Origin: Ignavibacteria bacterium
GTDB taxonomy: Bacteria; Bacteroidota; Ignavibacteria; Tepidaquicellales; OLB5
Reading direction: 5' to 3'
Assembly: GCA_041917655.1 (NCBI GenBank)
Contig: JAYRXC010000024.1
Coordinates: 1,426-65,425, forward strand
Length of the DNA: 64,000 bases
Part shown: piece by piece, positions 1-64,000 of the stretch
Layout: each line of letters begins with the position of its first letter
Position numbering within the stretch: position 1 is the stretch's first letter
The notes under the pieces: model-generated
The model's database searches: none
The model's input: only the letters and a program-made list of their open reading frames with translations
Told to the model about the DNA's origin: nothing
Translations under genes and position numbers: made by a program

Positions 1-363
1 GCTTTTTTACTCTCTGGACGCACAGAAATTTTCTTAGACGGAATCATAAACAAAGTGAAAATTCCACGGAGGGAAGAGAGTAATACAATGCTGGGCCTAA
101 CATTGGGACCGCGTTTCTACCTGAACAAAAGCGATTTAAGCGCCTTTGCGGAATTAGGCGGAGGGATTTTTATACTGGCAAAGGAAAATTCCTCCAGGGA
201 AAACCCCTTTAAATCTTCAATTGTTATCGGCACCGGATTTACCGGGAATATAACTGAAATAATCGGCATGTACCTTAAAGGTAATCTATACCTGGTGTTG
301 ACAGATAACCGGAGAGTCCCTGCATTCAGTTCTGTTACTGGCGGATTGAGATTTAATTTGTAA
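1..363 (+). CDS. C-terminal part of an outer-membrane beta-barrel-like protein (5' end lies outside the window)
   Basis: Frame 1 is open from base 1 with no stop before 361-363, so the listed ORF (55..363) probably continues upstream. The sequence has alternating hydrophobic beta-strand-like segments and ends in ...GGLRFNL. Confidence 0.4.
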   Translation, partial: AFLLSGRTEIFLDGIINKVKIPRREESNTMLGLTLGPRFYLNKSDLSAFAELGGGIFILAKENSSRENPFKSSIVIGTGFTGNITEIIGMYLKGNLYLVLTDNRRVPAFSSVTGGLRFNL

Positions 364-425
364 TATCAAATTACGTCACGTTTGTTTAATATCGTGCTAT
401 ATTCAGTAGATAAAATCCTAAAAGT

Positions 426-1073
426 ATGAAAACAAGATCGCTGTGCACCTGTCTGATCGTTTTATTTCTCTTAGCCGGCAGTAATTACTGCCAGGATAGC
501 TTTACAATTCCTGAATCGGGCGAAACTATAATATGCGGACGGACTGTGATCGTCGACGGGATATGGTCTTCGGAAGGAATCATTCGCGCGGATATTTCAA
601 TACTTGAAACACCGCGCTCAAAACCCATAACCGGGGGTTACATGGCAGGTGATATGATCACAATATCAAGCGAACCCGGCTGCACATATTACATAAATAC
701 TATTACGAAATCAGGGAAAGACAGCAGCAAAGGTATGGTAATACTTTCGGCCAATCCACTTGTGCAGCCTATCCAGCAGTGCGCAGATGATATAATATTT
801 GATGAAGGCCAAAGCTATAAGATCGATACGCTTGACTGGCATATAGACCGTATAGGCGATTCGGAATCAGGTAAACCGGCAGTATATATCAATGCAACAT
901 ACCTCACAGAAAAGATCTCTGAATTCATGCTTACTGAATACGAAAAAGTATGGATCAGCGGCTGCCTGTATGAAGTCAGGGATATCATGCCCTGTTCAAA
1001 GTTCATAAAAACAGACCCTGACAAAATTTATGAGCCGCTTCCGGGCAGCCTGAGGCTCAGAAAAATAAAATAA
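426..1073 (+). CDS. Hypothetical secreted protein
   Basis: 215-aa ORF with an N-terminal signal-like segment (MKTRSLCTCLIVLFLLAGSNYCQD). No recognisable catalytic motif. Confidence 0.55.
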   Translation: MKTRSLCTCLIVLFLLAGSNYCQDSFTIPESGETIICGRTVIVDGIWSSEGIIRADISILETPRSKPITGGYMAGDMITISSEPGCTYYINTITKSGKDSSKGMVILSANPLVQPIQQCADDIIFDEGQSYKIDTLDWHIDRIGDSESGKPAVYINATYLTEKISEFMLTEYEKVWISGCLYEVRDIMPCSKFIKTDPDKIYEPLPGSLRLRKIK

Positions 1074-1099
1074 TATTTCCTTAAACTACTTCTATAAAA

Positions 1100-1780
1100 A
1101 TGAAAAACACACTTGCGGCTTTATTGGTTTTAATATTCTCGGTATCGTTAATTAATTCACAGGTATTTACCGGATTTGGCATTAAAGGCGGTCCCTTGCT
1201 TGCAAATACTAAGTTCAATTACAAGTATTCAGATTTTGACCTTGATTCGAAAAACCTGTTGGGATTCAACGCCTCTGTATTTGGTGAGCTGAATCTTGCA
1301 GATAATATAAATCTGTTAATAGACGGCGGGTATGAACAGCGCGGCTATGCGTTTGAAGTAATTAAAACCGATGAATTCGGCAATGAGATCGGAAGGTACG
1401 ATGTCCGCAACCGCACAAATTACATTTCAGCGGGAGTTACGGGCAAGTTTTTATATAAAGGAAGGGCAGTAACACCATATTTGATTGCGGGAGTAAAGAG
1501 CGACTTCTTTCTAAGCTACAAAGTCTCAACAACCGATAACTCTGATCTTATCTGGAATGGATCCACAAACTCAGTACTTGAAAAGTACAAAAAGATAAAC
1601 TACAGCGTGAACATTGGAATAGGTTTACAGTTCGAAAAATTGTTTCCTTACCGGACATTTGCCGAGTTTGTGTTTGCGCCGCCAGTAAATTCATCGTATA
1701 ACTCCGACGGGCTTGAAACAAGGGATTATTACCTCGGGCTGAAAATTGGAATTAACTTCATAAAATCGAAAAAGAAGTGA
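1100..1780 (+). CDS. Outer-membrane beta-barrel (porin/OmpA-like barrel family) protein
   Basis: Signal peptide (MKNTLAALLVLIFSVSLINSQ). Repeated amphipathic beta-strand pattern with Gly/aromatic girdle residues (GFGIKGG, NASVFGEL, YISAGVTGKF, VNIGIGLQF, YYLGLKIGINF). Confidence 0.6.
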   Translation: MKNTLAALLVLIFSVSLINSQVFTGFGIKGGPLLANTKFNYKYSDFDLDSKNLLGFNASVFGELNLADNINLLIDGGYEQRGYAFEVIKTDEFGNEIGRYDVRNRTNYISAGVTGKFLYKGRAVTPYLIAGVKSDFFLSYKVSTTDNSDLIWNGSTNSVLEKYKKINYSVNIGIGLQFEKLFPYRTFAEFVFAPPVNSSYNSDGLETRDYYLGLKIGINFIKSKKK

Positions 1781-2280
1781 ACAATCTGAAAGAACTTACA
1801 AAGAAATACGGAAAATATAACCTTTGGGCAAACACATCGCTTGCAGAAGTGCTTAACACGCTGCCGGAAGACCAGTTCATAACTGAACAGAAAAGCAGCT
1901 TCCGCACAATTAAAGAAACTGTGAAACATATGTACGATGCGGAAACCATTTGGTTCAAGCGTCTGAACGGGGTATCACTGACAGATTGGCCCTCAAAAGG
2001 GATCAAGTGTACGGGAACTGAAGCGGTAAGAATGCTTCTTGATGCATCACTTAGCCTTGAAAAACTGGCCGGGGGTATGGATGAGAGTCAGCTGGCTTCA
2101 AAATGCAGCTACCTTTCTCTCGATGGTAAGGAATCTGAAATGAATGTTTACGACATTCTGCAGCATTGTTTCAATCATTCAACTTTTCACCGCGGTCAGT
2201 TAGTTACAATGCTCAGGTTCTGCGGCGCTGAGAAGCTGCCCTCAACGGATTACATAACATACATCAGGAAATTTGGCTAA
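1777..2280 (+). CDS. DinB-family (DinB/YfiT-like four-helix bundle) protein
   Basis: 'NLWAN' N-terminal motif and a His-rich C-terminal motif (HCFNHSTFHRGQL) typical of the DinB superfamily. The GTG start overlaps the upstream stop by 4 nt. Confidence 0.75.
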   Translation: MNNLKELTKKYGKYNLWANTSLAEVLNTLPEDQFITEQKSSFRTIKETVKHMYDAETIWFKRLNGVSLTDWPSKGIKCTGTEAVRMLLDASLSLEKLAGGMDESQLASKCSYLSLDGKESEMNVYDILQHCFNHSTFHRGQLVTMLRFCGAEKLPSTDYITYIRKFG

Positions 2281-3580
2281 GATAAATATATTCTGGTTTC
2301 GCCGCGATCTAAGGCTTGAAGATAATGCAGGGCTATTTCATGCGCTGAACTCACAATTCCCGGTGCTGCCACTATTCATTTTCGATTCTGAAATACTTGA
2401 TAAGCTTGAAAACCGTAAAGATGCGCGCGTTGAGTTTATTCATAATGCACTAACCGAACTCAATGAAAAGCTAAACGAAGCCGGTTCAAACCTGCTTGTG
2501 AAACACGGCAGTCCGTTAGCAGTATGGAAGGAGCTGCTGGCAGAATACGACATTGGCGAAGTTTTTACAAATAGTGATTATGAGCCATATGCAATAGAAC
2601 GAGATGCGGCAATAAAAGAATTACTTGCCGAAAAGCTGATAGGGTTCAGCACATTTAAAGATCATGTAATATTTGAAAAAGATGAAGTCCTGAAGCAGGA
2701 CAGAAAACCTTATACTATCTACACTCCATACAGCAAAGTATGGCGCGCACAGCTAAACAAAGCTTCCACCAAGGAATTTAGATCCGAAAAGCTGATCGGG
2801 AATTTTTCCAAACCTAAAAGCTCCGGGCTGCCATCGCTTGAAAGCATCGGATTCAAACCTGCGGGAATAGAGTTTCCCTCTAAAGTGATTCCTTTAGACA
2901 TTATCAGGAATTATGATTCAACCCGCGATATTCCCGCCGTAAACGGTACAAGCCGCCTGAGCGTTCATTTAAGATTTGGTACTCTCAGCATAAGAAAACT
3001 TGTAAAAGAGGCCATGAAACTGAATGATACCTGGCTTAGAGAGCTTATATGGCGGGAGTTCTTTATGATGATCCTGTATCACTTCCCCCATTCAGCAACG
3101 GGCTCGTTCCGCAAAGAATATGACAATATCAAATGGCGCAACAATGAAGCCGAGTTCGAAGCCTGGTGCCGCGGCGAAACCGGTTACCCGATAGTTGATG
3201 CAGGAATGAGGGAACTGAACACAACCGGCTTCATGCATAACCGGCTTAGAATGATTACCGCAAGCTTTTTAACCAAAGATCTGTTAATTGACTGGCAATG
3301 GGGCGAAAGATACTTTGCGGAAAAACTGCTGGACTACGAGCTGGCGTCAAATTGCGGCGGCTGGCAGTGGGCAGCGGGAACCGGCTGTGATGCCGCGCCG
3401 TATTTCAGGATATTTAATCCGGAGCTGCAGTCAGCTAAATTCGACCCGGAATATAAGTACATAAAAAAATGGGTGCCCGAACTTGACGGCTTCGGCTATC
3501 CGCAGAAGATCGTGGTTCATTCTGAGGCAAGGAACAGAACTCTGACAGCATACAAGAATGCAATTTCTTCACATAAATAA
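2273..3580 (+). CDS. phrB: Deoxyribodipyrimidine photolyase / cryptochrome family protein
   Basis: Motifs: IFWFRRDLRLEDN at the N-terminus; WREFF, TGYPIVDAGMRELNTTGFMHNRLRM and WQWAAGTG..APYFRIFNP in the FAD-binding domain. The TTG start overlaps the DinB gene by 8 nt. Confidence 0.9.
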   Translation: MAKINIFWFRRDLRLEDNAGLFHALNSQFPVLPLFIFDSEILDKLENRKDARVEFIHNALTELNEKLNEAGSNLLVKHGSPLAVWKELLAEYDIGEVFTNSDYEPYAIERDAAIKELLAEKLIGFSTFKDHVIFEKDEVLKQDRKPYTIYTPYSKVWRAQLNKASTKEFRSEKLIGNFSKPKSSGLPSLESIGFKPAGIEFPSKVIPLDIIRNYDSTRDIPAVNGTSRLSVHLRFGTLSIRKLVKEAMKLNDTWLRELIWREFFMMILYHFPHSATGSFRKEYDNIKWRNNEAEFEAWCRGETGYPIVDAGMRELNTTGFMHNRLRMITASFLTKDLLIDWQWGERYFAEKLLDYELASNCGGWQWAAGTGCDAAPYFRIFNPELQSAKFDPEYKYIKKWVPELDGFGYPQKIVVHSEARNRTLTAYKNAISSHK

Positions 3581-3751
3581 GCACTTCAGTTCAAAAAATG
3601 TAAGTAATTGATATTACATAAATAAATTATTGTATTTATATAGACTTACGAAAATATATGAAAGTCAATAGTTTAAATAGAAACTTTTACAGTATACTAT
3701 TAAGTTACACCTTATTAATCAACCTGTTAAGTTCGAAATTAAGGAAATCAA

Positions 3752-4711
3752 ATGGATGAGAAAACGCTCTACTGGGTGTTGTTCAATGTTTTTGTATTGC
3801 TGATGCTTGCGCTAGATCTGGGTGTATTTAACCGCAAGGCACATGAAGTAAAAATGAAGGAAGCCCTGATATGGAGCGGAGTCTGGATAACCCTGGCTTT
3901 GATATTCAATCTGGGTCTATACTATTTTTATACTCCGGCGGAAGGTTATACGAAAGCCGACTCTGCGCTCCAGTTTTTAACGGGATATGTTATCGAGAAA
4001 TCTCTTAGTGTTGATAACATTTTCGTATTTGTACTTATATTCACTTTTTTCAAAGTACCTGCCATATATCAGCACAAAGTGCTTTTCTGGGGTATTCTAG
4101 GCGCTTTAATAATGAGGGCAATATTCATTTTTGCCGGTGTAGCGCTTATCAATAAATTCGCATGGATAATTTATATCTTTGGCGCGTTTCTTGTATTCAC
4201 GGGGATAAAACTAGCATTTCAGAAAGATAAGGAGATACACCCGGAAAAGAATCCTGTTCTAAGGCTTTTCAAAAAGTTTTTCAGGGTAACTGACTCCTAC
4301 GATGGCGGCAAGTTCTTTTCGGTTCAGAATTCGAAAAAAGTAGCTACTCCGCTTTTTGTAGTGCTGATCCTTGTTGAGACTACAGACCTGATATTTGCAG
4401 TTGACTCAATTCCTGCAATTTTGGCAGTAACGCAGGATCCTTTCATAGTTTACAGCTCTAATGTATTCGCCATTCTGGGTTTGCGTTCATTGTATTTTGC
4501 GCTGGCCGGACTTGTGAAGCTGTTTGTCTATCTTCATTACGGTTTGGCGGCGATTCTTGTGCTGGTAGGGGCGAAAATGATATTGAATCATTACTTTGCT
4601 GCCAAGATCATTTCAACTGAGCTTTCACTTATATTAATAGTTCTGATACTTGGATCCTCGGTTGCTGCTTCAATTTTCAAGAACCGGAATGACAGATTGA
4701 AGCTAAGTTAA
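3752..4711 (+). CDS. TerC-family integral membrane protein
   Basis: Multi-TM protein with typical TerC/Alx motifs (EKSLSVDNIFVF..., ETTDLIFAVDSIPAILAVT, SNVFAILGLRSLYF). Confidence 0.85.
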   Translation: MDEKTLYWVLFNVFVLLMLALDLGVFNRKAHEVKMKEALIWSGVWITLALIFNLGLYYFYTPAEGYTKADSALQFLTGYVIEKSLSVDNIFVFVLIFTFFKVPAIYQHKVLFWGILGALIMRAIFIFAGVALINKFAWIIYIFGAFLVFTGIKLAFQKDKEIHPEKNPVLRLFKKFFRVTDSYDGGKFFSVQNSKKVATPLFVVLILVETTDLIFAVDSIPAILAVTQDPFIVYSSNVFAILGLRSLYFALAGLVKLFVYLHYGLAAILVLVGAKMILNHYFAAKIISTELSLILIVLILGSSVAASIFKNRNDRLKLS

Positions 4712-4784
4712 GAGTTGAATATTACTACAAGAACGAGATCATAAAATATTCGATCAAATTTTGATCAACCCTAAACTCTGCAAT

Positions 4785-4808
4785 CCCCTCTCATGAAAAT
4801 GAGAGGGG
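4785..4808 (+). terminator. Perfect 10-bp hairpin (cccctctcat-gaaa-atgagagggg) downstream of the TerC gene; possible terminator or REP-like element
   Basis: Perfect inverted repeat read directly from the sequence, but no T-tract follows. The stem resembles the 'cccctctcc/ggagagggg' repeat family seen at 30.3 kb and 62.6 kb. Confidence 0.4.
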
Positions 4809-5023
4809 ATATTAAAGTTCAATTGTTTCATGAACCCCGGTCTCCCCGGAAAGTTTCAGCATACTTTCACTTCATAATAGATTTCCTAAAACCTTGTATC
4901 CCGAATCCTATCATTATTGCCGTACAGTCAAAATATGCACTTCCCATTAATTAGGTATTTATTTTTTAATAAATTTCTCCTTAATTGTATTGTAAGTGGT
5001 TTGAAAATCAAAAATTTATCCTG

Positions 5024-5644
5024 ATGGAAGCAAAATTTATAATAGTATTAGTACCTGTTCTGATATTACCGTGGATAGTCCTTTATATCATAATGATAGC
5101 TTCCAATAAAAAAGTTGTGAGCAATTTTAATAAATTGAAAGATAAGTATGAACTGCATACCGATCTTTCAAAAAAGGTGGGAATGAAACACCATCCTGCA
5201 GCAGAAGGAATTTACAGAAACAGGAAGGTTAAGATAGAAAGTGTTGTTAAGGATTCAATAGACGGCAAAAAAGTGATACCCCATACAGTACTCAGCGTAG
5301 ACTGCGCGAACGCCGAAGGGTTCAGTTTTGCCGCTGTTCGGAGGAACAGAAAAAATGCAGCAGAGTACCAGCATGGCTCTGTTCTGGTTGAAGATAATGA
5401 ATTTGACAACAAATTCATCCTTCAGTCCAATAATCCTGAGAAGCTGAAAAGACTATTTGATTTCAACACACGTTTCAAGCTGGACCAGGTTCATAAGCTG
5501 GGATTTGAAGGGAAAATATCGCTTAGCGGAAACCTGCTGCAGTATTCAGAAGCCGGGCTGCTGAGCAGCGATGAAGCCCTGATGCGTACCGAGCTTGTTA
5601 TGCATGAGCTGTGCGATATCGCTGAGGTGATGAGATACAACTGA
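5024..5644 (+). CDS. Hypothetical membrane-anchored protein
   Basis: I prefer the ATG at 5024 over the TTG at 4985. N-terminal TM helix (FIIVLVPVLILPWIVLYIIMI) followed by a soluble domain with no recognisable motifs. Confidence 0.6.
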   Translation: MEAKFIIVLVPVLILPWIVLYIIMIASNKKVVSNFNKLKDKYELHTDLSKKVGMKHHPAAEGIYRNRKVKIESVVKDSIDGKKVIPHTVLSVDCANAEGFSFAAVRRNRKNAAEYQHGSVLVEDNEFDNKFILQSNNPEKLKRLFDFNTRFKLDQVHKLGFEGKISLSGNLLQYSEAGLLSSDEALMRTELVMHELCDIAEVMRYN

Positions 5645-5683
5645 TCCCTTTTGGAAATTATATATCAGTTTTGGTAAATAAAA

Positions 5684-5720
5684 AACTCCTTTGTGTATTT
5701 CAACAAAGGAGTTCTGTTTT
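5684..5720 (+). terminator. Rho-independent terminator
   Basis: Stem aactcctttgt / acaaaggagtt (11 bp) followed by ctgtttt. Lies 40 nt after the stop at 5644. Confidence 0.6.
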
Positions 5721-5861
5721 GGGGTAAAACATTAAAAAGGAAGCCTTCTTATCTATCGTAGCCTTCTAAATATCCCGTTATTTAGACGTGAAGAGATTTC
5801 ATAGTATCACTCTTTTAAAGCCGCATTCGCAGCTTTAAACTTCGTTAATTTCATATCAAAA

Positions 5862-7586
5862 TTACTTAACAAGTATCATTTTTTTTGTGTCGCTGTACTC
5901 CATGCCGTTTGAACCGCTGAGTTTAATGCTGTAAAAATAAATACCCGAAGCGAGTCCGGAAGCGTCGAATTTAGCTTCATATGTACCGGCGTTTTGTGAA
6001 CCGCTGAACAGCTCTTTTACAATTGCTCCAAGAGAGTTATATACAGTCAAGCTCACGTTACCGCTTTGCGGTACGCTGTAGCTGATGGATGTTGAAGGAT
6101 TGAACGGGTTCGGATAGTTCTGTTTCAGCTCAAAATCCTTTGCAACTGTTCCTGTATTCACTACACCCACAAGGCCGAATGTTCCGTCCCAGTTTATATT
6201 CTGCGCATATACGCCGCCGTTATCTAATCTTTTATCCTGCCAGCTTAAGACTGACATCCCGCTTGCCGGCATAATAACATGGTTAAGCCTGATCTTGCTG
6301 CTTGAAACACTGCTTGCAACCAGAATATTGCCGCTCCACAGGTACGCACCGCTTGTACCTATCTTTGCCGCTTTAATAATGTTCGTGTTACCAGCTGCAG
6401 ACTGGCTGAATGAGATCACCGCCGCCGTATCTTTGGCAACAACGTTATAGGCTACTACCTGGTCAGTACCAAGCGGCTGCACAGCGATACCGTCACCCCA
6501 CTGTCTTACGCCTGAGGAAGAAATTTTCTGCGCGTAAAATCCCCATTGTGTTTGCCCGGAATTTGCTTCCTGCCAAACAACATATGTCTCTCCTGTTGCA
6601 GGCATATAGCCGGCCATCGGGGAAAAATGATTATTTGTTGTATTGCCTGTTACCGCGGTACCGTTCACCGGGAAAAGTATTGCTCCTGCGCTGTTTTTGC
6701 GCTGTAAATATCCGGTTGTAAGATTCACCGCGTTCCTGTCATCGTGCCAGCAATAGATAGCGCCGTTATTGCCGTCTGAAAATAACCTGGGTGTATAAAA
6801 GCCTGAAACCCTGCCGAGTGAATAAACTGTATCCTGTGTTGGATTCCATACCCTCGCTCCGGTTGAAGAAACTATCTGCGAGTATATTCTGTAATTTGCA
6901 GGGCTTATGAATGAACCGGTATAACCTGAGAACATCACTATCACGCTTCCGTTATCGGAAGGCACGATTGCCGGCCAGTCATAATTTTCGTTTGTTCCGC
7001 TTGTCCAGTAAACAGGCGAAGTACCCCATTGCTTAACGCCTGCGGCGTTCAGCTTTTGCAGCGCAAGTTTCTGAGGGCCCGTACCAATCCTCCAGAAGAA
7101 AACATAATTCCCGTCTGAGGTCTGCACAACCTTTGGATTTGGCTGGAAAGAATTAACTGAATCAGACAGCGCTACACCGTTAGCTCCCCAGAGCATCGTA
7201 CCGCTTGGGCTGATCATATAAGCATACGGATTGATTGTTCCGCCTGCCCTTATATCGGTAAATGTTACTATCGCATTGTTGTTGTTATCTGCTATCAATT
7301 CCCAATCAACCAGAGATGAGTTCTGCGGGTTATTGCTCACAAGCAATCCGCCTGCAGTAAACTGCGGCACACCGCTTGGATTCAATTTCTGTATGTAGAC
7401 CGCATAACCGCCTCCCCTGTTATCGAACCATGTGTAATAAGTAGAACCATCAGGGCAAAGTGCAAGCTTGGTAACAGATTGTTCACCGGATTCATCGCTT
7501 ACCAGTGTATTTACAGCTGTATTTGGTGTCCATTGAGCAAATAAATGCGAACAAATGACCGTTAATAGAAGAATGAACTTTTTCAA
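5862..7586 (-). CDS. Secreted protein with a T9SS C-terminal sorting domain
   Basis: Signal peptide (MKKFILLLTVICSHLFAQ). C-terminus reads ...LKQNYPNPFNPSTSISYSVPQSGNVSLTVYNSLG...GIYFYSIKL...KKMILVK. The body has repeated W/G-rich beta-rich segments. Confidence 0.8.
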   Translation of the reverse strand: MKKFILLLTVICSHLFAQWTPNTAVNTLVSDESGEQSVTKLALCPDGSTYYTWFDNRGGGYAVYIQKLNPSGVPQFTAGGLLVSNNPQNSSLVDWELIADNNNNAIVTFTDIRAGGTINPYAYMISPSGTMLWGANGVALSDSVNSFQPNPKVVQTSDGNYVFFWRIGTGPQKLALQKLNAAGVKQWGTSPVYWTSGTNENYDWPAIVPSDNGSVIVMFSGYTGSFISPANYRIYSQIVSSTGARVWNPTQDTVYSLGRVSGFYTPRLFSDGNNGAIYCWHDDRNAVNLTTGYLQRKNSAGAILFPVNGTAVTGNTTNNHFSPMAGYMPATGETYVVWQEANSGQTQWGFYAQKISSSGVRQWGDGIAVQPLGTDQVVAYNVVAKDTAAVISFSQSAAGNTNIIKAAKIGTSGAYLWSGNILVASSVSSSKIRLNHVIMPASGMSVLSWQDKRLDNGGVYAQNINWDGTFGLVGVVNTGTVAKDFELKQNYPNPFNPSTSISYSVPQSGNVSLTVYNSLGAIVKELFSGSQNAGTYEAKFDASGLASGIYFYSIKLSGSNGMEYSDTKKMILVK

Positions 7587-7745
7587 TTTACTAATGATAT
7601 TAGGTTTTTTCAGGAATTTCCAGTAGGTTGAACAACAAAATACTCCTCAATGATAAGTAAAACAAACAGAAAAAATGGGTTTTTTACCCACCAAAAAAAT
7701 ACTATTTTAACATAAAATGCAAAGATTTTAGAATACTTTAAAACA

Positions 7746-9224
7746 TTGTTTACCCACCAAAAGACTAGGCCCAGATTTATTCAGTTTTTCTTCAATTTAT
7801 CTAAAAAGGAAGAAACAGAGTTCATAAAACTTGCAGCAAGTCCATTTTTCAGCGGAAAACGCAGCTATGAAAAATTACTTAAACTGCTTGGCCAGTATAA
7901 AAAAAAATCTAAATCTGATCCGGGCGACGCATTCTTTTTTTTACTCGAATCTGCTAAGCTGAGCAAGAGAGCGTTGTGGAACAGGCTTTCGGAGCTGAAT
8001 TCAATTGCGGAAAAATTTCTGGTTATCAAGAATATTTCAAACGATGAGATCAAAGAAAAGAGCCTGCTGTTTGATGAACTGTCAAAAAGGAGAGACCACC
8101 GGACTATGATGCTTCAGGAAAAACCCGTACTAAAATTGCTTTCCGGACCGGAAAATCCGAACGAAACTTCAAATTATGAGCGTGATATTCTTTTGAACCT
8201 CAGCCATATGCACACTGAAAAAGATGACTATGAAACCGCGGCAAGGCTTTATAACGGCTATTCTAATCTGACAGCTCTGAATTTTCTGACGGATTCATAC
8301 CGTCACTTGCTAGATCGGGAGCTTCAGAAGAGGAATAATATCCATCAGGAAGAATCACTTGCAGGCAGGATCGCCGGCTCTATTGATACTTCAGCGGTAT
8401 TGAAGGAAATGTACGCTGTTTTTCCCAATCGTTCAGCATTGCTTGAAATTTACTACAATCTATATAATGCATTCCGAAACCCCGATGACTCTGTGCCTTA
8501 CTTCAGCGCGAAGAAACTTTTTCTTCAAAATTCCGAAAACATCAACCGCGGCTTCACCAATAGCATATTGCAGTACCTGCGGAATTACTGCATAGAAAAA
8601 ACTAACCTTGGCAATTCGGAATACTACAGTGAGATCTTTGAGCTTAACGAGCTGATACTCAAAAAGGGATTATTCAGCGACCTGAATGTTATGAACTCGC
8701 GCACCAATCATTTCAGAAATTTTATTTTTGCTGCTTCCAGACTCAGCAAATTTGAATGGATAAGTAATTTCATAAAAGAATATGCCGCTGAAATACCTGA
8801 AGAGAACCGCGATGATGAAGTGAGCCTTTCAAATGCGCTGCTTTGCGTATATGAAAAACGATTTGATACCGCGCTGGAACATCTCTATAAGATCAAGAGA
8901 AAGAACTACCTTCATTACATGGATACCAGCGTTTATAAGCTTATTGTATTTTTCGAAATAGGTGAACTTGAAGAAACACGGATGGAAATGGCGCGCCTTA
9001 AAGATTACCTGCGCAAGCATAAGGAAATTCCTTCATATTTCAAAAGCAGCTACCAGCGTTTCCTTGCGAAGTTCATGGTGCTGCTAAAACTAAAGGAGAA
9101 GCCGGATAGCAGCGAATCAGGGCTTTTCATCAAAGAAATGGAAAAGCTGAAATATATCGGGCTTGGCGGCTGGCTTTATGAAAAAGGAACCGAACTGCAT
9201 GGGCTTAATTCCCGGGATGTTTAA
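7746..9224 (+). CDS. Uncharacterised helical (TPR-like) protein, paralogue 1 of 3
   Basis: Full-length similarity to 12390..13835 and 13832..15292. Shared N-terminal 'E..EF..(F/L)..SPFF..K' motif, a mid-region '...ALEHL.KIK...' segment, and a C-terminal 'WL.EK..EL' motif. There is no in-frame ATG near the N-terminus, so I took the TTG at 7746 as the start. Confidence 0.7.
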   Translation: MFTHQKTRPRFIQFFFNLSKKEETEFIKLAASPFFSGKRSYEKLLKLLGQYKKKSKSDPGDAFFFLLESAKLSKRALWNRLSELNSIAEKFLVIKNISNDEIKEKSLLFDELSKRRDHRTMMLQEKPVLKLLSGPENPNETSNYERDILLNLSHMHTEKDDYETAARLYNGYSNLTALNFLTDSYRHLLDRELQKRNNIHQEESLAGRIAGSIDTSAVLKEMYAVFPNRSALLEIYYNLYNAFRNPDDSVPYFSAKKLFLQNSENINRGFTNSILQYLRNYCIEKTNLGNSEYYSEIFELNELILKKGLFSDLNVMNSRTNHFRNFIFAASRLSKFEWISNFIKEYAAEIPEENRDDEVSLSNALLCVYEKRFDTALEHLYKIKRKNYLHYMDTSVYKLIVFFEIGELEETRMEMARLKDYLRKHKEIPSYFKSSYQRFLAKFMVLLKLKEKPDSSESGLFIKEMEKLKYIGLGGWLYEKGTELHGLNSRDV

Positions 9225-9350
9225 ATTATTCATTTTTCAATGATGAGCCTCAAATTCTACATTTAATTTTAAGTGTTTTTTGAGTAACTTTGCCTCTTCA
9301 TACCTGTGGCAAGAACCAATAATAATATATATTTAAAGAAAGGACTCTAA

Positions 9351-10784
9351 ATGTCTGGAAATGTTCCAATTACAGTAGCATATGGTGATGGTATCGGACC
9401 CGAAATTATGCAGGCAACGCTTGATATTATCCAAGCTGCCGGCGCAAAGCTTGATATTGAAGTTATAGAAATAGGAGAAAAACTCTACAACAAGGGCAAT
9501 GCCGAAGGCATCGAGCCCGCCGCATGGACCTCGCTTCTGAAGACCAAAGTATTCCTTAAAGCTCCAATAACTACCCCGCAGGGCGGCGGATTCAAAAGTC
9601 TGAACGTTGCCACAAGAAAAACTCTCGGCCTCTATGCTAACATCAGGCCCTGCGTTTCATACTCACCTTACATTCAGACCAAACACCCGGTTATGGATGT
9701 TGTAATAATGAGGGAAAACGAAGAGGATCTCTACGCTGGTATTGAGTACAAACAAACCGACCAGGTTATGCAGGGGCTTAAGCTTATTTCCTCACCCGGC
9801 TCTGAAAAAATTATCAGGTATGCATTTGAATATGCCCGCGCCAACAAAAGAAAAAAAGTAACATGCTTCATGAAGGATAACATCATGAAGTTTACCGACG
9901 GCCTTTTCCATAAAATTTTTGATAAGGTTGGCGAAGAGTATCCCGATATTGAGAAGGAAAGCTGGATAGTAGATATCGGCGCCGCAAAGCTGGCTACCGC
10001 TCCCGAAACATTTGATGTTGTTGTAATGGAAAATCTTTACGGCGATATACTTTCAGATGTAACCGCGCAGATGACAGGATCAGTTGGGCTTGCGGGTTCA
10101 GCAAACATCGGCGATAAATGCGCGATGTTCGAAGCTATCCACGGTTCCGCACCGAGGCGCGCAGGTCAGAATTCAGCGAATCCTTCAGGCTTGCTGCTTG
10201 GCGCAGTACTAATGCTTGCGCACATTAACCAGGCTGATATTGCGACAAAGGTTCACAATGCATGGCTCAAAACTCTTGAAGACGGCGTTCATACGTATGA
10301 TATTTTCAGGGATGGGGTAAGCAAAGAAAAAGTCGGCACAAAGGAATTTGCGCAGGCTGTGATTGCAAGACTCGGCCAGGTACCTTCGACTCTCAAGCCT
10401 GTTGAATACCATGATTTCGAAGTGAAGATGCAGCCGCATTATGATTACAGGAATATCACCAAAGCAAAAAAAGAGCTTGTTGGCGTTGATATTTTCCTTC
10501 ACTGGACGGACGGCACAGCAGAAGAGCTTGGCAATAAACTTAAAGATATTGCTGTTGAAGGCCTGAAGCTTACAGCTATCACAAACCGCGGAGTAAAAGT
10601 TTACCCCGGCGGCTTAAAGGAAACTTTCTGTGTTGATCATTGGAGATGCCGTTTCCAGGCTGATGGTTCAACAACACACCAGGCGGTACTTGCACAGCTT
10701 GAAAAATTCAGAACCGAAGGATTTGATTTCATTAAAACCGAAAATCTTTACACCTTCGATGGTGAAAACGGATTTTCTGCTTAA
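9351..10784 (+). CDS. icd: Isocitrate dehydrogenase (isocitrate/isopropylmalate dehydrogenase family) with a C-terminal extension of about 130 aa
   Basis: Motifs: YGDGIGPEI, KAPITTP, SLNVATRKTLGLYANIRP, MRENEEDLYAGIE, MENLYGDILSD, GLAGSANIG, FEAIHGSAP. The core ends near residue 345 and another roughly 130 aa follow. Confidence 0.85.
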   Translation: MSGNVPITVAYGDGIGPEIMQATLDIIQAAGAKLDIEVIEIGEKLYNKGNAEGIEPAAWTSLLKTKVFLKAPITTPQGGGFKSLNVATRKTLGLYANIRPCVSYSPYIQTKHPVMDVVIMRENEEDLYAGIEYKQTDQVMQGLKLISSPGSEKIIRYAFEYARANKRKKVTCFMKDNIMKFTDGLFHKIFDKVGEEYPDIEKESWIVDIGAAKLATAPETFDVVVMENLYGDILSDVTAQMTGSVGLAGSANIGDKCAMFEAIHGSAPRRAGQNSANPSGLLLGAVLMLAHINQADIATKVHNAWLKTLEDGVHTYDIFRDGVSKEKVGTKEFAQAVIARLGQVPSTLKPVEYHDFEVKMQPHYDYRNITKAKKELVGVDIFLHWTDGTAEELGNKLKDIAVEGLKLTAITNRGVKVYPGGLKETFCVDHWRCRFQADGSTTHQAVLAQLEKFRTEGFDFIKTENLYTFDGENGFSA

Positions 10785-10804
10785 ACTAACACAGGCAAGC
10801 AATA

Positions 10805-10845
10805 AAAACGGCTCTTCAATTCTTTTGATGAGCCGTTTTCCTTTT
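10805..10845 (+). terminator. Rho-independent terminator after icd
   Basis: Perfect 10-bp stem aaaacggctc / gagccgtttt with a 15-nt loop, followed by a T-rich tail (ccttttat). Confidence 0.7.
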
Positions 10846-10847
10846 AT

Positions 10848-11285
10848 ATGCGTATAATAATAAAAACAAAAGTAGAGCAGGATTTTAGAAAAGTTTTCCA
10901 AGGCTTTGATATTCACCTGTTTATGAAACTTAAACCGCCTTTGGTAGGTTTAAAGATTGTGAGGTTTGAAGGATGCAAAACAGGTGATAATGTTGAGATC
11001 TTATTGAATTTTTTCGGAGTTAAGCAGCATTGGCATTCGGTAATAACAGAAGATTTTAAAAACGAGGATTCTATTGGATTCATAGATGAGGGGGTGATTC
11101 TCCCGTGGCCTCTTAAGACTTTGCGCCATATCCACAAAATAGAAAAATCTATTGAAAATAGTATAATTATTGATGATATTAGCTATAATACGGGAAATAA
11201 ACTGCTGAATTTTTTGCTGTTTCCGGCGTTTTTTCTCCAATTTTATTATAGAAAACCGGTTTATAAATCCTATTTCCGTAAATAA
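10848..11285 (+). CDS. Hypothetical protein, possibly SRPBCC (START-like) fold
   Basis: 145 aa. The motif 'LPWPLKTLRHIHKIE' resembles the 'PFPLK.W.H.H.F' motif I recall from SRPBCC ligand-binding proteins. This is from memory and not verified. Confidence 0.5.
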   Translation: MRIIIKTKVEQDFRKVFQGFDIHLFMKLKPPLVGLKIVRFEGCKTGDNVEILLNFFGVKQHWHSVITEDFKNEDSIGFIDEGVILPWPLKTLRHIHKIEKSIENSIIIDDISYNTGNKLLNFLLFPAFFLQFYYRKPVYKSYFRK

Positions 11286-11297
11286 CTTAACGTTTTC

Positions 11298-11696
11298 ATG
11301 GTAATTACCTATAGAACGAATGCCGCATTGGAAGCACACCAGCTTTCGGACCTGTTCAGAGCATCGGGCATCAAGAGGCCTGTTGAAGACCTTAACAGGA
11401 TCAAAAAGATGATAGATAATTCGAACCTGGTGGTAACTGCATGGGATGGCGATAAGCTTGTTGGAATTGCACGCGCGCTTTCTGACTACAGTTATTGCTG
11501 CTATCTTTCAGATCTTGCAGTGGATAAAGAATATCAGAAACAGGGAATCGGCCACGAGCTGGTTAATGAAGTTCAGAAGCTGGCCGGCGAAGAATCAAAC
11601 CTCGTGCTGCTTTCAGCCTCAGAGGCAATAGAGTATTATCCTAAAATTGGATTTGATAAGTGCGCTAACGCGTTCATAATACACCGGAAGAAATAA
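11298..11696 (+). CDS. GNAT-family N-acetyltransferase
   Basis: Acetyl-CoA-binding motif 'LAVDKEYQKQGIGHELVNEV' (Q/R-x-x-G-x-G/A). Confidence 0.85.
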   Translation: MVITYRTNAALEAHQLSDLFRASGIKRPVEDLNRIKKMIDNSNLVVTAWDGDKLVGIARALSDYSYCCYLSDLAVDKEYQKQGIGHELVNEVQKLAGEESNLVLLSASEAIEYYPKIGFDKCANAFIIHRKK

Positions 11697-11733
11697 CAGC
11701 AGCCGGTTTATACTTTCTGCTTCACCCCAAAAC

Positions 11734-12375
11734 ATGACCGAAAAAGAAATCCAGGACCTCAGAAGGCAATATACAAAAAGCACCCTTTCGGTAAAAAATG
11801 TCAGCAAAGATCCGTTCAAACAGTTTGATAAATGGTTTACCGAAGTAATGAACTCCGGTTTCCTTGAACCCAATGCAATGACGGTTGCTACCGCAACACG
11901 CACGGGCAGACCTTCCGCAAGAGTGGTTTTACTAAAAGGATTTGATGAAAGAGGATTTGTTTTTTATACCAATTACAAGAGCAAGAAAGGGAAAGAACTT
12001 GAGGAAAATCCGTTTGCAAGCTTGCTTTTTTTCTGGGATAAGCTTGAACGGCAGATAAGGATAGAAGGAAAAGTAGAAAAAGTAACCAAACAGGAAAGCA
12101 CTGATTATTTTAACACGCGTCCGTACAAAAGCAAGGTTGGTGCATGGGCATCAAAGCAAAGCAGCGTTATTGATGACCGTTCAGTAATAGTAAGTGAGTT
12201 CTTGAAGTATATGGTAAAATTCCGCACGCATGTGCCGCTGCCGGAAGTTTGGGGCGGGTACAGACTGGTACCGGAATCTTTTGAGTTTTGGCAAGGCAGG
12301 CCTAACAGGCTTCACGACAGGATAAGGTACACGCTGAGCAAAAAACAGTGGAAGATCGAACGGCTTGCGCCGTAA
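11734..12375 (+). CDS. pdxH: Pyridoxamine 5'-phosphate oxidase
   Basis: Motifs: EPNAMTVATA...GRPSARVVLLKGFDERGFVFYTNY.SKKG.EL, WGGYRLVPESFEFWQGRPNRLHDRIRY, and a C-terminal 'ERLAP'. Confidence 0.95.
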   Translation: MTEKEIQDLRRQYTKSTLSVKNVSKDPFKQFDKWFTEVMNSGFLEPNAMTVATATRTGRPSARVVLLKGFDERGFVFYTNYKSKKGKELEENPFASLLFFWDKLERQIRIEGKVEKVTKQESTDYFNTRPYKSKVGAWASKQSSVIDDRSVIVSEFLKYMVKFRTHVPLPEVWGGYRLVPESFEFWQGRPNRLHDRIRYTLSKKQWKIERLAP

Positions 12376-12389
12376 ATGTTACATTTATT

Positions 12390-13835
12390 CTATGGCAGCG
12401 AGTCAAACAGCTTCTGCGCTTCTTCTATTACCCATGATTTGTAGGCGAAGTATTCATCCTTTTCAAGGTCTTCCAAAACACCGGCAAGCGCATTTTTATC
12501 AGACTTATACCTGATATTGTTCAGCTGGTTGGTATACCTGATAAACTTGAAATACTGCTCTTTCCTTATATCTGCAATATACTTATTGTTCTGCACTGTT
12601 TTTTTGAAAGTATCCAGAAGCGATTGCAGCGGTATGTTCCACACAAGCACGTAGTAAATCCTGCATTGCAGAAGCCTTATATCCATCTTCAGGTAAACCT
12701 CTTCGGCTTTGGTCTTTGCAAGGTACTCCAGAGCCTTCTCATGATTCCCCCTTTCATACTCAAGGTATGACATTGAATAGTAATAATACTGCTCCCTTGT
12801 TGATTCTTCCAGTTCACTTTTATATTTGTTTATGAATTCAAGCGCAATGTCAAATTCTTTTAGCCTGCATCCGTTGACAACATAGCTGGTATAGAAGGAG
12901 TTTGGCATATTGCCGTGAAGCACATAAGTGCCTTTGGCAAGTTCAAGGTCGTAAACATCAAGCGATTCCCTCACAAACTTCGATTTACCTTTCCTGGACA
13001 TTCTTACGCTGTAGTTTTCCAGATTGATGTACAGATCGCCGATTGCCTGCCCGATCTGGTTTTCATGTTTAACCACGAGCTCCTTCAGCTTGAAGTAGTT
13101 TTCCTCATCATCCGGTGTTAAAAACAGCATGATAACACGGTAGTAGATCACAATCATCGGAACACTTTCAAACTGCTCAACACTGAAATTCTTCAGCATC
13201 TGCTCAAATACCGAAGTATCTGCCTTCACATTATACAGGTAATTTGTGTTCAGCGTAATAGCGTAGTACTTCAAAACACTGATGAGGTAATAATGCGTAA
13301 TGTTATCTGAAAACAGGTGCAGATTCTCGCTGGTTAGATACTTTTCGTATTTACCAAGATACAGTTCCGCAAGATAGCTGAGTTTATGTTCGGCAAATAT
13401 ATATTTGTACATGTAGTAAGAGCCATCCCTGGTATTTTGTTCGTCCAGCTTTTTATAGGCGGCTTCGACTGTTTTTTCAAAGTCCTTATACAGCCTTCTG
13501 GCATGAAGCTCTTCGAGCAATATGCCCTGGAACCGCAGCTCGTCTGAAGTAAACCTGTCATAAGCTATGAATTTTTCCACCAGTTCATAAAGATAGTACA
13601 TCAGAAGCCTGAGAGTACTATCTTTATATGGTTTACCCGGGAATATCCTTGCGAATATTTTTTCCTTCTCAACCCTGCCTGCTTCAAACGCCGGATAACT
13701 TTTCCTGATCTGTTCGAAGAGCTTAATAACATTAACATTCTTGTTAAAGAATGGAGAAGACACGAATTCACCGAATTCCTTCATCTCTTTAGGCGTGAAT
13801 GTTTTAAATGCCTCAACTAAACTGCTTTTGTTCAA
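12390..13835 (-). CDS. Uncharacterised helical (TPR-like) protein, paralogue 2 of 3
   Basis: N-terminus 'FTPKEMKEFGEFVSSPFFNKNVNVIKLFEQIRKSYPAF' is nearly identical in pattern to the upstream paralogue. Overlaps that paralogue's stop by 4 nt. Confidence 0.75.
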   Translation of the reverse strand: MNKSSLVEAFKTFTPKEMKEFGEFVSSPFFNKNVNVIKLFEQIRKSYPAFEAGRVEKEKIFARIFPGKPYKDSTLRLLMYYLYELVEKFIAYDRFTSDELRFQGILLEELHARRLYKDFEKTVEAAYKKLDEQNTRDGSYYMYKYIFAEHKLSYLAELYLGKYEKYLTSENLHLFSDNITHYYLISVLKYYAITLNTNYLYNVKADTSVFEQMLKNFSVEQFESVPMIVIYYRVIMLFLTPDDEENYFKLKELVVKHENQIGQAIGDLYINLENYSVRMSRKGKSKFVRESLDVYDLELAKGTYVLHGNMPNSFYTSYVVNGCRLKEFDIALEFINKYKSELEESTREQYYYYSMSYLEYERGNHEKALEYLAKTKAEEVYLKMDIRLLQCRIYYVLVWNIPLQSLLDTFKKTVQNNKYIADIRKEQYFKFIRYTNQLNNIRYKSDKNALAGVLEDLEKDEYFAYKSWVIEEAQKLFDSLP

Positions 13836-15292
13836 TTTAAACTAAACTCCCTGGCCTTTTCAAGCAGCCAGCTCTTTTCAATTGTATTATTTGTTTCTTC
13901 AAGCTCTGATATAAGCTTTGGTAATTCGTTCCGGGAGTCTTTTTCCCTGAATTTAACAAGCTTTGCAAAGAATTTCAGGAAATTGACAACTCTTTCGTGC
14001 CTGATCAATGAAAGTGAATCCTTGTTATTGTTCAGGAAATGCCTGTATGAGTCAATATTATAAACAGCCTGTGCAAGCATACCAAGCTCGTATGTAACCA
14101 TAAGAGTAAGATTCCTCACAGGTATCTTGTATTGTATATGTCTTATAGTTTTGATACCGTTTAGGTGCTTCAGCGCGTCTTCAAACCTGCCCCTGGCAAA
14201 TGAAAGCCTGGCAAGCGAAAATCCGAAAACAACATCCCTGTTATCCGGCGAGATCTTTTCCGAATAGTTGTTTATGAATTCTTCTGTCCAATCATACTGT
14301 TTGGAAGCAATTGCCGTTATAACGATGTTACCGAACATCAGGTCATCAAAATAAATATGCTCGGTTGCTGCGTAGAGCTTCTGTGCTATACATATCCTGT
14401 AAAGTTCAAGCCTTTCTTCCGCCTGCCCCGGTACGCCGTTAAAAGATCTTTCGATGAGGTAACTCTGGAGGATGTTATGCAGGCTGTACCTGTCGCTGTG
14501 GCTAAGATAGTTTTCTCCGGTAACCAGGATTTCCTTAAGCACTTCATAATCTTCGGTCTTTTTCTGTTTTATCAGCAGCACTTCATGCAGGTGCAGTCTT
14601 ATCTTTATCTTATTTTTGAAATGATCATCCCTGTTAAGAAGATAATCAAGTATATGGTCTGTTAATGAGCTGTCAAACTGTATCTGCTCGTACTGTTCTT
14701 TATCGAGTATGAACCGGTAATGGTTCAGCATTTTAGCCAGGTAGAAACTGGTTAGTTCATCATCGATATATGATATCGTTTTCTCGGAATAGTTCTTAAA
14801 GTCTTTTTGTTTAAACTTGCTCCAGTCAAGATAGATCTCCTTCTGTTCTTCCAGTTCGTACTTTTTGAAAAAGTACTCTGTATCGTGATACAGGATAGAA
14901 TTAATATCTTCTTCGATCTCTGAGTAATACTTAAGGAATACTTTTTCAAGCTTTCGTTCATTGAGCTCTTTCAGAAGATTTATTCCCCGGTTAAGATCAT
15001 CTTTTCTGAAATTTATGTAAGCCAGGTAGTCTTCAGCAAGCTTTCCAAGATTAAAGGTTACAGTTCTCATGAAACCGTCGTTATACGGTTTCCCTTTGAA
15101 GAGCCGCGAATAAACATGTTCTTTTTCGAGCTTTGGCCCTTTAAATTCCGGGTAATGTTTCTTAAGATAATCATAAAGCGAGATAACATTTTCATTCTTA
15201 TTAAAGAACGGGGACCTGACAAATTCGCCAAACTCCTTAAACTCTTTAACCGAAAACTTACTGAGCATATTTAGGAGCGTTGCACTTATCAT
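13832..15292 (-). CDS. Uncharacterised helical (TPR-like) protein, paralogue 3 of 3
   Basis: N-terminus 'FSVKEFKEFGEFVRSPFFNKNENVISLYDYLKKHYPEF'. I prefer the ATG at 15292 (MISATLLNML...) over the longer ORF start at 15382, by alignment with the paralogues. Confidence 0.75.
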   Translation of the reverse strand: MISATLLNMLSKFSVKEFKEFGEFVRSPFFNKNENVISLYDYLKKHYPEFKGPKLEKEHVYSRLFKGKPYNDGFMRTVTFNLGKLAEDYLAYINFRKDDLNRGINLLKELNERKLEKVFLKYYSEIEEDINSILYHDTEYFFKKYELEEQKEIYLDWSKFKQKDFKNYSEKTISYIDDELTSFYLAKMLNHYRFILDKEQYEQIQFDSSLTDHILDYLLNRDDHFKNKIKIRLHLHEVLLIKQKKTEDYEVLKEILVTGENYLSHSDRYSLHNILQSYLIERSFNGVPGQAEERLELYRICIAQKLYAATEHIYFDDLMFGNIVITAIASKQYDWTEEFINNYSEKISPDNRDVVFGFSLARLSFARGRFEDALKHLNGIKTIRHIQYKIPVRNLTLMVTYELGMLAQAVYNIDSYRHFLNNNKDSLSLIRHERVVNFLKFFAKLVKFREKDSRNELPKLISELEETNNTIEKSWLLEKAREFSLN

Positions 15293-15800
15293 TTGTTTTT
15301 TGGCGAATTTAGCCGCAATATATAGTACTTTTGAGGCATATAAAACACAAATGTTTTGTCCGAAAAAGTGCATTTGCCGCACATTTTCGGCACTTTTTAT
15401 AATCAGTTAAAATGTTTACCCAAAAAGTGTTTCCAAATTAGTAAGTTCTCTTGAAACATTTTGTTTGGTTTTTAAAACAAGCTGGTTCTGCGATTACAGA
15501 TTTTCTTCAAAAAAAGCCTAATATCAAAGAAATGTCAAAATATTTACAATTTAAACTGAAACAAAACCAATTTTCTTTCAAAACTCTTCATTCCAAAACT
15601 TCAATTTAAAAATTTCCACCTTTAAGAACATATTTTACAAATATTTAATGTTCGTCATTTCGGATTTCACTATGTCTGATTCAAACAACAAATAAACATC
15701 TATTGATTCATTTCTTTGTTTGAAGAATACCTCTGTACTATTTTTGTATCAAGTTAATAATTCAACAAAAAAACAAAACAAACAGAAAGGAATTACCAAA

Positions 15801-16211
15801 ATGTTCGGATTCGGAAAAAAGATCGAAAAAGACCCCAAGAAAGCAATCGAAAATGCTGATAAAGCAATCAATTCCGGGGTATCAGGGTTTCTTACAAAAA
15901 CATTCATGGGTCAGGATTTTGTTGACCAGACAAATGCCAGCCTCAACATGGCAAAGAACTATACCGATACAAGCAATCTTGCTCAAACCGGTATGGGCGG
16001 CACCGCAGAAGTTCTGAGCATTGCAGATACAGGCGCGTTGATAAACTACAATCCCGTAGTTAAAATGAAGCTCAATATCACACCGCAGTTCGGTCCCGCT
16101 TTCCAGGCAGATGTTGAAACAACAGTTTCAAAGATCGCAATTCCAAGGGTTGGCGATAAGATCAACATAAAGTATAATCCTGCGAACACATCACAGGTTC
16201 TGATCATATAA
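15801..16211 (+). CDS. Hypothetical small protein (136 aa)
   Basis: The ATG at 15801 is preceded by 'aaagg'. The listed ORF start (15720) is a TTG in AT-rich DNA. The C-terminal half is beta-rich (GTAEVLSIADTG..NYNPVVKMKLNITP...IPRVGDKINIKYNP). Confidence 0.6.
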   Translation: MFGFGKKIEKDPKKAIENADKAINSGVSGFLTKTFMGQDFVDQTNASLNMAKNYTDTSNLAQTGMGGTAEVLSIADTGALINYNPVVKMKLNITPQFGPAFQADVETTVSKIAIPRVGDKINIKYNPANTSQVLII

Positions 16212-16273
16212 TCTTCACATCAACTAACAGGGTAAAACAAAAAGGATAAACAATACAGGAGGAATTCACAAAA

Positions 16274-16681
16274 ATGAGATTCACAAAAGCATTAATGGCA
16301 TTGGCAGTAATAATGATGGTATTTTCCGGCTGCGGAAGGATCAAACAGATCCAGCAGATAACAGATAAATTCTCGGGAGACCGTCTGTATTTCTGCGAGA
16401 GATACGTTACTAAAGAGATCGGCGAAGATACAAAATTCAAAGCCGGCAAGATCACAGTTATGGTTAAGCTGCAGAACCCCATCGGGGAAAAGGAAGTGGA
16501 TATCAACGTAACAGACGCCGCTACCGGCAAAGCCGTTGAAACATTCCCCTTCACTGTACAGCCGAGCTGGGATTATATCCACTTTGATGATGTTGAGTTC
16601 AAAGATAAGGGCAAGTACAAAGTGAGCTGCTTAAAGAAAAACGGCGATGTAATCGCTACAGGAGAAGTAGAGATCATATAA
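16274..16681 (+). CDS. Small lipoprotein (paralogue of 33329..33733)
   Basis: Lipobox signal (MALAVIMMVFSGC). Shares 'LYFCE.Y', 'G.(I/V)TVMVK', 'YI.F' and a C-terminal 'VE.I' with the protein at 33329..33733. Confidence 0.7.
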   Translation: MRFTKALMALAVIMMVFSGCGRIKQIQQITDKFSGDRLYFCERYVTKEIGEDTKFKAGKITVMVKLQNPIGEKEVDINVTDAATGKAVETFPFTVQPSWDYIHFDDVEFKDKGKYKVSCLKKNGDVIATGEVEII

Positions 16682-16780
16682 TCCGAACAGGTGATCCATT
16701 CAAGATACAGCCCGGCGGGAGGCAGCCTGCCGGGCATGTATCAAAAGGTACCTTGCATGCCTTTCGTAGGTAATAAACAA

Positions 16781-17026
16781 ATGAATAAAGTGAACAAGAT
16801 AAGCCTTGAAGTATATGCTGAATTATGCGCAAAGCTTGACGGGCAAATGGAAGATAACGAAGAATGCTTAAGGGTTGCTGAAGAATCCGGTTACAGCAGG
16901 TCTGAATGGAATTCAGCCCACTCAAAGTGGCAGGAGAAAATAACAGATCCCGCCGATATGGGGAAAACCGCATCCAGATTTATGCACTTCTGGACTGAAG
17001 CAAAACATAAGCTGGATAAGAGATGA
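16781..17026 (+). CDS. Hypothetical small protein (81 aa), shares a domain with 17129..17602
   Basis: I prefer the ATG at 16781. 'ISLEVYAELCAKL...SEWNSAHSKWQEKITDP' parallels 'ISLKRYAELIAST...DSWQPVKDGWNAKIFEP' in the next gene. Confidence 0.5.
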   Translation: MNKVNKISLEVYAELCAKLDGQMEDNEECLRVAEESGYSRSEWNSAHSKWQEKITDPADMGKTASRFMHFWTEAKHKLDKR

Positions 17027-17128
17027 CACTCTGCTGAAAACTCATTTTAAGAACCCTCATCAACTTAAGTGAGTAATGTACGTAAACGAGATATAATTAA
17101 ACACAAATACAGGGAAACAACTTTGAGT

Positions 17129-17602
17129 ATGCAGGAAATTAACGGAATAAGCCTCAAAAGATACGCGGAGCTCATCGCCTCAACCACCGACACTGTAACT
17201 GAAGATGAATTCTGGGCAGCGCTGGAAAAGGAAGGAATGAACAAGGATTCATGGCAGCCGGTTAAAGATGGCTGGAATGCAAAGATTTTTGAACCGGAAA
17301 ACTACCTGACTCTGGCACAGGATTACAACAACTACCTGGAAGAAGCTATCGAAAAGAAAAACGGCGGAAAACCGCCCTGCACATTGGAGCAGTTTGCGGA
17401 TCTAAATGCCCAATTCTATTACAGGAAGGATCCGGATAAAAACAATGAGCAGATGGAATACTCCAGAATACTTGAAGTGAACGGCCTGGCACCGCTTAAA
17501 TGGACAGAATACTCAGGCTACTGGGCCCCGAAAACAGCGAGGGATGAATATTCTCAGAAATATTTCGATCTTCTGAACCAAGCCTCCGCAAAATATATGT
17601 AA
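17129..17602 (+). CDS. Hypothetical protein (157 aa), N-terminal domain paralogous to 16781..17026
   Basis: I prefer the ATG at 17129 (MQEINGISLKRYAEL...). The listed ORF starts at a GTG at 17069. Confidence 0.55.
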   Translation: MQEINGISLKRYAELIASTTDTVTEDEFWAALEKEGMNKDSWQPVKDGWNAKIFEPENYLTLAQDYNNYLEEAIEKKNGGKPPCTLEQFADLNAQFYYRKDPDKNNEQMEYSRILEVNGLAPLKWTEYSGYWAPKTARDEYSQKYFDLLNQASAKYM

Positions 17603-17687
17603 GCGGTTATTGTTTACGAAAACAAAAAGGATGCAAATAAAAAGTTTATAATCGTAAGATTATATCATTAAGAAACACCCCCCCAAA

Positions 17688-17718
17688 TTGCCGCGGATAA
17701 ATGTCTGCGGCATTTTTA
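17688..17718 (+). terminator. Putative rho-independent terminator
   Basis: Stem tgccgc / gcggca with a 12-nt loop, followed by tttttatt. Confidence 0.45.
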
Positions 17719-17836
17719 TTAATTTTTGGCCACAAAAAGAACAAAATTTCCGGATCAAAACCGGCGGAATCTGTAAACCATTTCACCGGGTTTAACATCT
17801 TATAATAAAGGAAATAGTTAATTAAAAGGGTAAAAC

Positions 17837-18730
17837 ATGAAATTTACAGGAATTTGGGCGCTTGCCCTGCTAACCTCAATTTTTATGACAAAAACGATTA
17901 CAGCAGATGATGCAAGGCTTCTGTTCGAAAAAACTCTGGCAACAGAACCCGGGAAGGACTTAACCACAAGCCTGATTGCAGGCAGCGTGACGGTTTCTTC
18001 GTGGAGCAATAATGAAGTTAGCGTGAAGGTTTACGGAAATGATGAAGCCGAAGAAAAGATAATATTCACCGCAGAAAATACTTCTGCCGGAGTAAAAGTT
18101 GAAGGCAAACAAAAAGATAAACGCAATATGAAGAACCTTACTATCAGGGTAGAGATCATTGTGCCATCAAGCTATAACATCGCGCTCAACAGTTCGGGAG
18201 GTTCATTTACTATAAAGGATGTTTCAGGTAAGATAGTAACCAATTCGTCCGGCGGAAGTATATCGATCGATAACACTGTTGGAAATCTGGAAGCATATAC
18301 AGCAGGAGGCAATGTTAAAATTGAGGGTTCTGTAGGTGATATTAAGGTATCAACTTCAGGAGGAAGCATTTCGATAAATGGATACAAAGGAAATGTCGAT
18401 GCATCTACTGCAGGCGGCGATATTCAACTTGATGGCGGCGAAGGAAAAATTGACGCTTCGACTGCAGGCGGGAATATAAGGCTTAACTATACCGGTAAAA
18501 ATTATGGTATCTATATGAGCACGCTTGGCGGGAATATCACTGCAACCCTGCCGGCGGATTTCGATGCCGATGCCGATATTGGCACATTGGCAGGAAAGAT
18601 ATCATGTGAATTTGCCAAAGTTGAAAAGAAGAATATTATCTCATCATACATCAATACCAAGTTCAATAACGGCGGTGCAATTTTCAAATGCACCACTTCC
18701 GCAGGCAATATAGTTGTAACAAAGAAATAA
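17837..18730 (+). CDS. Secreted beta-helix repeat protein (DUF4097 / 'toastrack' putative adhesin-like)
   Basis: Signal peptide, then tandem degenerate repeats: 'SSGGSFTI', 'SSGGSISI', 'TAGGNVKI', 'TSGGSISI', 'TAGGDIQL', 'TAGGNIRL', 'TLGGNITA', 'SAGNIVV'. Confidence 0.75.
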   Translation: MKFTGIWALALLTSIFMTKTITADDARLLFEKTLATEPGKDLTTSLIAGSVTVSSWSNNEVSVKVYGNDEAEEKIIFTAENTSAGVKVEGKQKDKRNMKNLTIRVEIIVPSSYNIALNSSGGSFTIKDVSGKIVTNSSGGSISIDNTVGNLEAYTAGGNVKIEGSVGDIKVSTSGGSISINGYKGNVDASTAGGDIQLDGGEGKIDASTAGGNIRLNYTGKNYGIYMSTLGGNITATLPADFDADADIGTLAGKISCEFAKVEKKNIISSYINTKFNNGGAIFKCTTSAGNIVVTKK

Positions 18731-18786
18731 CCGCAACAGATTTTCGCATTCGGAAGAAGCAGCAAACAAAAGGAAGAGAAATAAGC

Positions 18787-18811
18787 CGGGGCAGGACGCC
18801 CCGTTTTTTTT
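18787..18811 (+). terminator. Rho-independent terminator
   Basis: GC stem cggggc / gccccg with loop aggac, followed by T8. Confidence 0.8.
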
Positions 18812-18894
18812 ATGGAAACAAATAATGCAGGTTTTACATTAAACTATATATAGAAGCATTGTAAACTTGAAGAAAATCATATAATTTGCCTGTA

Positions 18895-20157
18895 ATGAAG
18901 CAATTAATCCTGTTATTACTGTTAATACTTGGCTGCACTGTTTATTCACAGCAGAAGCTGCTGATACCTATGGATGTAAATTCACAAACTGACCACCTCA
19001 GGGCGTATGGAATTGCATACCGTCACCTGCTTGGCGGCAAGGAGCTTGACTGGCTGCTTAATTACCGGGGCGGTTCGTTTATGTTCGATTACAGCGGTGA
19101 ACTTGCAACCGAGTGTACTGCAAAGGGCGTAAGTTATGAACTCCTCAACGGCACACAGGCCGCGCAGGTTTATGCTGAAGTACAGGATGAGAACAATAAC
19201 ATGGATGTTGTGCGGCTGGAGAAAGTCGCGAAGATAGCCGTTTACGTTCCCCCAAATACCCTGCCATGGGATGATGCGGTTCAGCTTGCGCTTGATTATG
19301 TTGAGATTCCGTATGATAAAGTGTGGGATGAAGAAGTTATGCAGGGTAAGCTGAAAGATTACGACTGGATCCACCTGCACCACGAGGATTTTACCGGCCA
19401 GTATGGAAAGTTCTTCGCGGCATTCGGCGCATCGAACTGGTACCTGATGCAGAAGCAGACCAACGAAGATATGGCTAAGAAGCTTGGGTTCGCCAAAGTT
19501 TCTCAGCTTAAGCTTGAAGTTGCCAAAAAGCTGAAAGATTTTGTTGCAGGGGGCGGATTCCTTTTCACGATGTGTTCAGGTACTACCACACCAGATATTG
19601 CGCTTGCATCGCAGTTCACCGATATATGCGATGCAATGTACGACGGCGACCCGTTTGACCAGGACGCGAACAATAAGCTGGACTTTAATCAAACGATGGT
19701 ATTTAAGGATTTCCAGGTGCAGTTGAATCCCTATGTTTACGAATACTCCGATATTGATATCACCGACCAGGAGCTGATGGCAGGGCAATATAACGATTAC
19801 TTCACGCTGTTCGATTTCAAAGCGAAAATTGACCCTGTACCTACAATGCTTATACAGTGCCATACTTCGGCTATAAAAGGATTTTTAGGGCAGGAGTCGG
19901 GATTTAAAGAGCAATTCCTGAAACCTGCGGTAACTATACTCGCTAAAAACGACGGCACTGACTGGGTAAAATATGTTCATGCAAACTTTGGACGGGGTAC
20001 ATTCACTCTTTACGGCGGGCATGACCCTGAAGATTATCAGCATGCGGTCGGCGACCCCAAAACCGAGCTTGCCATGCATAAGAACTCTCCCGGCTACAGG
20101 CTGATACTGAACAACGTACTATTCCCTGCCGCGAAAAAGAAAAAGATGAAAACATGA
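18895..20157 (+). CDS. Conserved secreted hypothetical protein (420 aa)
   Basis: The ATG at 18895 gives a signal peptide (MKQLILLLLLILGCTVYSQQ). From memory, the N-terminus ('LLIPMD...Q.DHL(R/K)AYG(I)AY...WLLNYRGGSF') resembles a Bacteroidota family often labelled 'asparagine synthetase B'. I cannot verify this. Confidence 0.65.
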   Translation: MKQLILLLLLILGCTVYSQQKLLIPMDVNSQTDHLRAYGIAYRHLLGGKELDWLLNYRGGSFMFDYSGELATECTAKGVSYELLNGTQAAQVYAEVQDENNNMDVVRLEKVAKIAVYVPPNTLPWDDAVQLALDYVEIPYDKVWDEEVMQGKLKDYDWIHLHHEDFTGQYGKFFAAFGASNWYLMQKQTNEDMAKKLGFAKVSQLKLEVAKKLKDFVAGGGFLFTMCSGTTTPDIALASQFTDICDAMYDGDPFDQDANNKLDFNQTMVFKDFQVQLNPYVYEYSDIDITDQELMAGQYNDYFTLFDFKAKIDPVPTMLIQCHTSAIKGFLGQESGFKEQFLKPAVTILAKNDGTDWVKYVHANFGRGTFTLYGGHDPEDYQHAVGDPKTELAMHKNSPGYRLILNNVLFPAAKKKKMKT

Positions 20158-20233
20158 TGTTTGCTTAGATCCAACAGCATATGTAGTAATTAGTTAAGCT
20201 CATAAACAAAGAGGCTGCCTCAAATTGTGTTTT

Positions 20234-20282
20234 GTCATTCCTGCCATGCCAAGCTCTGCATGGCGAAGGCAGGAATCTTGAG
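20234..20282. repeat. REP-like palindromic element, family A, with a nested 20-bp hairpin insertion
   Basis: gtcattcctgc[catgccaagctctgcatggc]gaaggcaggaatcttgag. Compare the uninterrupted copy at 43098..43126. Confidence 0.7.
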
Positions 20283-20349
20283 AAATCAGTAAATGCTTTC
20301 TCTTAGACACAACTTTTGAGACAGCCCCTTTTGTTTAAACCGGGGAAAG

Positions 20350-20766
20350 TTACTTTTGCTTATTGTTTCCTTTGTTCTTTTTCTTTCCGTTTTTCTTCTG
20401 CATGTGTTTCTGTTTCTTGTTCTCTTTGAACTTATTCCACTTCTCGATCTGCTCTGTATTGAACACACCGGAAAGCTTTGAATCGGTGTCCTTCCAAATT
20501 GATTTCATCTGCTCTTTCCTTGCCTCTTTTGTCATCTCCTGGTTTCCTCTCAAAGCGTCAACCTGGGTTGCCTGGCTGTAGAGTATATCATATACCTGCT
20601 TCTGCTGATCATCTGTTAATGAGAGATGTTTTGTCATCTTGTCAGTCTTATGCTGGGCACGCTCTTCGGGGGTTTTTTTGAATTTTTCCTGCCCAAAAGA
20701 AGATTGAGAAATGAGAATTGCTGCGAGAATGAATGTAAAAATGCCGAAAATTTTGTGTTTTTTCAT
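20350..20766 (-). CDS. Periplasmic LTXXQ-motif (Spy/CpxP-like) protein
   Basis: Signal peptide, an 'LSLTDDQQKQVYDI' LTXXQ motif, helical Lys/Gln-rich sequence and a highly basic tail. Confidence 0.7.
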   Translation of the reverse strand: MKKHKIFGIFTFILAAILISQSSFGQEKFKKTPEERAQHKTDKMTKHLSLTDDQQKQVYDILYSQATQVDALRGNQEMTKEARKEQMKSIWKDTDSKLSGVFNTEQIEKWNKFKENKKQKHMQKKNGKKKNKGNNKQK

Positions 20767-20949
20767 CTTTTTTTATTGATTTAAGAATTTTGTTAGTTTG
20801 CCTCCTTTGGTTATAAGACAAAACCAATCAGCAAAGGTTTAAGATGAGGTTGTTTGTTTTACATTTGTTTACAAAAGCCTGGGTGAGAATGAAAAAGTCT
20901 GAAATTATACAGTAGTTTGTTTTAGCATTTATATCTCTATGTTTTCCAA

Positions 20950-20975
20950 GATTCATGCCTGCGCAAGAATGACAA
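20950..20975. repeat. Degenerate REP-like element, family A (inverted orientation)
   Basis: The reverse complement reads ttgtcattcttgcgcaggcatgaatc, versus the family consensus ttgtcattcctgcgaaggcaggaatc. Confidence 0.4.
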
Positions 20976-21024
20976 CTGTTTTCTTAGACCTTTCTCATGG
21001 GGATTTAAAAAACCCGGGGATTTT

Positions 21025-23880
21025 TTAATCGCGGTAGCAGATCGATGCGTAGGGGCAGTATTTGCAGCGGCCGGGGTCTTCGGTCTGGTTAAAAGGTGTT
21101 GCAGGATCGAATATCTCTTCGAACAGCTTGCTAAGATGTGATTCAAATATCTGCTTTCTCTCTTCGGGAATCGGTTCATCTTCAAACCAGTAAACACCGT
21201 CAGCTATCTTTTTCAAAGGATAAATGCCCACCATAAGACGTGAATTACTGTTCTCGTTCATATACAACGATGCATAGAACATCTGCTGGAAATTCTCTTT
21301 CATTTTGATCTCACTGAACAGTTTTTCGATATGTTCAGGATCAGATACTTTTGCGTTTTGCTTCTCGGCCTTCACAGTTCCTGTTTTATAATCAATAATG
21401 CGCGTAATACCGTTCTTTTGTTCAACACGGTCAAGTCTGCCGTGCAGTGTTACGGTGAAATCGCCGGCGGGTGTTTTAACCTTCAACTCACGCTCTATTT
21501 TATCTTCAATGGCCAGCACTTTGAAAGGAGCTTCAAGCAGGTCATGCTCCAATATCTTGTTTACCAATCTGTGAATTATGCTTTTGAACAGAACATTCTT
21601 CCCCTGCTTAATAGCGGCAAACTCTGCGTATTCATTCGCTTCAGTACATGCCTGTCTCCACAGTTCGTCATAGCTGCTATTGACTGTTTTGATCAGGGCG
21701 CGGATCTCCTTTTCACCGGCTGTTTTGCCTTTCAAATCGCGGTACAAAATATCCATTATCTGGTGCAGCAGGTTACCAAATGCCGCGCCGGTAAAGTACT
21801 CCTCAACAGAATCCTCTTCAGTCAGTCTTGCAGCGCGGCTGAAATAGAACTGCAGCGAACAGTTTATATACGTGGTAAGCGATGATGCCGAAAAACGTTT
21901 AATTCCTTTTAACAGCCCGAACACTTCTTCAGTTTTCGGAACTGTTATCTCCCGCCGCTCGGGAAGCGTGATATCACTTTCGAATACAGAGCTTCTGAGT
22001 GTAATACCCCGATTGAGTGCGGAAAGCTCATGCTCTATCTGCATGATGAAACGGCTCTTTTCTCCGGTAGTAAGAGTCCCGGTTTCGGTGTTATACAGCA
22101 GCGTAACATTTTCCGCGCGCTGAAGCAGGCTGTAAAAATTATATGCACTCGCTGCCTGCTCATCTTCTGCCAAAGGCATTCGGAAAGACCTGCGAAGCGC
22201 GTATGGTATGAACGAGCTCAATGAGTTATCACGCGGCAGGATGCCTTCATTCACCGAGAGGATATATACATTTTTGAAATCAAGCGACCTTGTTTCAAGC
22301 ATTCCCATTACCTGCAGCCCCTTTAGCGGCTCGCCGCTGAAAGGAATTTTTAGCGACGCTGCGGCTTCCATAAATATCCTGCCGAATGTTTCCTTATCTA
22401 TCCCGCCTGTATGCTGTCCTGAAATTGTGTTCAACCTGTTCAGCTCGGCATAAACCCTGTTAAGTATCTCTATCTCGAACAGCGCACTGCCCGCATCTGA
22501 ATTGCTGAATTCACCCAGCCCGACCAGCAGCCGTGAGACGTATTCATACAGCTCCTCTGCAGTGGCGGTTGACACGAACAGATCTTTAATAATACCATAC
22601 GTACCTTTAAAGCTCTCATGCAGAAATTTCTGCGATGCATAAATAATATTCCGCCTGTTGATGGTGTTAACAACCTCATCAGCTTCGGCGGGCGCAAACT
22701 GTTTGACCAATGGATGCAGCAAAACACCGATTACATCACGGTGATAGAAAGCAGCAGATCTGCCTGAGCCGCTAATGTTCTTCTGCAGCTCCATTACAAG
22801 CTTCAGAAGGCTGTATAGCCTTGAGCTGCGGAATGAATAACCCATCGTAACGTTTACCGCGTCGCAGTTTTCCGGCAGCGAGTTCAGCAGCGGAAGAAGC
22901 ATGCTGTCATCAGGCAGCACTATCACTGTATTGGCGAGCTCTTCTGCTGAAAGATTTTTGAGCCTGCTGCCAAGTATCTTCACCTGCGAAACTTCAAGGG
23001 GCGCGCCGATGACTTCAATAATCTTTTTGGATGTACCTAAGTTATTTTCTTTCCAAAGGGGTTCATTGATGTTAAGATCGGTGAAATTCTTTTTCAGGAA
23101 GCGGCCCGCTTCCTGTTTATCTTCATTCAGATAGTATTCATCGGCATTCCAGTACACTTCTGCCTCACCGCGCTTAAGCAGTTCGTTAAATATCACCTGT
23201 TCACACTTATTGAGCTGGTTGAATCCGGCAAAAATTATTTTCTTACATCCGGGCTCATAGGTTCCATTCTTAACGTTAAGCATAAGCTCTTTATATGCCA
23301 TGCCTTCGTAACATAATCCTTTTGCCTTAAGTGCTGACTGCAGCTCGCTGTAAACGCTGCCAAGTATCTCCCATGTCTGTATAAACTCGTCCTGGAGCCC
23401 TGAAATATCCTTTGCCGAAAAGCTGTTCCAGAACCTGTAGAACTCTTCTTTATCTGCAACGCTGACGGCAAAATCCTCTTCGATTTCCTTATGTTCCTTG
23501 AGTATCCTGAACAGCCTGGAAGCATCAATATCGTTTTTATCGATGTCATCAAAATCCCTTAGTATGATCTGACCCCAGGGATAGAACTGGTCAAATGTAA
23601 GCTCGCTGTTATATTTTTTGTATATTTCGTATATCTCAAATATAATGGTAAGGTCATCAGCAATCAGCCCTGAACAGTTTTCGTTTATGAAGTCATCGAT
23701 ACCTAAAGTAACCGGCGACCAAACAGGGGTGAAAATTTTTTCCTCAACAAGGAATTCAGAAAGATGATGCCTTAAATACAATCCGGCCCTTCGTGAAGGG
23801 AATATAATCTTCAACCCGGAAATATCCTTTCCATGCTCTGCATACAGCTTTTCCGCCAATTTTCTGAGGAATGGTTTCAA
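21025..23880 (-). CDS. PD-(D/E)XK nuclease family protein, AddB/RexB-like helicase-nuclease subunit
   Basis: 951 aa, translationally coupled (4-nt overlap) to the upstream UvrD-like helicase. C-terminal nuclease region 'RLDRVE...IIDYKTG' and terminal Cys cluster 'CKYCPYASIC'. Confidence 0.8.
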   Translation of the reverse strand: MKPFLRKLAEKLYAEHGKDISGLKIIFPSRRAGLYLRHHLSEFLVEEKIFTPVWSPVTLGIDDFINENCSGLIADDLTIIFEIYEIYKKYNSELTFDQFYPWGQIILRDFDDIDKNDIDASRLFRILKEHKEIEEDFAVSVADKEEFYRFWNSFSAKDISGLQDEFIQTWEILGSVYSELQSALKAKGLCYEGMAYKELMLNVKNGTYEPGCKKIIFAGFNQLNKCEQVIFNELLKRGEAEVYWNADEYYLNEDKQEAGRFLKKNFTDLNINEPLWKENNLGTSKKIIEVIGAPLEVSQVKILGSRLKNLSAEELANTVIVLPDDSMLLPLLNSLPENCDAVNVTMGYSFRSSRLYSLLKLVMELQKNISGSGRSAAFYHRDVIGVLLHPLVKQFAPAEADEVVNTINRRNIIYASQKFLHESFKGTYGIIKDLFVSTATAEELYEYVSRLLVGLGEFSNSDAGSALFEIEILNRVYAELNRLNTISGQHTGGIDKETFGRIFMEAAASLKIPFSGEPLKGLQVMGMLETRSLDFKNVYILSVNEGILPRDNSLSSFIPYALRRSFRMPLAEDEQAASAYNFYSLLQRAENVTLLYNTETGTLTTGEKSRFIMQIEHELSALNRGITLRSSVFESDITLPERREITVPKTEEVFGLLKGIKRFSASSLTTYINCSLQFYFSRAARLTEEDSVEEYFTGAAFGNLLHQIMDILYRDLKGKTAGEKEIRALIKTVNSSYDELWRQACTEANEYAEFAAIKQGKNVLFKSIIHRLVNKILEHDLLEAPFKVLAIEDKIERELKVKTPAGDFTVTLHGRLDRVEQKNGITRIIDYKTGTVKAEKQNAKVSDPEHIEKLFSEIKMKENFQQMFYASLYMNENSNSRLMVGIYPLKKIADGVYWFEDEPIPEERKQIFESHLSKLFEEIFDPATPFNQTEDPGRCKYCPYASICYRD

Positions 23881-26800
23881 TTCACTTCCACCGCCTTTAG
23901 CTGGTTAACATAAAAAAGATAGCCTTTAACTTCTTTATAACCCATGTTCTGAAGCAAAGTGATATAGTTTTTCACCTGAACGGAATGTTCTTCGGCAGCT
24001 CCCCCGGTTTTGAAATCAATAATACTTACCGATCCGTTATGAATCACCACCTTATCGGGTCTGTATGTTTCTCCACCGGGCTGAATAATATCGCGCTCGT
24101 TCCATGATGCAGCCTCGCTGCTAAACCATTTTCTTATAACCGGTGATTTAATTATTTTTTTCAGCTCTGCAATTAAGGAATCTTTCTGCTCCGCTTTTAG
24201 AATGCCCCATATTATAAGTTTATCCGCAGCATCAACTATTGCGCTTTCACTGGCGGCTTTAAGGATTGAAAGGGCTTTATGCAGGATAACTCCCCTGTTC
24301 TTTGACCGGCCAAGATCATTTTTAAGCTCAGGAACAAAGCCGCCGTATTCCTTCTTCAAAAGCAGCCTGCTGTATATATCATTTGAAAGTATCTCATCGA
24401 TCTGCAATACATCATACACCTTACCGGCGGATTTTGTGCTGCGCGGCAATGAAATATTACCGTAAACCAATTGTTCATTTGAGCTGTCATAAGAGCCGCT
24501 AAGTGATTCAGCGGAAGTAACTGTTTTCAGGACAAGCTCGCCTGTGTTATTTCCATTCTTTCCTTTTACGGGGATATTGATGTACAATCTTTCTTCCGCG
24601 CGGGTGAACGCAACGTAAAGAAGGTTTAGGTTATCCAGATTTGTCAGCGCAGCTTCTTCATTGTAGTCTTCCGCAAAATAGCTTTGCTCAAGTTCCTTTG
24701 ATGCCGCAACTAAAAATGCGGATGATTCATTGAACGGCGGTATATCTGTTGAAACCCAAAGCAGATCGCGCCCTCCTTTGATATTCATATCCCAGTTTAC
24801 AAAAGGCATAAATACCACCGGGCTCTGCAGTCCTTTGGCCTTATGAATTGTCATAACCTTCACAGCGTCGGCTTCGGATGGAACAATTATGCTTGCCGTT
24901 GCGCTTTTTTCCTGCCACCACTCTATGAATCCGTTCAGCCCGCCTGTTTTTTCATCATTATATTCCTTGATCATATCAAGAAAGCGCAGCAGGTATGCAT
25001 CAGCATTTCCGCCAAGTTCAAAGATCCTCATCAGCTCTTCTGCCAGCTCATACAATCCCATTCCAAACAGCCTGCTGCTTATTTTACCAGGCGAGCCTGC
25101 TTCAAAAAACTTTGACGGTATTTTGCTGCTGAAATGTGAATCAGAAGTCTTGAGATGATCAGTGAAGATAGCATTCAGATCAGCATCGGTATCTTTAATG
25201 TACACCAAGTAGTTGTATAGGATCTCAGTCTTCGCTATCACATTCGAGCTGTCATTAAGATAAATGAATATGTTTGTGAGCAGCCTTACCTTTGGTGAAT
25301 TCGTTAAAAGAAGTGATTCGCTGGATACGACCCTCAACCCGGCATTTATCAGATTATGAGCAGCCTCTGATGCATCGGCTAATCCCCTTACGAGTATCAT
25401 AATATCACTTTGTGAATAGCCTTCGGCAAGCACACGCTTTATTTTTGCGATCATATCTGCAATAGAGCGCTCCCTGGCAGTTTGGCCGGTATCTTCATCA
25501 TTGCGGAAAAGATCGATACAAACTCCGCCGCCGGTGCTGCCGGTGCCGGAGCTTTGCTCTGATCCTGAATACGACCTGCTTATCAGGTGGCGGTATGCTT
25601 CAGGCGCGCCTTCTGAAGTGATCTCTGCCGCGCGTTTGAAAAAGAGATTGTTGAAATCAATAATCTCTTTCCTGCTTCTGTAGTTTGAAGCCAGGCTCTC
25701 TTCTTTTATCATTGGGCTGAATCCGGCAAGGTCATTTTTCACATCCTCAAGAAGCAGCTTCATGTTGCCGTTTCGCCAGCGGTATATTGATTGCTTTACG
25801 TCGCCCACTATAAGCGAGCCGTTATTTTCACTCAGCGAGTTTTCAAGCAGCGGCAGGAAATTCTTCCACTGGAATGTCGATGTATCCTGGAACTCATCTA
25901 TTAGGAAGTTACGGTAATAATTGCCGATCTTTTCATATACAAACGGACTGCTATCGCCGGTAATAACTTTAAGCAGTATAGTATTTATATCAGATATCAA
26001 GAGCAGCCTGTTATCATCGCGGTAAACTTTAAGCTTATCCAAAAGATCTTTGAATATCCCCAACACATAAACTGTTTTGATTAGCTGCGCTGCGGTGTTA
26101 TACTTTACAAACCGGCTGTCGTAATACTCAACGGCATTTTTAAGCAGCTCATAAAGTCCTGCTTCCGCGGCGGCCTTCACCGCAGGCTTTGATGTTTTGT
26201 TGCACATCTTGCTAATATTGCCAGCCGCTTCGCGCGCGCGGGAACCGGGTTCGTAATGCTCAGATTTTATCCCATATCTTATTTTATTCAGCAGGTAATT
26301 TATGTAGCCGCCTTTTTTATAGGGAAAGTCATCCATGGTGAGGCTGTGTTCTTCCGTTATGACGATTGCCTTCTCGGCAATATCCTTCATGTAGCTCTCA
26401 AACTCATTCTTTATCGCAAAAAGCTTCCCGATAAAGCTCTTCAGCTTTTCGCGGCTATCGGCAAGTGATTCGCTCTTGCCTTTCCTGATCCAATACCGCT
26501 CCTTAAATATCTCATCCCCTAGCGATCTTATTTTCCGGTCTATGTTCCAGCCTTTTTCATCATCGATACTGTAGAAGATATATTCCTCGATGAAACGCGT
26601 AAGCTCCTGATTCAGCCCTGCTTCATCCAGCAGCTTATCGGTTATCTTTTCAAGCACTTCAGCCTGGTCAAGCTCAATATTATACCCAAGCTGCAGCTTA
26701 AGCTCCTTGGCAAATGCCCTGATGACCCGGTGAAAAAAGCTATCGATAGTGGAAACGGCAAAGTAAGAGTAGTTATGCAGTATGTTTGTAAGGACTGTGC

Positions 26801-27059
26801 CGGCGTTATGCTTTATGTCTGCCTTAACGCCTTCTTTTCTGAGCAGGTCATGCAGTCCCGCGGCTTCGCCTTTGGCAAGCTTTGCCAGCGAGCTTACTAT
26901 ACGGCTCTTCATCTCATCGGCAGATTTATTGGTGAACGTGACCGCCAGGATGTTTCTGTAGCACTCCGGGTTAGCAAGCACCAGCTTCAGATATTCTTTG
27001 ACCAGAGTAAAGGTTTTGCCTGAACCTGCCGAAGACCTGTATATTAGGAAATTGTTCAT
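23877..27059 (-). CDS. UvrD/AddA-like ATP-dependent helicase-nuclease subunit
   Basis: Walker A 'SAGSGKTFTL', 'AVTFTNKSADEM', 'IDEFQDTS', 'VMTIHKAKGLQ', 'LLYVAFTRAEERL', and a C-terminal 'RPDKVV...IIDFKTG' nuclease motif. Confidence 0.85.
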   Translation of the reverse strand: MNNFLIYRSSAGSGKTFTLVKEYLKLVLANPECYRNILAVTFTNKSADEMKSRIVSSLAKLAKGEAAGLHDLLRKEGVKADIKHNAGTVLTNILHNYSYFAVSTIDSFFHRVIRAFAKELKLQLGYNIELDQAEVLEKITDKLLDEAGLNQELTRFIEEYIFYSIDDEKGWNIDRKIRSLGDEIFKERYWIRKGKSESLADSREKLKSFIGKLFAIKNEFESYMKDIAEKAIVITEEHSLTMDDFPYKKGGYINYLLNKIRYGIKSEHYEPGSRAREAAGNISKMCNKTSKPAVKAAAEAGLYELLKNAVEYYDSRFVKYNTAAQLIKTVYVLGIFKDLLDKLKVYRDDNRLLLISDINTILLKVITGDSSPFVYEKIGNYYRNFLIDEFQDTSTFQWKNFLPLLENSLSENNGSLIVGDVKQSIYRWRNGNMKLLLEDVKNDLAGFSPMIKEESLASNYRSRKEIIDFNNLFFKRAAEITSEGAPEAYRHLISRSYSGSEQSSGTGSTGGGVCIDLFRNDEDTGQTARERSIADMIAKIKRVLAEGYSQSDIMILVRGLADASEAAHNLINAGLRVVSSESLLLTNSPKVRLLTNIFIYLNDSSNVIAKTEILYNYLVYIKDTDADLNAIFTDHLKTSDSHFSSKIPSKFFEAGSPGKISSRLFGMGLYELAEELMRIFELGGNADAYLLRFLDMIKEYNDEKTGGLNGFIEWWQEKSATASIIVPSEADAVKVMTIHKAKGLQSPVVFMPFVNWDMNIKGGRDLLWVSTDIPPFNESSAFLVAASKELEQSYFAEDYNEEAALTNLDNLNLLYVAFTRAEERLYINIPVKGKNGNNTGELVLKTVTSAESLSGSYDSSNEQLVYGNISLPRSTKSAGKVYDVLQIDEILSNDIYSRLLLKKEYGGFVPELKNDLGRSKNRGVILHKALSILKAASESAIVDAADKLIIWGILKAEQKDSLIAELKKIIKSPVIRKWFSSEAASWNERDIIQPGGETYRPDKVVIHNGSVSIIDFKTGGAAEEHSVQVKNYITLLQNMGYKEVKGYLFYVNQLKAVEVN

Positions 27060-27145
27060 TTGTTATTGGCAAAGATACAAATACGAATCAACAAACCCTA
27101 AGCATGGCCTGTTCATTTCTGCAATGATGCTGTAAAGCCTTATGT

Positions 27146-28981
27146 CTATTTTACCGCAGTTGTTTCCGGGTGCAAATGCTTTTCGAGGAATTTTTCCATC
27201 GCTTCGTAAAAATCGAACCTGTTTTCTTCGTTGTGGAATCCATGGCCTTCATTATCCTTTACCATATATGGGACATCGATCCCTCTTTTTTTAAGGGCTT
27301 CAACTACCTGGTCAGATTCATTAACATTAACTCTTGGGTCCATCCTGCCCTGCGCAATGAATAGCGGCGCCTTGATCTTATCAACATGGAAAACCGGCGA
27401 AGCTGATTCAAGAAGCTCTTTATCGGTTTCCGGATTACCAACCATATCATACATCATTTCAAGGAACGGCTGCCAATAAGGCGGAATTGATTTCATAAAC
27501 GTAAACAGGTTCGATACACCAACATAATCCACTCCGCATGCATACAGATCGGGAGTGAAAGCCAGCCCGGCAAGCACAGCATAACCGCCGTAGCTTCCCC
27601 CGTAAATCGCGACGCGTTTGGGATCAGCAATGCCCTGTTCTTCAAGCCATTTAACGCCATCGGTAAGGTCATCCTGCATTTTGCGGCCCCACTGCTTGAA
27701 AGATGATTCCCAGAACTTTCTGCCGTATCCAATAGAACCGCGGAAGTTTATCTGCAATACAGCATATCCCCTGTTTGCGAGGAATTGTACTTCAGGGTTG
27801 AATCCCCAGAAATCCCTTGCCCATGGACCGCCGTGCGGGTTGAGAACAACAGGCAGATTCTTCGCTTCTTTGCCTCTGGGCAGCGTAAGGTAACCATTCA
27901 GCTTCAGCCCGTCGCGAGACATAAATGATATGGGCTTCATTTCAGACATTTCATCTTCTATGATCCAGGGAGTAACATTATTTATTTTGGTCAGGCTATC
28001 GGTAGTTTTATCATATATGTGATATGAACCATTTGTTCGGTCATTATATGCCGCTACAATGTACTTTTCTTCATTATCATCGGTGTCAACAATTGTAACC
28101 TCATATCCTGCAAGCTCTTTTTCAAGCTTTTCATAGATCCTGCGGATCTCATCATCGAGGAATACGCGCTCTGTTTTATGGGTATAACATGGAATCACCG
28201 TCAGCACTTTTCTTTTCCTGGAATACTTCAAAATGCTAAGGTCAACTTCCGGATGTTCATAAAGTACTTTCAGCTCCTTATTATTTTTGATATCGTACTC
28301 AACTATGGCTGCTTTATCCCTCCCGAGATTTGAAGAAGCATATATGTTCTTATCATCAAAAGTGAAAAAAAGCGGCGCAAGCATCTCCCTGAAATTAGTG
28401 GTTATGATAGTTTTGAACTCATCTGCTTCGCTATCCCTGTACATAATTCCGTTGTTAACGCCGTCAGTAGTCAGCGCGATCCTTATTATCCCTTTGTGAT
28501 CGGTTCCCCACCCCGATACGTTACCCGGGTTTTCGGCAGCCATTTTCATTTCACCTGTTTCGAAGTTGAGGCGGTACACATCAAAAAATTCGGGATTGCG
28601 TTTATTCAGTTCAATAAGTATTTCCGATTCATAATCTTCCAGCTCGTCAACTATATTAGCCCTCACGCCATTGAACGGCGTTAAGTCTTTAGAGCCGCTG
28701 CCATCAGTAAAAACCGAATACAGGTGAAAATTTTCATCACCGGCATTATCTTTAATATACAGTATAGTCCTATCGTTGCCCCAAAGATATTTTGCAATAT
28801 CTCTTTCCATTACATCCGTCAGCCTGCGCGGCTCGCCGCCGGCTATTTCCTGCACAAATACGTTTAGCCTGCCTTCGTATGGAGCCATAAATGAGAGATG
28901 TTTGCCGTTAGGTGATATAGCATAATTGGTGCGTTCGGGATTTCTGAAGAAATCTTTTAGTGGTATGGTATTTTGCAGCAT
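27146..28981 (-). CDS. S9-family serine peptidase (prolyl oligopeptidase / dipeptidyl aminopeptidase-like)
   Basis: N-terminal beta-propeller-like region. C-terminal alpha/beta hydrolase with the nucleophile elbow 'GGSYGGY', 'GRMDPRV' and 'EGHGF'. Confidence 0.9.
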   Translation of the reverse strand: MLQNTIPLKDFFRNPERTNYAISPNGKHLSFMAPYEGRLNVFVQEIAGGEPRRLTDVMERDIAKYLWGNDRTILYIKDNAGDENFHLYSVFTDGSGSKDLTPFNGVRANIVDELEDYESEILIELNKRNPEFFDVYRLNFETGEMKMAAENPGNVSGWGTDHKGIIRIALTTDGVNNGIMYRDSEADEFKTIITTNFREMLAPLFFTFDDKNIYASSNLGRDKAAIVEYDIKNNKELKVLYEHPEVDLSILKYSRKRKVLTVIPCYTHKTERVFLDDEIRRIYEKLEKELAGYEVTIVDTDDNEEKYIVAAYNDRTNGSYHIYDKTTDSLTKINNVTPWIIEDEMSEMKPISFMSRDGLKLNGYLTLPRGKEAKNLPVVLNPHGGPWARDFWGFNPEVQFLANRGYAVLQINFRGSIGYGRKFWESSFKQWGRKMQDDLTDGVKWLEEQGIADPKRVAIYGGSYGGYAVLAGLAFTPDLYACGVDYVGVSNLFTFMKSIPPYWQPFLEMMYDMVGNPETDKELLESASPVFHVDKIKAPLFIAQGRMDPRVNVNESDQVVEALKKRGIDVPYMVKDNEGHGFHNEENRFDFYEAMEKFLEKHLHPETTAVK

Positions 28982-29227
28982 TTTAATTTTCTTTATTTTT
29001 AAGAAAGAAATGTGAATTAAGGCTTTTAAAAAGTACAGAAATTATAGAATACACAAAATGAAGATTTATGCAGTAAATAATGAGAGAGTCCGGAATTTAC
29101 AAGAGCAAAAGTCCTGAAATTTACTGTCCGTCACTGCTTTACCTGCTTAATGCAGAAAAGCAAATATTTGTTTCACTCAACGAAACTTTGTATTCAATCC
29201 GATTCCGCGAAATCCAGAAAAAGTATG

Positions 29228-30172
29228 TTATGTTTTTATCTTTTTTAAGAACGGGTGATAGTCCCCGGTCAAGCCAACGGGAACTGCGCTTCTGATCTCG
29301 TAAACCGCTTTGATAGAGGGTAAGGCATCATCGATGGTGTATCCCCTGCCTTCAAGAATCTCCCTGTAACTCACAGTATGCAGGTCGGTGAATCCTTCAG
29401 AAAACTCTATCTCTTCACCATCAAGCGTTATGGAGCGGAAAGTTTTATCGCCTTCTTTCAGGTCGTTTTTATCTATTGAGAGGAACCATTTGACGTTCGC
29501 CTTTTCAAGCTCTATCAATCCTGCTGCCTTATCTTCCCTGTAATAGTGAAGCGTGTTCTTCTTCGGCTCGCCGAATATCCACGATAGCATATCAAAAAAA
29601 TGAACCCCGATATTTGTCGCGATGCCGCCGGACTTGAGCATATCGCCCTTCCAGGAATAGTGGTACCACTTGCCGCGCGGTGTTATGTATGTAAGCTCAA
29701 TATCATGTCTTTTTCCGCTTTTATCCGCATCAATCTTTTCCTTCAGTGCTATTATAGAAGGGTGATGCCTTAGCTGCAGAATAGTGCTCACTTTCCTTCC
29801 GGTTTCTTTTTCAAGCGATTTTAACGCATCAGCATTCCATGGATTCAGAACAAGCGGTTTTTCACAGATCGCATTGGCATCTGCCCTCAATGCAAACCTT
29901 ATATGCGCGTCATGCAGGTAGTTCGGCGAGCAGATGCTTACATAATGTATGCGTGCCTCTTCGCCTTTGCGTCTCAGCATTTCGCAATGCCTGTCAAATC
30001 TTTCATATTCAGTAAAAAAAGAAGCATCAGGAAAATACGTATCAATTATTCCAACGGAGTCATTGGGGTCAAAAATTGCAGCCAGGTTCTGGCCATTGTC
30101 TTTAATTGCTCGTAGATGTCTCGGCGCAACAAATCCGCCTGCGCCAATTAATGCAAAATTGTTTTTCTTCAT
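29228..30172 (-). CDS. Gfo/Idh/MocA-family oxidoreductase, WbpB/WlbA-like (UDP-sugar 3-dehydrogenase type)
   Basis: Rossmann N-terminus 'FALIGAGGFVAPRHLRAIKDNG'. 'DPNDSVGIIDTYFP...FFTEYERFDRH' closely follows the WbpB pattern as I remember it. 'CEKPL' active-site region. Confidence 0.75.
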   Translation of the reverse strand: MKKNNFALIGAGGFVAPRHLRAIKDNGQNLAAIFDPNDSVGIIDTYFPDASFFTEYERFDRHCEMLRRKGEEARIHYVSICSPNYLHDAHIRFALRADANAICEKPLVLNPWNADALKSLEKETGRKVSTILQLRHHPSIIALKEKIDADKSGKRHDIELTYITPRGKWYHYSWKGDMLKSGGIATNIGVHFFDMLSWIFGEPKKNTLHYYREDKAAGLIELEKANVKWFLSIDKNDLKEGDKTFRSITLDGEEIEFSEGFTDLHTVSYREILEGRGYTIDDALPSIKAVYEIRSAVPVGLTGDYHPFLKKIKT

Positions 30173-30265
30173 GTTTTATCCAAAAAGTAAGTACAATTAT
30201 AACAAAAATATAGTTTTAGTAATATGAAATTTATATTACATTATAGTAACAGAAATAACTAATAG

Positions 30266-30369
30266 ACCTCTCCCCCTACCCCCTCTCTCCTGATAGGAGA
30301 GGGGGAACTGAGAAATTTTTAGTTTTCTCTCCCCTCTCCCTTCGGGAGAGGGGCTGGGGGGTGAGGTCT
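30266..30369. repeat. REP-like element, family B: two adjacent GC-rich hairpins
   Basis: ccccctctctcc-tgat-aggagaggggg and ctcccctctccc-ttcg-ggagaggggctggggggtgaggtc. Same family as 62611-62650 and 62707-62746. Confidence 0.75.
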
Positions 30370-32550
30370 AACATGCTTTTGTGCACGTATTTACTGTGCA
30401 CCACCGATGCCCTGATTTATGAATCAACGAATTATTATATTTGTACAAATATTAGACATTTGACCCGTCACAAAAAACAGGAAATAGCCTACATTAAAGG
30501 TGTTGGACCCGGCAGGGCAGAAGCATTCCAAAAGCTGGGACTGAAGTACAACACCGACCTGTTCACCATTTATCCACGCCTGTATTTAGTAAATACTACT
30601 ATACGCAGCCTCAAGGATCATCTTGATACTAACGTCATCATCCGCGGAAAGGTCATAGAAAAATACATACCATGGAAACCCAAGCAGCCGACTAAGATCG
30701 TTATCTTCGACGGCACAGCGAGCATTGAAACCCTTATGTGGGGAAACGCAAAGTACCGTGAAAAGCAGTTTAAGATCGGCGAAGAATATTTGTTCTGGGG
30801 TAAGGCAGCTTACAATGCTTTTGAACGCGAAATAAAGCTTGATATCCGAGATCACAAAAAATGCGACGCAGGCGATGATGACCTGATGAAATACCCGCTG
30901 ATACCTATCTATATCTTATCAGAAGAGCTGAAAAAAACATGGATACGCCCGCTGAGCCTTACGAAAATTATCTTCAATGCGCTGAGAAGCGGCTCATCTG
31001 AAGTTCCGGAAGTGTTAAGCGGCAGCATAAGGGAATCAAACACGCTGCTTGACCACAGGACAGCGCTGCTGCGCACGCATTACCCGCATTCAAGCGATGA
31101 TATTGAACGCGCAAGGCAGACCCTCGCATTCGAAGAGCTGTTCTACCTGCAGCTTGTAATGGCGCTCAAAAAACGCGCGGCAACAGAAGGTGAAAAAGGG
31201 ATATCATTTCGCAAGCTTGGCGAAAATTTCGAAAAGCTTTTCAAAGAGCTGCTTGGCTTCGAGCTTACCGCTGCGCAAAAAAGGGTAATCAGAGAAATAC
31301 GCGCGGATATGATAGCAGGCAAGCCTATGAACAGGCTGCTGCAGGGTGATGTTGGCAGCGGTAAAACAATTGTTGCTGTGTTCTGCATACTGATAGCCAT
31401 CGAAAATGGTTACCAGGCTGCATTTATGTGCCCCACCGAGATCCTTGCCGAACAGCACTACAAAACCCTGAAAGGCTACTTCGATAAGCTTGGAATAAAT
31501 TCTGTAATACTAGTCGGCGGCCAGAAGAAAAAACTCCGCGATCAGATCCTGCAGCAGATAAAAACCGGTGACGCGAAAGTGGTAGTTGGAACTCATGCGC
31601 TGATACAGGAATCGGTTGAATTTAATAGTTTGGGATTCGTTGTAATTGATGAGCAGCATAAGTTCGGAGTAATGCAGCGAGCAAAGCTAAGAGCTAAAGG
31701 CACAAACCCGGATGTGCTGGTTATGACCGCAACACCGATACCGCGCACGCTTTCACTAACAGTATACGGCGATCTTGAAGTCTCGGTTATAGACGAGCTG
31801 CCAAAGAACAGGATAGCAGTAAAAACAGCAATGCGTTTTGAAGAGGACAGGAATAGAGTCTATGCATTTATCCGCGAACAGGTTAAGGCCGGAAGGCAGG
31901 TTTACATTGTTTACCCGGTAATTGATGAATCGGAGAAAAATGACCTTAAATCAGCAGTAAAGCATTTCGAACTATTGAAGAGCTTCACATTTAAAGACCT
32001 GCGGCTGGGGCTGGTTCATGGCAGGCTTGCATGGAATGAAATAGATGATACAATAGAGAGTTTTAAGGAAAAAAAATTAGATATCCTGGTTTCAACAACT
32101 GTAATTGAAGTGGGGATTGATATTCCGAACGCGACTATTATGGTGATCGAAGAGGCGCAGCGGTTCGGGCTTTCACAGCTTCACCAGCTTCGCGGCAGGG
32201 TTGGCCGCGGTGCGGAGCAATCGTTCTGTATCCTGATGGCAGAAAAGCCCGGCGAAATTGCTTCCGAGCGGCTGAAAATCATGTGCGAAACCACAGACGG
32301 CTTTCTAATTTCTGAAACAGATATGAAGCTTCGCGGACCCGGCGAGTTTTTCGGCACGAGGCAATCCGGCGAGCTGCGTTTTTCAGCCGCGGATCTTGGC
32401 AAAGATATGGCGCTGATAGAAAAAGCGAGAAGGGCAGCATTTGATATGGTGCTGGCTGATCCGGAGATAAGGAAAAAAGAAAACGAAGTAATCAGGGAGC
32501 ACTTTCTCATTAACTATAAAGATTCAATGAGCCTGATAAGAATTGCTTAA
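30361..32550 (+). CDS. recG: ATP-dependent DNA helicase RecG (start codon uncertain)
   Basis: 'IKGVGPGRAEAFQKLG' HhH region, wedge/OB domain, Walker A 'GDVGSGKT', 'DEQHKFG', 'TATPIPRTL', 'QLHQLRGRVGRG'. The listed GTG start lies inside the REP element. An ATG at 30373 or a TTG at 30460 are alternatives. Confidence 0.9.
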   Translation: MRSNMLLCTYLLCTTDALIYESTNYYICTNIRHLTRHKKQEIAYIKGVGPGRAEAFQKLGLKYNTDLFTIYPRLYLVNTTIRSLKDHLDTNVIIRGKVIEKYIPWKPKQPTKIVIFDGTASIETLMWGNAKYREKQFKIGEEYLFWGKAAYNAFEREIKLDIRDHKKCDAGDDDLMKYPLIPIYILSEELKKTWIRPLSLTKIIFNALRSGSSEVPEVLSGSIRESNTLLDHRTALLRTHYPHSSDDIERARQTLAFEELFYLQLVMALKKRAATEGEKGISFRKLGENFEKLFKELLGFELTAAQKRVIREIRADMIAGKPMNRLLQGDVGSGKTIVAVFCILIAIENGYQAAFMCPTEILAEQHYKTLKGYFDKLGINSVILVGGQKKKLRDQILQQIKTGDAKVVVGTHALIQESVEFNSLGFVVIDEQHKFGVMQRAKLRAKGTNPDVLVMTATPIPRTLSLTVYGDLEVSVIDELPKNRIAVKTAMRFEEDRNRVYAFIREQVKAGRQVYIVYPVIDESEKNDLKSAVKHFELLKSFTFKDLRLGLVHGRLAWNEIDDTIESFKEKKLDILVSTTVIEVGIDIPNATIMVIEEAQRFGLSQLHQLRGRVGRGAEQSFCILMAEKPGEIASERLKIMCETTDGFLISETDMKLRGPGEFFGTRQSGELRFSAADLGKDMALIEKARRAAFDMVLADPEIRKKENEVIREHFLINYKDSMSLIRIA

Positions 32551-32583
32551 CCGGTTTAAAAAAATTAAACAGATTATACTAAT

Positions 32584-33216
32584 ATGTCCAAAAGAATAAC
32601 TCCCCTGGTAGCGCTTGTAATAATCGCAGCCATTTTATGGGTAGAAATGTTTGTCCTTAAGTCATTTAATTTCTGGATAGAAATGACAATAGCGGCTACG
32701 CTGCTTGCAGGGCTTGGGCTCTGGTTCAATCACCGTTCCGGTGAGGCAATAAATTACAGGCTGTATTACTTTGAACCAAAATACATAATTGTTGGGATTG
32801 TTTCGGCTGCCCTGCTGTACCTTGTGTTCTACACCGGGGATATAGTATCAAAGCTAATACTACCTTTCGCTGATAAACAGGTTATTGGCGTGTATGATAA
32901 CAAATCGCTGCTTAGTCCAACAGTTATTGGCCTGCTGCTTGTGTTTTTAATTGGCCCGGCGGAAGAAGTTTTCTGGCGCGGTTTTGTGCAGGATACACTT
33001 GCCGAAAAGTTTGGAGATAACAAAGGCTGGATCATCGCATCGCTTATTTACGGCGGAGTGCATATTGTAGCGATGAATTTTATGCTGTTTATGGCTGCAC
33101 TGATATGCGGACTGTTCTGGGGATGGATGTTCAAGAAGTATAAATCTGTTTGGCCGGGAATAATTTCTCATGCATTGTGGGACCTTACTATATTTATTCT
33201 ACTTCCTGTGAGATAG
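32584..33216 (+). CDS. CPBP-family intramembrane glutamic endopeptidase (CAAX protease-like)
   Basis: Multi-TM protein with 'PAEEVFWRGF' (EExxxR), 'GGVH' and 'SHALWD' motifs. Confidence 0.85.
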   Translation: MSKRITPLVALVIIAAILWVEMFVLKSFNFWIEMTIAATLLAGLGLWFNHRSGEAINYRLYYFEPKYIIVGIVSAALLYLVFYTGDIVSKLILPFADKQVIGVYDNKSLLSPTVIGLLLVFLIGPAEEVFWRGFVQDTLAEKFGDNKGWIIASLIYGGVHIVAMNFMLFMAALICGLFWGWMFKKYKSVWPGIISHALWDLTIFILLPVR

Positions 33217-33282
33217 TAAGTCCTGGCTATCAATTAGGTATAAGTGATATTATTTTTTTCGGCAATATTAGATAATAAAAAA

Positions 33283-33312
33283 GGCTGTCTAAAGACAGCC
33301 CTTTTGTTTTTT
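33283..33312. terminator. Bidirectional rho-independent terminator between convergent genes
   Basis: ggctgtct / agacagcc stem flanked by an A-run upstream and 'cttttgtttttt' downstream. Confidence 0.7.
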
Positions 33313-33328
33313 GATTTTTAGATCAAAC

Positions 33329-33733
33329 TTATCTTATGAATTCAACAAGCGCGCTGGCAACTGTGTTTTTGCTCTTATCAAGAAGGAAACACCTGTAGAT
33401 ACCGGGTGAATCAACCCTGAGATCGCTTGATTCGAAATAGATGTATTTCATATCTGATGATACATCGAAATCGACTTTTTTATAATAATCGAATGAATAG
33501 CCATTGTATTTATCAAACTGGATGGAACAATCGGTTAAGCCAAGAGCATAATCGCATTTAACCATGACTGTAACAGGACCTGTATAGAACCTGTCGCTGA
33601 TTGACTGCTCGCCTGAAGAACCGTATTTTTCACAGAAATAAAGTACGGGGCCGTTCTGAGCCTTAATGTTTGATGTGAAGCCTAAAACAAGCAACAAAGC
33701 GAAAAACCCCAAAAACAATTTAAATTTAGTCAT
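33329..33733 (-). CDS. Small secreted protein (paralogue of lipoprotein 16274..16681)
   Basis: Signal peptide (FLGFFALLLVLGFTSNIKAQ). Shared motifs 'LYFCEKY', 'GPVTVMVK', 'YIYF' and a C-terminal 'VEFI'. Confidence 0.65.
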   Translation of the reverse strand: MTKFKLFLGFFALLLVLGFTSNIKAQNGPVLYFCEKYGSSGEQSISDRFYTGPVTVMVKCDYALGLTDCSIQFDKYNGYSFDYYKKVDFDVSSDMKYIYFESSDLRVDSPGIYRCFLLDKSKNTVASALVEFIR

Positions 33734-33968
33734 TTTGACCCTTTCTAATTAGTTGATGAATAATGATAATATTTATACAATTTAACAAAAAAAAAGTTTC
33801 AAAAAATATGCATATAATTAGTTCAATCACACATTATTTATCTGATCACAGCTTTTTTAAATTAAATCAAACAGCTTAAAACATTAAAAAACAGATACTT
33901 TATCTTTTTGTAAAAGATTATTTCAATCATTCAATTTGATATTTGTATTGTATATATTTGAATGAAAT

Positions 33969-35417
33969 ATGAATTATATTGATCAAAAATTCAACAAAAA
34001 ATCCCAGCGGCTGGAGTTTCTTATTCCCCTGCTCAATATTGCATCCGATTCAATTGCTATCTTTGCATCATTCATAATATCCTACTATATCAGGTTCTAT
34101 TTTAAACCCTTTGTGTCACTGTTCCCATTCCAGGGAGAAATTCCGCCTATTTCCGGCTACCTTTTCCTTGCAGCAGTCGTACTGCCGGTTTGGCTGCTGA
34201 TATTCCAATCAAGGAAAATGTTCCGCTCCAGGCGTATTGTTTTTATTTTTGATGAGTTTTTCCTTATTGGCCGCCTTGTAACCTTCGGACTGATATTTTC
34301 ATTCGGCCTCATATTCTTCTACAGGTTATTTCCGTATTCAAGGCTTGTGCTGGTTGTTGTATGGTTCCTTTCCATAATCTTAATAACAGCCGGCCGTTAC
34401 TTTGTGCTTAAGTTTGAAAAGACCTTATATAACAAAGGACGCGGGCTTAAAGACACATTGATTGTTGGCAATAACCAAACCGCAGCCGATATAACGGAAA
34501 GGCTCTCCAGCCACAGATACGCGGGATTCAATATCATAGGCTATATTGAAGAAAGCTCACCCGCAAACGGCGGCTATCTTCCGGAATCAATGAAGCTTGG
34601 AACATACAGTGATATTGTTAACATTGTTCAGCAAAGGAATATTGAAACTGTATTGGTAGCGATACCTTCCACCGAACACGAAAAGCTGTATGGATTAATG
34701 AAAGATTGCGAAGGAGAAAATGTTGAATTCCTTATGGTGCCTGATTTTCTCGAGGTAATAACATCCTCTGTGCGCGTACAGGAAATTGACGGCATCCCCC
34801 TGCTGAAGATCAAGAGCATCCCCATGAACATCTGGAACCGTATTCTGAAAAGGGGGTTTGATTTTGCTTTTGCGTTATCAATACTTATTTTAACTTCTCC
34901 TCTGTTCATTCTGCTGGCTCTGCTGGTTAAATTCACCTCAAAAGGACCTGTCTTTTATAAGCAGGAAAGACTAAGTATTACGGGCAGGAAATTCGATATG
35001 ATAAAATTCCGCTCAATGGTTGTTGATGCCGAAAAGGCTACCGGGGCTGTATATGTTAAAAAGGGCGATTCAAGGTACACACCAATAGGAGAGATGCTCC
35101 GTAAGTATTCGCTGGATGAGCTTCCGCAGTTTATCAATGTGCTTAAAGGCGATATGAGCATAGTTGGGCCGCGGCCGGAGAGGGAGTATTTCATAAACCT
35201 GTTCAAAGATAAGATACCCAAGTACCTCGAAAGGCACAGAGTAAAGTGCGGTATCACAGGATGGGCGCAGGTGAATGGGCTGCGGGGCAGCGATTCATCT
35301 ATAGAAAAAAGAATCGAATACGATATATACTATATTGAACACTGGTCGATAATTTTTGACCTTAAGATCATTATCAAAACAATTAAAGAGATGTTCTTCT
35401 CAAAGGCGGCTTACTAA
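33969..35417 (+). CDS. Undecaprenyl-phosphate sugar phosphotransferase (WbaP/WcaJ-type exopolysaccharide initiating enzyme)
   Basis: Four or five N-terminal TM helices, a central Rossmann-like region, and the C-terminal 'bacterial sugar transferase' motifs 'KRGFDF..A', 'FRSM', 'DELPQFINVLKGDMSIVGPRPE', 'GITGWAQVNG'. Confidence 0.9.
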   Translation: MNYIDQKFNKKSQRLEFLIPLLNIASDSIAIFASFIISYYIRFYFKPFVSLFPFQGEIPPISGYLFLAAVVLPVWLLIFQSRKMFRSRRIVFIFDEFFLIGRLVTFGLIFSFGLIFFYRLFPYSRLVLVVVWFLSIILITAGRYFVLKFEKTLYNKGRGLKDTLIVGNNQTAADITERLSSHRYAGFNIIGYIEESSPANGGYLPESMKLGTYSDIVNIVQQRNIETVLVAIPSTEHEKLYGLMKDCEGENVEFLMVPDFLEVITSSVRVQEIDGIPLLKIKSIPMNIWNRILKRGFDFAFALSILILTSPLFILLALLVKFTSKGPVFYKQERLSITGRKFDMIKFRSMVVDAEKATGAVYVKKGDSRYTPIGEMLRKYSLDELPQFINVLKGDMSIVGPRPEREYFINLFKDKIPKYLERHRVKCGITGWAQVNGLRGSDSSIEKRIEYDIYYIEHWSIIFDLKIIIKTIKEMFFSKAAY

Positions 35418-35714
35418 ATGATAGAAGTAATTTTATTCTACGCTCACGCAGTTTTTTTCGCTTATGTTTTCGCAAGGAATTATGTTGAAGAAAAGCTGGT
35501 CAGCGCGATACTAAGCACAATATTTGTCATTATCATTTTTACTGTTGGGTGGACCTTCTCCGCATTCGTTGTAGGGTTCTTCATCCCCGATGCAGGGCTC
35601 ACAAGGGTTCTTACCAAGGCAGCCTTTTCACTGGGGCTTCTTACAACCCTTGAAGTAATATTCTATAAATTCTATTTCAGTAAGAGCAAACCCCTCGGCG
35701 CGGTTAACGCTTAG
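35418..35714 (+). CDS. Small hypothetical membrane protein (98 aa)
   Basis: The start abuts the stop of the sugar transferase. Three hydrophobic helices. Confidence 0.5.
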   Translation: MIEVILFYAHAVFFAYVFARNYVEEKLVSAILSTIFVIIIFTVGWTFSAFVVGFFIPDAGLTRVLTKAAFSLGLLTTLEVIFYKFYFSKSKPLGAVNA

Positions 35715-35717
35715 AAC

Positions 35718-35793
35718 TAACAGCGCAACATCACCGTAACAGTGCAACATCACCGTAACAGCGCAACATCACTGTAACAGCGCAACATCACGG
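35718..35793. repeat. Tandem repeat, 19 bp x 4 (taacagYgcaacatcacYg)
   Basis: Units at 35718-35736, 35737-35755, 35756-35774 and 35775-35793, each with at most 2 substitutions, counted directly from the sequence. Confidence 0.9.
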
Positions 35794-36155
35794 GGCAGTA
35801 TTTTTAGAAGTACTTTCCTTATCTGCATTCCGGATTTGACGGAATAAATTCCCACAGAGGCCTCCCCCTCTTTGCCTTTTGACCTGACCCTGACTGAGCT
35901 GCTGCCCGGATCTCCGGCAAACTCAACCAAGCTTGCACCTTCTTCAATAACGAATGCGGCATCCACCTTGCTGAACGGAACTTCAAATCCAAGTATATTA
36001 ACTCTTTTAACCGTTATAAGGACTTCCGAATTCACGCTTGCTCTCAATACTTCCGGGGCTACATCTATCTTTATATCGCTGGATGTAAAAACCAGCCTGT
36101 CCGCAGCAAGTGCGGCAAGAATTACAGCCAGAATGATCGTGAGTTTTTTATACAA
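35769..36155 (-). CDS. Hypothetical membrane-anchored/secreted protein (128 aa), possibly Ig-like
   Basis: N-terminal hydrophobic anchor (LTIILAVILAALAA) and a beta-rich body. The last 9 codons (LPRDVALLQ*) are encoded by the 19-bp tandem repeat. Confidence 0.5.
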   Translation of the reverse strand: MYKKLTIILAVILAALAADRLVFTSSDIKIDVAPEVLRASVNSEVLITVKRVNILGFEVPFSKVDAAFVIEEGASLVEFAGDPGSSSVRVRSKGKEGEASVGIYSVKSGMQIRKVLLKILPRDVALLQ

Positions 36156-36207
36156 GCGGGGTATGTTTCTGAATTATGGTATTTTACAATGTAAGCCGGT
36201 GCCGCGA

Positions 36208-37980
36208 TCAATCATCGCCGAACTTAAGCTTAACATTTTTGGGAAGCTCGATCTTGCTTTCGGTATTGGAAGGCTTCGGGGTTTTTTCAGTTTTCTTTTC
36301 CGTGCTAAGCCTTCTAATGATTGTTTCATCTACTGCCTTTACCTGCACAAGGTCATCCTCAACAGACTTGCTTGAAGCAGCATCGGTGAGCAGCAGGTTC
36401 AGCTCGGGCGTTTGCTGGAAGTCTTCGGACTGGATTATATTTATGTGGTCAAGCTCTTCGAACAGGCTGCGCTGGCCGGGTACTTTTTTCTGCCTGAATG
36501 CAGGTATCTTTGTTTTGATGCGGAACTCTTCTTTTTCACCCTGTTCAACATCTTCGGCCGTGGTTTCCGAAAACAGCTTTATTTCATCATCAGAGCGGCC
36601 TGTCAAATCGAGCTTTTCCACATTTTCCCTGGCTGCCTGTTTTTTCTTCAGCTCTTCGTATTTTCCTGTCCTGTAAAGATTCTCACGGGTTTCATTTATC
36701 CTTACCGCAAGATCATTTTCGTCACAGCATAGCAGTTTCCCTTCGCGGTATTTGAACTCACCATCTATCATAACTCCTGAAATATTGTATGATGTGAGGT
36801 TATCAACGAGGAAATCGCACACGCTTTCATATGTAAACTCTTCGGGGAAAAACTGGAAGCGAAGATCCGCAAGATCCACGAACATCATGTTAGCATGCCT
36901 GTTTATATCGATGGAGTAGCCCGCATCACCTTCGGGTTCATAGTTAAAATACAGGTTATGGGCGCCCGAAGTAACCGCGCCAAGCAGCTCGGTGCTGGAA
37001 ATATTAAGCTCTTTGTACTTGTTCCTGAAAAGCCTTACCTCTTTAAGTATATCCTCGCCAAGCCACCCTGTGGCTATTGTGTATTTTATGCCATGGCCTA
37101 TGTAATCATCTATCGGGAAATATCTCGAAGTAAAGAAGTTAAGATCGCGCGGACAAATAATGACGTTTGCTTTCCTTTCAGTAATTATCTTCATATCGCT
37201 GTAATCCAGGTAAAGGGGATTTATAAGTGATGTACCGGAATCAATGAGTCCGTATTCATCAAACAGGGATATTACCGATTTCCTGAAGGTTTGCCTGAAC
37301 TGTTCGGTCACATCTTTATTCACAGCAACTTCAAGGAACAGGTTGCGCAGGTTATGGTTCTTCAGCTCGGTAATTCCGGATATGTCATAAACCGTCAGTA
37401 GGTTTTCCTGCGTTACGTAGAATGAAGGATTCAGATACTTGTAATCCCTGATGGTATTAGGGTCCTGTTTGATTGGGTAGCAGACCGAAATATTCTGCCC
37501 GGTTGCGTTTGAAGCATTAGTTACAGGTAACAGGTGGTTAGTATCTTTTCGAAGTGAAAACTCGTTCAGCGAAGCTACACCGGATTTCAGGGCGCGGTTA
37601 AATGAATAATCATAAATATTCTGCAGATCGCGCTTGTGATTTTCACCCGGCATCTCCTGGTACATGTAGTTAAAAATCAGGTCAGTGCAAAGATCTTCCT
37701 CTGCTTTTTCATAATGCCTTCTCTTAAGCAGGTAGTGAATCAATGCGCCTTCGGATTTCTGGCATGTATTTACCAGCGGAGGCATAAGCAGCATATTTGT
37801 GCAGTCAATAATTTCTGCTGTTGAGCTGTATTGCTCGATCCATTTTTCAACCTTGGCGGTTCCTTTCGCAGTGGAATCTGCCATATCTGTGATCTTGTTG
37901 CCATTCAGCAATAATGAATACCGCCCGAAGTCATTGCTTCGGTTGAAGGTAAGTACGTATGCGTTTTTAAGAATTTTCAA
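36208..37980 (-). CDS. Amidohydrolase-fold-like protein lacking the canonical HxH metal motif, with a charged C-terminal tail
   Basis: N-terminus 'KILKNAYVLT...LLLNGNKI...IDCTNMLLMPPLVNTCQKS' follows the amidohydrolase layout, but HxH is replaced by C-Q-K. The last ~130 aa are E/K-rich low complexity. Confidence 0.6.
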   Translation of the reverse strand: MKILKNAYVLTFNRSNDFGRYSLLLNGNKITDMADSTAKGTAKVEKWIEQYSSTAEIIDCTNMLLMPPLVNTCQKSEGALIHYLLKRRHYEKAEEDLCTDLIFNYMYQEMPGENHKRDLQNIYDYSFNRALKSGVASLNEFSLRKDTNHLLPVTNASNATGQNISVCYPIKQDPNTIRDYKYLNPSFYVTQENLLTVYDISGITELKNHNLRNLFLEVAVNKDVTEQFRQTFRKSVISLFDEYGLIDSGTSLINPLYLDYSDMKIITERKANVIICPRDLNFFTSRYFPIDDYIGHGIKYTIATGWLGEDILKEVRLFRNKYKELNISSTELLGAVTSGAHNLYFNYEPEGDAGYSIDINRHANMMFVDLADLRFQFFPEEFTYESVCDFLVDNLTSYNISGVMIDGEFKYREGKLLCCDENDLAVRINETRENLYRTGKYEELKKKQAARENVEKLDLTGRSDDEIKLFSETTAEDVEQGEKEEFRIKTKIPAFRQKKVPGQRSLFEELDHINIIQSEDFQQTPELNLLLTDAASSKSVEDDLVQVKAVDETIIRRLSTEKKTEKTPKPSNTESKIELPKNVKLKFGDD

Positions 37981-38936
37981 AGATCTTCTATTACAAATTT
38001 TTCGTCAATAATGAAATTGCTTCTGGAAAGAGTGTTTTTCCCTCCGGTGCAAAGTGCGTATTCAAATCCTTCCCTGACGCTTGCCGCGCCATATTCGCCT
38101 TTTACGTTTACTGCAATGAATCCAACCTGGTAATCGTGGTCCCTGTTCTTATGCGAAAGCAGGTTCAGCTTGATCACTCTTTTTGCGGCATACTCGCATG
38201 CTTCCTGCGGAGTCATTCCGCGTCCCATCATTTCGACAGCCAGAAAGCTTCCGCAGGCTCTTACACATTCTTCTCCCCTGCCGGTAGATGCAGCCCCTCC
38301 AATTTCGCCGTCAACATAAAGCCCGGCGCCTATTATCGGAGAATCTCCAACCCTGCCGTGCAGCTTCCATGCAGTCCCGCTGGTTGTGCAGGATGCGGAT
38401 ATATTCCCGTTCTTATCTATGGCTACCATTCCAATTGTATCGTGATTTCCGTCATCGTTGATTCCAAGTTCACCTGAACGCTTTACTTTGTATTCATCAG
38501 TGTGAAACTCCTGTGACCTTCCAAAATTCCCTTGTTTCCATTCGATATATTTCTTTATGGAATTCTCAGTATGAAGAATATCGGGCTGAAAGCCGTTAGT
38601 GATGGCGAAGTTGTAGGCTCCTTCTCCCGCAAGACAAACATGCTCTGTATTTTCGAGTATTAGCCTTGCTACACTGACCGGATTTTTGATATGCTCAACG
38701 CAAATCACCGCGCCTATCCGCGCCTTCCAGTCCATGATAGCAGCATCAAGGGTTACTCTGCCTTCGGCATCGGGCAATCCTCCGTATCCAACACTTAGTA
38801 CATTTGGATCGTTTTCTGCGACTTTCACACCTTCCTCAACTGCATCGAGGGAAGTACCCCCGTTTTTGAGTATTTCAATTGCTTTCTCGTTGGCAGCAAT
38901 TCCGTGTTTCCAGGTAGATATTACAAGTGGTTCCAT
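37977..38936 (-). CDS. N4-(beta-N-acetylglucosaminyl)-L-asparaginase / isoaspartyl peptidase (Ntn-hydrolase, asparaginase 2 family)
   Basis: 'HDTIGMVAID' autoprocessing Thr motif, 'GDSPIIGAGLY', 'GAASTGRGEE'. I prefer the ATG at 38936 (MEPLVISTWKHG). The stop overlaps the next gene's start by 4 nt. Confidence 0.85.
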   Translation of the reverse strand: MEPLVISTWKHGIAANEKAIEILKNGGTSLDAVEEGVKVAENDPNVLSVGYGGLPDAEGRVTLDAAIMDWKARIGAVICVEHIKNPVSVARLILENTEHVCLAGEGAYNFAITNGFQPDILHTENSIKKYIEWKQGNFGRSQEFHTDEYKVKRSGELGINDDGNHDTIGMVAIDKNGNISASCTTSGTAWKLHGRVGDSPIIGAGLYVDGEIGGAASTGRGEECVRACGSFLAVEMMGRGMTPQEACEYAAKRVIKLNLLSHKNRDHDYQVGFIAVNVKGEYGAASVREGFEYALCTGGKNTLSRSNFIIDEKFVIEDL

Positions 38937-39140
38937 GGTTACAAATATAACTAAAAGCGTTGAGTTATTAAAGAAAAGCAAAACAAATGCATATTCAGGG
39001 CACTAAACTGATTTGATTTGTGAAATCCGGAAGATCATTCATGAAAATCCGAAATACATAAACTTGTTATTCTACTATTGCACAATTCATTTTAATATGC
39101 TAATTTTAATGGAATTCCCAGAATTAATCCCCCAAAAGTA

Positions 39141-41084
39141 ATGAAGAATTTAGTACTTATTGTATTTGCCGTTCTTGCTTTATTCAACTCAGATATATAC
39201 TCCAAACGAGGTGACGGAAGTTATAACCAGGTTGATTTTATGCTCACCCTGACAGACGGTATCAAGCTGGATTGTTCAAAATTTGTGCCTTCTGGCACAC
39301 CGCCTTCAGGCGGCTGGCCCTGCGCTGTTATAACACATGGATACGGACTTTCAAAGTACACTGAAATGGAAGAAGCGGAAGATTTTGCTTCCATGGGATA
39401 TTATTCTTTAGTGTACAGCATGCGCGGGCAGGGAGTAAGTGAAGGAGTTTCAAATTTCATCAGTACAATTGAAGCAAATGACCTTAAACAGGTAATTACA
39501 TACATAAAGAACGATGCTAATACCAACGACAATAAAATTTTCATTCACGGCGGCTCACAGGGCGGCATAATACCGTTTATGGCTGTATGTACAGGCATGA
39601 ATGTTAAGACTATAATTACAGATATGGCTTCTCCGGAAGCAGGGTCAAACTGGATCGAGAACGGCGGTATCAAAATGACATTCCTGTGGACATCAAGCTA
39701 TCCAACAAATATTGTAAGATACAATTCTACTGTAGGCCGCTTTCGTTCCTGGATACTCGCAGATACCAAAGAAAAGTGGGACAGCCTTAACTACTACCTG
39801 CCGATTAACAGGGATTTCCTGAACCAGGTTGGCAATTGCCAGATACCAATTCTGATAGAAAATGCATGGCAGGATAAATTTTTCAATACACTGGGAATGA
39901 TAAGAAGCAGTTATGTCCTCCCTTACAATAATATCAGAACCTATTACGGAGCAATGGACGGACATGGCAGCGACTACGACCAGGATGAGGAAGATTTTAA
40001 AGACGGTGTGTACAGTGATTGGATAGAATACCATATAGACGGCGTTAACAACAATGTAATGAATGTGAATCAAAAATTCACATACGCATCCAGCAGCTTT
40101 CCGCTGCAGGATGGTGGAGCTTGGACATGGCAGAGATATGAAAGCCCGGTGTGGCCGCCGGCAGGAGTGCAGAATGTTAAGCTGTATTTCCATCCCGATA
40201 ATAAGCTGCAGGTTTACGGATATGGCGGCTCACAGGCAAACGTTAGCTTCAACAATACCATTCTTGATCCGAATGTAACCATGGAATATCTGGTCAACAC
40301 AGAATTCAGGGGAAACCTGTTCACGTCCAAGTTTCAAAAAAATGAGGTTTCTTTCGATACACCGGCATTGCTGCAGGACGCCAAAATGGCAGGTACTCCT
40401 TACGCTTACCTGTATTATTCATCGACTGCAAGCCAGATGTGCCAGTACAATATGCAGATTTGGGATGTGCTGCCCAATGGCAACGAAAAACTTGTAACAA
40501 GGATCAACTGGACAGACAGAAGCTACACAGCAAACCAGGTTAAAGAAAAATACGTTAACGGGCAGTCATATTCACATATCTTCAGGACAGGAAACAAAAT
40601 AAGGGTTAAGCTGACAAATCTGGATAATGTGCCGCTATACAACTTTGAAGGCGATACCAGTGACACATTCATTAGGACAAATCCATTTATGCTTCCTTCG
40701 CTAAAAGGAGGTACAAACAAAGTTCTTATAAACAACGCATCAAAATCTTACATCGAGCTTCCTTTAATCAACTTTGTGATCGGCGTGAACCAGATATCAC
40801 AGGAGATACCAACAAGGTTCGAGCTGCAGCAAAATTATCCGAATCCGTTTAACCCGGTTACAAAAATAAAGTTCAGCGTTCCTTCAACAGGAAAAAACAA
40901 CTACGTACGAATTACTATATATGATGCTTCCGGCAGGGAAGTAACCACTCTTGTAGATAAGGCTTTCGATGCCGGTGTTTATGAAACTGAATGGGATGCA
41001 GCGGCATACTCAAGCGGAGTTTATTTTTACCGATTGACAAACGGAACGGAAAACTATGTAAGAAAGATGATCTTGATAAAGTAA
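39141..41084 (+). CDS. Secreted alpha/beta hydrolase (CocE/NonD / X-Pro dipeptidyl-peptidase S15-like) with a T9SS C-terminal domain
   Basis: Signal peptide, nucleophile elbow 'HGGSQGG', a C-terminal beta-sandwich, then 'LQQNYPNPFNPVTKIKFSVP...GVYFYRL...RKMILIK'. Confidence 0.8.
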   Translation: MKNLVLIVFAVLALFNSDIYSKRGDGSYNQVDFMLTLTDGIKLDCSKFVPSGTPPSGGWPCAVITHGYGLSKYTEMEEAEDFASMGYYSLVYSMRGQGVSEGVSNFISTIEANDLKQVITYIKNDANTNDNKIFIHGGSQGGIIPFMAVCTGMNVKTIITDMASPEAGSNWIENGGIKMTFLWTSSYPTNIVRYNSTVGRFRSWILADTKEKWDSLNYYLPINRDFLNQVGNCQIPILIENAWQDKFFNTLGMIRSSYVLPYNNIRTYYGAMDGHGSDYDQDEEDFKDGVYSDWIEYHIDGVNNNVMNVNQKFTYASSSFPLQDGGAWTWQRYESPVWPPAGVQNVKLYFHPDNKLQVYGYGGSQANVSFNNTILDPNVTMEYLVNTEFRGNLFTSKFQKNEVSFDTPALLQDAKMAGTPYAYLYYSSTASQMCQYNMQIWDVLPNGNEKLVTRINWTDRSYTANQVKEKYVNGQSYSHIFRTGNKIRVKLTNLDNVPLYNFEGDTSDTFIRTNPFMLPSLKGGTNKVLINNASKSYIELPLINFVIGVNQISQEIPTRFELQQNYPNPFNPVTKIKFSVPSTGKNNYVRITIYDASGREVTTLVDKAFDAGVYETEWDAAAYSSGVYFYRLTNGTENYVRKMILIK

Positions 41085-41219
41085 TACAGTATAACTTAAT
41101 ATTTATTAATGAGTTAATTAATATAGTAAATAAATGTTACATCATAATTAATATATTGATATGTGAAACTAAATAACTTATTATTGTTTTCAAGCTATTA
41201 ACCAAATAACCAAATCAAC

Positions 41220-42215
41220 ATGAAAAAACACATTTCTATTTTATGCGCTATTACCCTTGTTGCATTGTTTTTCGGGTTTTCGGGATCTGATAAGAATCCA
41301 TCAGACAGGGATCCAAACTATGTATCAAACACAAACAACGCAAACATAAAAGAAGTAAAAGGCGCACCGCAGACAGTATTTTCAAGCACACTTTCAGAAT
41401 CATTTGAAGGCGTAACATTTCCGCCCGCAGGCTGGACAAAGATCCAGGTTGCAGCAGGCGCTACAGGCTGGGAAAGACAGGTTGCAGGCACAACACCGGT
41501 TCCGGGATTTAACGGCGGTTCAATAATATGTCCGGTTGGCGGCGGAACAGCAGTTGCTTTCTGTAACTACTTAACCGGCGGTTCCTCTTCAAACGACGAG
41601 TGGCTTATTACCCCACAGATCACAAACGTTCAGCCCGGCGATTCATTGACCTTCTGGTTAAGGAAATTCGGTAACTATGTTGATCACATTGATGTTAAGA
41701 TCTCAACAACAACACCAACAGTTGCGGCTATGACAACAACAGTTCAGGTTTTGAACTTCGCTGCTGCTGATTCAGGATACATTCAGTACAAATACAACAT
41801 TGGTTCACTCGTTCCTGCAGGTTCAAACATCTACATTGGTTTCAGGCAGTGGGTTCTCGATGCATTCAATGACGGCGCATCATTCTGCCTCGACCTTGTA
41901 AGAGTTACAGCAAACACAGTAGGCGTAACACATAACGGAACAGAAGTTCCTGCAAACTACGATCTTTCACAGAACTATCCTAACCCGTTTAACCCGTCAA
42001 CAGTTATAAACTTCAGCATTCCTAAAGCAGGAAACGTAAAGCTGGCAGTTTATGACGCTCTTGGCAATGAAGTTGAAACAATACTCAACGCTTACGAGCA
42101 GCCGGGTAATTACACAGCTAACTTCAACGCATCAAAACTCTCAAGCGGAATTTACTTCTATAAACTGATAGCAAGTGACTTCACCGCAACAAAGAAAATG
42201 ATGCTTGTAAAATAA
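41220..42215 (+). CDS. Secreted protein with an N-terminal 'ESFEG..FPP.GW' (choice-of-anchor-J-like) domain and a T9SS C-terminal domain
   Basis: Signal peptide, 'ESFEGVTFPPAGWTKI', 'NDEWLITPQI', and a C-terminal 'LSQNYPNPFNPSTVINFSIP...GIYFYKL...KKMMLVK'. Confidence 0.8.
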   Translation: MKKHISILCAITLVALFFGFSGSDKNPSDRDPNYVSNTNNANIKEVKGAPQTVFSSTLSESFEGVTFPPAGWTKIQVAAGATGWERQVAGTTPVPGFNGGSIICPVGGGTAVAFCNYLTGGSSSNDEWLITPQITNVQPGDSLTFWLRKFGNYVDHIDVKISTTTPTVAAMTTTVQVLNFAAADSGYIQYKYNIGSLVPAGSNIYIGFRQWVLDAFNDGASFCLDLVRVTANTVGVTHNGTEVPANYDLSQNYPNPFNPSTVINFSIPKAGNVKLAVYDALGNEVETILNAYEQPGNYTANFNASKLSSGIYFYKLIASDFTATKKMMLVK

Positions 42216-42237
42216 TATAGCTTTATTTTTACACAAA

Positions 42238-42266
42238 GGGACTGCCTTTAAAGCAGTCCCTTTTTT
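42238..42266. terminator. Bidirectional rho-independent terminator
   Basis: Perfect 8-bp stem gggactgc / gcagtccc with loop ctttaaa, an A-run before and T6 after. Lies between convergent genes. Confidence 0.8.
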
Positions 42267-42282
42267 ATTGCCATAGATCCAA

Positions 42283-42900
42283 CTAAAACCGTATCCTCAA
42301 CTTGTAATAATAATTGACCTGGCGGAATATCTTCTCTGTGCCTTCGTTCAGTATTTTCTTCTGCAAGAACTGCAGTACAGCATTCTTGCAGAGAAATGAA
42401 ATGATCTGCTGCAGCATCGGCGGGAATATTTTCATATAACGGAAAACTGACTCGATACCCAATACTGCGGCACTTTGAAGCGCCATGCTTCTGAAATGCT
42501 CCTTCACGGCTTTCACGGGTACAAAATAGCTCATGTTGTGGTAGGCGCTTATATCTATAAAGCTGAATGGTGTTATGTTGAAGGCGGGAGTGTAGTTAAC
42601 GATTGCGTATCTATCCCAGAAACCGCCGAAACGAATGTTTGAACGGAAAGATGAAACCGGGTCAAACTTCTCAACCTGTTCACTTTTCTGCGGCGCGAAC
42701 ATGGTAAGCTCATAACGGTAGAATTCAATATTTGGCGGTAATGACGTTTCATCAGGGTTCACTTTTATTAACGAACTTTTACGGCTGGCATCAGGTTGTG
42801 CAGTATGCAGAATCTCCTCAACGGCAGCCTTATCCTGTGAATACAGGCTAAAGCTCAACGCAGTGATCAGAAGAATATTTTGTAAAAAGTTCTTCAACAT
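42283..42900 (-). CDS. Hypothetical secreted protein (205 aa)
   Basis: Signal-like N-terminus (ILLITALSFSLYSQD). No recognisable motifs. Confidence 0.55.
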   Translation of the reverse strand: MLKNFLQNILLITALSFSLYSQDKAAVEEILHTAQPDASRKSSLIKVNPDETSLPPNIEFYRYELTMFAPQKSEQVEKFDPVSSFRSNIRFGGFWDRYAIVNYTPAFNITPFSFIDISAYHNMSYFVPVKAVKEHFRSMALQSAAVLGIESVFRYMKIFPPMLQQIISFLCKNAVLQFLQKKILNEGTEKIFRQVNYYYKLRIRF

Positions 42901-43097
42901 TCTGCTCCATTTTTTTGAATTCCTGTTATTCTACCCTACGCTAATATCTTTTCTGCTCATAACTCCTTTTGAAACTGAATCTCTTTCTGTTCATATACGT
43001 TTAAAATGCATAAATCGGATTTAAGAATCAAATTAATATGCTCCGGCACTGCACTTACCCTGCCTTTTGGAAAAAGATAAGGTCTCAAAAGTGCTTT

Positions 43098-43126
43098 GTC
43101 ATTCCTGCGAAGGCAGGAATCTTGAG
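43098..43126. repeat. REP-like palindromic element, family A (canonical copy)
   Basis: gtcattcctgcgaaggcaggaatcttgag, with stem attcctgc / gcaggaat. The flank 'ctcaaaagtgctttgtc' is also shared with the 20.2-kb copy. Confidence 0.7.
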
Positions 43127-43170
43127 GAAATTTACATTTTTTTCTTGGACATAACAAATAGTATTGCCCA

Positions 43171-43196
43171 TAAAAAAACCCGGCTATAAACCGGGT
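43171..43196 (-). terminator. Rho-independent terminator after wecB
   Basis: The minus strand reads acccgg-tttatag-ccgggt followed by T7. Confidence 0.6.
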
Positions 43197-43223
43197 CAAG
43201 AAAATTCTGTATAATTTTTATAC

Positions 43224-44405
43224 TTACATAAACGAATACTCTGTTTGTATTCCGTAGAATTTCTTCAGCAGCTCATAGATGAGGTAGCTTGAGTCGCCGA
43301 ATCCGTACGTATAGTTGTACTTCGATTGATGTACCTTCCTGTAGTCAATAGCCTCGGTCAGGAATTCTGTAATGACAGGCTTCTCAATCGGAAGAAGCTT
43401 AGCGTTCTTCTTCAGCACTTCGGGGCGTTCAGTTGTTTTCCTCAACACTCCGCACGGCACGTTGAAGAATAATGACTCTTCCTGCAAGCCGCCGGAATCA
43501 GTTAGAATACATCCAGCATTCTTAACATAGCCCAGCATTTCAAAGTAATCATGGATTGGCTTCATTATGATAAGCTTCTTGTGGCCATTACCGTTCATCA
43601 CTTCATCGAAGCTGCGCTGTATCATGGGATTCGGATGCATGAGGTGAAGTATCTCCGTGTAGCCGTCAACATCATCCATTACTGTATTCAGGACCCGGGC
43701 ATAATCTGCCACGTAGCCCCAGTTTTCCCTGCGGTGGAATGTGCTCAGTATATAATTCTTCTGTACCGGTTCTTTAATTTTCTTTTCTTTTATCAGGGTG
43801 AATATAGCGTCATTGATCGTATTACCGATCACAAATATCTTGTCATGCTTAATGCCCTCGTTGATGAGATTATCGCGGTTAATGCCTTTGGGCGCGAAGT
43901 GCCATGTAGCCATACGCGCGACTGATTCCCTCATAAACTCCTCTGGGAACGGGTTCATCTTATCCAGCGTCCTTAAGCCTGCCTCTGCGTGGAATACCGG
44001 TATCTGGTTCAGGAATCCCCACAGCGCACCTGCGAAAGCGGAAGCTGTATCGCCCTGCACAATAATACCATGCAGGTTATCCTTCTTAACCGGCGACTTC
44101 TCACCGAACTTCTCGTTGAAATCGTTAAGCAGGTGCGCAATAAGCTCGTTGAGATCGCTGGAGCGGTTTGGTTTCTCGGTAGCGGTAATATCCGGGTGAA
44201 TGCCGATGTTTGAGAGTATATCGCCCGATATCTTCTGCTGCGCTGTGTTATAAAGCAGCGGGTAAAATTCATCCGATTTCTTAAGAATCCGGTATAATAC
44301 GAACAGCTTAAGTATCTCCGGCCTGGTGCCAAAGAAGAAGACAATTACCTTTTTCCCTTTAAGATCTTCGGGATTTAAACCTATATTTATATTTTCCTGA
44401 CCCAT
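43224..44405 (-). CDS. wecB: UDP-N-acetylglucosamine 2-epimerase (non-hydrolysing)
   Basis: 'FGTRPEILKL', 'VQGDTASAFAGAL', 'HAEAGLRT', 'FPEE..R', 'TFHRREN', 'TDSGGLQEE'. Confidence 0.9.
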   Translation of the reverse strand: MGQENINIGLNPEDLKGKKVIVFFFGTRPEILKLFVLYRILKKSDEFYPLLYNTAQQKISGDILSNIGIHPDITATEKPNRSSDLNELIAHLLNDFNEKFGEKSPVKKDNLHGIIVQGDTASAFAGALWGFLNQIPVFHAEAGLRTLDKMNPFPEEFMRESVARMATWHFAPKGINRDNLINEGIKHDKIFVIGNTINDAIFTLIKEKKIKEPVQKNYILSTFHRRENWGYVADYARVLNTVMDDVDGYTEILHLMHPNPMIQRSFDEVMNGNGHKKLIIMKPIHDYFEMLGYVKNAGCILTDSGGLQEESLFFNVPCGVLRKTTERPEVLKKNAKLLPIEKPVITEFLTEAIDYRKVHQSKYNYTYGFGDSSYLIYELLKKFYGIQTEYSFM

Positions 44406-44499
44406 AATTTAAATTTTCACGTAACAAAGATAAGTAACTAAACTATAAGATAAAACCACATTTAATACCGATTTCACGTGAGAAATACAATAAACGGCT

Positions 44500-44535
44500 T
44501 AAAAAAAAGAAGGCGGCCTATGTTCAGACCGCCCC
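44500..44535 (-). terminator. Possible terminator between the GT2 synthase gene and wecB
   Basis: The minus strand has a short GC stem ggcgg / ccgcc followed by 'ttcttttttttaa'. The stem is only 5 bp, so this is weak. Confidence 0.4.
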
Positions 44536-44570
44536 CGTGTACCATGGTATGTATTTCTAAAACTTTTCGA

Positions 44571-45905
44571 TCAATAGTGATCGGTTGATTCCCAAACGAT
44601 CTTGTTCTTCATGTTCATGAATACCTTCAGAGCGCGGAACGTTGCGAAGAAGTTTATCAGGTTATCGAAGTTCAGCCTGATAAGACTAAAGAACGCGTAC
44701 TTGAGTCCGTACCAGCTGTAGGTGAAGATGAACCGGTGTACAAGCCTCCAGACCATGAAGAAGAAACATGCCCACAGGAAGAACCATAACGCTGTGTTCT
44801 GTTCTACCGCAGATTCAAATACTTTTATTCCCAACCCGAAACCAAGCAGGTACAGCAGGAAGAGCGCGAATACAAGATTGCTAAGCAGCACCATAAAATT
44901 GCTGAATATGGTTTTCCTGTCACGCATGAGGAAGTACTTTGTTTTAAGGTTACCTGCCCATTTGTGCATCTTCCAGTTCTGGAAGCAGATGCCTGCTGTC
45001 CACCTTGAGCGCTGTTTAACAGCCGCCCAGAATGTATTGGGGAAGTACTCGCCGGTCGCAACACGTGAGTTTGGATTGTTCTTATCTATTAATAGATTTA
45101 TATAAGCCGTCTTGTAGCCCATCTTAAAGAGCCTTAAGCCAAGCTCGTAATCTTCAGTTAAGTTCGCTTCGTTAAACACCTGCGGGTAGTTCTTATCAAG
45201 GTTCATGAAGATTTCCCTGCGGAAGCTCATGCCTGTGCCTGCAAACGGTATGAATACCTTTAATGCCTGCCTTACGATAAGATCCTTCGAATGCACTTCA
45301 GCGAAAGCGTCACAGTAAGTTCTGTGAATGAACTTGCCCCTGTCATCTTTGATAGGCACTACAGGGATCTGTACTGCGTCGATTCCCTGGTGTGTTATAA
45401 GATAGTTATCTATCTTAAGCGTTAATGGATGTATAAAATCCTCGCTGTCGTGAATTGAGATAACATCGAAGTTTTTGCCGTTATCGTGCTCAAACCTTTT
45501 TATTGATGCGTAAACGTTATTGAGGTTATCGGCCTTTGTTGTGGGGCCGTCGTGTGAGTTCACGCAGATTACAACCTTGTTGTTCTTCTGCGCGATACGT
45601 TTAACAACTTCAAGTGTCTTTGTGTCATTAGGATAAATACCCACGAATATAGTGAAGTTGCTGTACCTCATTTTGCTTAGCGCGTAGGTGAGCGTTCTGC
45701 CTATTACCTTGTACTCGCGCCATGCGCAGATAACAAGAGCTATCGAGTTTTCACTTGCTGCCAGCACGTCATCAACGTTCGGCAGGCTCCTGTTATACTT
45801 CCAGCGGTTGAACCAGTAAAGCAGGTCAACCATTACATCGTCAATTCCGCTTACTATCAGCAGGATTGAACAGATCCAAAGTAACACTGTGAAAACTTCT
45901 TGCAT
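44571..45905 (-). CDS. Membrane-embedded processive family-2 glycosyltransferase, NfrB-like polysaccharide synthase
   Basis: N-terminal TM helix plus the 'SGIDDVMVDLLYW' motif I recall as characteristic of NfrB-type proteins. 'HDSEDFIHP' (DxD-like), 'TEDYELGLRL' (TED), 'QRSRWTAG' (QxxRW), and three or four C-terminal TM helices. Confidence 0.8.
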   Translation of the reverse strand: MQEVFTVLLWICSILLIVSGIDDVMVDLLYWFNRWKYNRSLPNVDDVLAASENSIALVICAWREYKVIGRTLTYALSKMRYSNFTIFVGIYPNDTKTLEVVKRIAQKNNKVVICVNSHDGPTTKADNLNNVYASIKRFEHDNGKNFDVISIHDSEDFIHPLTLKIDNYLITHQGIDAVQIPVVPIKDDRGKFIHRTYCDAFAEVHSKDLIVRQALKVFIPFAGTGMSFRREIFMNLDKNYPQVFNEANLTEDYELGLRLFKMGYKTAYINLLIDKNNPNSRVATGEYFPNTFWAAVKQRSRWTAGICFQNWKMHKWAGNLKTKYFLMRDRKTIFSNFMVLLSNLVFALFLLYLLGFGLGIKVFESAVEQNTALWFFLWACFFFMVWRLVHRFIFTYSWYGLKYAFFSLIRLNFDNLINFFATFRALKVFMNMKNKIVWESTDHY

Positions 45906-45979
45906 ATAATTTTATTTATACTTTATAAATTTTTTTAAACTTTGCGAAACGCGCTGCTCTTGTTTACGGAATCTGCTGC

Positions 45980-46954
45980 TTAAATCTCTTTCCAGATATT
46001 GAAAACGAACCCTGCTTTGATCTGGAATGAATTTTTCCTGTCTCCGAAGAAATAAATTTTGTAGGTTGGCTCAAGGAATATCACCGGGAAATCCATTACA
46101 TTAGGCTTGAACCTGATGCCTGTGCCAACTTCGAAGTAATTGTTATAGTCCACTTTTCTGCCGTCAAACTGTCCTGATTCAAACAGGTAGTTCTCTACGT
46201 ATGAATAACCTTTAGTGTGGAACCTGATGACCTGCTGCAGCATTCCCTGCAGGAATGCGTTCTTATATTTATAATCATACATTGCCGCATAATATATATC
46301 AAGGTACAGGCTGGTTTTGGAATTTTTATCAGCTTTAAGCTTTGCATCACCAAACCTGTTGAAATACACAAGCATCGGCTTGAAGTTTATTTTGTTTGAG
46401 TCAAGATCTATCTGCCTGGTGTACCCGATCCTGCCTTCAAAAAACAGGTTTTTCATCAGGTAGTATCGCATGAAAAAGCCGATCTCTACAAACCTGTCAT
46501 TGTATATCAGAGCCTTGGTGGATCTTGAATCAGCGTACACATCAAGGTAAGGTCCTAAAAAGAAGTCCGGGCCTATACCGAAATGCACATGGCCAATGAG
46601 GTTTGCTATATAATTTTCCTGGAATGAATCGTAAAAGTTATGGAAATATATATCGAGATACTTTTTTGATTTGGATGACTTTTGTTTAAGTGCGAAAGAG
46701 CCGGAAAGATCCAAACCGGTTGATTGCTCTGAATTGCCTGATGAAAGCCCTGTGGCTTCCGTTTCCGGCAAGTAGCTGTAGTTCCCTATTCTCTTGTTTT
46801 CTTTATCCTTAAGCTTTAAGGATACTTCATTTTTCCCGAAATCAAAAGAGGAAGAATTGCGATATGTTTCATTGCCTGCAATTCCCTGGGAAAAGCAGAA
46901 AGATGAAAATACAGCAAGAAGAAGAAGAAAAATTGGGAGTAATCTCTTTAACAT
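45980..46954 (-). CDS. Secreted protein, probable outer-membrane beta-barrel
   Basis: Signal peptide (LLPIFLLLLAVFSSFCFSQG). Abundant alternating aromatic/aliphatic beta-strand segments with Y/F/G-rich turns. Lies directly upstream of the GT2 synthase. Confidence 0.55.
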   Translation of the reverse strand: MLKRLLPIFLLLLAVFSSFCFSQGIAGNETYRNSSSFDFGKNEVSLKLKDKENKRIGNYSYLPETEATGLSSGNSEQSTGLDLSGSFALKQKSSKSKKYLDIYFHNFYDSFQENYIANLIGHVHFGIGPDFFLGPYLDVYADSRSTKALIYNDRFVEIGFFMRYYLMKNLFFEGRIGYTRQIDLDSNKINFKPMLVYFNRFGDAKLKADKNSKTSLYLDIYYAAMYDYKYKNAFLQGMLQQVIRFHTKGYSYVENYLFESGQFDGRKVDYNNYFEVGTGIRFKPNVMDFPVIFLEPTYKIYFFGDRKNSFQIKAGFVFNIWKEI

Positions 46955-47232
46955 TTTTTTAGTTAATGATTCGAAAATAGCTGCTTATTTAAAGTGTTAC
47001 TTTACTACCAAGCCATTTAAATGCTTAATAATATTTACTTATACCCCCATTACAATAATAATCAATTTTTTCCTAAAATCAAACTGCTCTTTCGTTTGGG
47101 GTACACTAAATTAGCGTGTTCGGTTACTGTTCTCAATACCACTAAAACGGTATATATGCCGAAAATCGCTAACTGACTGCGTGTGTTTTCGCTAAGAATT
47201 GCTAAAACACACAAAAAATCATATTTTTGTAT

Positions 47233-48252
47233 ATGTCATTAAAGATACTTGCTATTGAATCTTCATGCGATGAAACTTCTGCTGCAATTCTGGATAATGA
47301 AAACATCCTTTCTAATGTCATATCATCGCAGTACTTTCACAAAGAGTATGGAGGCATTGTACCCGAGCTGGCTTCCAGGGCACATGTAACTACAATAGAA
47401 AAAATAACAGACGAAGCATTCCGGCTCGCGGGAATCTCTCCGCAGGAAATTGAGCTTGCCGCAGCTGCGCATGGACCCGGATTAATTGGCTCTCTGCTCG
47501 TGGGACTCAACTTCGCGAAAGGATTCGCAGTTTCACGCAACATCCCGTTTGTTGGTATAGATCATATCGAGTCTCACCTGTACTCATCTTTTATCGGCAG
47601 AAGCGAAGTCGATTATCCATTCATAGCATTGGTAGTATCAGGCGGGCATACGATAATTTTCCTCGCTGAAAGCGAAATACAATACAGGGTGCTGGGAACA
47701 ACACAGGATGATGCAGCAGGTGAAGCGTTTGATAAGGTCGCAAAAATGCTGGGACTTGAGTATCCAGGCGGGCCGCTGATAGATAAACTGGCAAAAGATG
47801 GTAACAGCGATTTCCACAAATTCCCCGTTTCGCATATTAAAGAAAGTCCGTACGATTTTTCCTTCAGCGGAATCAAAACTTCTGTACTTTATTACCTGAA
47901 GAAAAACTTCCCTTCCGGAGTAACAGGCAGCGACCTTAATAATATCTCGGCGTCATTTCAAAAAGCGGTTATCAGCTCGCTTGTAAGTAAAACAATTAAG
48001 GCAGCAAAAGACCATAACATCAAACGGATATCAGTTTCGGGAGGAGTTTCGGCCAACTCAGCTCTTCGTGCAGAATTCAGCAACTACGAAAAAGAAGGTT
48101 ACACTATCAGCTTCCCGGAAAAGATATATTCAACGGATAACGCCGCTATGATAGGTTACACCGCATACCTGAAATACAGGGATAACAGCACGGCAATTCC
48201 GACAAATGCCCTGCTTGAAAGCGCATACGCACGGTTCAGATATAACAGCTAA
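47233..48252 (+). CDS. tsaD: tRNA N6-adenosine threonylcarbamoyltransferase
   Basis: 'ILAIESSCDETSAA', 'GGIVPELASRAH', 'GPGLIGSLLVG', 'IDHIESH', 'LVVSGGHT', 'DDAAGEAFDKVAK'. Confidence 0.95.
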   Translation: MSLKILAIESSCDETSAAILDNENILSNVISSQYFHKEYGGIVPELASRAHVTTIEKITDEAFRLAGISPQEIELAAAAHGPGLIGSLLVGLNFAKGFAVSRNIPFVGIDHIESHLYSSFIGRSEVDYPFIALVVSGGHTIIFLAESEIQYRVLGTTQDDAAGEAFDKVAKMLGLEYPGGPLIDKLAKDGNSDFHKFPVSHIKESPYDFSFSGIKTSVLYYLKKNFPSGVTGSDLNNISASFQKAVISSLVSKTIKAAKDHNIKRISVSGGVSANSALRAEFSNYEKEGYTISFPEKIYSTDNAAMIGYTAYLKYRDNSTAIPTNALLESAYARFRYNS

Positions 48253-48285
48253 TCCAAAACAGCCTTCAAAAAAAATCAGCTAATA

Positions 48286-49671
48286 TTGTCCGAAAAAAAA
48301 CAACATAGAGCAGTAATAGAAGTCGACCAGCAGCTACTGAGTGATATTTCAGACCTCGTTGGCAGCAAGTCAGAAACACTGCTCAAAAATATCCTGGCCG
48401 ATATTTACCCTGCGGATATTGCGCTTATTATAGATAACCTGGAAGAACAGGAAGGCCTCGGGCTGTTCAAGCTTCTGGATGATGAAACGCAGGCTGAAGT
48501 GCTGCTTGAGCTTGGCGAATACCAGAAGGAATTCATACTTGACCACCTCTCGACCGGTGAGATCAGCGGGATAGTTGGTGAGATGGATTCCGATGACGCG
48601 ACCGATATCATTGGCGACCTCGAGGAAGATAAGGCCGAAGATGTGCTTGGGCAGATGGAAGCCGAAGACTCCAGCGAAGTTAAGGAGCTGCTTAACTACC
48701 CTGAAGACTCCGCCGGCGGTATCATGCAGAAGGAGTATGTTACTGTTAATGCTGCAGACTCTATTAACCGCGCCGTTGAGATCATCCGTGAAGAAGCACC
48801 GGATAACGAGCACCTGTACCATGTTTGGGTAACCGATGATTCCGGCAGGCTTCAGGGAATTGTATCGCTGAAAAAAATTATTGTTGCGCTCGATACACCT
48901 TCGGTTATCATGGCGGATATTATGTCTACCGAGGTAATTTCCGTTACAGTTGATACTGATAGAGAAGAAGTAGCCTCGATTATGAGGAAATATGACCTTG
49001 TATCTGTACCCGTTGTTGATGAGAACCAGAGAGTTGCGGGAAAGATTTCGTTCGATGATATCGCCGAGATCATGGAAGAAGAGTTTACCGAAGATGTAGC
49101 AAAGATCGTCGGTTCTGATGCAGAAGAGCTTGAAAGCAAATCGCCGTTCCAGGTTGCATGGCTGAGGCTTCCGTGGGTTCTCATTACGCTCGGAATTCAG
49201 TTTCTCGCTGGTGTGGTGATAAATTATTATGATGAAACACTCGCAAAAGTCCTGCTGTTAACTTCGTTCATGCCGATCATTTCGGCTATTTCGGGCAATA
49301 CCGGTTTGCAGGCTTCAGCTATGACAGTTCGCGCGCTCGCAACAGGCGGCATATCCCTTAACCGATGGGCTGAACCGGTGAAACGTTCACTGCAGATAAG
49401 CCTCATAATTGGTTCAATTTGCGGCTTAATTATTGGGCTTATAGGGGCGTTCTGGTTCGGCAAAGCAATATTCGGTGTGGTTGTTGGAATTTCTATGCTG
49501 ATCTCAATCAATATATCAGCATTTGTCGGCACTACAACTCCCCTGCTTTCCAAAAGAATGGGATTCGACCCGGCAATAACCGTCGGCCCATTCGAAACAG
49601 CATTCCAGGATGTTGTAGGTATTACGGTTTTCCTTACGCTTTCAACTTTTGCTCTCAGGTGGCTGCTTTGA
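48286..49671 (+). CDS. mgtE: Magnesium transporter MgtE (start codon uncertain, TTG)
   Basis: Acidic N-domain, tandem CBS domains ('MQKEYVTV...', 'VPVVDENQRVAGKISFDDI'), and a C-terminal MgtE TM domain ('LTSFMPIISAISGNTGLQ', 'DPAITVGPFETAFQDVVG'). Confidence 0.9.
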   Translation: MSEKKQHRAVIEVDQQLLSDISDLVGSKSETLLKNILADIYPADIALIIDNLEEQEGLGLFKLLDDETQAEVLLELGEYQKEFILDHLSTGEISGIVGEMDSDDATDIIGDLEEDKAEDVLGQMEAEDSSEVKELLNYPEDSAGGIMQKEYVTVNAADSINRAVEIIREEAPDNEHLYHVWVTDDSGRLQGIVSLKKIIVALDTPSVIMADIMSTEVISVTVDTDREEVASIMRKYDLVSVPVVDENQRVAGKISFDDIAEIMEEEFTEDVAKIVGSDAEELESKSPFQVAWLRLPWVLITLGIQFLAGVVINYYDETLAKVLLLTSFMPIISAISGNTGLQASAMTVRALATGGISLNRWAEPVKRSLQISLIIGSICGLIIGLIGAFWFGKAIFGVVVGISMLISINISAFVGTTTPLLSKRMGFDPAITVGPFETAFQDVVGITVFLTLSTFALRWLL

Positions 49672-49752
49672 CCGGCTGCATATTAAATTGTAACAACGAT
49701 CAGAAAAAGTATATTTAAATACCTCATCCCCGCAGATATTGTAACGCAGAGC

Positions 49753-50655
49753 ATGCTGCTGATACTTACATCTATATTTGCGTACCATAACAGCACGATC
49801 AGATTCTGGTTTGTGTTCTGTGGGATTAATTTGGTTTTGATATGGTTCATCTGGCGGCTGGCTGATTCATACGGAAGAAAAACCGAATCAGTTAAGGATG
49901 AAAATATCAGGAACAGCTCTCCCCTCAAAATACTGCGCTATTGGTACGGTGTAGCAGCGATACTATATATATTCAAGCAAGTGTATATAATCGTATTTTC
50001 GCTTAAGCCTATGGACTGGGATAGTGTATTTATGCGGATGGACTTCGGTTTGTTCGGACTGAATCCGACTCAATGGGCTTACCAGTTCGCAAATCCATAC
50101 CTTACAGAGTTCCTGCAGATCGTTTACCTGTATTATTACCCTATGATAGTTGTGTTCGGGCTGGAATTATATCTCGGGCACAGGTATAAGGAATTCAAAT
50201 ATACCATATTCATTCTGTTCTTCAGCTTCTTCCTCAGCTATATACTCTATCTCTTTTTTCCGGCAAACGGGCCGCGTTTCCACCTGCATGATTTCTACTC
50301 AATAAACTCGGAGCTGCCGGGAATATTTTTAACCGAACATTTGCGGAATTTCATAAACTTCGGGGAGTCAATACCGCCGGGGGTGGTTAACCCGCAGGAC
50401 TATGTACAGCGTGATGCGATGCCAAGCCTGCACACCATCACGGCATTTTTGATAATGTACCTCTCTTTCAAGTTCAGGTCAAAATCATTTTACTTCTACC
50501 TTCCTTATTTTTTCTGCATGGTTGCGGCTACAATATACCTGAGGTATCACTACGTAGTGGATATTTTTGGCGGACTGATAATCTGCGCCTTTACGATAAT
50601 GATGGGCATGCTTGTTTACAGGAACAGGGAAATCCTTACAGTTAAAAATACCTGA
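49753..50655 (+). CDS. PAP2-superfamily membrane protein (lipid phosphatase / phosphotransferase-like)
   Basis: Multi-TM protein with C-terminal PAP2 motifs 'MPSLHT' and 'RYHYVVDIFGG'. Confidence 0.7.
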   Translation: MLLILTSIFAYHNSTIRFWFVFCGINLVLIWFIWRLADSYGRKTESVKDENIRNSSPLKILRYWYGVAAILYIFKQVYIIVFSLKPMDWDSVFMRMDFGLFGLNPTQWAYQFANPYLTEFLQIVYLYYYPMIVVFGLELYLGHRYKEFKYTIFILFFSFFLSYILYLFFPANGPRFHLHDFYSINSELPGIFLTEHLRNFINFGESIPPGVVNPQDYVQRDAMPSLHTITAFLIMYLSFKFRSKSFYFYLPYFFCMVAATIYLRYHYVVDIFGGLIICAFTIMMGMLVYRNREILTVKNT

Positions 50656-51694
50656 AAACTATTTTTTGAGCAACTAGTCCCGGAACCAATGGCTTTGTTC
50701 GTTTAACTACCCCGCTTGTCCCGTCAATTATTACCAAGAATCCGTTACTGTGCCACAATCCCAAATACAGTTCATTTGCGCTTGATTCATAAGCAATAGT
50801 CTGTATATTTTCTACTGAGGCAGCGGTGTATATTTTAGTGAAGACAAAAGTACCTGAATTAGCGGCTGCAAGCCATACTTCATTCCCGCCAACGACCGAA
50901 TAAAAACTGTTCTGTGTTCTAAATTCAAGCACATTGATGCCAAATGATGCTGAAGGTACAGCAAATGAATCAGTTATAGTTACAGTTGGCGGATCTACTC
51001 TGTAAATATTTTTGTTAGTATTTGTCGAAATAAAAATTCCGTTCACATTGTAGATCGCACTCACAGGCACAGCAGGAAAGAACTGCTTTGTTACCGCATA
51101 GTTAGTTTCATCAATAAATGCCGTTGAGGGTTCGTTATTCAGCGCAGATCTTGTTACAATGTACTTGTTGAAACCGTACAATACGTTTGCCGGATTGCTC
51201 CCAACTTCAACCGTATCCTTAATAATATTAAAATCCAGATCGAGCACTGTAATATTCGTACTGCCTGAATTGCCAACAACAATTCTGTTGTTGTTTATCG
51301 CAAATCCTTTTGGGGCATTCCCGAAATATAGTGAATCTTCTATACCATTGCTTACTGGATCAATTTTATAAATTGTTCCGTTACTTCCGGGGTTTCCGCT
51401 GGATGTTAAGTATATTTTTCTGTCTGAATTCAACTTCATATCACCCGGGTTGCCCTGTAGTGTCTTTCCGGAATTAAATGTTCTGAAAACATTATCAGTA
51501 ACCGAATCCCTGGCAGCATCATAATATGCATAATCAGTGAATGCAGGCGCGCCATAAAGTATATAAGCCCCCGCCAATGGATTACCGGCTGAATTATTTA
51601 CTGTCGGCCCCTCTGAATCGCCGCATGCAGCCAGGATAATAGTAAAGCAGAGCATCAGGCTATGCAAAATTGATTTTGTTATGGAGTATTTCAT
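50642..51694 (-). CDS. Beta-propeller (YncE-like) lipoprotein, paralogue of 60854..61945
   Basis: I prefer the ATG at 51694, which gives a lipoprotein signal (MLCFTIILAAC-GDS). Shares 'GTIYKI(D/N)P', 'ITVLD..(F/L)NII.D...VGSNP' and a C-terminal 'K(I/M)(V/A)F(R/K)Y' with the riboswitch-linked paralogue. Confidence 0.75.
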   Translation of the reverse strand: MKYSITKSILHSLMLCFTIILAACGDSEGPTVNNSAGNPLAGAYILYGAPAFTDYAYYDAARDSVTDNVFRTFNSGKTLQGNPGDMKLNSDRKIYLTSSGNPGSNGTIYKIDPVSNGIEDSLYFGNAPKGFAINNNRIVVGNSGSTNITVLDLDFNIIKDTVEVGSNPANVLYGFNKYIVTRSALNNEPSTAFIDETNYAVTKQFFPAVPVSAIYNVNGIFISTNTNKNIYRVDPPTVTITDSFAVPSASFGINVLEFRTQNSFYSVVGGNEVWLAAANSGTFVFTKIYTAASVENIQTIAYESSANELYLGLWHSNGFLVIIDGTSGVVKRTKPLVPGLVAQKIVFRYF

Positions 51695-51753
51695 CTTAAG
51701 GTGTATTAGAATTTTGTATGAGGATTTTTTTTGAATAATGGTTTTCTTTTTTT

Positions 51754-51872
51754 CCGTTTCACGTTTGACGTTTGACATTTCACGTTTGACGTTTGACATT
51801 TCACGTTTGATGTTTGACATTTCACGTTTGACGTTTCACATTTCACGTTTCACATTTCACATTTCACGTTTC
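51754..51872. repeat. Heptamer tandem array (about 17 copies of acRtttS, with the first 9 organised as three 21-bp units)
   Basis: Counted from the sequence: acgtttg acgtttg acatttc, three times (the third unit has atgtttg), then acgtttg acgtttc acatttc acgtttc acatttc acatttc acgtttc. Two further 'ttttgacatttg' copies lie at 51906-51917 and 51920-51931. Confidence 0.9.
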
Positions 51873-51934
51873 ATGCCCGACTTCCGTTTTCTGAAAATTT
51901 GGAAGTTTTGACATTTGGATTTTGACATTTGTCA

Positions 51935-52621
51935 TTAATACTCTATTCCTTTTCTCGCCTGTATGCCTTTATCAAAATAGTGTTTCACTTTCCTGTTCTC
52001 GGTAATCAGGTCAACGCGTTCTTCAAGTCCCTCAAACAGCTTATGACCGGTCATAATAAGCTCGAACCTTCTGTTTTTATCGTACAGGTCGAGAATTTCA
52101 AATACATCCTTTTCTTCTATCAAGTGATAATTTGCTGCGGCAACAAATTCATCAAGCACCAATATATCCTGTTTGCCGTTAACGATGAGATCTCTTACGA
52201 TACCCAGAGCGCGCTTAGCTTCTTCAAAATCCTCTTCTGCGTTTTTGAAGCGGAAAGTGCCGTCTTCATTCATACGCTCGCATCCGCTTGAATATATTTC
52301 AACAGGATAACCTTGTTCTTTAAGCTTAAGAAATATCCGGCGCTCGAAATAATGCTCCTTTGCCTGGTCCTGCCCTTTATCGAACTCCACAATAGCCACG
52401 CTCATCCCGGCGCCTAATGCGCGGAAAGCGAGTCCGACAGCGGCTGTAGTTTTTCCTTTGCCGTAGCCGTAATATAAGTGTGACTGGTGTTTTGCTTCGT
52501 CAGGGAGCTTGTTGTATTCTTCCAGGACCTTTTGAACTTTTTCGCGGTACTTTTTGCCGCCGGCTTTTTTCGCTTCTTCTATAGAAACCTTTTTACCGCC
52601 TGAGAGATTTTTACCGCTCAT
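51935..52621 (-). CDS. cobO: Cob(I)yrinic acid a,c-diamide / cob(I)alamin adenosyltransferase (CobO/BtuR type)
   Basis: 'YYGYGKGKTTAAVGLAFRALGAGMSVAIVEFDKG' P-loop motif, 'LDEF..A' and 'ELIMTG'. A Lys-rich N-terminal extension is present. Confidence 0.9.
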   Translation of the reverse strand: MSGKNLSGGKKVSIEEAKKAGGKKYREKVQKVLEEYNKLPDEAKHQSHLYYGYGKGKTTAAVGLAFRALGAGMSVAIVEFDKGQDQAKEHYFERRIFLKLKEQGYPVEIYSSGCERMNEDGTFRFKNAEEDFEEAKRALGIVRDLIVNGKQDILVLDEFVAAANYHLIEEKDVFEILDLYDKNRRFELIMTGHKLFEGLEERVDLITENRKVKHYFDKGIQARKGIEY

Positions 52622-52636
52622 AAAGACTGGTCCGAT

Positions 52637-53140
52637 CTACTTATCAATTGTAAAATCTATTGTGATGGTTTTTCCGCCCAGGTCAAGCTGGCGGTAAGTT
52701 ACTTTGGCAAGATCCAGCATTTTTTTTGATGCCTTAACGCTGTCGGTCTCTTTGTATTTATCAGAGAGGTAGATTATTTCTTTTACACCGGATTGGATTA
52801 TCAGCTTTGTGCACTCATTGCAGGGAAAAAGCGCTACATATATCCTTGAGCCATGCAGGTCTTTAGTGGAGTTAAGTATGGCATTGGCTTCGGCGTGTAC
52901 CACATAGGGATACTTAGTCTCATTGGTTTCCTCAGAGGTTTTGCCCCAGGGTAGCTGGTCGTCATCACAGCCAATTGGGAATCCGTTGTAACCGATACCA
53001 ACTATCTTATTGTATTGGTTAACAATGCATGCGCCGACCTGCGTACTGGGATCTTTGCTCCGCTTTGCGGAAAGCAATGCGATCCCCATAAAATACTCAT
53101 CCCACGAAATGTAATCCTGTCTTTTCATTTCACTTTCCAT
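52637..53140 (-). CDS. Deoxycytidylate (dCMP) deaminase
   Basis: 'SWDEYFM..A.L.A.RS.DP..QVGA', zinc motifs 'VHAEANAI' and 'PCNECTKLI'. Confidence 0.9.
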
Positions 53141-53212
53141 TCCCGCGCAGGCGGGCTTTTGTCAATCCCGCTCAGGCAGCTTTTTGTCATTCCCGCAAAG
53201 GCGGGAATCTCC
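53138..53212. repeat. Three tandem REP-like hairpins, family A variants
   Basis: cattcccgcgcaggcgggc / gtcaatcccgctcaggcagc / gtcattcccgcaaaggcgggaatc, each preceded by 'ttttg'. They lie immediately upstream of the dCMP deaminase start. Confidence 0.7.
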
Positions 53213-53310
53213 AGTTCCAATTAATCCATAATCACCCATATAAAAATAATCTCAACTCAGTAGCACAGACATTTAGAAGAGCACTTTCGTGACCTGTCTG
53301 TGTAAATCAA

Positions 53311-53844
53311 TCAAGCATACTTCTTCAACTCCTCATTCATCTCTTCAAGGGTGCCGTCATTTATCACGGTATAATCAGTATAGGCAATCGGGCCTCCCTT
53401 ATCAAGCTTCTCTATCTCGCTGATATCCCTGCTTTTTGATTCATCATTAGTCAGCGGGCGGAAAGGCCTCTTCAGCAGCCTTTCATACCTCAAAGCCTTG
53501 GTTGTATATATCGTCAAGAGCTTAAATGCTTCGCCAAACTTATCCTTCAGTATTTTGAACTCTTCCCATGAGTAAAGGCTTTCAACCACCACATTGTGTT
53601 CCTTCAGAAATTCCTCTATAAGCGGCAGACTCTTAACAGCCATTGCTCCCATGCCGAATTCTTTCCGCAAATTTTCGCGGGTAGCCCGTTCATTGGCTTC
53701 GTTGACCTCAAGTCCCAGCCTTTTCATTTCATTCATCACAACTTCACCGAAATAAACGCGTTTAAAGCCCTTATCAACAAAGAACTTCACAGCCTCGCTT
53801 TTTCCTGATCCGCACATGCCAACAACGGCAATTATTTTATTCAA
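53311..53844 (-). CDS. P-loop nucleotide/nucleoside kinase-like protein (dephospho-CoA kinase / dNMP kinase-like)
   Basis: Walker A 'VVGMCGSGKSE', small size (177 aa), and a helical lid region. Substrate specificity cannot be read from the sequence. Confidence 0.6.
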   Translation of the reverse strand: MNKIIAVVGMCGSGKSEAVKFFVDKGFKRVYFGEVVMNEMKRLGLEVNEANERATRENLRKEFGMGAMAVKSLPLIEEFLKEHNVVVESLYSWEEFKILKDKFGEAFKLLTIYTTKALRYERLLKRPFRPLTNDESKSRDISEIEKLDKGGPIAYTDYTVINDGTLEEMNEELKKYA

Positions 53845-53874
53845 TTAAATACCTCGCTTTGGCAGCAAAAAAAA

Positions 53875-54066
53875 TTATTCAATAACGGGTTCGAATTCTG
53901 TTCCACCCGTTTTAAGCATCTTCTTTACATAGGGCAGGCATAGCCTGCAGTTTACACCAAATGTAACATACTCTCTAAGCTTATCCGGTGTGCTTACACC
54001 GTGCTTCTCTGCGATCTTCTTCATCTCTGAAAATAATATATCCGAACAAACACATTTTATGACCAT
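53875..54066 (-). CDS. BFD-like [2Fe-2S]-binding domain protein
   Basis: I prefer the ATG at 54066 (MVIKCVCSD...). The Cys pattern C-x-C ... C-x-x-C ('KCVCSD', 'NCRLCLP') is typical of bacterioferritin-associated ferredoxin-like domains. Confidence 0.65.
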   Translation of the reverse strand: MVIKCVCSDILFSEMKKIAEKHGVSTPDKLREYVTFGVNCRLCLPYVKKMLKTGGTEFEPVIE

Positions 54067-54077
54067 TTGCTCCCGAC

Positions 54078-54323
54078 TTATAACTTCCTCAAAAAAACCG
54101 GGCAAAAATCGTAACCATTTGGCCAGGTCACAGAGCCATTATCTAAATATACTTTGTTAAAAAAATCAATATCCCTGAGATCAGCGGAAATTCCTCCATC
54201 AATAAATGGCTTTATATCAATATTCTTAACCATCCCATCATCAAACTGTATATTAATTGAATAGTCCCCTAATGGTTCAACTTTGATGATATCGTGTATG
54301 ATCGATTTCTCTATTGTACTCAT
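54078..54323 (-). CDS. DUF2442-like small protein
   Basis: 81 aa with 'I.FDDG....D......' and a C-terminal 'V.WPNG.D..P' pattern that I recognise as DUF2442. Overlaps the upstream DUF4160-like gene by 4 nt. Confidence 0.7.
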   Translation of the reverse strand: MSTIEKSIIHDIIKVEPLGDYSINIQFDDGMVKNIDIKPFIDGGISADLRDIDFFNKVYLDNGSVTWPNGYDFCPVFLRKL

Positions 54324-54580
54324 ACAAGCGGGTCAATTTTATTTAATATCTTTTTTTCTCTTGCCAAATTCCAATCGGTAATCAGTTCATCCCTGTGTTC
54401 GGTGGCCCATTCAAGTACCAAAGAATAAACTCTTCGTGGAAGCCTTCCCTCTTTAACCTCAAGTGTTTCGATCAAGATCTCAGCCTTATAATCATTGTAT
54501 TCTGCGTGAAAATGCGGTGGAGCATGTTCATTGTAGAACATCTTAATAATTATACCAAGAAATCTGCTTATCTCCGGCAT
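54320..54580 (-). CDS. DUF4160-like small protein
   Basis: 'MPEISRFLGIIIKMFYNEHAPPHFHAEY' is the characteristic DUF4160 N-terminus. Starts 1 nt after the metH stop. Confidence 0.8.
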   Translation of the reverse strand: MPEISRFLGIIIKMFYNEHAPPHFHAEYNDYKAEILIETLEVKEGRLPRRVYSLVLEWATEHRDELITDWNLAREKKILNKIDPLV

Positions 54581-54581
54581 C

Positions 54582-57500
54582 TTATATTAATTCTTTTTCC
54601 GTTCTTTCATATGCCAGTATCGGGGCAAGCCATCTTTCAATCTCCTCAACAGGCATGTTCTTCCGGCGCGCGTAATCTTCAACCTGGTCGCGGTTTATCT
54701 TGCCTACATTGAAATACTTTGATTCAGGATGCGAAAAATACAATCCGCTCACCGCTGATGCAGGATACATCGCAAATGATTCAGTAAGCTTAATACCGGT
54801 ATTCTCTTCCACTTCCAGCAGGTCAAAAATTACCTGCTTTTCGGTGTGGTCAGGCTGCGCGGGATAACCCGGTGCAGGCCTTATGCCATCATATTTTTCC
54901 GCTATCAGGTCTTCTGGGCTTAAGTTCTCATTTTTCGAGTAGCCCCAAAGCTCCTTCCTCACCATTTCATGCATCAGCTCGGCAAATGCCTCGGCAAGCC
55001 TGTCTGCAAGCGCCTTGGTCATTATGCTGCTGTAATCGTCATGCTCTTTGTGGAATCTTTCAAGCAGTGATTCAATGCCAATACCCGTGGTAACTGCGAA
55101 GCATCCGATGTAATCTTTTATACCGGTGGATTCAGGCGCTATCAGATCCGAAAGTGCATAATACGGCTCCCGGTTTGTCTTCTCTGCCTGCTGCCTTATT
55201 GTATGTAAAACTGCAATTGTTTCCTTGCGCTTATCGTTTGTGTAAAGATTTATATCATCACCCTCGGAGTTGGCCGGATAAAATCCAACCACTGCATTTG
55301 CCTTAAGCCATTTGTTTGAAATTATCTCATCAAGCAAACGGTTAGCGTCATCAAAAAGCTTTTTGGCTTCACTTCCGTAGTTTGTGTCGTAAAATATCTT
55401 TGGATACTTGCCCTTCATTTCCCATGTCTGGAAAAACGGGGTCCAGTCGATCCTTTCTCTTATCTTCTCAAGCGGGAAATCTTCAAAAACCTTATTCCCT
55501 GTAAAGCTTGGCTTGGTGATCTTCGTACTCTTCCAATTGATCTTCAATCCCCTGCTGCGCGCTTCTTCAATTGTAAGGAATTTTTTATTATCCTTCCTGC
55601 CCTTGTGCGAAATACGCATTCTCTCATATTCCTGCTTAATGGAACCGATAAATCCTTCGCGGTTATCCTTGTTCATTAAGCTGCCGGCCACTGTTACACT
55701 GCGTGATGCATCGAGTACGTGAACTGTTGGGTTAGAATAATTCGGCGCTATCTTCACTGCGGCGTGTATCTTCGAGGTAGTTGCACCGCCGATAAGCAGC
55801 GGCACTTTGAATCCCTGCCGCTCCATTTCCTTTGCAACATGTACCATCTCGTCGAGTGAAGGCGTTATGAGTCCGCTTAACCCGATTATATCAACATTCT
55901 TTTCTTTTGCTATCTGCAGTATCTTATCAGCCGGCACCATCACACCGAGATCGATAACTTCGTAGTTATTGCAGCCAAGCACGACGCCAACGATATTTTT
56001 ACCAATATCATGAACATCGCCTTTAACAGTTGCAAGAAGTATTCTGCCGTTGATGCTTGATGAGCCTGCGGCTTTTGCAGCCTCAATATAAGGTGTAAGG
56101 TAAGCAACGGATTTCTTCATAACCCTCGCGCTTTTTACCACCTGCGGCAGGAACATTTTTCCTGCGCCGAACAGATCGCCAACAACATTCATACCGTCCA
56201 TTAACGGACCTTCGATTACATCAAGCGGCTGTGGGTATTTTTGACGCGCTTCTTCTGTGTCAACTTCAATAAACTCTACAATACCTTTAATCAGCGCGTG
56301 CTTAAGCCGCTCTTCTACGGGAGCATCACGCCACTTGTTATCCTGCTCAATTACTTTGCCCTTTGTTTTGATGGTATCCGCAAACTGAACAAGCCTCTCT
56401 GTTGCATCAGCGCGCCTGTTGAGCAATACGTCTTCCACCAGCTCCAGCAGGTCTTTGGGTATCTCATCATAAACTTCTATCATACCCGCGTTAACAATGC
56501 CCATATCCATTCCCGCTTTGATAGCGTGGTAAAGGAATGCTGAGTGCATTGCTTCCCTTACAACATTATTGCCGCGGAAGGAAAACGAAATATTGCTTAC
56601 GCCGCCGCTTACTTTTGCCAGCGGCAGATTCTCTTTTATCCACTTAGTCGCCCTTATATAATCAACGGCATAATTATTATGCTCATCAATACCGGTTGCA
56701 ACAGTTAAAATGTTCGGGTCAAAAATTATGTCCTGCGGCGCAAAGCCGACTTTTTTAGTCAATATATCATAACATCTTTTGCAGATCTCGATCCTTCTTT
56801 CGTAGCTATCAGCCTGTCCCTGTTCATCAAATGCCATCACAATAACTGCTGCGCCGTAAAGCTTAACCTTCCGGGCATGCTCTATGAATTTCTCTTCACC
56901 TTCTTTAAGGCTGATAGAGTTAACAATTCCTTTTCCCTGCAGGCATTTCAGGCCAGCTTCGATGATCTCCCATTTGGAAGAATCAAGCATAACGGGAACT
57001 CTTGCAATATCCGGCTCAACGGCAGTCAGCTTAAGGAATTTCTCCATGGCGGCAACGCCGTCTATCATACCCTCGTCCATATTAATATCAATGACCTGCG
57101 CACCGCTCTCGACCTGCTGAAGCGCAACACTTAACGCCTCTTCATAATTCTCTTCCCTAATCAGCTTGGCAAACTTTGCCGAGCCTGTAATATTTGTACG
57201 TTCACCGATATTTACAAAATTGGTTTGCGGCGTAACGTTCAGCGGCTCAAGTCCGCTAAGCCTTAAATACTGCTCTACTTCAGGCAGCTTTCTGGGCGGA
57301 ATATCCTTTACAAACTCTGCTATCTTAGCGATATGGTCCGGTGTAGTTCCGCAGCAGCCGCCAACCAGATTCAGGAAACCGCTTTCACCGAATTCCTTCA
57401 GGTAAGCGGCCGTTTCTTCGGGCAGCTCATCATAGCCGCCGAATGCGTTAGGCAATCCGGCATTTGGATAGCAGCTAATGTACATATTAGCCTTTTCCGA

Positions 57501-58274
57501 AAGCTCTTCGATGTACGGGCGCATTTCTTTTGCGCCAAGCGAGCAGTTAAGCCCGATGCTGAAAATTCCGGCATGCGCAACAGAGTTCAGGAACGCTTCT
57601 ACAGTTTGGCCTGAAAGCGTTCTTCCGCTCATATCAACAATTGTACCCGAGACCATGATTGGGATCCTCTTTCCAATTCGGTCGAACAGCTCGTTAATGG
57701 CAAACAGCGCGGCTTTGCAGTTGAGAGTATCGAAAACTGTTTCTACAAGCAGCAGGTCAACTCCGCCATCTATCAGCCCTTTTGCGGCTTCCTGGTATGA
57801 CTCTTTGATCTGTTCAAAAGTAACAGCCCTGTAGCCCGGATCATTTACATCTGGAGACATTGAAAGGGTTTTGTTCATTGGCCCGATAGCCCCGGCAACC
57901 CAGCGGGGCTTATCCGGCGTTAACGCTGTGAATTTATCCGCGGCCTGTTTTGCAAGGCGCGCGGATTCAAAATTCATTTCATATACATATTCCTGTGTAT
58001 TGTAATCTGCCTGTGAGATCGAAGAGGAATTAAAAGTATTTGTGCCAACTATATCGCTTCCTGCCGCAAGGTACTGCTCATATATTTCTGATATGATCGC
58101 AGGCTGCGTTATGTTCAGGATATCATTGTTGCCCTTCAGGTCATTTGGGAAATCCCGAAACCGCTCGCCGCGAAAGCCCGCTTCATCAAGATTTTTCTTC
58201 TGGATCATTGTGCCGCGGGGGCCATCCAGCATTACTATTCTTTTGCTTAGCTCATCTTTTAATCGCTCTATCAT
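54582..58274 (-). CDS. metH: Cobalamin-dependent methionine synthase
   Basis: 1230 aa with all modules. Hcy-binding ('GGCCGTTP'), pterin-binding, B12-binding ('[11 protein letters not shown]', DxHxxG), and the AdoMet reactivation domain ('RPAPGYPA'). Confidence 0.97.
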
Positions 58275-58284
58275 GAATGATGTT

Positions 58285-58845
58285 TTATTTCCTGATCTTT
58301 GCTTCTTTTAAAACAGCAGATGTACCTGCCAGCCTTGTCACCACTTCATATATGCCGAATAAAGCTGCGGAATAGAACAGGTCGCCTGCAAGTGAATTAC
58401 GGAAGAACGGGATAGCCATTGTGTAGCACTCAGCCAGTCCTTTGAAGTTCATTTCATACATCATTCCGCTTGTCCACACGCCAAAGTTGGTAAGCAGGAA
58501 GAAAAACACTGAAGCAACAAGTGTTGAGGCGAAAATGTAACCGGCCTTGCCTGCGCCGCTTCTGTTCTCGACTCTTTTCTTGAGCCAGAGGCCGATAAGC
58601 GCAACAACAGCAAATGAGCCGTAAACCCATTCAATGCCTGCGTAGAACCCGATAAACAGGTCGCTTAAAAGCATTGCGGTGATTGGCAGTATGAACGCGA
58701 ATTTTTTATCCATATACACGCCGGCAAACAATGCTATTGCCGCTATCGGCGCGAAGTTCATTGGATGGGGAATCAGCCTTGAAAAGGCAGCAAACAGTAT
58801 AAGAACTGCTGCTATGATAAAGTTTGTCATTTTAGAGTTATTCAT
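58285..58845 (-). CDS. Small six-TM membrane protein, candidate corrinoid transporter component (function inferred from context only)
   Basis: 186 aa with six hydrophobic segments and the '[20 protein letters not shown]' motif. Sits between the TonB-dependent receptor and metH, with 20-nt and 10-nt gaps. Confidence 0.65.
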
Positions 58846-58865
58846 TTAATGATATTCTCCTGTAT

Positions 58866-60854
58866 TTAGTATTTAATATTTATTTCTGTTTTGAAATTTC
58901 TAAGCGGCATCGGGTAGCCCGGCAAGACGCTGTAGCTTTCGTTTAATAAGTTGTTGGCTATGAACTTCAGTCCGACTTCAATATCTCCGGCCTGAAAGCC
59001 CAGCCCTATATTTCCGTCAAGGACATCATACCTCGGAATGAATTCCGTATTTTCAAAATTGGTATATCTCCTTGTGGAAAAATTGTAAAACAGGCTAAAA
59101 GATACAAATTTTATAAATTTACTTGTAGTCAAATAATTCAGCATAATTGAAGCTTTTAGCATCTCTTTTGGCAGGTAAATAAGCTGCTTATTGTAAGAAG
59201 GGTCTCCCGGGTAATCTTCGTTTTTCTTCATAGCGCTGCCAAAAGTATAATTTATAGCGGTTTGCGTTGTGAGCTTCTTAGCCAGTGCAAACACCGAGCG
59301 CAGGCTTACATCAATACCTTCGCTTCTTACTTTGCCTACATTTATGGGTTTCCATATTGCTGCCGATTCAGGCGTCCACAAAATGCGGTCTGTTGTATTG
59401 ATATTGTAATAGGATATTTCAAGCTCATGTTCGGCGGCCAGATTTAGCCTGTAATAGATTCCTGCGTCAAAGCTGATGGAGCGCTCAGGCTTCAAATCCG
59501 GATTGCCGATATCCTTCCAGTAAAGCTCGTTGAATGTCGGCGCGCTGAAGTTGTTGCCAAAGGATGATTTGAAATGCAGGTCAGCAGCTGCAAATGGTTT
59601 GATATTCACTCCAAGCTTGCCTGTTACAACATTTTTGGTGTTAATGTTGGAAAAATGGTCATACCGCACGGTTGGGTAGATAGTGAAAACCGGCGAGCCC
59701 TTTCGCAGGAATTCGAATTTCCCCGCCCATAGAGCAGCAGCCTGGAATTGTTTGCCTTCATCGGTCTCATTGCTTGTGATATTACTGAACGATACTTCAG
59801 CGCCTGCATCGAAGCTGTAATTCTTCTCAGGCACAAAGCTGAACACATTTGATGCAGAATAATTATTCAGCCTGTAGAAGCTGTTGATGGGCGAAGAAAA
59901 CCCAAATGTTGCCGGATCAAAGTATTTCTGCAGCGCGTTGCGGTATCCAAGTGTTGACTTCATCGTAAGAACACGAGAGATCCTGCGAAACAGTGAAGCG
60001 CCCGAAAAAATATTTTTATCTATCTGCCTCGCTATTCCCGTAGCATAGCCGATGTCAATCCCGGGTACTCCTCTTTCGAAATGAGTATAGTTAGCAAACA
60101 GTTCCAGCATTACTTTATCACTTTCGGAAAAAGTTAAATCAGCATCGAATGACTGCGTGTTATAGTCAGAGTTTTCCCTGTTCCTCAACACTTTGTTAAC
60201 ACCGCTATTGAGGTAGTAATCAAAATCATTCTTTGCCCTGTTATCCGAAAATGAAATGCTGTAGCCGGCGGTTGAAACTCCTTTCAGCCTGAATCCCTGC
60301 GAGAATCTGCCGAAGAAATTTTTTTGACCGTAAGAACCTAAACCTGCCTTCAATGTGAATCCAAACGGCGCGGCAGGAACATTGGTTTTGGTGATAATAT
60401 TAATTACCCCGCCGATAGCTTCGCTGCCGTAGAGCGCCGATGAACCGCCTTTGGAGATCTCGATGCGTTCAATATTATCCAGATCGTAAAGTGAAAGATC
60501 GACCTGAGCATTCTGGCTGCTGTTAAGCCTGATGCCATTCAGCAGGATAAGCGTATGCTCGCTTTGAGTGGCATTTAGTGATATGGTCTTGGTGCCGGAG
60601 TTAAATCCGTAATCCTTAACATACACTGCGTCACTCAGTTTCAGCGCATCCGGCAGCGAAGTGCCGTTAAGCGATGAAATGAACTCCCCATCCATTACCT
60701 GAATCTTATTTGGCGCGGTAGAGTTTGTCATCTTTACACGGTTTGATTCAACAACTATCTCGCCGGTAACGACGCTATCCATCCTTTGCGAATACAACTC
60801 CCCGCAGAGAACAGCTGCCATGAGAAGAACAAGTATATTGATGTAACATCTCAT
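58866..60854 (-). CDS. TonB-dependent outer-membrane receptor (BtuB-like by riboswitch context)
   Basis: Signal peptide, plug domain ('ISKGGSSALYGSEAIGGVINIITK'), a 22-strand-type barrel, and the C-terminal 'NFKTEINIKY'. The ATG at 60854 overlaps the upstream stop by 1 nt (TGATG). Confidence 0.9.
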   Translation of the reverse strand: MRCYINILVLLMAAVLCGELYSQRMDSVVTGEIVVESNRVKMTNSTAPNKIQVMDGEFISSLNGTSLPDALKLSDAVYVKDYGFNSGTKTISLNATQSEHTLILLNGIRLNSSQNAQVDLSLYDLDNIERIEISKGGSSALYGSEAIGGVINIITKTNVPAAPFGFTLKAGLGSYGQKNFFGRFSQGFRLKGVSTAGYSISFSDNRAKNDFDYYLNSGVNKVLRNRENSDYNTQSFDADLTFSESDKVMLELFANYTHFERGVPGIDIGYATGIARQIDKNIFSGASLFRRISRVLTMKSTLGYRNALQKYFDPATFGFSSPINSFYRLNNYSASNVFSFVPEKNYSFDAGAEVSFSNITSNETDEGKQFQAAALWAGKFEFLRKGSPVFTIYPTVRYDHFSNINTKNVVTGKLGVNIKPFAAADLHFKSSFGNNFSAPTFNELYWKDIGNPDLKPERSISFDAGIYYRLNLAAEHELEISYYNINTTDRILWTPESAAIWKPINVGKVRSEGIDVSLRSVFALAKKLTTQTAINYTFGSAMKKNEDYPGDPSYNKQLIYLPKEMLKASIMLNYLTTSKFIKFVSFSLFYNFSTRRYTNFENTEFIPRYDVLDGNIGLGFQAGDIEVGLKFIANNLLNESYSVLPGYPMPLRNFKTEINIKY

Positions 60855-61945
60855 CAATTATATTTGAACGCCATTTTCTTAGGAAATTTTCCGCCAATAT
60901 CCGGAAAGGTATTCAGCAGGTTTCCGCTCAGATCATACACCCGTACTTCACCATTTGCCGTGCCGCTTTTGGAATTTGCTATATATATTCTGTGATTGAT
61001 CCTGTCGAACGATATTCCGTAAACATCATCTGTGCCGGTGAACTGGATATTGAATGAGGGGTCTATAGTGCGGGTCTGCACATCCACTTTGTAAACCCTT
61101 TTGCCCACATTGGAAGCAAATGATGTATCTGCAACCCCCAAAACCAGCAGAACATGAGAGTCCACAGCGATCATTGAGCCTATAGCAGGCTCGGGTATGG
61201 ACATTGTCATGGAATCGCCTATGGTATTGAACTGCTGGATTATTGAATAGATCTTTTTGCCGGAATAGGTTGAGATGTATATCCTGTTCTCGCCTTCTGT
61301 AACACAAACCGGCGGTGTATCAAAATAGAATTTGTTGACCTGGTAAGTATTTTTATTAACTATTGCGACAGAGTTTTCAAAAGTATAGCTCTGCTTGGCA
61401 ACGTAGAGATAATCGCCGTAAAGAACGATATCAGATGGATTGCTGCCGACCCGGATGGAATCAGCAATTATATTCAGGTTATTATCAAGCACAGTAATAT
61501 GATCACCGGCTGTATTTGTCACATACAGGTTGCCGTTATATTCACCCGCTGCTGAATATGGATTCGTGCCGAAATTGCGCGAAGTTATGAGCTGGTTTGT
61601 TGATGGGTTTATCTTGTAGATCGTACCGGCCTGTCCGTAAGTTCCCTGGGATATGACAAACAGGGTGCTCCCGTTTAGCAGCATCCCGTCTGGTGTTGAG
61701 TTGAGCGCCATACCGCTGTTTGAATTCTGGAACACATTGGCATTCACAGTACCGCTATCAGTATTTATAAATGCATAGTCGTATGAGGTTGGCTGACCGA
61801 ACGAGCCCTCGTAAAGAACGAAAACTCCTTTTGTTGTAGTGACCGGATTATTGTATACAATTTCTTCTTCACCGCAGCCGGTAAAGAAAACAGCAATAAA
61901 AAATGAGGTAATAAAAAACAAAAAAACTGATTTGAACTTTTTCAT
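60854..61945 (-). CDS. Beta-propeller (YncE-like) lipoprotein, first gene of the cobalamin-riboswitch operon
   Basis: Signal ending in Cys (FFIAVFFTGC-GEEE). Repeated 'G..P..I......LYV.N' blade-like segments. Paralogous to 50642..51694. Confidence 0.75.
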   Translation of the reverse strand: MKKFKSVFLFFITSFFIAVFFTGCGEEEIVYNNPVTTTKGVFVLYEGSFGQPTSYDYAFINTDSGTVNANVFQNSNSGMALNSTPDGMLLNGSTLFVISQGTYGQAGTIYKINPSTNQLITSRNFGTNPYSAAGEYNGNLYVTNTAGDHITVLDNNLNIIADSIRVGSNPSDIVLYGDYLYVAKQSYTFENSVAIVNKNTYQVNKFYFDTPPVCVTEGENRIYISTYSGKKIYSIIQQFNTIGDSMTMSIPEPAIGSMIAVDSHVLLVLGVADTSFASNVGKRVYKVDVQTRTIDPSFNIQFTGTDDVYGISFDRINHRIYIANSKSGTANGEVRVYDLSGNLLNTFPDIGGKFPKKMAFKYN

Positions 61946-61989
61946 ATTTCTCCCGATGAAAAAAGTTAGTTATAAAATTGGTTTGTTAC

Positions 61990-62030
61990 AAAAACAAAAC
62001 TCCCTGCTTCTAAATGACACGGGAGAAAAC
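61990..62030 (-). terminator. Possible riboswitch expression-platform terminator
   Basis: The minus strand reads ...tctcccgtgtcatttagaagcagggag-ttttgttttt. It has a short stem (ctccc / gggag; an alternative 7-bp pairing uses the upstream ctccctg) plus a U-tract. It lies between the aptamer and the first start codon. Confidence 0.35.
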
Positions 62031-62114
62031 AAATACATGGTCATATAGAGACAGGGAGTCCCAATTTTTTCAGTTAACATGTAATCTTTGCCCTCGAAGA
62101 TCATTACAGAAGAT

Positions 62115-62285
62115 ATTTCCGGCAGGTCTCCTGGCTTAAGAGCAATTAACGGTAAGTCTTCCCATCAATAAAACGATAGTGACGTAACAAATACCGGTCT
62201 TCTCTATTACAGTTGCGGGGACAGCCCAGGATTATTCAGTATTTTGAACAAGCTTCACCTGGTTCCCTATTATTCACCATTTAAG
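62115..62285 (-). promoter_or_regulatory. Cobalamin (B12) riboswitch
   Basis: The reverse complement contains the hallmark elements in the correct order. These are 'AGGGAACCAGGTGAA' (rc of 62254-62268), 'CCTGGGCTGTCCCCGCAACTGTAA' (rc of 62207-62230), 'GTCACT...GATGGGAAGAC', and the B12 box 'AGCCAGGAGACCTGCC' (rc of 62121-62136). Confidence 0.85.
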
Positions 62286-62408
62286 TTAAGTGAACCGAAA
62301 ATAATTCTCCGCTTTAAGCGGAAGTATAACAAAGAGCTGTTTTACAAAAATAGGGAAATTAATGTTAAAGAGAAATGGAGAATATTCAGACCGTAACTTC
62401 TCAAATTT

Positions 62409-62474
62409 GTCGTGCTGAGCGGAGTCGAAGCACAATAGTATGAGGTTTCACCCTTCGACTTCGCTCAGGGTGAC
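62409..62474. repeat. Inverted pair of REP-like units, family C (ctgagcg[ga]agtcgaag)
   Basis: gtcgtgctgagcggagtcgaagcac ... cacccttcgacttcgctcagggtgac. The arms pair over about 16 nt with one mismatch. Confidence 0.7.
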
Positions 62475-62607
62475 ATATCTCATCAGTATTGAATTTGAAT
62501 ATGGGATATTACAACACACCCCGGCACTAAAGTGCCACCCCTCTCAAGAGGGGAATTATTCCATTCCTGTTTCCCAAACTCTGATTAGGGAGAAGATTAG
62601 CAAGTTG

Positions 62608-62767
62608 AATGCTCCTCTCTCCTCTCAGGAGAGGGGCCGGGGGTGAGGTGATAATCAAAAGATACTCGGTCACGATATTCGTAGCACGAGGGGATTAACA
62701 AGCAATGCTCCCCTCTCCTCTCTGGAGAGGGGCCGGGGGTGAGGTGATAATCAAAAGATACTCGGTC
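62608..62767. repeat. Two ~64-bp direct repeats (period 96 bp), each containing a family-B hairpin
   Basis: aatgctcc[t/c]ctctcctctc[a/t]ggagaggggccgggggtgaggtgataatcaaaagatactcggtc occurs at 62608-62671 and 62704-62767. Confidence 0.85.
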
Positions 62768-62921
62768 CACGAAGGTCCAGTTTCGTGCTAATTCGTGAAA
62801 TTCGTGGATAAAATTTTTGGTCATTTCTCTACCCTATTTCTAAATTTCTTATCATTTTATTATTTACGATATTTGTAATTACACAAATTGGGAGGATTTG
62901 GCTTTCAAAACGCAGAATTTG

Positions 62922-64000
62922 ATGAAATTTGAAGAAATGGAGCTGTCGGGATTCGGGAAATATCCCAAAGCTCTTTGCAAAGTTACTCGGCCAAACGGCA
63001 TTAACGAAGTGCTTGAGTGTTTGAAGTCCGGTTCGGTTATTTCCCGCGGCCTTGGCCGCAGCTACGGCGATGCTTCGGTAAACGATAAAGGCATTGTAGC
63101 AGAATCATTGATAATGAACAAGTTCATATCTTTCGATGATACAACGGGTATTCTAAGATGTGAAGCGGGTGTGACGTACAAAGATATCCTTGATACATTC
63201 GTAAGCCGCGGCTGGTTCCCTGCTGTTACACCCGGAACAAAATATGTAACCATGGGCGGCGCGCTGGCAAGCGATGTGCACGGCAAGAATCACCATAAAG
63301 AAGGATCATTTTCAAGCTACGTTATCAGCTTTAAAATACTAATTGCATCAGGGGAAATTCTTCAGTGCTCAAGGGAACAGAACGCGGATCTTTTCTGGGC
63401 AACAGTCGGGGGAATGGGCTTAACGGGTTTTATTCTGGAAACAGAAATTAAGCTAAAGAAAATAAGCTCACCCTATCTTGTGAACAAAGCCATTAAGCTG
63501 AAAAATCTGGATGAGCTTTTCTCAAATTTCGAAGAGCACGACGCAGACTACCTGTACTCAGTGGCATGGATGGATATAGTAGCTTCAGGCAGCAAATACG
63601 GGAGGAATATCCTGCTGCTGGGAAATCACTGCGAAAGCGGTGAGCTTACCGATAAGCTTCGGAAGAAAGCCGCCGAAAAATATGTTGAGAAGAAAATTTC
63701 AGTACCGTTCGAGATACCGTTCACAACTCTCAACAAGCTTTCAATTACCCTTTTTAATAATGCCTACTATATGAAGGCAAGATCCAAAACAGACTTCCAG
63801 CATTACGATAAATATTTCTATCCTCTTGATTTCATTTTGAACTGGAATCATATATACAGCAAAAGCGGGCTGATACAGTACCAGCTTAACATTCCCGAAG
63901 AATCAGGCAAAGATGCCGTGGATAAAGTGCTGAAAAAAGTTGTAGCTTCAGGCGGCGGGTCATTCCTTGCCGTACTGAAAAAAATGGGCGACCAGGACGG
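62922..64000 (+). CDS. FAD-binding oxidoreductase, DprE1-like (decaprenylphosphoryl-ribose oxidase family); 3' end outside the window
   Basis: I translated this by hand from the ATG at 62922; the frame stays open to the window end. Sequence reads MKFEEMELSGFGKYP...RGLGRSYGDAS...TPGTKYVTMGGALASDVHGKNHH...LFWATVGGMGLTG...YSVAWMD...WNHIYSKSGLIQYQ. It is absent from the ORF track because it has no stop. Confidence 0.8.
   Translation, partial: MKFEEMELSGFGKYPKALCKVTRPNGINEVLECLKSGSVISRGLGRSYGDASVNDKGIVAESLIMNKFISFDDTTGILRCEAGVTYKDILDTFVSRGWFPAVTPGTKYVTMGGALASDVHGKNHHKEGSFSSYVISFKILIASGEILQCSREQNADLFWATVGGMGLTGFILETEIKLKKISSPYLVNKAIKLKNLDELFSNFEEHDADYLYSVAWMDIVASGSKYGRNILLLGNHCESGELTDKLRKKAAEKYVEKKISVPFEIPFTTLNKLSITLFNNAYYMKARSKTDFQHYDKYFYPLDFILNWNHIYSKSGLIQYQLNIPEESGKDAVDKVLKKVVASGGGSFLAVLKKMGDQD

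Follow-up and report, generated by a model that had tools for sequence, protein, structure and literature searches.

On balance, a compact cluster of three genes in the MAG of an uncultured Ignavibacteria bacterium probably encodes a reduced Nfr-type system of the synthase-dependent kind, whose putative product would be a ManNAc-containing polymer exported as an exopolysaccharide. It amounts to a pared-down version of a secretion system that is already known, not to a system of a new kind. The window (the whole stretch of DNA that was analysed, 64,000 nucleotides) holds three neighbouring ORFs on the minus strand, exactly where an earlier note on this DNA had placed three consecutive genes. 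The first encodes a predicted outer-membrane barrel and candidate glycan export pore (45980..46954, 324 aa). A 74-bp spacer (45906..45979) separates it from the gene of a putative processive NfrB-type GT2 synthase (44571..45905, 444 aa), and wecB (43224..44405, 393 aa), which would supply UDP-ManNAc as a non-hydrolysing UDP-GlcNAc 2-epimerase, starts 165 bp further downstream. The association of these genes is far beyond chance: in 35 of the 37 orthologous loci whose upstream side is readable, the synthase gene has the barrel gene immediately upstream, and in 32 of the 36 assessable orthologous loci the synthase gene is followed by wecB. This arrangement, with the barrel gene first, the synthase gene second and wecB third, is kept class-wide.

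Judged by its sequence, the 444-aa protein is genuinely homologous to NfrB and belongs to the NfrB clade of GT2. In BLASTP its residues 13-443 align with residues 23-475 of E. coli NfrB at 36% identity (E about 2e-87 to 5.5e-87), while the similarity to PgaC (E 0.008) and BcsA (6e-4) is only marginal. Profile comparison with hhalign gave the same picture: a probability of 100% for NfrB (E 3e-74, 431 columns), 78% for PgaC and 45% for BcsA. The comparison with these three proteins had been proposed in the earlier note; NfrB was strongly the best match in it. Five NfrB/PRK14716 models of NCBIfam match the synthase (E 1e-119 to 1e-65), and no curated NfrB equivalog cut-off in NCBIfam is passed. 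The best model, NF011305, scores 399.2 bits, narrowly below its cut-off of 409. With the E. coli-type NfrB model NF008411 the score is 323 bits where the cut-off is 1170, since the match covers positions 11-470 of the 723 in the model and leaves its C-terminal third without a counterpart. Public annotations of close relatives read "phage adsorption protein NrfB".

The N-terminal motif and the DxD-like, TED and QRSRW motifs that had been noted in the protein are all present: SGIDD is found at residue 19, HDSED at 152, TED at 250 and QRSRW at 298. Residues D153 (of the DxD motif), D252 and W302 are invariant among 17 orthologues and align with D169, D267 and W330 of NfrB, which mutagenesis found to be essential (PMC8669469). 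In the predicted architecture a TM helix at the N-terminus is followed by a cytoplasmic GT-A domain, and further TM helices lie towards the C-terminus, at about residues 332-390. Three or four TM helices are predicted in total, a small number if the protein alone were to form a translocation channel, and this counts against the main explanation. The claim that the synthase lacks the C-terminal MshEN domain also held. The alignment stops at residue 475 of the 745 residues of NfrB and leaves 476-745 uncovered, and the C-terminus of the synthase (...VWESTDHY) pairs with NfrB 469-475. NfrB homologues without MshEN, as well as nfrB-wecB clusters, were already reported in Proteobacteria by a survey whose homologues are mainly proteobacterial with rare Gram-positive cases, and in which Ignavibacteria and the present barrel family are not reported (Junkermeier and Hengge 2021, PMC8669469). 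The cluster resembles those MshEN-less homologues and the short PRK14716-type models (442-502 positions) in combining a short synthase with a wecB gene beside it.

The third gene had been called a UDP-GlcNAc 2-epimerase, and this assignment was borne out by the model scores and the retained catalytic motifs. The 393-aa protein reaches 234 bits with TIGR00236 (cut-off 210) and only 57 bits with NeuC, matches PF02350 (E 2e-66) and is 31% identical to E. coli WecB (E 3e-47); it classifies as a WecB equivalog. It retains the WecB motifs GTRPEILK (GTRPExxK, with the K15 equivalent), GDT, HAEAGLRT (HxEAGLRT), HRRE and DSGGLQEE (DSGGxQEE). In E. coli, NfrB requires UDP-ManNAc from WecB, and nfrB and wecB are linked in genomes where no second wecB exists (PMC8669469, PMC8669472). 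From these genetics and from the adjacency of wecB it would follow by analogy that the Ignavibacteria synthase uses UDP-ManNAc and polymerises it processively.

An intrinsic terminator (44499..44536, minus strand) lies between the synthase gene and wecB. Its stem-loop (44536-44509) has a 12-bp stem with 7 G-C pairs and a 4-nt loop and is followed by T8. The earlier note had suspected a weak terminator here: the terminator is confirmed, its weakness is not, as stem and T-run are strong and the structure is kept in at least 14 related loci with compensatory changes in the stem. Given this conserved strong terminator, wecB is predicted to form a separate transcription unit in this clade. A second terminator-like hairpin (43177..43197, minus strand, a 9-bp stem and a T-run) is found just past wecB. 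The barrel and synthase genes are probably co-transcribed, as no terminator-like hairpin was found in the 74 bp that separate them. In L026, L037, L050, L071 and L083 they overlap by 4-7 bp, and such start/stop overlaps suggest translational coupling. The promoter of the barrel-synthase unit presumably lies in the divergent 272-bp region between the barrel gene and tsaD (46955..47226), where sigma-70-like matches occur at chance level only and no Rfam element was found. A search of 42000-47400 found no c-di-GMP riboswitch, and no GGDEF, EAL or PilZ domains were found in the genes within about 8 kb on either side of the near-identical locus L001.

The separation of wecB by a terminator raises the question of whether it serves the synthase at all. 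The polymer could contain no ManNAc and be GlcNAc- or hexose-based, for example, with wecB as a mere syntenic neighbour feeding ManNAc or ManNAcA into LPS or capsule. Apart from the terminator, several features of the wider phylogeny would suit this. In L011, L017, L028 and L029 unrelated T9SS-cargo genes stand between the synthase gene and wecB or wecB is distant, and L005 likewise has inserted genes or no wecB beside the synthase gene. A sister clade (27 loci, synthase 38% identical) has no adjacent wecB and carries a CheY-like receiver in its place, and synthase paralogues at 62-64% identity also lack a neighbouring wecB. The region is syntenic anyway, as tsaD, mgtE and PAP2 genes are conserved alongside. 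This alternative is nevertheless unlikely. Against it stand the frequency with which wecB follows the synthase gene and the distant clade of I. album and Tepidiaquacella, in which the gap is only 24-40 bp, the terminator is absent and the surrounding genes are different. WecB and the synthase are also under the same unusually strong purifying selection, E. coli NfrB needs WecB, and the genes are linked in other phyla (PMC8669469). The terminator, the loci with inserted genes or a distant wecB, and the sister clade remain observations that weigh against the main explanation, as does the loss of the barrel gene from L023 and L032, which retain the synthase gene and wecB.

The product of the first gene had been described as a signal-peptide protein whose strand periodicity is barrel-like. 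The protein begins with a hydrophobic signal-like segment, and structure prediction, which had been suggested as a check, returned a barrel. The 324-aa protein is with high confidence predicted to be a 12-stranded membrane beta-barrel. In the AlphaFold2 model, which was built on an alignment of 65 sequences, the barrel comprises residues 98-323 with a block-mean pLDDT mostly above 90, and it is preceded by a disordered linker of about 70 residues (22-93) rich in Ser, Asn and Lys with pLDDT below 50. The alternation of residues is that of a membrane barrel, with a hydrophobic lipid face and a lumen rich in Tyr, Asp, Glu, Arg, Lys and Asn. The best Foldseek matches in the PDB are small outer-membrane barrels (E from 6e-5 to 1e-3, TM-scores of up to 0.59 when normalised to the target, sequence identity 7-13%). 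The closest folds are NanC/KdgM sugar porins, the beta-domains of autotransporters and intimin, FapF and PcoB; the protein is a member of none of these families, and none of them is known to be paired with a GT2 synthase. Barrels of the NanC and KdgM type, which have twelve strands, conduct oligosaccharides.

The barrel matched no Pfam or NCBIfam family, and profile comparison detected no homology to the barrels of NfrA, PgaA or BcsC. Against NfrA the profile of the barrel family reached a probability of 1.4% for the whole protein and 3.9% for its C-terminal 420 aa, which makes the protein an apparent analogue of NfrA and not a detectable homologue. TPR were found in this copy neither by Pfam search nor in the model, and 46 of the 65 aligned homologues have them, with a module count from zero to three or more. 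The strand number, the absence of sequence relationship to PgaA, BcsC, NfrA and AlgE and the missing TPR all count against the main explanation.

The same features would be expected if the barrel were not the export pore but an anchor, an assembly factor or an unrelated small porin, with the polymer remaining periplasmic or leaving by another route. Its 12 strands and short loops are unlike the glycan exporters with 16-18 strands, it is unrelated to NfrA, PgaA and BcsC and lacks their TPR scaffold in this copy, and its gene is missing from L023 and L032 while the other two genes stay. We regard this as improbable, since the pairing of barrel and synthase persists where the synthases are only 38% identical, and the barrel gene often overlaps the start codon of the synthase gene. 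In the sister clade the barrel gene stands upstream of the NfrB-like synthase gene in 25 of 27 further loci, and its product is of the same family (hhalign probability 96.5%, E 7e-10). Among the 34 family-invariant residues 24 face the lumen and one the lipid. The TPR modules of most homologues fit the known exporter architecture, and the NanC/KdgM-type fold matches point to oligosaccharide conduction. Export through this barrel would remain the preferred reading.

The synthase is under extreme purifying selection. The 87 differences between its gene and that of L001 are all synonymous (0 non-synonymous), and those in wecB number 128 synonymous and 1 non-synonymous. By the same measure tsaD has 129 synonymous and 52 non-synonymous differences, and the gene of a fast-evolving 205-aa exported protein has 62 and 37. 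In every comparison the synthase ranks first in conservation among the proteins of the block (95-96% identity, with TsaD at 66-71% and MgtE at 85-88%). Conservation this close to absolute is not usual where a biofilm polymer is optional, which weighs against the main explanation. A glycan or glycoconjugate that is a core and possibly essential part of the envelope, in place of a facultative exopolysaccharide of the Nfr/NGR kind, would agree with these figures, with the lack of a regulatory domain and with a synthase paralogue of the same genomes that adjoins genes of the envelope-acting SLT transglycosylase and PAP2 phosphatase, but it is a very unlikely product, as the QxxRW, TED and DxD motifs and the NfrB homology indicate a processive polymer synthase, the outer-membrane barrel partner implies export, and essentiality cannot be judged from sequence.

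Two neighbouring genes may belong to the pathway. The 205-aa exported protein (42283..42900, minus strand) has no assigned function and is a possible accessory component. Its gene is syntenic after wecB in at least 10 loci, even where wecB is displaced (L028), and the family is restricted to the close clade. It gave no Pfam match, no fold match and no similarity to YbcH, and its model is moderate (pLDDT 71), with a small sheet and two long helices. A T9SS-sorted alpha/beta-hydrolase of the CocE/NonD type (Peptidase_S15; 39141..41084, plus strand, 647 aa) is a class-wide conserved neighbour with full-length orthologues at 38-74% identity. In the I. album and split-synthase clades its gene comes immediately after wecB and shares its strand; in this clade it is convergent and outside the operon. 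A role as polymer-modifying enzyme is speculative. An 80-aa ORF (42957-43199) that overlaps the hairpin past wecB is conserved only in the closest relatives and is probably not a gene.

The E. coli Nfr set consists of the NfrB synthase, the NfrA pore, YbcH and WecB/NfrC for UDP-ManNAc, and its product is the phage N4 glycan receptor NGR. The Ignavibacteria synthase is homologous to NfrB over the whole GT-plus-TM region and shares with it the N-terminal SGxDD helix and the DxD, TED and QxxRW residues; in both systems the synthase is paired with an outer-membrane beta-barrel and linked to WecB. The Ignavibacteria synthase has 444 aa instead of 745 and lacks both the linker and the MshEN domain that binds c-di-GMP. 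Its outer-membrane partner is, as had been pointed out, far smaller than NfrA: 324 aa and 12 strands versus 990 aa with TPR and 16 strands. There is no YbcH homologue at the cluster, the barrel gene precedes the synthase gene whereas nfrB precedes nfrA in E. coli, wecB is adjacent, and the host belongs to Ignavibacteriota and not to Proteobacteria. With Pga (PgaA-D) and Bcs (BcsA/B/C) the cluster shares the logic of an inner-membrane processive GT2 and a TPR/beta-barrel exporter, as TPR occur in most barrel homologues. Unlike them it has no PgaD or BcsB partner and no PilZ at the cluster, its operon encodes neither a periplasmic deacetylase nor a glucanase, and the barrel has 12 strands instead of 16. 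Measured against synthase-dependent EPS systems in general (Bcs, Pga, Alg, Pel), the synthase and a predicted barrel are present, TPR are absent here and the strand count differs (PgaA, BcsC, NfrA and AlgE have 16-18 strands).

In the preferred reading, that of a reduced Nfr-type system, WecB would turn UDP-GlcNAc into UDP-ManNAc in the cytoplasm. The NfrB-like GT2 in the inner membrane would polymerise a ManNAc-containing chain and push it across, and the co-transcribed 12-stranded barrel would pass the chain through the outer membrane, tethered in this genome by its disordered linker in place of TPR repeats. Control would be transcriptional or constitutive, with a barrel-synthase unit ending in the terminator and wecB as a second unit.

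A further-reaching reading is possible but tentative, and we lean against it. The barrel may represent a previously unannotated class of polysaccharide export pore: compact, 12-stranded, with a polar and aromatic lumen that is highly conserved and a modular periplasmic region (from none or one to many TPR). It may have evolved together with synthases of the NfrB type in Ignavibacteriota and in neighbouring lineages, and the regulatory module of the synthase may be interchangeable: MshEN in Proteobacteria, a CheY-like receiver gene in the sister clade and none here. If so, the near-absolute conservation of the synthase would mark the glycan as a core component of the envelope, in contrast to a biofilm matrix that is optional.

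In practical terms the gain is modest, because the NfrB-like annotation is public and the wecB linkage and MshEN-less forms have been published. The cluster does offer a minimal set of two or three genes with which the pathway could be reconstituted and its polymer identified. As an exopolysaccharide pathway NfrB/NGR was recognised recently and is still undefined chemically; it is known chiefly from enterobacteria, as the phage N4 receptor. Its catalytic core is also found in a distant uncultured phylum, strongly conserved, free of the c-di-GMP switch and accompanied by an unrelated smaller barrel, which suggests that the outer-membrane exporters of synthase-dependent glycans vary more widely than a paradigm of 16-18 strands allows.

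The cluster consists of three consecutive open reading frames on the minus strand, encoding a 324-aa outer-membrane barrel protein (45980-46954), a 444-aa NfrB-like synthase (44571-45905) and a 393-aa WecB epimerase (43224-44405), exactly where an earlier note made from the sequence had placed them. It is flanked by tsaD, mgtE and a PAP2 phosphatase gene on one side and by genes of T9SS-sorted proteins on the other; all are housekeeping or secreted-protein genes unrelated to the cluster. The source is an uncultured Ignavibacteria genome: metagenome contigs as long as 1.4 Mb encode a protein with 100% identity to the synthase, and every relative of the synthase carries the label Ignavibacteria, Ignavibacteriae or Chlorobi bacterium OLB5. 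The reading favoured here, a little more likely than not, is a reduced Nfr-type synthase-dependent pathway, in which a ManNAc polymer would be made by the synthase and exported via the barrel.

Two membrane-GT2 families, Glyco_tranf_2_3 and Glyco_trans_2_3, were detected by Pfam in the 444-aa protein, whose NCBIfam group is NfrB/PRK14716. The best NCBIfam model is the short NF011305 (399 bits, slightly below its cut-off of 409); NF008411, the model of E. coli-type NfrB, gives 323 bits and matches at model positions 11-470 of 723 only. Residues 13-443 align with residues 23-475 of E. coli K-12 NfrB at 36% identity (E 2e-87). The comparison with NfrB, PgaC and BcsA that the earlier note had proposed points unambiguously to NfrB: BLASTP E-values were 5.5e-87, 0.008 and 6e-4, and profile-sequence probabilities 100%, 78% and 45%, respectively. 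The synthase terminates at VWESTDHY, the point where NfrB runs on into a linker and the MshEN domain, and so lacks a C-terminal MshEN, as had been proposed. Its residues D153, D252 and W302 are invariant in 17 synthase orthologues and align with NfrB D169, D267 and W330, substitutions of which abolished N4 infection in E. coli (PMC8669469). Hydropathy indicates a single helix at the N-terminus and two or three at the C-terminus; a PDB sequence search returned no useful match. The protein therefore belongs to the NfrB glycosyltransferase family in all tested respects except for MshEN and the narrow miss of the curated cut-off. This assignment is not new, since close relatives are already publicly named "phage adsorption protein NrfB" or "adsorption protein B".

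The third gene encodes a UDP-GlcNAc 2-epimerase. On TIGR00236, the family of the non-hydrolysing enzymes, the 393-aa protein reaches 234 bits, above the cut-off of 210, whereas the NeuC model gives only 57 bits. Full-length identity to E. coli WecB is 31%. The protein retains the lysine of the GTRPExxK motif, equivalent to WecB K15, which is needed for N4 sensitivity (PMC8669472), together with the other conserved motifs.

Between the synthase gene and wecB lies a hairpin (44536-44509) that had been suspected to be a weak terminator. It is a terminator, and with a 12-bp stem containing 7 G-C pairs, a 4-nt loop and a T8 tract it is not weak. At least 14 related loci share the hairpin, and their stems differ by compensatory changes (such as GGGGCGGTC/GGCCGCC, GGAGGCAGTC/GGCTGCCTC and GGGGTGGTC/GGTCACCC), so it is a selected structure. 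A second minus-strand terminator follows wecB (43197-43177). In the window's clade, one transcript is thus likely to cover the barrel and synthase genes, with wecB on a separate one. An Rfam search of 42000-47400 found no family at threshold and no riboswitch, the sub-threshold matches reflecting only the two terminators. A single copy of TAnnTTTG, the promoter motif of Bacteroidetes type, lies upstream of wecB (44425-44432); as the window as a whole shows no enrichment of the motif (71 matches, 65 expected), no promoter is claimed from this match. An 80-aa ORF (42957-43199) was rejected as a gene for its overlap with the wecB terminator and its lack of conservation.

Elsewhere in the window, a minus-strand cobalamin riboswitch (RF00174, 62104-62314; 110.7 bits, E 7e-27) lies upstream of the minus-strand genes 60854-61945 and 58866-60857. 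A tandem repeat at 51757-51871 comprises 5.5 copies of a 21-bp unit, TTTCACGTTTGACGTTTGACA, from a TTTSACG heptad, and is located at or upstream of the start of the minus-strand gene 50642-51820. In the longest ORF it would read as repeated MSNVKRE; the gene called in relatives begins after it. An intergenic stretch (53141-53205) holds 2.6 copies of a 25-bp unit, TCCCGCACAGGCGGGCTTTTGTCAA, with a hairpin, and the related locus L001 has additional copies of the adjacent sequence.

Gene linkage was surveyed in 80 loci from species-representative genomes, with synthases of 48-100% identity taken as orthologues. The barrel gene is directly upstream of the synthase gene in 35 of the 37 orthologous loci with a readable upstream side, frequently overlapping the synthase start codon by 4-7 bp. 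On the other side, the synthase gene is followed by wecB in 32 of the 36 loci that could be assessed. In the distant clade of I. album and Ca. Tepidiaquacella all three genes are present with gaps of 24-40 bp, in different surroundings. In two species (L023, L032) the barrel gene has been lost, with a 300-bp gap in its place between tsaD and the synthase gene; both retain the synthase gene and wecB. Elsewhere T9SS-cargo genes separate the synthase gene from wecB, or wecB is not nearby (L005, L011, L017, L028, L029). Synthases of a sister clade are ~38% identical (27 loci within L043-L081, labelled Chlorobiaceae, Bacteroidota or Ignavibacteriales). Upstream of them, in 25/27 loci, is a TPR-barrel gene homologous to the window's barrel family (hhalign probability 96.5%, E 7e-10). 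Downstream, also in 25/27, is a gene for a single-domain CheY-like receiver, which suggests phosphorelay control instead of c-di-GMP; wecB is absent from all 27 loci. The barrel-synthase pairing, found in both clades with a differing third gene, is therefore an ancient module whose third gene is variable. Among the alternatives to a ManNAc pathway, the one that survives best is that the donor is a sugar nucleotide other than UDP-ManNAc and wecB is a bystander. The conserved terminator and the sister loci would accord with it, the recurrent linkage and the strong purifying selection shared with the synthase argue for WecB as a partner, and on balance it is unlikely.

A second NfrB-like paralogue (56-64% identity; L030, L031, L033, L042) is found in genomes that also have the barrel-linked copy, with neither a barrel gene nor wecB nearby. 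In L031 and L042 it comes after SLT transglycosylase and PAP2 phosphatase genes and is downstream of genes resembling those of a sigma factor and its anti-sigma factor. Of this context, L030 shows only a similar upstream gene of 316 aa and L033 nothing. The 62-64% paralogues (L031, L042) are preceded by a gene for a 299-aa protein that was considered as a barrel for its C-terminal Phe and rejected: Pfam identifies it as a PAP2 phosphatase, and the SLT transglycosylase precedes it.

In nine loci of Ignavibacteriaceae (L050, L055, L067, L071, L072, L075, L082, L083, L084; proteins P0210-P0230) the synthase is split into two genes. The break falls in the loop immediately preceding the TED motif, between positions ~240 and ~243 of the window's synthase. 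Protein 1 comprises a TM helix, the N-terminal half of the glycosyltransferase with DxD, another TM helix and, at its C-terminus, a SPOR-like domain (identified as PF05036 in P0230). Protein 2 begins with a long region rich in Glu and Lys, followed by the C-terminal half with TED, QxxRW and TM helices. In L071 the N-terminal region of protein 2 matches transposase-type DUF772 (PF05598, E 3e-9), and those of L050 and L075 are visibly similar to it. In the 485-aa I. album-type orthologues, the loop in which the split occurs is longer by an insertion of 40 aa. The two genes may encode a natural split glycosyltransferase, perhaps born of a mobile-element insertion.

Possible further parts lie next to the cluster. 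A 205-aa exported protein (42283-42900) is encoded alongside wecB in the close clade, including at loci with a displaced wecB; it is fast-evolving and without recognisable fold. As a YbcH analogue it was rejected, having no sequence similarity, a moderate model (pLDDT 71) and no fold match. The plus strand encodes a T9SS-sorted 'choice-of-anchor J' protein (41220-42215) and a T9SS-sorted CocE/NonD (Peptidase_S15) hydrolase (39141-41084), a class-wide neighbour of the cluster. The hydrolase gene is directly after wecB on the same strand in the I. album and split-synthase clades, and convergent in the window. Speculatively, the hydrolase could modify the polymer as PgaB, BcsZ and AlgL do; it could equally be a merely syntenic peptidase gene.

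The 324-aa protein has no match in Pfam, NCBIfam or PDB sequence searches. Its 110 detectable homologues, all from Ignavibacteria-type genomes, have in common a C-terminal domain of ~230 aa and differ in the N-terminal part: some, including the window copy, have a low-complexity linker of ~70 aa, others one, two or three TPR modules (lengths ~340, 435 and 520 aa). A profile search of 1.84 billion representative proteins gave only 153 matches at E ≤ 1e-3, and all distant matches scanned, up to 1405 aa, combine a variable-length TPR array with the same unannotated domain. The barrel family is small and undescribed, and the window copy has lost its TPR part. The AlphaFold2 model (65 sequences) has 12 beta-strands over residues 98-323 (block-mean pLDDT mostly >90) and disorder over residues 22-93. 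Its best Foldseek PDB matches are outer-membrane barrels of small size, most of them with 12 strands (beta-domains of invasin and intimin, BrkA, FapF, NanC, PcoB; E 6e-5 to 1e-3, target-normalised TM-score up to 0.59), in agreement with the barrel-like strand periodicity seen in the earlier note. Modelled strands alternate as in a membrane barrel, with Phe, Leu and Ile on one face and an opposite face rich in Tyr, Phe, Gly, Asp, Glu, Lys, Asn and Arg, and the loops are short (2-12 aa). Out of 34 family-invariant residues, 24 face the lumen, 1 faces lipid and 9 are in loops. Such a polar and aromatic lumen is as expected of a substrate-conducting channel, without proving one. That the barrel is not the pore is improbable, somewhat more so than a bystander wecB: the Foldseek top 50 contain no known glycan exporter and two species dispense with the gene, and the conserved lumen and pairing with the synthase fit export. 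The family profile gave no match to the barrel domains at the C-termini of NfrA, PgaA and BcsC from E. coli (probability at most 3.9%). The 324-aa protein is therefore an architectural analogue of these, not a detectable homologue.

Selection was assessed by counting codon differences between the window and L001 (~83% nucleotide identity over 12.8 kb). Synonymous and non-synonymous differences number 87 and 0 in the synthase, 128 and 1 in WecB, 178 and 11 in MgtE, 101 and 22 in PAP2, 129 and 52 in TsaD, 95 and 54 in the barrel protein, and 62 and 37 in the 205-aa protein. Purifying selection on the synthase and WecB is thus extreme. Changes in the barrel protein are mostly in the N-terminal linker (amino-acid identity 97% in the barrel domain, 87% overall). 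Within the close clade, essentially every comparison shows the synthase to be better conserved than any other protein of the block, rare ties with WecB aside; its identity is 95-96% where that of TsaD, the product of an essential gene, is 66-71%. Judged by these substitution patterns, the cluster genes are clearly functional and tightly constrained. The weakest alternative, a core envelope glycan rather than a secreted exopolysaccharide, seems a long shot and is partly compatible with the reduced Nfr-type pathway. Constraint this strong accords better with a core envelope function than with a dispensable matrix polymer.

In the favoured Nfr-type pathway WecB would produce UDP-ManNAc, the NfrB-like synthase would polymerise and translocate a ManNAc-containing chain, and the 12-stranded barrel would export it. 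Donor, processivity, export route and product are here extrapolated from E. coli genetics (PMC8669469, PMC8669472) and gene linkage. Control would be transcriptional or constitutive because the c-di-GMP module is absent. Beyond the two mBio papers of 2021, no literature was found on NfrB structure or on Nfr systems in Ignavibacteria. Compared with published Nfr systems, the outer-membrane partner is non-homologous and much smaller, YbcH is missing and a conserved terminator uncouples wecB; the system is Nfr-like in logic and has neither an NfrA nor a YbcH member. Junkermeier and Hengge found MshEN in 1,705 of 1,841 NfrB homologues, so that ~7% lack it, and reported that wecB adjoins nfrB wherever the genome has no other wecB, mainly in Proteobacteria (PMC8669469). 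The window cluster fits both published rules, for MshEN-less synthases and for nfrB-wecB linkage, and extends them to a different phylum.

Follow-up and report, generated by a model that had tools for sequence, protein, structure and literature searches.

Heptamer repeats of the STRR type were reportedly described in cyanobacteria by Mazel in 1990, and we know of no settled function for any heptamer array outside Haemophilus. Heptanucleotides are the most over-represented class of long simple-sequence repeats in bacteria, and polymerase slippage has been proposed as the cause (Mrazek 2007, as cited in PMC4679880 and PMC4692102). TAACTGA arrays of Beggiatoaceae, Cyanobacteria and Bacteroidetes adjoin the start codons of unrelated genes; binding of S1, Csp or CsrA was proposed for them by MacGregor, and CspB binds with one protein per heptamer (PMC4679880). 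GGGAATC arrays of Xanthomonas keep their neighbours while their length and sequence vary strongly between close relatives, and inverted pairs are seen among them (PMC4692102). Close to the rec genes of Nostoc, heptamer arrays affect reporter output (bioRxiv 10.1101/2022.06.06.494920). In the hmw genes of H. influenzae, the (ATCTTTC)n repeat is transcribed in the 5'-UTR and forms a hairpin cut by RNase III, and a longer repeat leads to lower expression (PMC12721329).

Here we analysed a 64-kb stretch of DNA (the window) from a MAG that the names of close homologues place in the Ignavibacteria. In it, 17 head-to-tail heptamers GTSAAAY, as read on the coding strand, separate cobO from a YncE/DUF5074-like lipoprotein gene (51756-51874, minus strand). 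Like the STRR, TAACTGA, GGGAATC and GGGGAYT arrays (Xanthomonas, Nostoc), this array is intergenic and built of head-to-tail 7-nt units, which in such arrays number from two to dozens. It also resembles them in its position near start and stop codons, in neighbours that have no common function, and in a place that is kept while length and sequence vary; occasional inverted pairs are a further trait of the class. The copies are in tandem beyond chance, intergenic and polymorphic among close relatives, as in other heptanucleotide long simple-sequence repeats. The preliminary description of the locus was not aware of a described function for such an array; intergenic heptamer arrays are nevertheless a described class (PMC4679880, PMC4692102). 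Unlike the known arrays, GTSAAAY is A-rich rather than G-rich, has no G-quadruplex potential, and here combines a 21-bp higher-order unit with an adjoining conserved element of proto-heptamers and a hairpin. Unlike the TAACTGA arrays, which number hundreds per genome, a single real GTSAAAY array is present in the 64 kb of this Ignavibacteria MAG. The new details are thus the GTSAAAY unit, the host lineage, the 21-bp superstructure and the adjoining conserved element, while the category itself has already been described.

The locus can also be compared with three other kinds of repeat. As in hmw1A and hmw2A, a 7-nt repeat of strain-variable copy number lies upstream of a surface-protein gene (PMC12721329, PMC8262952). 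However, base pairing with a G-rich arm folds the hmw repeat into a long hairpin, the substrate of RNase III, whereas here there is no fold beyond that of shuffled sequences; the hmw units are perfect, whereas three variants are interleaved here; and an effect of copy number on expression is known for hmw. Tandem operators include plasmid iterons, the P1 parS box A heptamers ATTTCAC, the chromosomal parS half-site GTTTCAC and the CtsR heptad operator. The array shares with them short direct repeats, and its 21 bp are near two helical turns, but a 7-bp spacing puts successive sites on different faces of the helix, no cognate gene is nearby and the number of repeats is not conserved. REP and BIME are enterobacterial intercistronic hairpin repeats, and a short hairpin module that follows a stop codon, in two to four copies in relatives, recalls them; in the sequences examined, however, this module occurs at the cobO-lipoprotein locus only, has a 6-bp AT-rich stem and is interleaved with heptamers.

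Genes and repeat structure of the cobO-lipoprotein spacer

All genes at the locus are on the minus strand. The cluster begins with a cobalamin riboswitch (62104-62314, minus strand), the only Rfam match in the window, and continues with a DUF5074 lipoprotein, a TonB-dependent receptor, a DUF6580 protein, metH, small genes, an AAA_18 protein, a dCMP deaminase, cobO, the spacer and, as last gene, the 350-residue lipoprotein. The gene upstream of the spacer, cobO (51935-52621, minus strand), encodes an ATP:corrinoid adenosyltransferase according to Pfam PF02572 (E 8.6e-45) and the NCBIfam cobA models. The lipoprotein gene (50642-51694, minus strand) encodes a YncE/DUF5074-like beta-propeller with start MKY and lipobox LAAC, assigned from the N-termini of its homologues and from weak YncE-type matches; the protein is 30% identical (E 9e-34) to the riboswitch-controlled DUF5074 paralogue at 60854-61945. 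Exact-protein look-ups with the 350- and 392-residue forms of the lipoprotein and with P0053 returned no identical record, and close lipoprotein alleles were reached through cluster members only. The gene annotation of the window places no regulator or replication gene next to the array.

The two genes leave a gap of exactly 240 nt between the cobO stop codon (51935) and the lipoprotein ATG (51694). Tandem Repeats Finder detected one tract in it, at 51751-51873, both with period 7 (17.7 copies, 82% matches, score 141) and with period 21 (5.5 copies, 94% matches, score 195). A degenerate three-unit pattern matched 17 times in the window as against 0.06 in shuffles, always in this spacer; 16 of the matches are overlapping registers in the array and one corresponds to the cobO-proximal copies. 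For a two-unit pattern, where 0.35 matches were expected, the count was again 17, with all but one in the array. Along the minus strand from 51874 to 51756, the units are six GTGAAAT, six GTCAAAC, three GTGAAAC, one ATGAAAC and one ATCAAAC. By this unit table, the seven units on the cobO side (51826-51874, minus strand) are mostly GTGAAAT and GTGAAAC and include three ATG-TGA start-stop mini-ORFs (ATG at 51862, 51855 and 51841). The nine lipoprotein-proximal heptamers (51763-51825, minus strand) make up three 21-bp higher-order units GTGAAAT-GTCAAAC-(G/A)TCAAAC, in agreement with the TRF period of 21 (94% matches), and each has an ATG in the lipoprotein frame (51820, 51799, 51778) from which MSN(I/V)KRE is read.

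The preliminary description had recorded most of this structure, and the present analysis bears it out: an array of about 17 heptamers with periods of 7 and 21 that fills the gap (by TRF and the pattern counts), nine copies arranged as three near-identical 21-bp units, two 'ttttgacatttg' copies near cobO, the gap of 240 nt, and the in-frame ATGs and ATG-TGA start-stops. It had also pointed out that 21 bp are two helical turns; this is the plain arithmetic of 3 x 7 in a higher-order repeat of three heptamer variants.

On either side of the array lies sequence of another kind. The 61 nt from the end of the array to the lipoprotein start codon are an A-rich non-repeat leader (51695-51755, minus strand) that ends in ACACCTTAAG before the ATG; within it, ACACCTTAAGATGAAATA is invariant in five aligned relatives, and a consensus promoter was not found. 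No Shine-Dalgarno sequence precedes the lipoprotein start, while a neighbouring gene carries AGGAG. On the cobO side, four proto-heptamers, TGACAAA TGTCAAA ATCCAAA TGTCAAA (51907-51934, minus strand), begin with the first base after the cobO stop codon. They are followed by a small hairpin, ACTTCC-N15-GGAAGT(C) (51879-51906, minus strand), which is unique in the window against 0.01 expected and is present in the predicted centroid fold.

The spacer as a whole is not more structured than its shuffles (z 0.23-0.24 as RNA, 0.94 as DNA), and it matches no Rfam family, with a best match of 19.6 bits against a gathering score of 50. Within 300 nt downstream, the window holds no inverted partner array. 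Neither a sigma-70-like promoter nor an intrinsic terminator was found in the spacer above consensus thresholds, the plus-strand TTGACA hexamers being without a usable -10. With no promoter or terminator, and with spacers of 34-72 nt in distant relatives, cotranscription of the array with cobO would be the simplest assumption.

The spacer in related genomes

Orthologous cobO-lipoprotein spacers were taken from genomes and metagenomes, and the sample of copy numbers is small because the metagenome scan with the lipoprotein gave five loci only. Eight spacers measured 34, 53, 60, 72, 188, 240, 272 and 274 nt, and a ninth (L010-L012) has about 116 nt by gene coordinates. Six of the eight spacers tested showed significant lag-7 autocorrelation (p <= 0.013), and protein identity among them goes as low as 62%. 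Where it is only 62-65%, the 53- and 60-nt spacers read TGTCAAA TTTCAAA TGAYAAA and so on with a period of 7, which indicates that a heptamer-periodic spacer starting at the cobO stop codon is ancestral. Judged by these comparisons, the array is derived from that ancestral spacer.

The number of heptamers ranges from 3 to more than 17 across the orthologous spacers, and the order of the units varies between strains. At least three spacer alleles (that of the window and L009, that of L016 and that of L013-15) occur among strains whose mature lipoproteins are 99.7-100% identical. In L016 (mature protein 99.7% identical) the array ends in GTCAAAC-(GTGAAAC)3, where the window has (GTCAAAC)2-GTGAAAC; in L013-15 (100% identical) it is followed by a second hairpin and ACCAAAT heptamers. 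Both alleles also differ from the window in signal-peptide codons, and these differences suggest that recombination between diverged alleles may have acted besides slippage. An imperfect array of about seven units is identical in seven assemblies of a lineage with 89% identity (L008, L141-146), as expected if slippage requires near-perfect units. The copy-number variation among relatives that had been put forward as a check was indeed encountered, both between strains and between species. Thus, by alignment of close strains, the expanded tract is hypervariable and the least conserved part of the spacer. A homologue search with the 57-residue antisense ORF spanning the array, through which copy-number variants were sought, gave no matches.

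The part of the spacer next to cobO behaves differently. In its first 34 nt after the stop codon, TGACAAATGTCAAAATCCAAATGTCAAAACTTCC, the window shares 97-100% of positions with L008, L010 and L137, whereas third-codon identity of cobO in the same comparisons is only 0.60-0.69. On this contrast, the 34-nt proximal element, composed of the four proto-heptamers and the 5' arm of the 6-bp hairpin, is under purifying selection. The core ATGTCAAA has two copies in the conserved proximal segment and four in the array. In relatives the hairpin has a 7-nt loop and its module occurs one to four times per spacer: the 29-nt module (AAAACTTCC-AGAAAGC-GGAAGT-CAGGCGT) has one copy in L010, two in L008 and four in L137, with GTSAAAC heptamers interleaved. 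In L147 the stem variant ACTTTC/GAAAGT differs by a single compensatory pair.

A second assembly of the locus, GCA_964577125.1 (L009), differs from the window at 2 nt in 7179 and has an identical array, although the two assemblies may share reads. Short-read contigs assembled with k=31 from at least seven samples stop on both sides of the spacer. Seven of these contigs share one end, which lies 27 nt beyond the cobO stop codon and not at the array. With k=31 for the short-read assemblies, the last 31-mer of these contigs starts at the third, wobble position of the last cobO codon, which reads TAT here and TAC in L008 and L147. If co-occurring strains differ at this wobble base and share the next 30 nt, the common end would be a break in the k=31 graph; a branch after GTCAA could also account for it.

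GTSAAAY arrays in other genomes

A scan of one genome per species found (GTSAAAY)3 in at least 119 stretches, while about 17 chance matches were estimated for uniform base composition. The hosts among the matches listed include Chloroflexota, Ignavibacteria, Bacteroidota, Desulfococcaceae, Parabeggiatoa, Nitrospirota, Verrucomicrobiota and other groups. Among the same listed matches, the arrays reach at least 41 units and mix GTGAAAC with GTGATGC, GTGATAC, GTGAGAT and GTCAAAC, and 31% of the arrays elsewhere are hairpin-forming inverted pairs. In 796 kb of those loci, period 7 was dominant (429 of 1099 TRF rows, again among the matches listed) with dozens of unrelated units, so the phenomenon is general to heptamers and not specific to GTSAAAY.

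In other Ignavibacteria, the GTGAAAT/GTCAAAC family follows the stop codons of genes for an M12 peptidase, a TonB receptor, a rhodanese, an M3 peptidase, DinB and DnaB, with the array at -1 to +10 nt from the stop codon in all six Pfam-checked loci. The association with a corrinoid-linked gene to which the preliminary description had drawn attention was therefore not borne out, as the Ignavibacteria arrays follow unrelated genes, and these comparisons give no evidence for a putative B12- or corrinoid-specific role. The recurrence of arrays after stop codons and the presence of ATGTCAAA in the conserved segment are not predicted by purely neutral slippage and leave room for a sequence-specific partner.

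GTGAAAC corresponds to the half-site of chromosomal parS, and the complement of P1 box A is GTGAAAT. The 16-bp parS palindrome TGTTNCACGTGAAACA had no match in the window at up to three mismatches, the array consisting of direct repeats of one half-site only. Viral contigs contained 15 stretches with (GTGAAAC)3, while three composition-matched heptamers gave 2, 7 and 26, and TAACTGA gave 107. An identity as parS or ParB box A was dropped, since there is no parS in the window and no enrichment over controls, and the resemblance is taken as a coincidence. Half-site resemblances to CtsR, PhoB and CRP were also set aside for wrong spacing or inexact match.

Origin of the array and alternative explanations

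We consider it likely, with a probability of about 0.6, that the array is a heptanucleotide simple-sequence repeat expanded by slippage, seeded by a conserved heptamer-periodic spacer and transcribed as an unstructured A-rich leader that is either neutral or tunes expression by its length. The ancestral spacer would have held a few 'NNNCAAA' heptamers beginning at the cobO stop codon. In the lineage of the window, these heptamers may then have been amplified through replication slippage and unequal recombination among them, first at the 7-bp level and latest at the 21-bp level, which would have produced the three near-identical GTGAAAT-GTCAAAC-GTCAAAC units. Probably the tract is cotranscribed with cobO and forms an unstructured A-rich leader whose length varies, and its effect on the lipoprotein could be nearly neutral or that of a heritable tuner of lipoprotein amount. 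The function of the spacer would presumably be carried by the constrained 34-nt element next to cobO.

By analogy with hmw1A, the array might instead be a contingency (phase or 'rheostat') locus, in which frequent gain or loss of units alters the 5' leader or the distance to the promoter and thereby switches or grades the surface lipoprotein. We regard this as rather unlikely. The array does lie directly upstream of a surface-lipoprotein gene, a typical contingency gene type, and different arrays occur in strains with near-identical proteins; moreover, the hmw heptamer repeat is itself transcribed in the 5'-UTR, with expression falling as it lengthens (PMC12721329). However, imperfect units (82% matches at period 7) lower the slippage rate, and the alleles differ also in the hairpin module and in signal-peptide codons, which resembles recombination and not a change of one unit. 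The array has no hmw-like leader hairpin, and arrays of this kind are also found behind housekeeping genes, dnaB among them. That the array is an artefact, with the repeat number or the whole tract mis-assembled from short reads, is barely credible, even if the k=31 contigs from at least seven samples break on both sides of the spacer. The identical tract is present in two assemblies (possibly from shared reads), independent contigs from other samples start within equivalent arrays, homologous arrays occur in relatives from other assembly pipelines, and the unit variants render most long k-mers unique. A coding repeat, which would start at an ATG in the array, give the lipoprotein an N-terminal extension of MSNVKRE repeats and let the number of heptamers set the frame on or off, appears very improbable. 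Pentamer repeats do set the reading frame in the leader peptides of Neisseria opa, three array ATGs (51820, 51799, 51778) share the frame of the gene and have an A-rich context, and extended gene calls exist in several relatives (P0001, P0004, P0010, P0052, P0061, P0062 and P0064). Nevertheless, about 37 of the 49 lipoprotein homologues have a canonical short lipoprotein signal peptide right at the N-terminus or at most a few residues behind it; the closest ones (P0005-P0009) start with MKY. The signal peptide of the extended form would be 42 residues from the N-terminus. The extensions in the relatives are unrelated in sequence and have no peptide in common, and translation from the upstream in-frame ATGs (51928 and 51874) would meet a TGA inside the array. 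The T-poor sense strand makes open frames expected in the array, so long frames carry no weight. The homologue N-termini mark the 392-residue ORF that includes the MSNVKRE repeats as an over-extension, and by this evidence the array is not coding. The earlier in-frame reading of MSNVKRE is contradicted as a gene start, and the idea of a frame switch by single heptamers finds no support.

Tandem sites for a sequence-specific factor, either a DNA regulator on a 21-bp phase or an RNA binder with a 7-nt footprint (a cold-shock protein or S1) that controls translation, seem unlikely to us as the explanation. The copies of ATGTCAAA shared by the conserved segment and the array, the recurrence of GTSAAAY within -1 to +10 nt of stop codons in six of six Ignavibacteria loci and a lipoprotein start without Shine-Dalgarno sequence next to a gene with AGGAG would all suit such a factor, as would the proposal of S1, Csp or CsrA for TAACTGA arrays and the one-protein-per-heptamer binding of CspB (PMC4679880). 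Against this, the expanded part is the least conserved in the spacer, dozens of unrelated heptamer units coexist in array-rich genomes, arrays of composition-matched heptamers are roughly as frequent as those of GTGAAAC, and the 21-bp phasing reduces to the arithmetic of three 7-bp variants. With 3 to more than 17 copies in a strain-dependent order, no regulator gene adjoining the locus in the window and related units after unrelated genes, the array does not fit the iteron-type or regulator-binding reading offered in the preliminary description. A wider version of the idea, which we hold to be quite unlikely, is that GTSAAAY arrays are polar cis elements placed after stop codons across several phyla. 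Convergent inverted pairs would then form terminator-like or processing hairpins, while solitary arrays would be unstructured tracts with 7-nt periodicity, on which a binder of single-stranded RNA with a footprint of 7 nt would set the expression of the next cistron. If so, the array of the window would be an expanded solitary member whose copy number tunes a second B12-scavenging lipoprotein.

The locus offers a compact natural series, in which the spacer of one gene pair ranges from 34 to 274 nt, with the same heptamer and hairpin modules as building blocks. With a conserved proximal element beside a hypervariable tract, it is a convenient place to ask whether such arrays tune expression or are neutral. 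The over-extended call of a 392-residue gene with MSNVKRE repeats is also a warning for annotation. Finally, the same 17 units are found in two assemblies that differ by 2 nt, and the array is thus not so unstable that every genome differs.

Arrangement of heptamer arrays across genomes

Tandem repeats with a period of 7 predominate in the at least 119 stretches that carry (GTSAAAY)3 (L017-L135, from a scan of one genome per species). Of the 1099 TRF rows obtained for these 796 kb of listed matches, 429 have period 7, compared with 35 at period 6 and 93 at period 8, and the period-7 repeats comprise dozens of unrelated units. Thermoflexales SLSP01, Desulfococcaceae HSG8, Chloroflexaceae Prado088 and MFD03726.bin.2.170 were each matched, among those listed, in 3-5 contigs.

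The position of the listed arrays relative to the upstream gene differs according to their reading frames. Arrays with sense-strand stops in all three frames lie at a median of 9-16 nt from the upstream stop codon, and about 50% of them begin within 10 nt of it, while open-frame heptamer arrays are found farther away, with a median distance of 48-106 nt. The array's own TGA supplies the stop codon of the upstream gene in 12 cases among the matches listed. These distances are based on crude ORFs as gene calls; Pfam confirmed the post-stop placement of the array in six Ignavibacteria cases.

An inverted partner array lies no more than 300 nt downstream of 41 of the 132 arrays (31%) among the matches listed, and upstream partners occur for only 3 of the 132; the background rate is 6 of 270 segments. 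Among these listed pairs the order is invariably (GTGAAAC)n followed by (GTTTCAC)n, with a median gap of 36 nt, and the hairpins predicted for them have a median z of -6.6. With an A-rich 5' arm and a U-rich 3' arm on both strands, these predicted structures resemble a bidirectional terminator.

Alleles of the lipoprotein gene and its spacer

The window and strains L013 and L016 have sequences that are identical from the lipobox cysteine on (window 51600-51694, minus strand). Despite this identity of the mature lipoprotein, the 40 nt coding for the signal peptide differ at more than 10 positions, and the spacer differs as well among the three. The lipoprotein allele appears from these comparisons to be a mosaic, with a putative recombination breakpoint at the border between signal peptide and mature protein.

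On the cobO side, seven short-read contigs from seven samples (L001-L007) encode an identical CobO and all terminate at one position, 27 nt beyond the cobO stop. In each, the last 31-mer has the wobble position of the last cobO codon as its first base; this codon is TAT here and TAC in the relatives L008 and L147. The common contig end points to co-occurring strains with the conserved proximal spacer in common.

Gene neighborhood and other repeats in the window

An inserted pair of small genes, DUF4160/DUF2442, together with a BFD-like [2Fe-2S] ORF (window 53875-54580, minus strand), separates metH from the AAA_18/dCMP-deaminase/cobO genes, and relatives keep this arrangement. The dCMP-deaminase start is immediately preceded by a 25-bp tandem repeat of 2.6 copies (53141-53205, minus strand), which makes three GC-rich hairpins (TTCCCGC-cttt-GCGGGAA and similar) linked by TGACAAAA(A)G; the same logic of a 'TGWCAAAA plus hairpin' module is seen in the cobO-lipoprotein spacer.

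At the junction of the TonB-receptor stop and the DUF6580 start, a small TAAATAC duplication (58862-58882, minus strand) is followed by an AGGAG Shine-Dalgarno sequence; the lipoprotein gene after cobO lacks a Shine-Dalgarno sequence. An intergenic 19-bp tandem repeat, TAACAGCGCAACATCACCG, is present in 3.9 copies with 94% matches at 35718-35791.

Follow-up and report, generated by a model that had tools for sequence, protein, structure and literature searches.

The genome of the uncultured environmental Ignavibacteria bacterium studied here encodes, behind a cobalamin riboswitch, a 363-aa lipoprotein that is a divergent but genuine homologue of BtuG. This protein is most likely a surface lid that captures corrinoids for the BtuB-type receptor encoded next to it. 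Taken whole, with the BtuG-family lipoprotein, its capturing role at the surface, its BtuB partner and the riboswitch-governed operon, this explanation is one that we hold with good confidence. The features concerned lie in the window, i.e. the whole 64,000-nt stretch of DNA that was analysed:

62104..62314, minus strand, cobalamin riboswitch aptamer RF00174 (cmscan)
61985..62062, minus strand, probable intrinsic terminator, a long imperfect hairpin with a U-run (folding; putative function)
60854..61945, minus strand, BtuG-family (PF16819/DUF5074) lipoprotein, 363 aa (Pfam, hhalign, AF2, Foldseek)
58866..60854, minus strand, BtuB-type TonB-dependent receptor, 662 aa (Plug and barrel domains; BtuB1 the best solved relative)
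58285..58845, minus strand, DUF6580 (PF20221) six-helix membrane protein (Pfam, E = 3e-51)
54582..58274, minus strand, cobalamin-dependent methionine synthase MetH (NCBIfam metH, 2134 bits)
51935..52621, minus strand, ATP:corrinoid adenosyltransferase CobO/BtuR (PF02572, E = 9e-45)
50642..51694, minus strand, 350-aa lipoprotein with lipobox Cys24, a divergent paralogue (30% identity to the 363-aa lipoprotein)

An earlier note on this DNA had placed a B12 riboswitch before the lipoprotein gene, and cmscan bore this out: RF00174 was matched over the full model (1-189), scoring 110.7 bits where the gathering threshold is 31.5 (E = 7.4e-27), and the lipoprotein ORF is the first gene downstream of it. 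A hairpin with a fold z-score of -2.6 lies in the leader about 50 nt before the ATG of this gene. Equivalent hairpins with a U-run are placed equally far from the gene start in the window and 11 related loci, with ΔG of -22 to -37 kcal/mol and differing stem sequences. They were found by direct folding; a simple terminator scanner, limited to loops of up to 8 nt, passed over the long hairpin. The hairpin is a probable intrinsic terminator that would act as the expression platform of the riboswitch. At its other end the lipoprotein gene runs into the receptor gene through the junction AAT-TGA-TG, a TGATG stop/start overlap. The overlap measures 1 nt from the ATG at 60854, as the earlier note had it, and 4 nt from the TTG at 60857 chosen by the mechanical ORF call; a TAATG or TGATG junction is also present in 11 related loci. 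The receptor contains Plug and barrel domains (Pfam). Its best NCBIfam model was TonB-B12, but the score was under the cutoff of that model. Its best solved relative was BtuB1 of Bacteroides thetaiotaomicron (8BLW_A, E = 6e-47, full-length), followed by BtuB2 and BtuB3. Further downstream, metH starts 10 nt past the DUF6580 gene.

The lipoprotein gene is not a chance ORF, since it has more than 90 homologues at 27-96% identity. Related loci were searched with a 14-sequence alignment. Of 12 related Ignavibacteria/Chlorobiota loci, 11 have the riboswitch immediately before the lipoprotein gene, and the twelfth is truncated by a contig end. The btuB-DUF6580-metH synteny is conserved across them. 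A distant lineage (L020/L021, 27-28% identity) has the order riboswitch-btuB-cobO-btuG. Thus the association with RF00174 that the earlier note proposed to survey is recurrent, and a btuB-type receptor gene adjoins as well. A sister lineage has riboswitch-btuB-DUF6580-metH but lacks btuG at the locus, which indicates that a receptor of this type does not always need the lid and counts somewhat against the lid reading. Three natural operon variants therefore exist: the lid gene may precede btuB, be absent or follow cobO.

The note had seen the architecture and genomic position of BtuG in this protein, and left open whether it was a homologue or an independent solution. Pfam assigned residues 39-359 to PF16819 (DUF5074), on profile positions 1-351 of 353, at 39.3 bits against a cutoff of 27.2. 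The same family was matched by BtuG2, BVU2056, BACUNI04578, PARMER00027 and BACCAC03125, and the first three of these have been shown experimentally to bind cyanocobalamin (PMC6143338). Alignment by hhalign of 44 homologues with 10 BtuGs gave a probability of 99.9-100% with E-values of 2.4e-35 to 2.9e-49 over 337-339 columns. The family profile also matched the PDB chains 8BLW_B, 8PTD, 8P97_B, 8BMX_D and 3DSM full-length (1e-18 to 1e-11), and these chains are BtuG1, BtuG2 and BtuG3. Identity to the characterised BtuGs was only 15-23%; BLASTP against PARMER00027 gave 23% (E = 1e-11). A single-sequence search of the PDB did not reveal the homology, which emerged there only through Pfam, profiles and fold comparison. 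In the AF2 model (pLDDT 91.7) the propeller-like repeats noted before became a predicted seven-bladed beta-propeller, the strands forming seven four-stranded blades. The best 16 matches of this model in a Foldseek search of the PDB were all BtuG1, BtuG2 or BtuG3 structures, with TM-scores of 0.78-0.84 (about 0.83) and rmsd of 2.7-4.5 Å (about 3 Å). The shared Pfam family, the hhalign and Foldseek results and the recurrent RF00174/btuB context indicate that the lipoprotein is homologous to BtuG and not an independent solution. Such homologues already carry the DUF5074 annotation in databases. An exhaustive representative search returned 34,520 matches, a count uninformative on the size of the BtuG family because giant multi-repeat YVTN proteins dominate it, and the cluster names of ten full-length matches held almost no taxonomy.

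Contact residues of BtuG2 (18 positions) were taken from bioRxiv 10.1101/2024.02.16.580637 and PMC13616437 and mapped onto the Ignavibacteria protein. Four are identical (E55, G56, F58 and Y316, BtuG2 numbering), seven are conservatively changed (Q93D, N107Q, S131N, W194Y, S195T, Y196F, I359F) and seven are lost (R133Y, I148T, W149A, Q219P, Y239 deleted, W272P, Y335G). The BtuG2 anchor E55-G56-x-F58 corresponds to E46-G47-x-F49, whose E and G do not vary across the 44 sequences, and Y316 corresponds to Y309. Arg133 is invariant in all 10 BtuGs, whereas its counterpart, Tyr130, is fixed in all 44 sequences of the present set, and the two blade-5 loops with Y239 and W272, which close over the ligand in BtuG2, are shortened. 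The low identity, the seven losses, the Arg-to-Tyr exchange and the short loops count against the preferred reading. The last three would suit a rewired pocket in a protein that is nonetheless a true BtuG homologue, and that would either act on a different set of ligands (for example incomplete corrinoids or another tetrapyrrole) or serve mainly as a structural lid, binding weakly or not at all by itself; pockets do drift in this family, since BtuG1 has only about 60% of its contacts in common with BtuG2 (bioRxiv 10.1101/2024.02.16.580637). We regard this as unlikely. The context signals (riboswitch, BtuB1-like receptor, metH and cobO) are all cobalamin-specific, the E-G-x-F anchor and Y309 are strictly conserved, and since BtuG touches only the corrin side chains (PMC10404256), corrinoid binding can survive partial changes of the pocket. 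Capture of corrinoids by the lipoprotein is thus the reading that we prefer.

Surface placement of this putative corrinoid-capturing protein is suggested by its N-terminus, where a signal peptide leads to the lipobox FFTG-C24 and the residues G-E-E-E form an acidic run straight after the Cys. The lipobox Cys is invariant among the 44 homologues, 43 of which have at least one D/E at positions +2 to +6 after it and 31 at least two. These acidic residues resemble the Bacteroidota lipoprotein export signal (PMC6143338), a signal validated in Bacteroidota only. That restriction fits a periplasm-facing lipoprotein of the outer or inner membrane, a chaperone that would take corrinoids from BtuB to the inner-membrane carrier in place of the missing BtuF; a Pfam scan of the window and comparison of the related loci found no BtuF or BtuCD gene in the operon. 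We consider such a chaperone improbable, even more so than a change of ligand, given the near-universal acidic residues, the translational coupling of the lipoprotein gene to the receptor gene and the full-length homology to lids that sit atop BtuB in crystal and cryo-EM structures (PMC10404256). The idea that the protein has no kinship with BtuG, whether as a YVTN/YncE-type propeller, as an enzyme of the lactonase or cyclase type or as a convergent solution, is already contradicted and has next to no likelihood. A single-sequence phmmer search of the PDB did return the archaeal YVTN propeller 1L0Q without any BtuG, and some sources label homologues 'YncE family' or 'YVTN family', but the YncE model (NCBIfam NF052280) scored 19.1 bits against an equivalog cutoff of 400, no enzyme family was detected in the lipoprotein by the Pfam scan, all BtuG structures outranked 1L0Q and YncE full-length in profile and fold searches, and the riboswitch linkage recurs in two gene orders.

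On the preferred reading of a BtuG-type lid, low intracellular cobalamin would let transcription proceed past the terminator hairpin, and read-through would yield the lid together with the receptor, the DUF6580 protein (the putative inner-membrane carrier) and, probably, MetH. The lipoprotein would most likely be exported to the cell surface and cap the co-translated BtuB-type receptor, and one face of its propeller would capture cobalamin or other corrinoids and pass them to the receptor.

The DUF6580 gene lies between btuB and metH in all loci, the btuG-less ones included, and the position of metH is likewise kept. Its product is a candidate inner-membrane corrinoid transporter. Like BtuM of Thiobacillus denitrificans (6FFV; PMC6072759), it is a membrane protein of about 20 kDa encoded beside btuB at a locus without btuCDF and has a predicted S-component-like fold; the AF2 model weakly resembles ECF S-components, with Foldseek E-values that are not significant. 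BtuM has an invariant Cys80 in loop 3, whereas DUF6580 has no Cys near positions 75-85 and its conserved Cys is residue 140. A homologous relationship to BtuM found no backing in sequence: neither the single sequence nor the profile matched any PDB entry at E<=10. Our literature search found no paper on DUF6580.

A paralogue beside cobO had been taken to strengthen the corrinoid link. The paralogy is real, with 30% full-length identity to the 363-aa lipoprotein (E = 3e-33) and an hhalign E-value of 1e-82 between the two families, and the paralogue itself gave no Pfam match. As the note had it, the paralogue starts at 51694; a longer ORF, called to 51820, extends across a tandem repeat. Adjacency to cobO is kept down to 42% identity, but all mapped ligand-contact positions are changed, so the paralogue supports the corrinoid link by its conserved position only. 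The proteins P0090-P0093 were considered as its orthologues and rejected; they make up a third subgroup, which has an operon order of its own.

A more far-reaching reading joins a minimal BtuFCD-free route (surface BtuG to BtuB to DUF6580, feeding MetH and CobO) with a rewired pocket and a repurposed paralogue. In it, DUF6580 may be an unrecognised class of inner-membrane B12 carrier, the pocket may work with a fixed Tyr where the family otherwise has an invariant Arg, and without the lid loops of blade 5, and the post-cobO paralogue may have taken a non-BtuG-like role after an ancestral btuB-cobO-btuG operon was rearranged. We offer this combination tentatively, as a possibility that is rather doubtful as a whole.

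Work on human-gut genomes described BtuG as confined to Bacteroidetes, and our literature search found no paper linking it to Ignavibacteria. The lid-plus-receptor solution of Bacteroides now appears in environmental Ignavibacteria as a member of a known family and not as a new invention. NCBI taxonomy gives Ignavibacteria a phylum apart within the Bacteroidota/Chlorobiota group; GTDB keeps them inside Bacteroidota at the rank of class, so the range of BtuG is extended only modestly. The value of the finding is comparative: the three operon variants and the clade-fixed Arg-to-Tyr exchange offer testable handles on the essential features of BtuG, and the conserved DUF6580, standing where an inner-membrane B12 carrier is expected, offers one on how B12 crosses that membrane without btuFCD at the locus.

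Among known proteins, the Methanosarcina mazei S-layer YVTN propeller (1L0Q) and E. coli YncE (3VGZ) are the best single-sequence matches and have the YVTN-type blade repeat in common with the Ignavibacteria protein, but they match its repeats only and not its full length, and they come without lipobox or B12 context. BtuK1 and BtuK2 of B. thetaiotaomicron (BT1486/BT1487; PDB 9S6C, 4R5O), which are likewise seven-bladed propeller lipoproteins of B12 loci, were the next fold matches after the BtuGs, at lower Foldseek rank (TM 0.58-0.75). Unlike the Ignavibacteria protein they have an N-terminal PKD domain, and in sequence they match over no more than about 60 residues at the N-terminus. The closest known system is formed by BtuG1, BtuG2 and BtuG3 of B. 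thetaiotaomicron (BT1490, BT1954 and BT2095; PDB 8BLW, 3DSM/8BMX and 8P97/8OKV; PF16819). The protein described here differs from them in its host, an environmental Ignavibacteria MAG rather than a gut Bacteroides, in its low identity, in the Tyr at the position of Arg133 and in its shortened blade-5 loops. Its locus differs from BtuG loci in having no BtuH fusion and no BtuJ, BtuH, BtuK or BtuFCD genes, with DUF6580 and metH in the operon instead. In common with BtuG1, BtuG2 and BtuG3 it has the Pfam family, the predicted seven-bladed propeller, a lipobox Cys followed by acidic residues and a gene that adjoins a co-directional btuB homologue behind a cobalamin riboswitch, and with BtuG2 it has kept the E-G-x-F anchor and the equivalent of Tyr316.

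The gene order described in the earlier note, in which a cobalamin riboswitch is followed by a 363-aa lipoprotein gene whose stop overlaps the start of a receptor gene by 1 nt, was borne out by an Rfam match, ORF calling and a lipobox (FFTG-C24) behind a hydrophobic signal peptide at the N-terminus of the lipoprotein (hereafter the main protein). The riboswitch was the sole Rfam element across the whole 64-kb window, and the genes downstream of the receptor lie on the same strand:

62104-62314, minus: cobalamin riboswitch (RF00174; Rfam 110.7 bits, E 7e-27)
60854-61945, minus: BtuG-like lipoprotein (363 aa), first ORF 3' of the riboswitch
58866-60854, minus: TonB-dependent receptor (662 aa)
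58285-58845, minus: DUF6580 (PF20221), six-helix membrane protein, also in related loci L002-L019
54582-58274, minus: metH, B12-dependent methionine synthase, starting 10 nt after DUF6580
54078-54580, minus: two small overlapping genes between metH and the AAA_18 gene
52637-53844, minus: AAA_18 P-loop protein and dCMP deaminase, accompanying cobO in each of the three operon architectures
51935-52621, minus: cobO
51751-51873 and 51907-51936: heptad tandem array (NGTSAAA on the minus strand) in the gap between cobO and the paralogue
50642-51694, minus: paralogue of the main protein

The lipoprotein TGA and receptor ATG have one base in common (TGATG), and a TAATG or TGATG junction was also seen in 11 related loci; the overlap becomes 4 nt if the receptor ORF is called mechanically from an upstream TTG. 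Between the aptamer and the lipoprotein start codon, about 50 nt ahead of the latter, the leader carries a long hairpin that terminates in a U-run. Hairpin and U-run were found in the window and in 11 of 11 loci with differing stem sequences, and we infer a putative transcription-termination platform. Upstream of the riboswitch, in what appears to be non-coding sequence, lie imperfect inverted repeats of REP-like appearance (62396-62487 and 62538-62636; 35 nt, 74% complementary, and 17 nt, 82% complementary).

Whether the main protein is a BtuG homologue or an independent solution had been left open, an uncertainty explained by a single-sequence PDB search with this protein, which did not find the BtuG structures. 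Further comparisons answered the question in favour of homology. A PF16819 (DUF5074) match spans the full length of the main protein and clears the cutoff (39.3 bits; cutoff 27.2). Reference BtuGs were those of the original BtuG study, in which BtuG2 (BT1954), BVU2056 and BACUNI04578 bound cyanocobalamin experimentally (PMC6143338); these three and two further homologues also match PF16819. BLASTP aligned the main protein with PARMER00027 over its full length (23% identity, E 1e-11) and with BtuG2 (19% identity, E 2e-4). In hhalign, a profile of 44 Ignavibacteria homologues matched one of 10 BtuGs over about 338 columns (probability 99.9-100%, E 2e-35 to 3e-49), and against solved chains it matched BtuG1, BtuG3 and BtuG2 at full length (1e-18 to 2e-11). 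Judged by these sequence comparisons, the main protein is homologous to BtuG. Its nearest homologues, reaching 96% identity, and the 12 genome loci all derive from MAGs that are assigned to Ignavibacteria or labelled Chlorobi/Chlorobiota; NCBI taxonomy treats Ignavibacteria as its own phylum within the Bacteroidota/Chlorobiota group.

The predicted fold agreed. An AlphaFold2 model built from the 44-sequence alignment (mean pLDDT 91.7, pTM 0.85) forms seven four-stranded blades, with the ring closed by N-terminal strands and the last strand. In the Foldseek comparison proposed by the earlier note, the best 16 PDB matches were exclusively BtuG1, BtuG2 or BtuG3, most of them cobalamin-bound (E 5e-18 to 4e-15, TM 0.78-0.84 on the target, rmsd about 3 Å), followed by BtuK1, an archaeal YVTN propeller and YncE.

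We then mapped 18 BtuG2 corrinoid contacts (bioRxiv 10.1101/2024.02.16.580637, PMC10404256, PMC13616437) onto the main protein by hhalign:

Identical, 4 of 18: E55->E46, G56->G47, F58->F49, Y316->Y309
Conservative, 7 of 18: Q93->D86, N107->Q100, S131->N128, W194->Y187, S195->T188, Y196->F189, I359->F354
Lost, 7 of 18: R133->Y130, I148->T145, W149->A146, Q219->P211, Y335->G328, Y239 deleted, W272->P253

E46 and G47 are each invariant in 44 of 44 homologues, and Q100 and N128 are also invariant. The R133 position holds Arg in all 10 BtuGs versus Tyr in all 44 Ignavibacteria homologues, and the two blade-5 loops bearing BtuG2 Y239 and W272 are both shortened. The comparison gives a mixed picture, with a predicted pocket that is clearly rewired relative to BtuG2. 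Drift is normal in the BtuG family, because BtuG1 and BtuG2 have only about 60% of contacts in common (bioRxiv 10.1101/2024.02.16.580637).

After the lipobox Cys, the family consensus reads [S/G]-[D/E/R]-[E/D]-[E/D]-[I/V], with at least one acidic residue at +2 to +6 in 43 of 44 members. This stretch resembles the Bacteroidota lipoprotein export signal reported for BtuG (PMC6143338); by analogy, it would be functional in Ignavibacteria, making the main protein a putative surface lipoprotein.

Among solved structures, the receptor is most closely related to B. thetaiotaomicron BtuB1 (8BLW_A; full-length match, E 6e-47), so lipoprotein and receptor are both nearest to the BtuB1-BtuG1 pair. BtuB2 and BtuB3 ranked next, and E. 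coli BtuB was matched in the plug only. RF00174 lies 150-230 nt 5' of the btuG gene in 11 of 12 genome loci (46-79% identity), the twelfth ending at a contig edge, and the order btuB-DUF6580-metH is kept in all loci with downstream sequence. Since single-clade synteny is weak evidence, the search was widened. In L017-L019 the order is riboswitch-btuB-DUF6580-metH with no btuG gene at the locus (receptor 46-53% identical), showing that the lid is dispensable in some relatives. In the distant lineage of L020-L022 the order is AAA_18-deaminase-[riboswitch]-btuB-cobO-btuG; the propeller is 27-28% identical and keeps the E-G-x-F motif, and the receptor is 34% identical. The association of propeller, riboswitch, btuB and cobO thus recurs in another order, as the earlier note had required of its proposal. 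The two alternative architectures suggest that the window arrangement arose via btuG duplication or relocation. No clear function in B12 metabolism suggests itself for either the AAA_18 protein or the dCMP deaminase. The slot between metH and AAA_18 is a variable cargo site in an otherwise conserved cluster: the L016 counterparts of the two small genes are annotated DUF4160 and DUF2442, and L013 has a DUF4288 gene instead.

The DUF6580 gene sits between btuB and metH in every examined riboswitch-led operon, with btuG present or absent, and no btuFCD occurs in the locus. Its AF2 model (pLDDT 83.6) bears a weak resemblance to the ECF S-components RibU, FolT, PanT and ThiT (TM 0.5-0.6, E>0.3); searches showed no relationship to BtuM at the sequence level, and NCBI names the protein 'putative transport protein'. 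We regard it as a candidate for carrying corrinoids across the inner membrane. The presence of metH within this cobalamin-riboswitch-led operon with a putative terminator-type platform, in the window and all related loci, is counter-intuitive, as an off-switch would lower B12-dependent MetH when B12 is plentiful.

The paralogue was verified as a full-length relative of the main protein (30% identity, E 3e-33). Its family (25 sequences) is confined to the same Ignavibacteria lineage, matches no Pfam entry and keeps the lipobox. It aligns with the main family (hhalign E 1e-82) and more loosely with BtuG (hhalign 99.4%, partial PDB matches only). Down to 42% identity the paralogue always lies 3' of cobO, the gap being just 20 nt in L016, which is where the distant lineage places btuG in its btuB-cobO-btuG operons. 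E-G-x-F is deleted or changed, and all mapped contact positions differ and vary within the family. The paralogue therefore supports the corrinoid link drawn in the earlier note, but through its position and descent, not through a preserved pocket. The heptad array before it (units ATGTCAAA, ACGTCAAA and ACGTGAAA; period 7 x 17.7 copies or 21 x 5.5) causes a spurious N-terminal extension, MSNIKRE-MSNVKRE, in a 392-aa ORF call. L013 has an array of other copy number (9850-9945), and L016 has none in its 20-nt gap.

BtuG was described in 2018 as exclusive to Bacteroidetes, but only gut genomes were searched (PMC6143338), and our literature search found no paper tying BtuG to Ignavibacteria. In public databases such proteins already carry the DUF5074 label, and the occurrence of PF16819 propellers in B12 loci is on record (PMC13398666). 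The main protein displays five of the testable features that define BtuG, keeps the corrinoid-contact residues in part, and is a member of this known family with putative roles in corrinoid binding and, at the cell surface, in a complex with the receptor.
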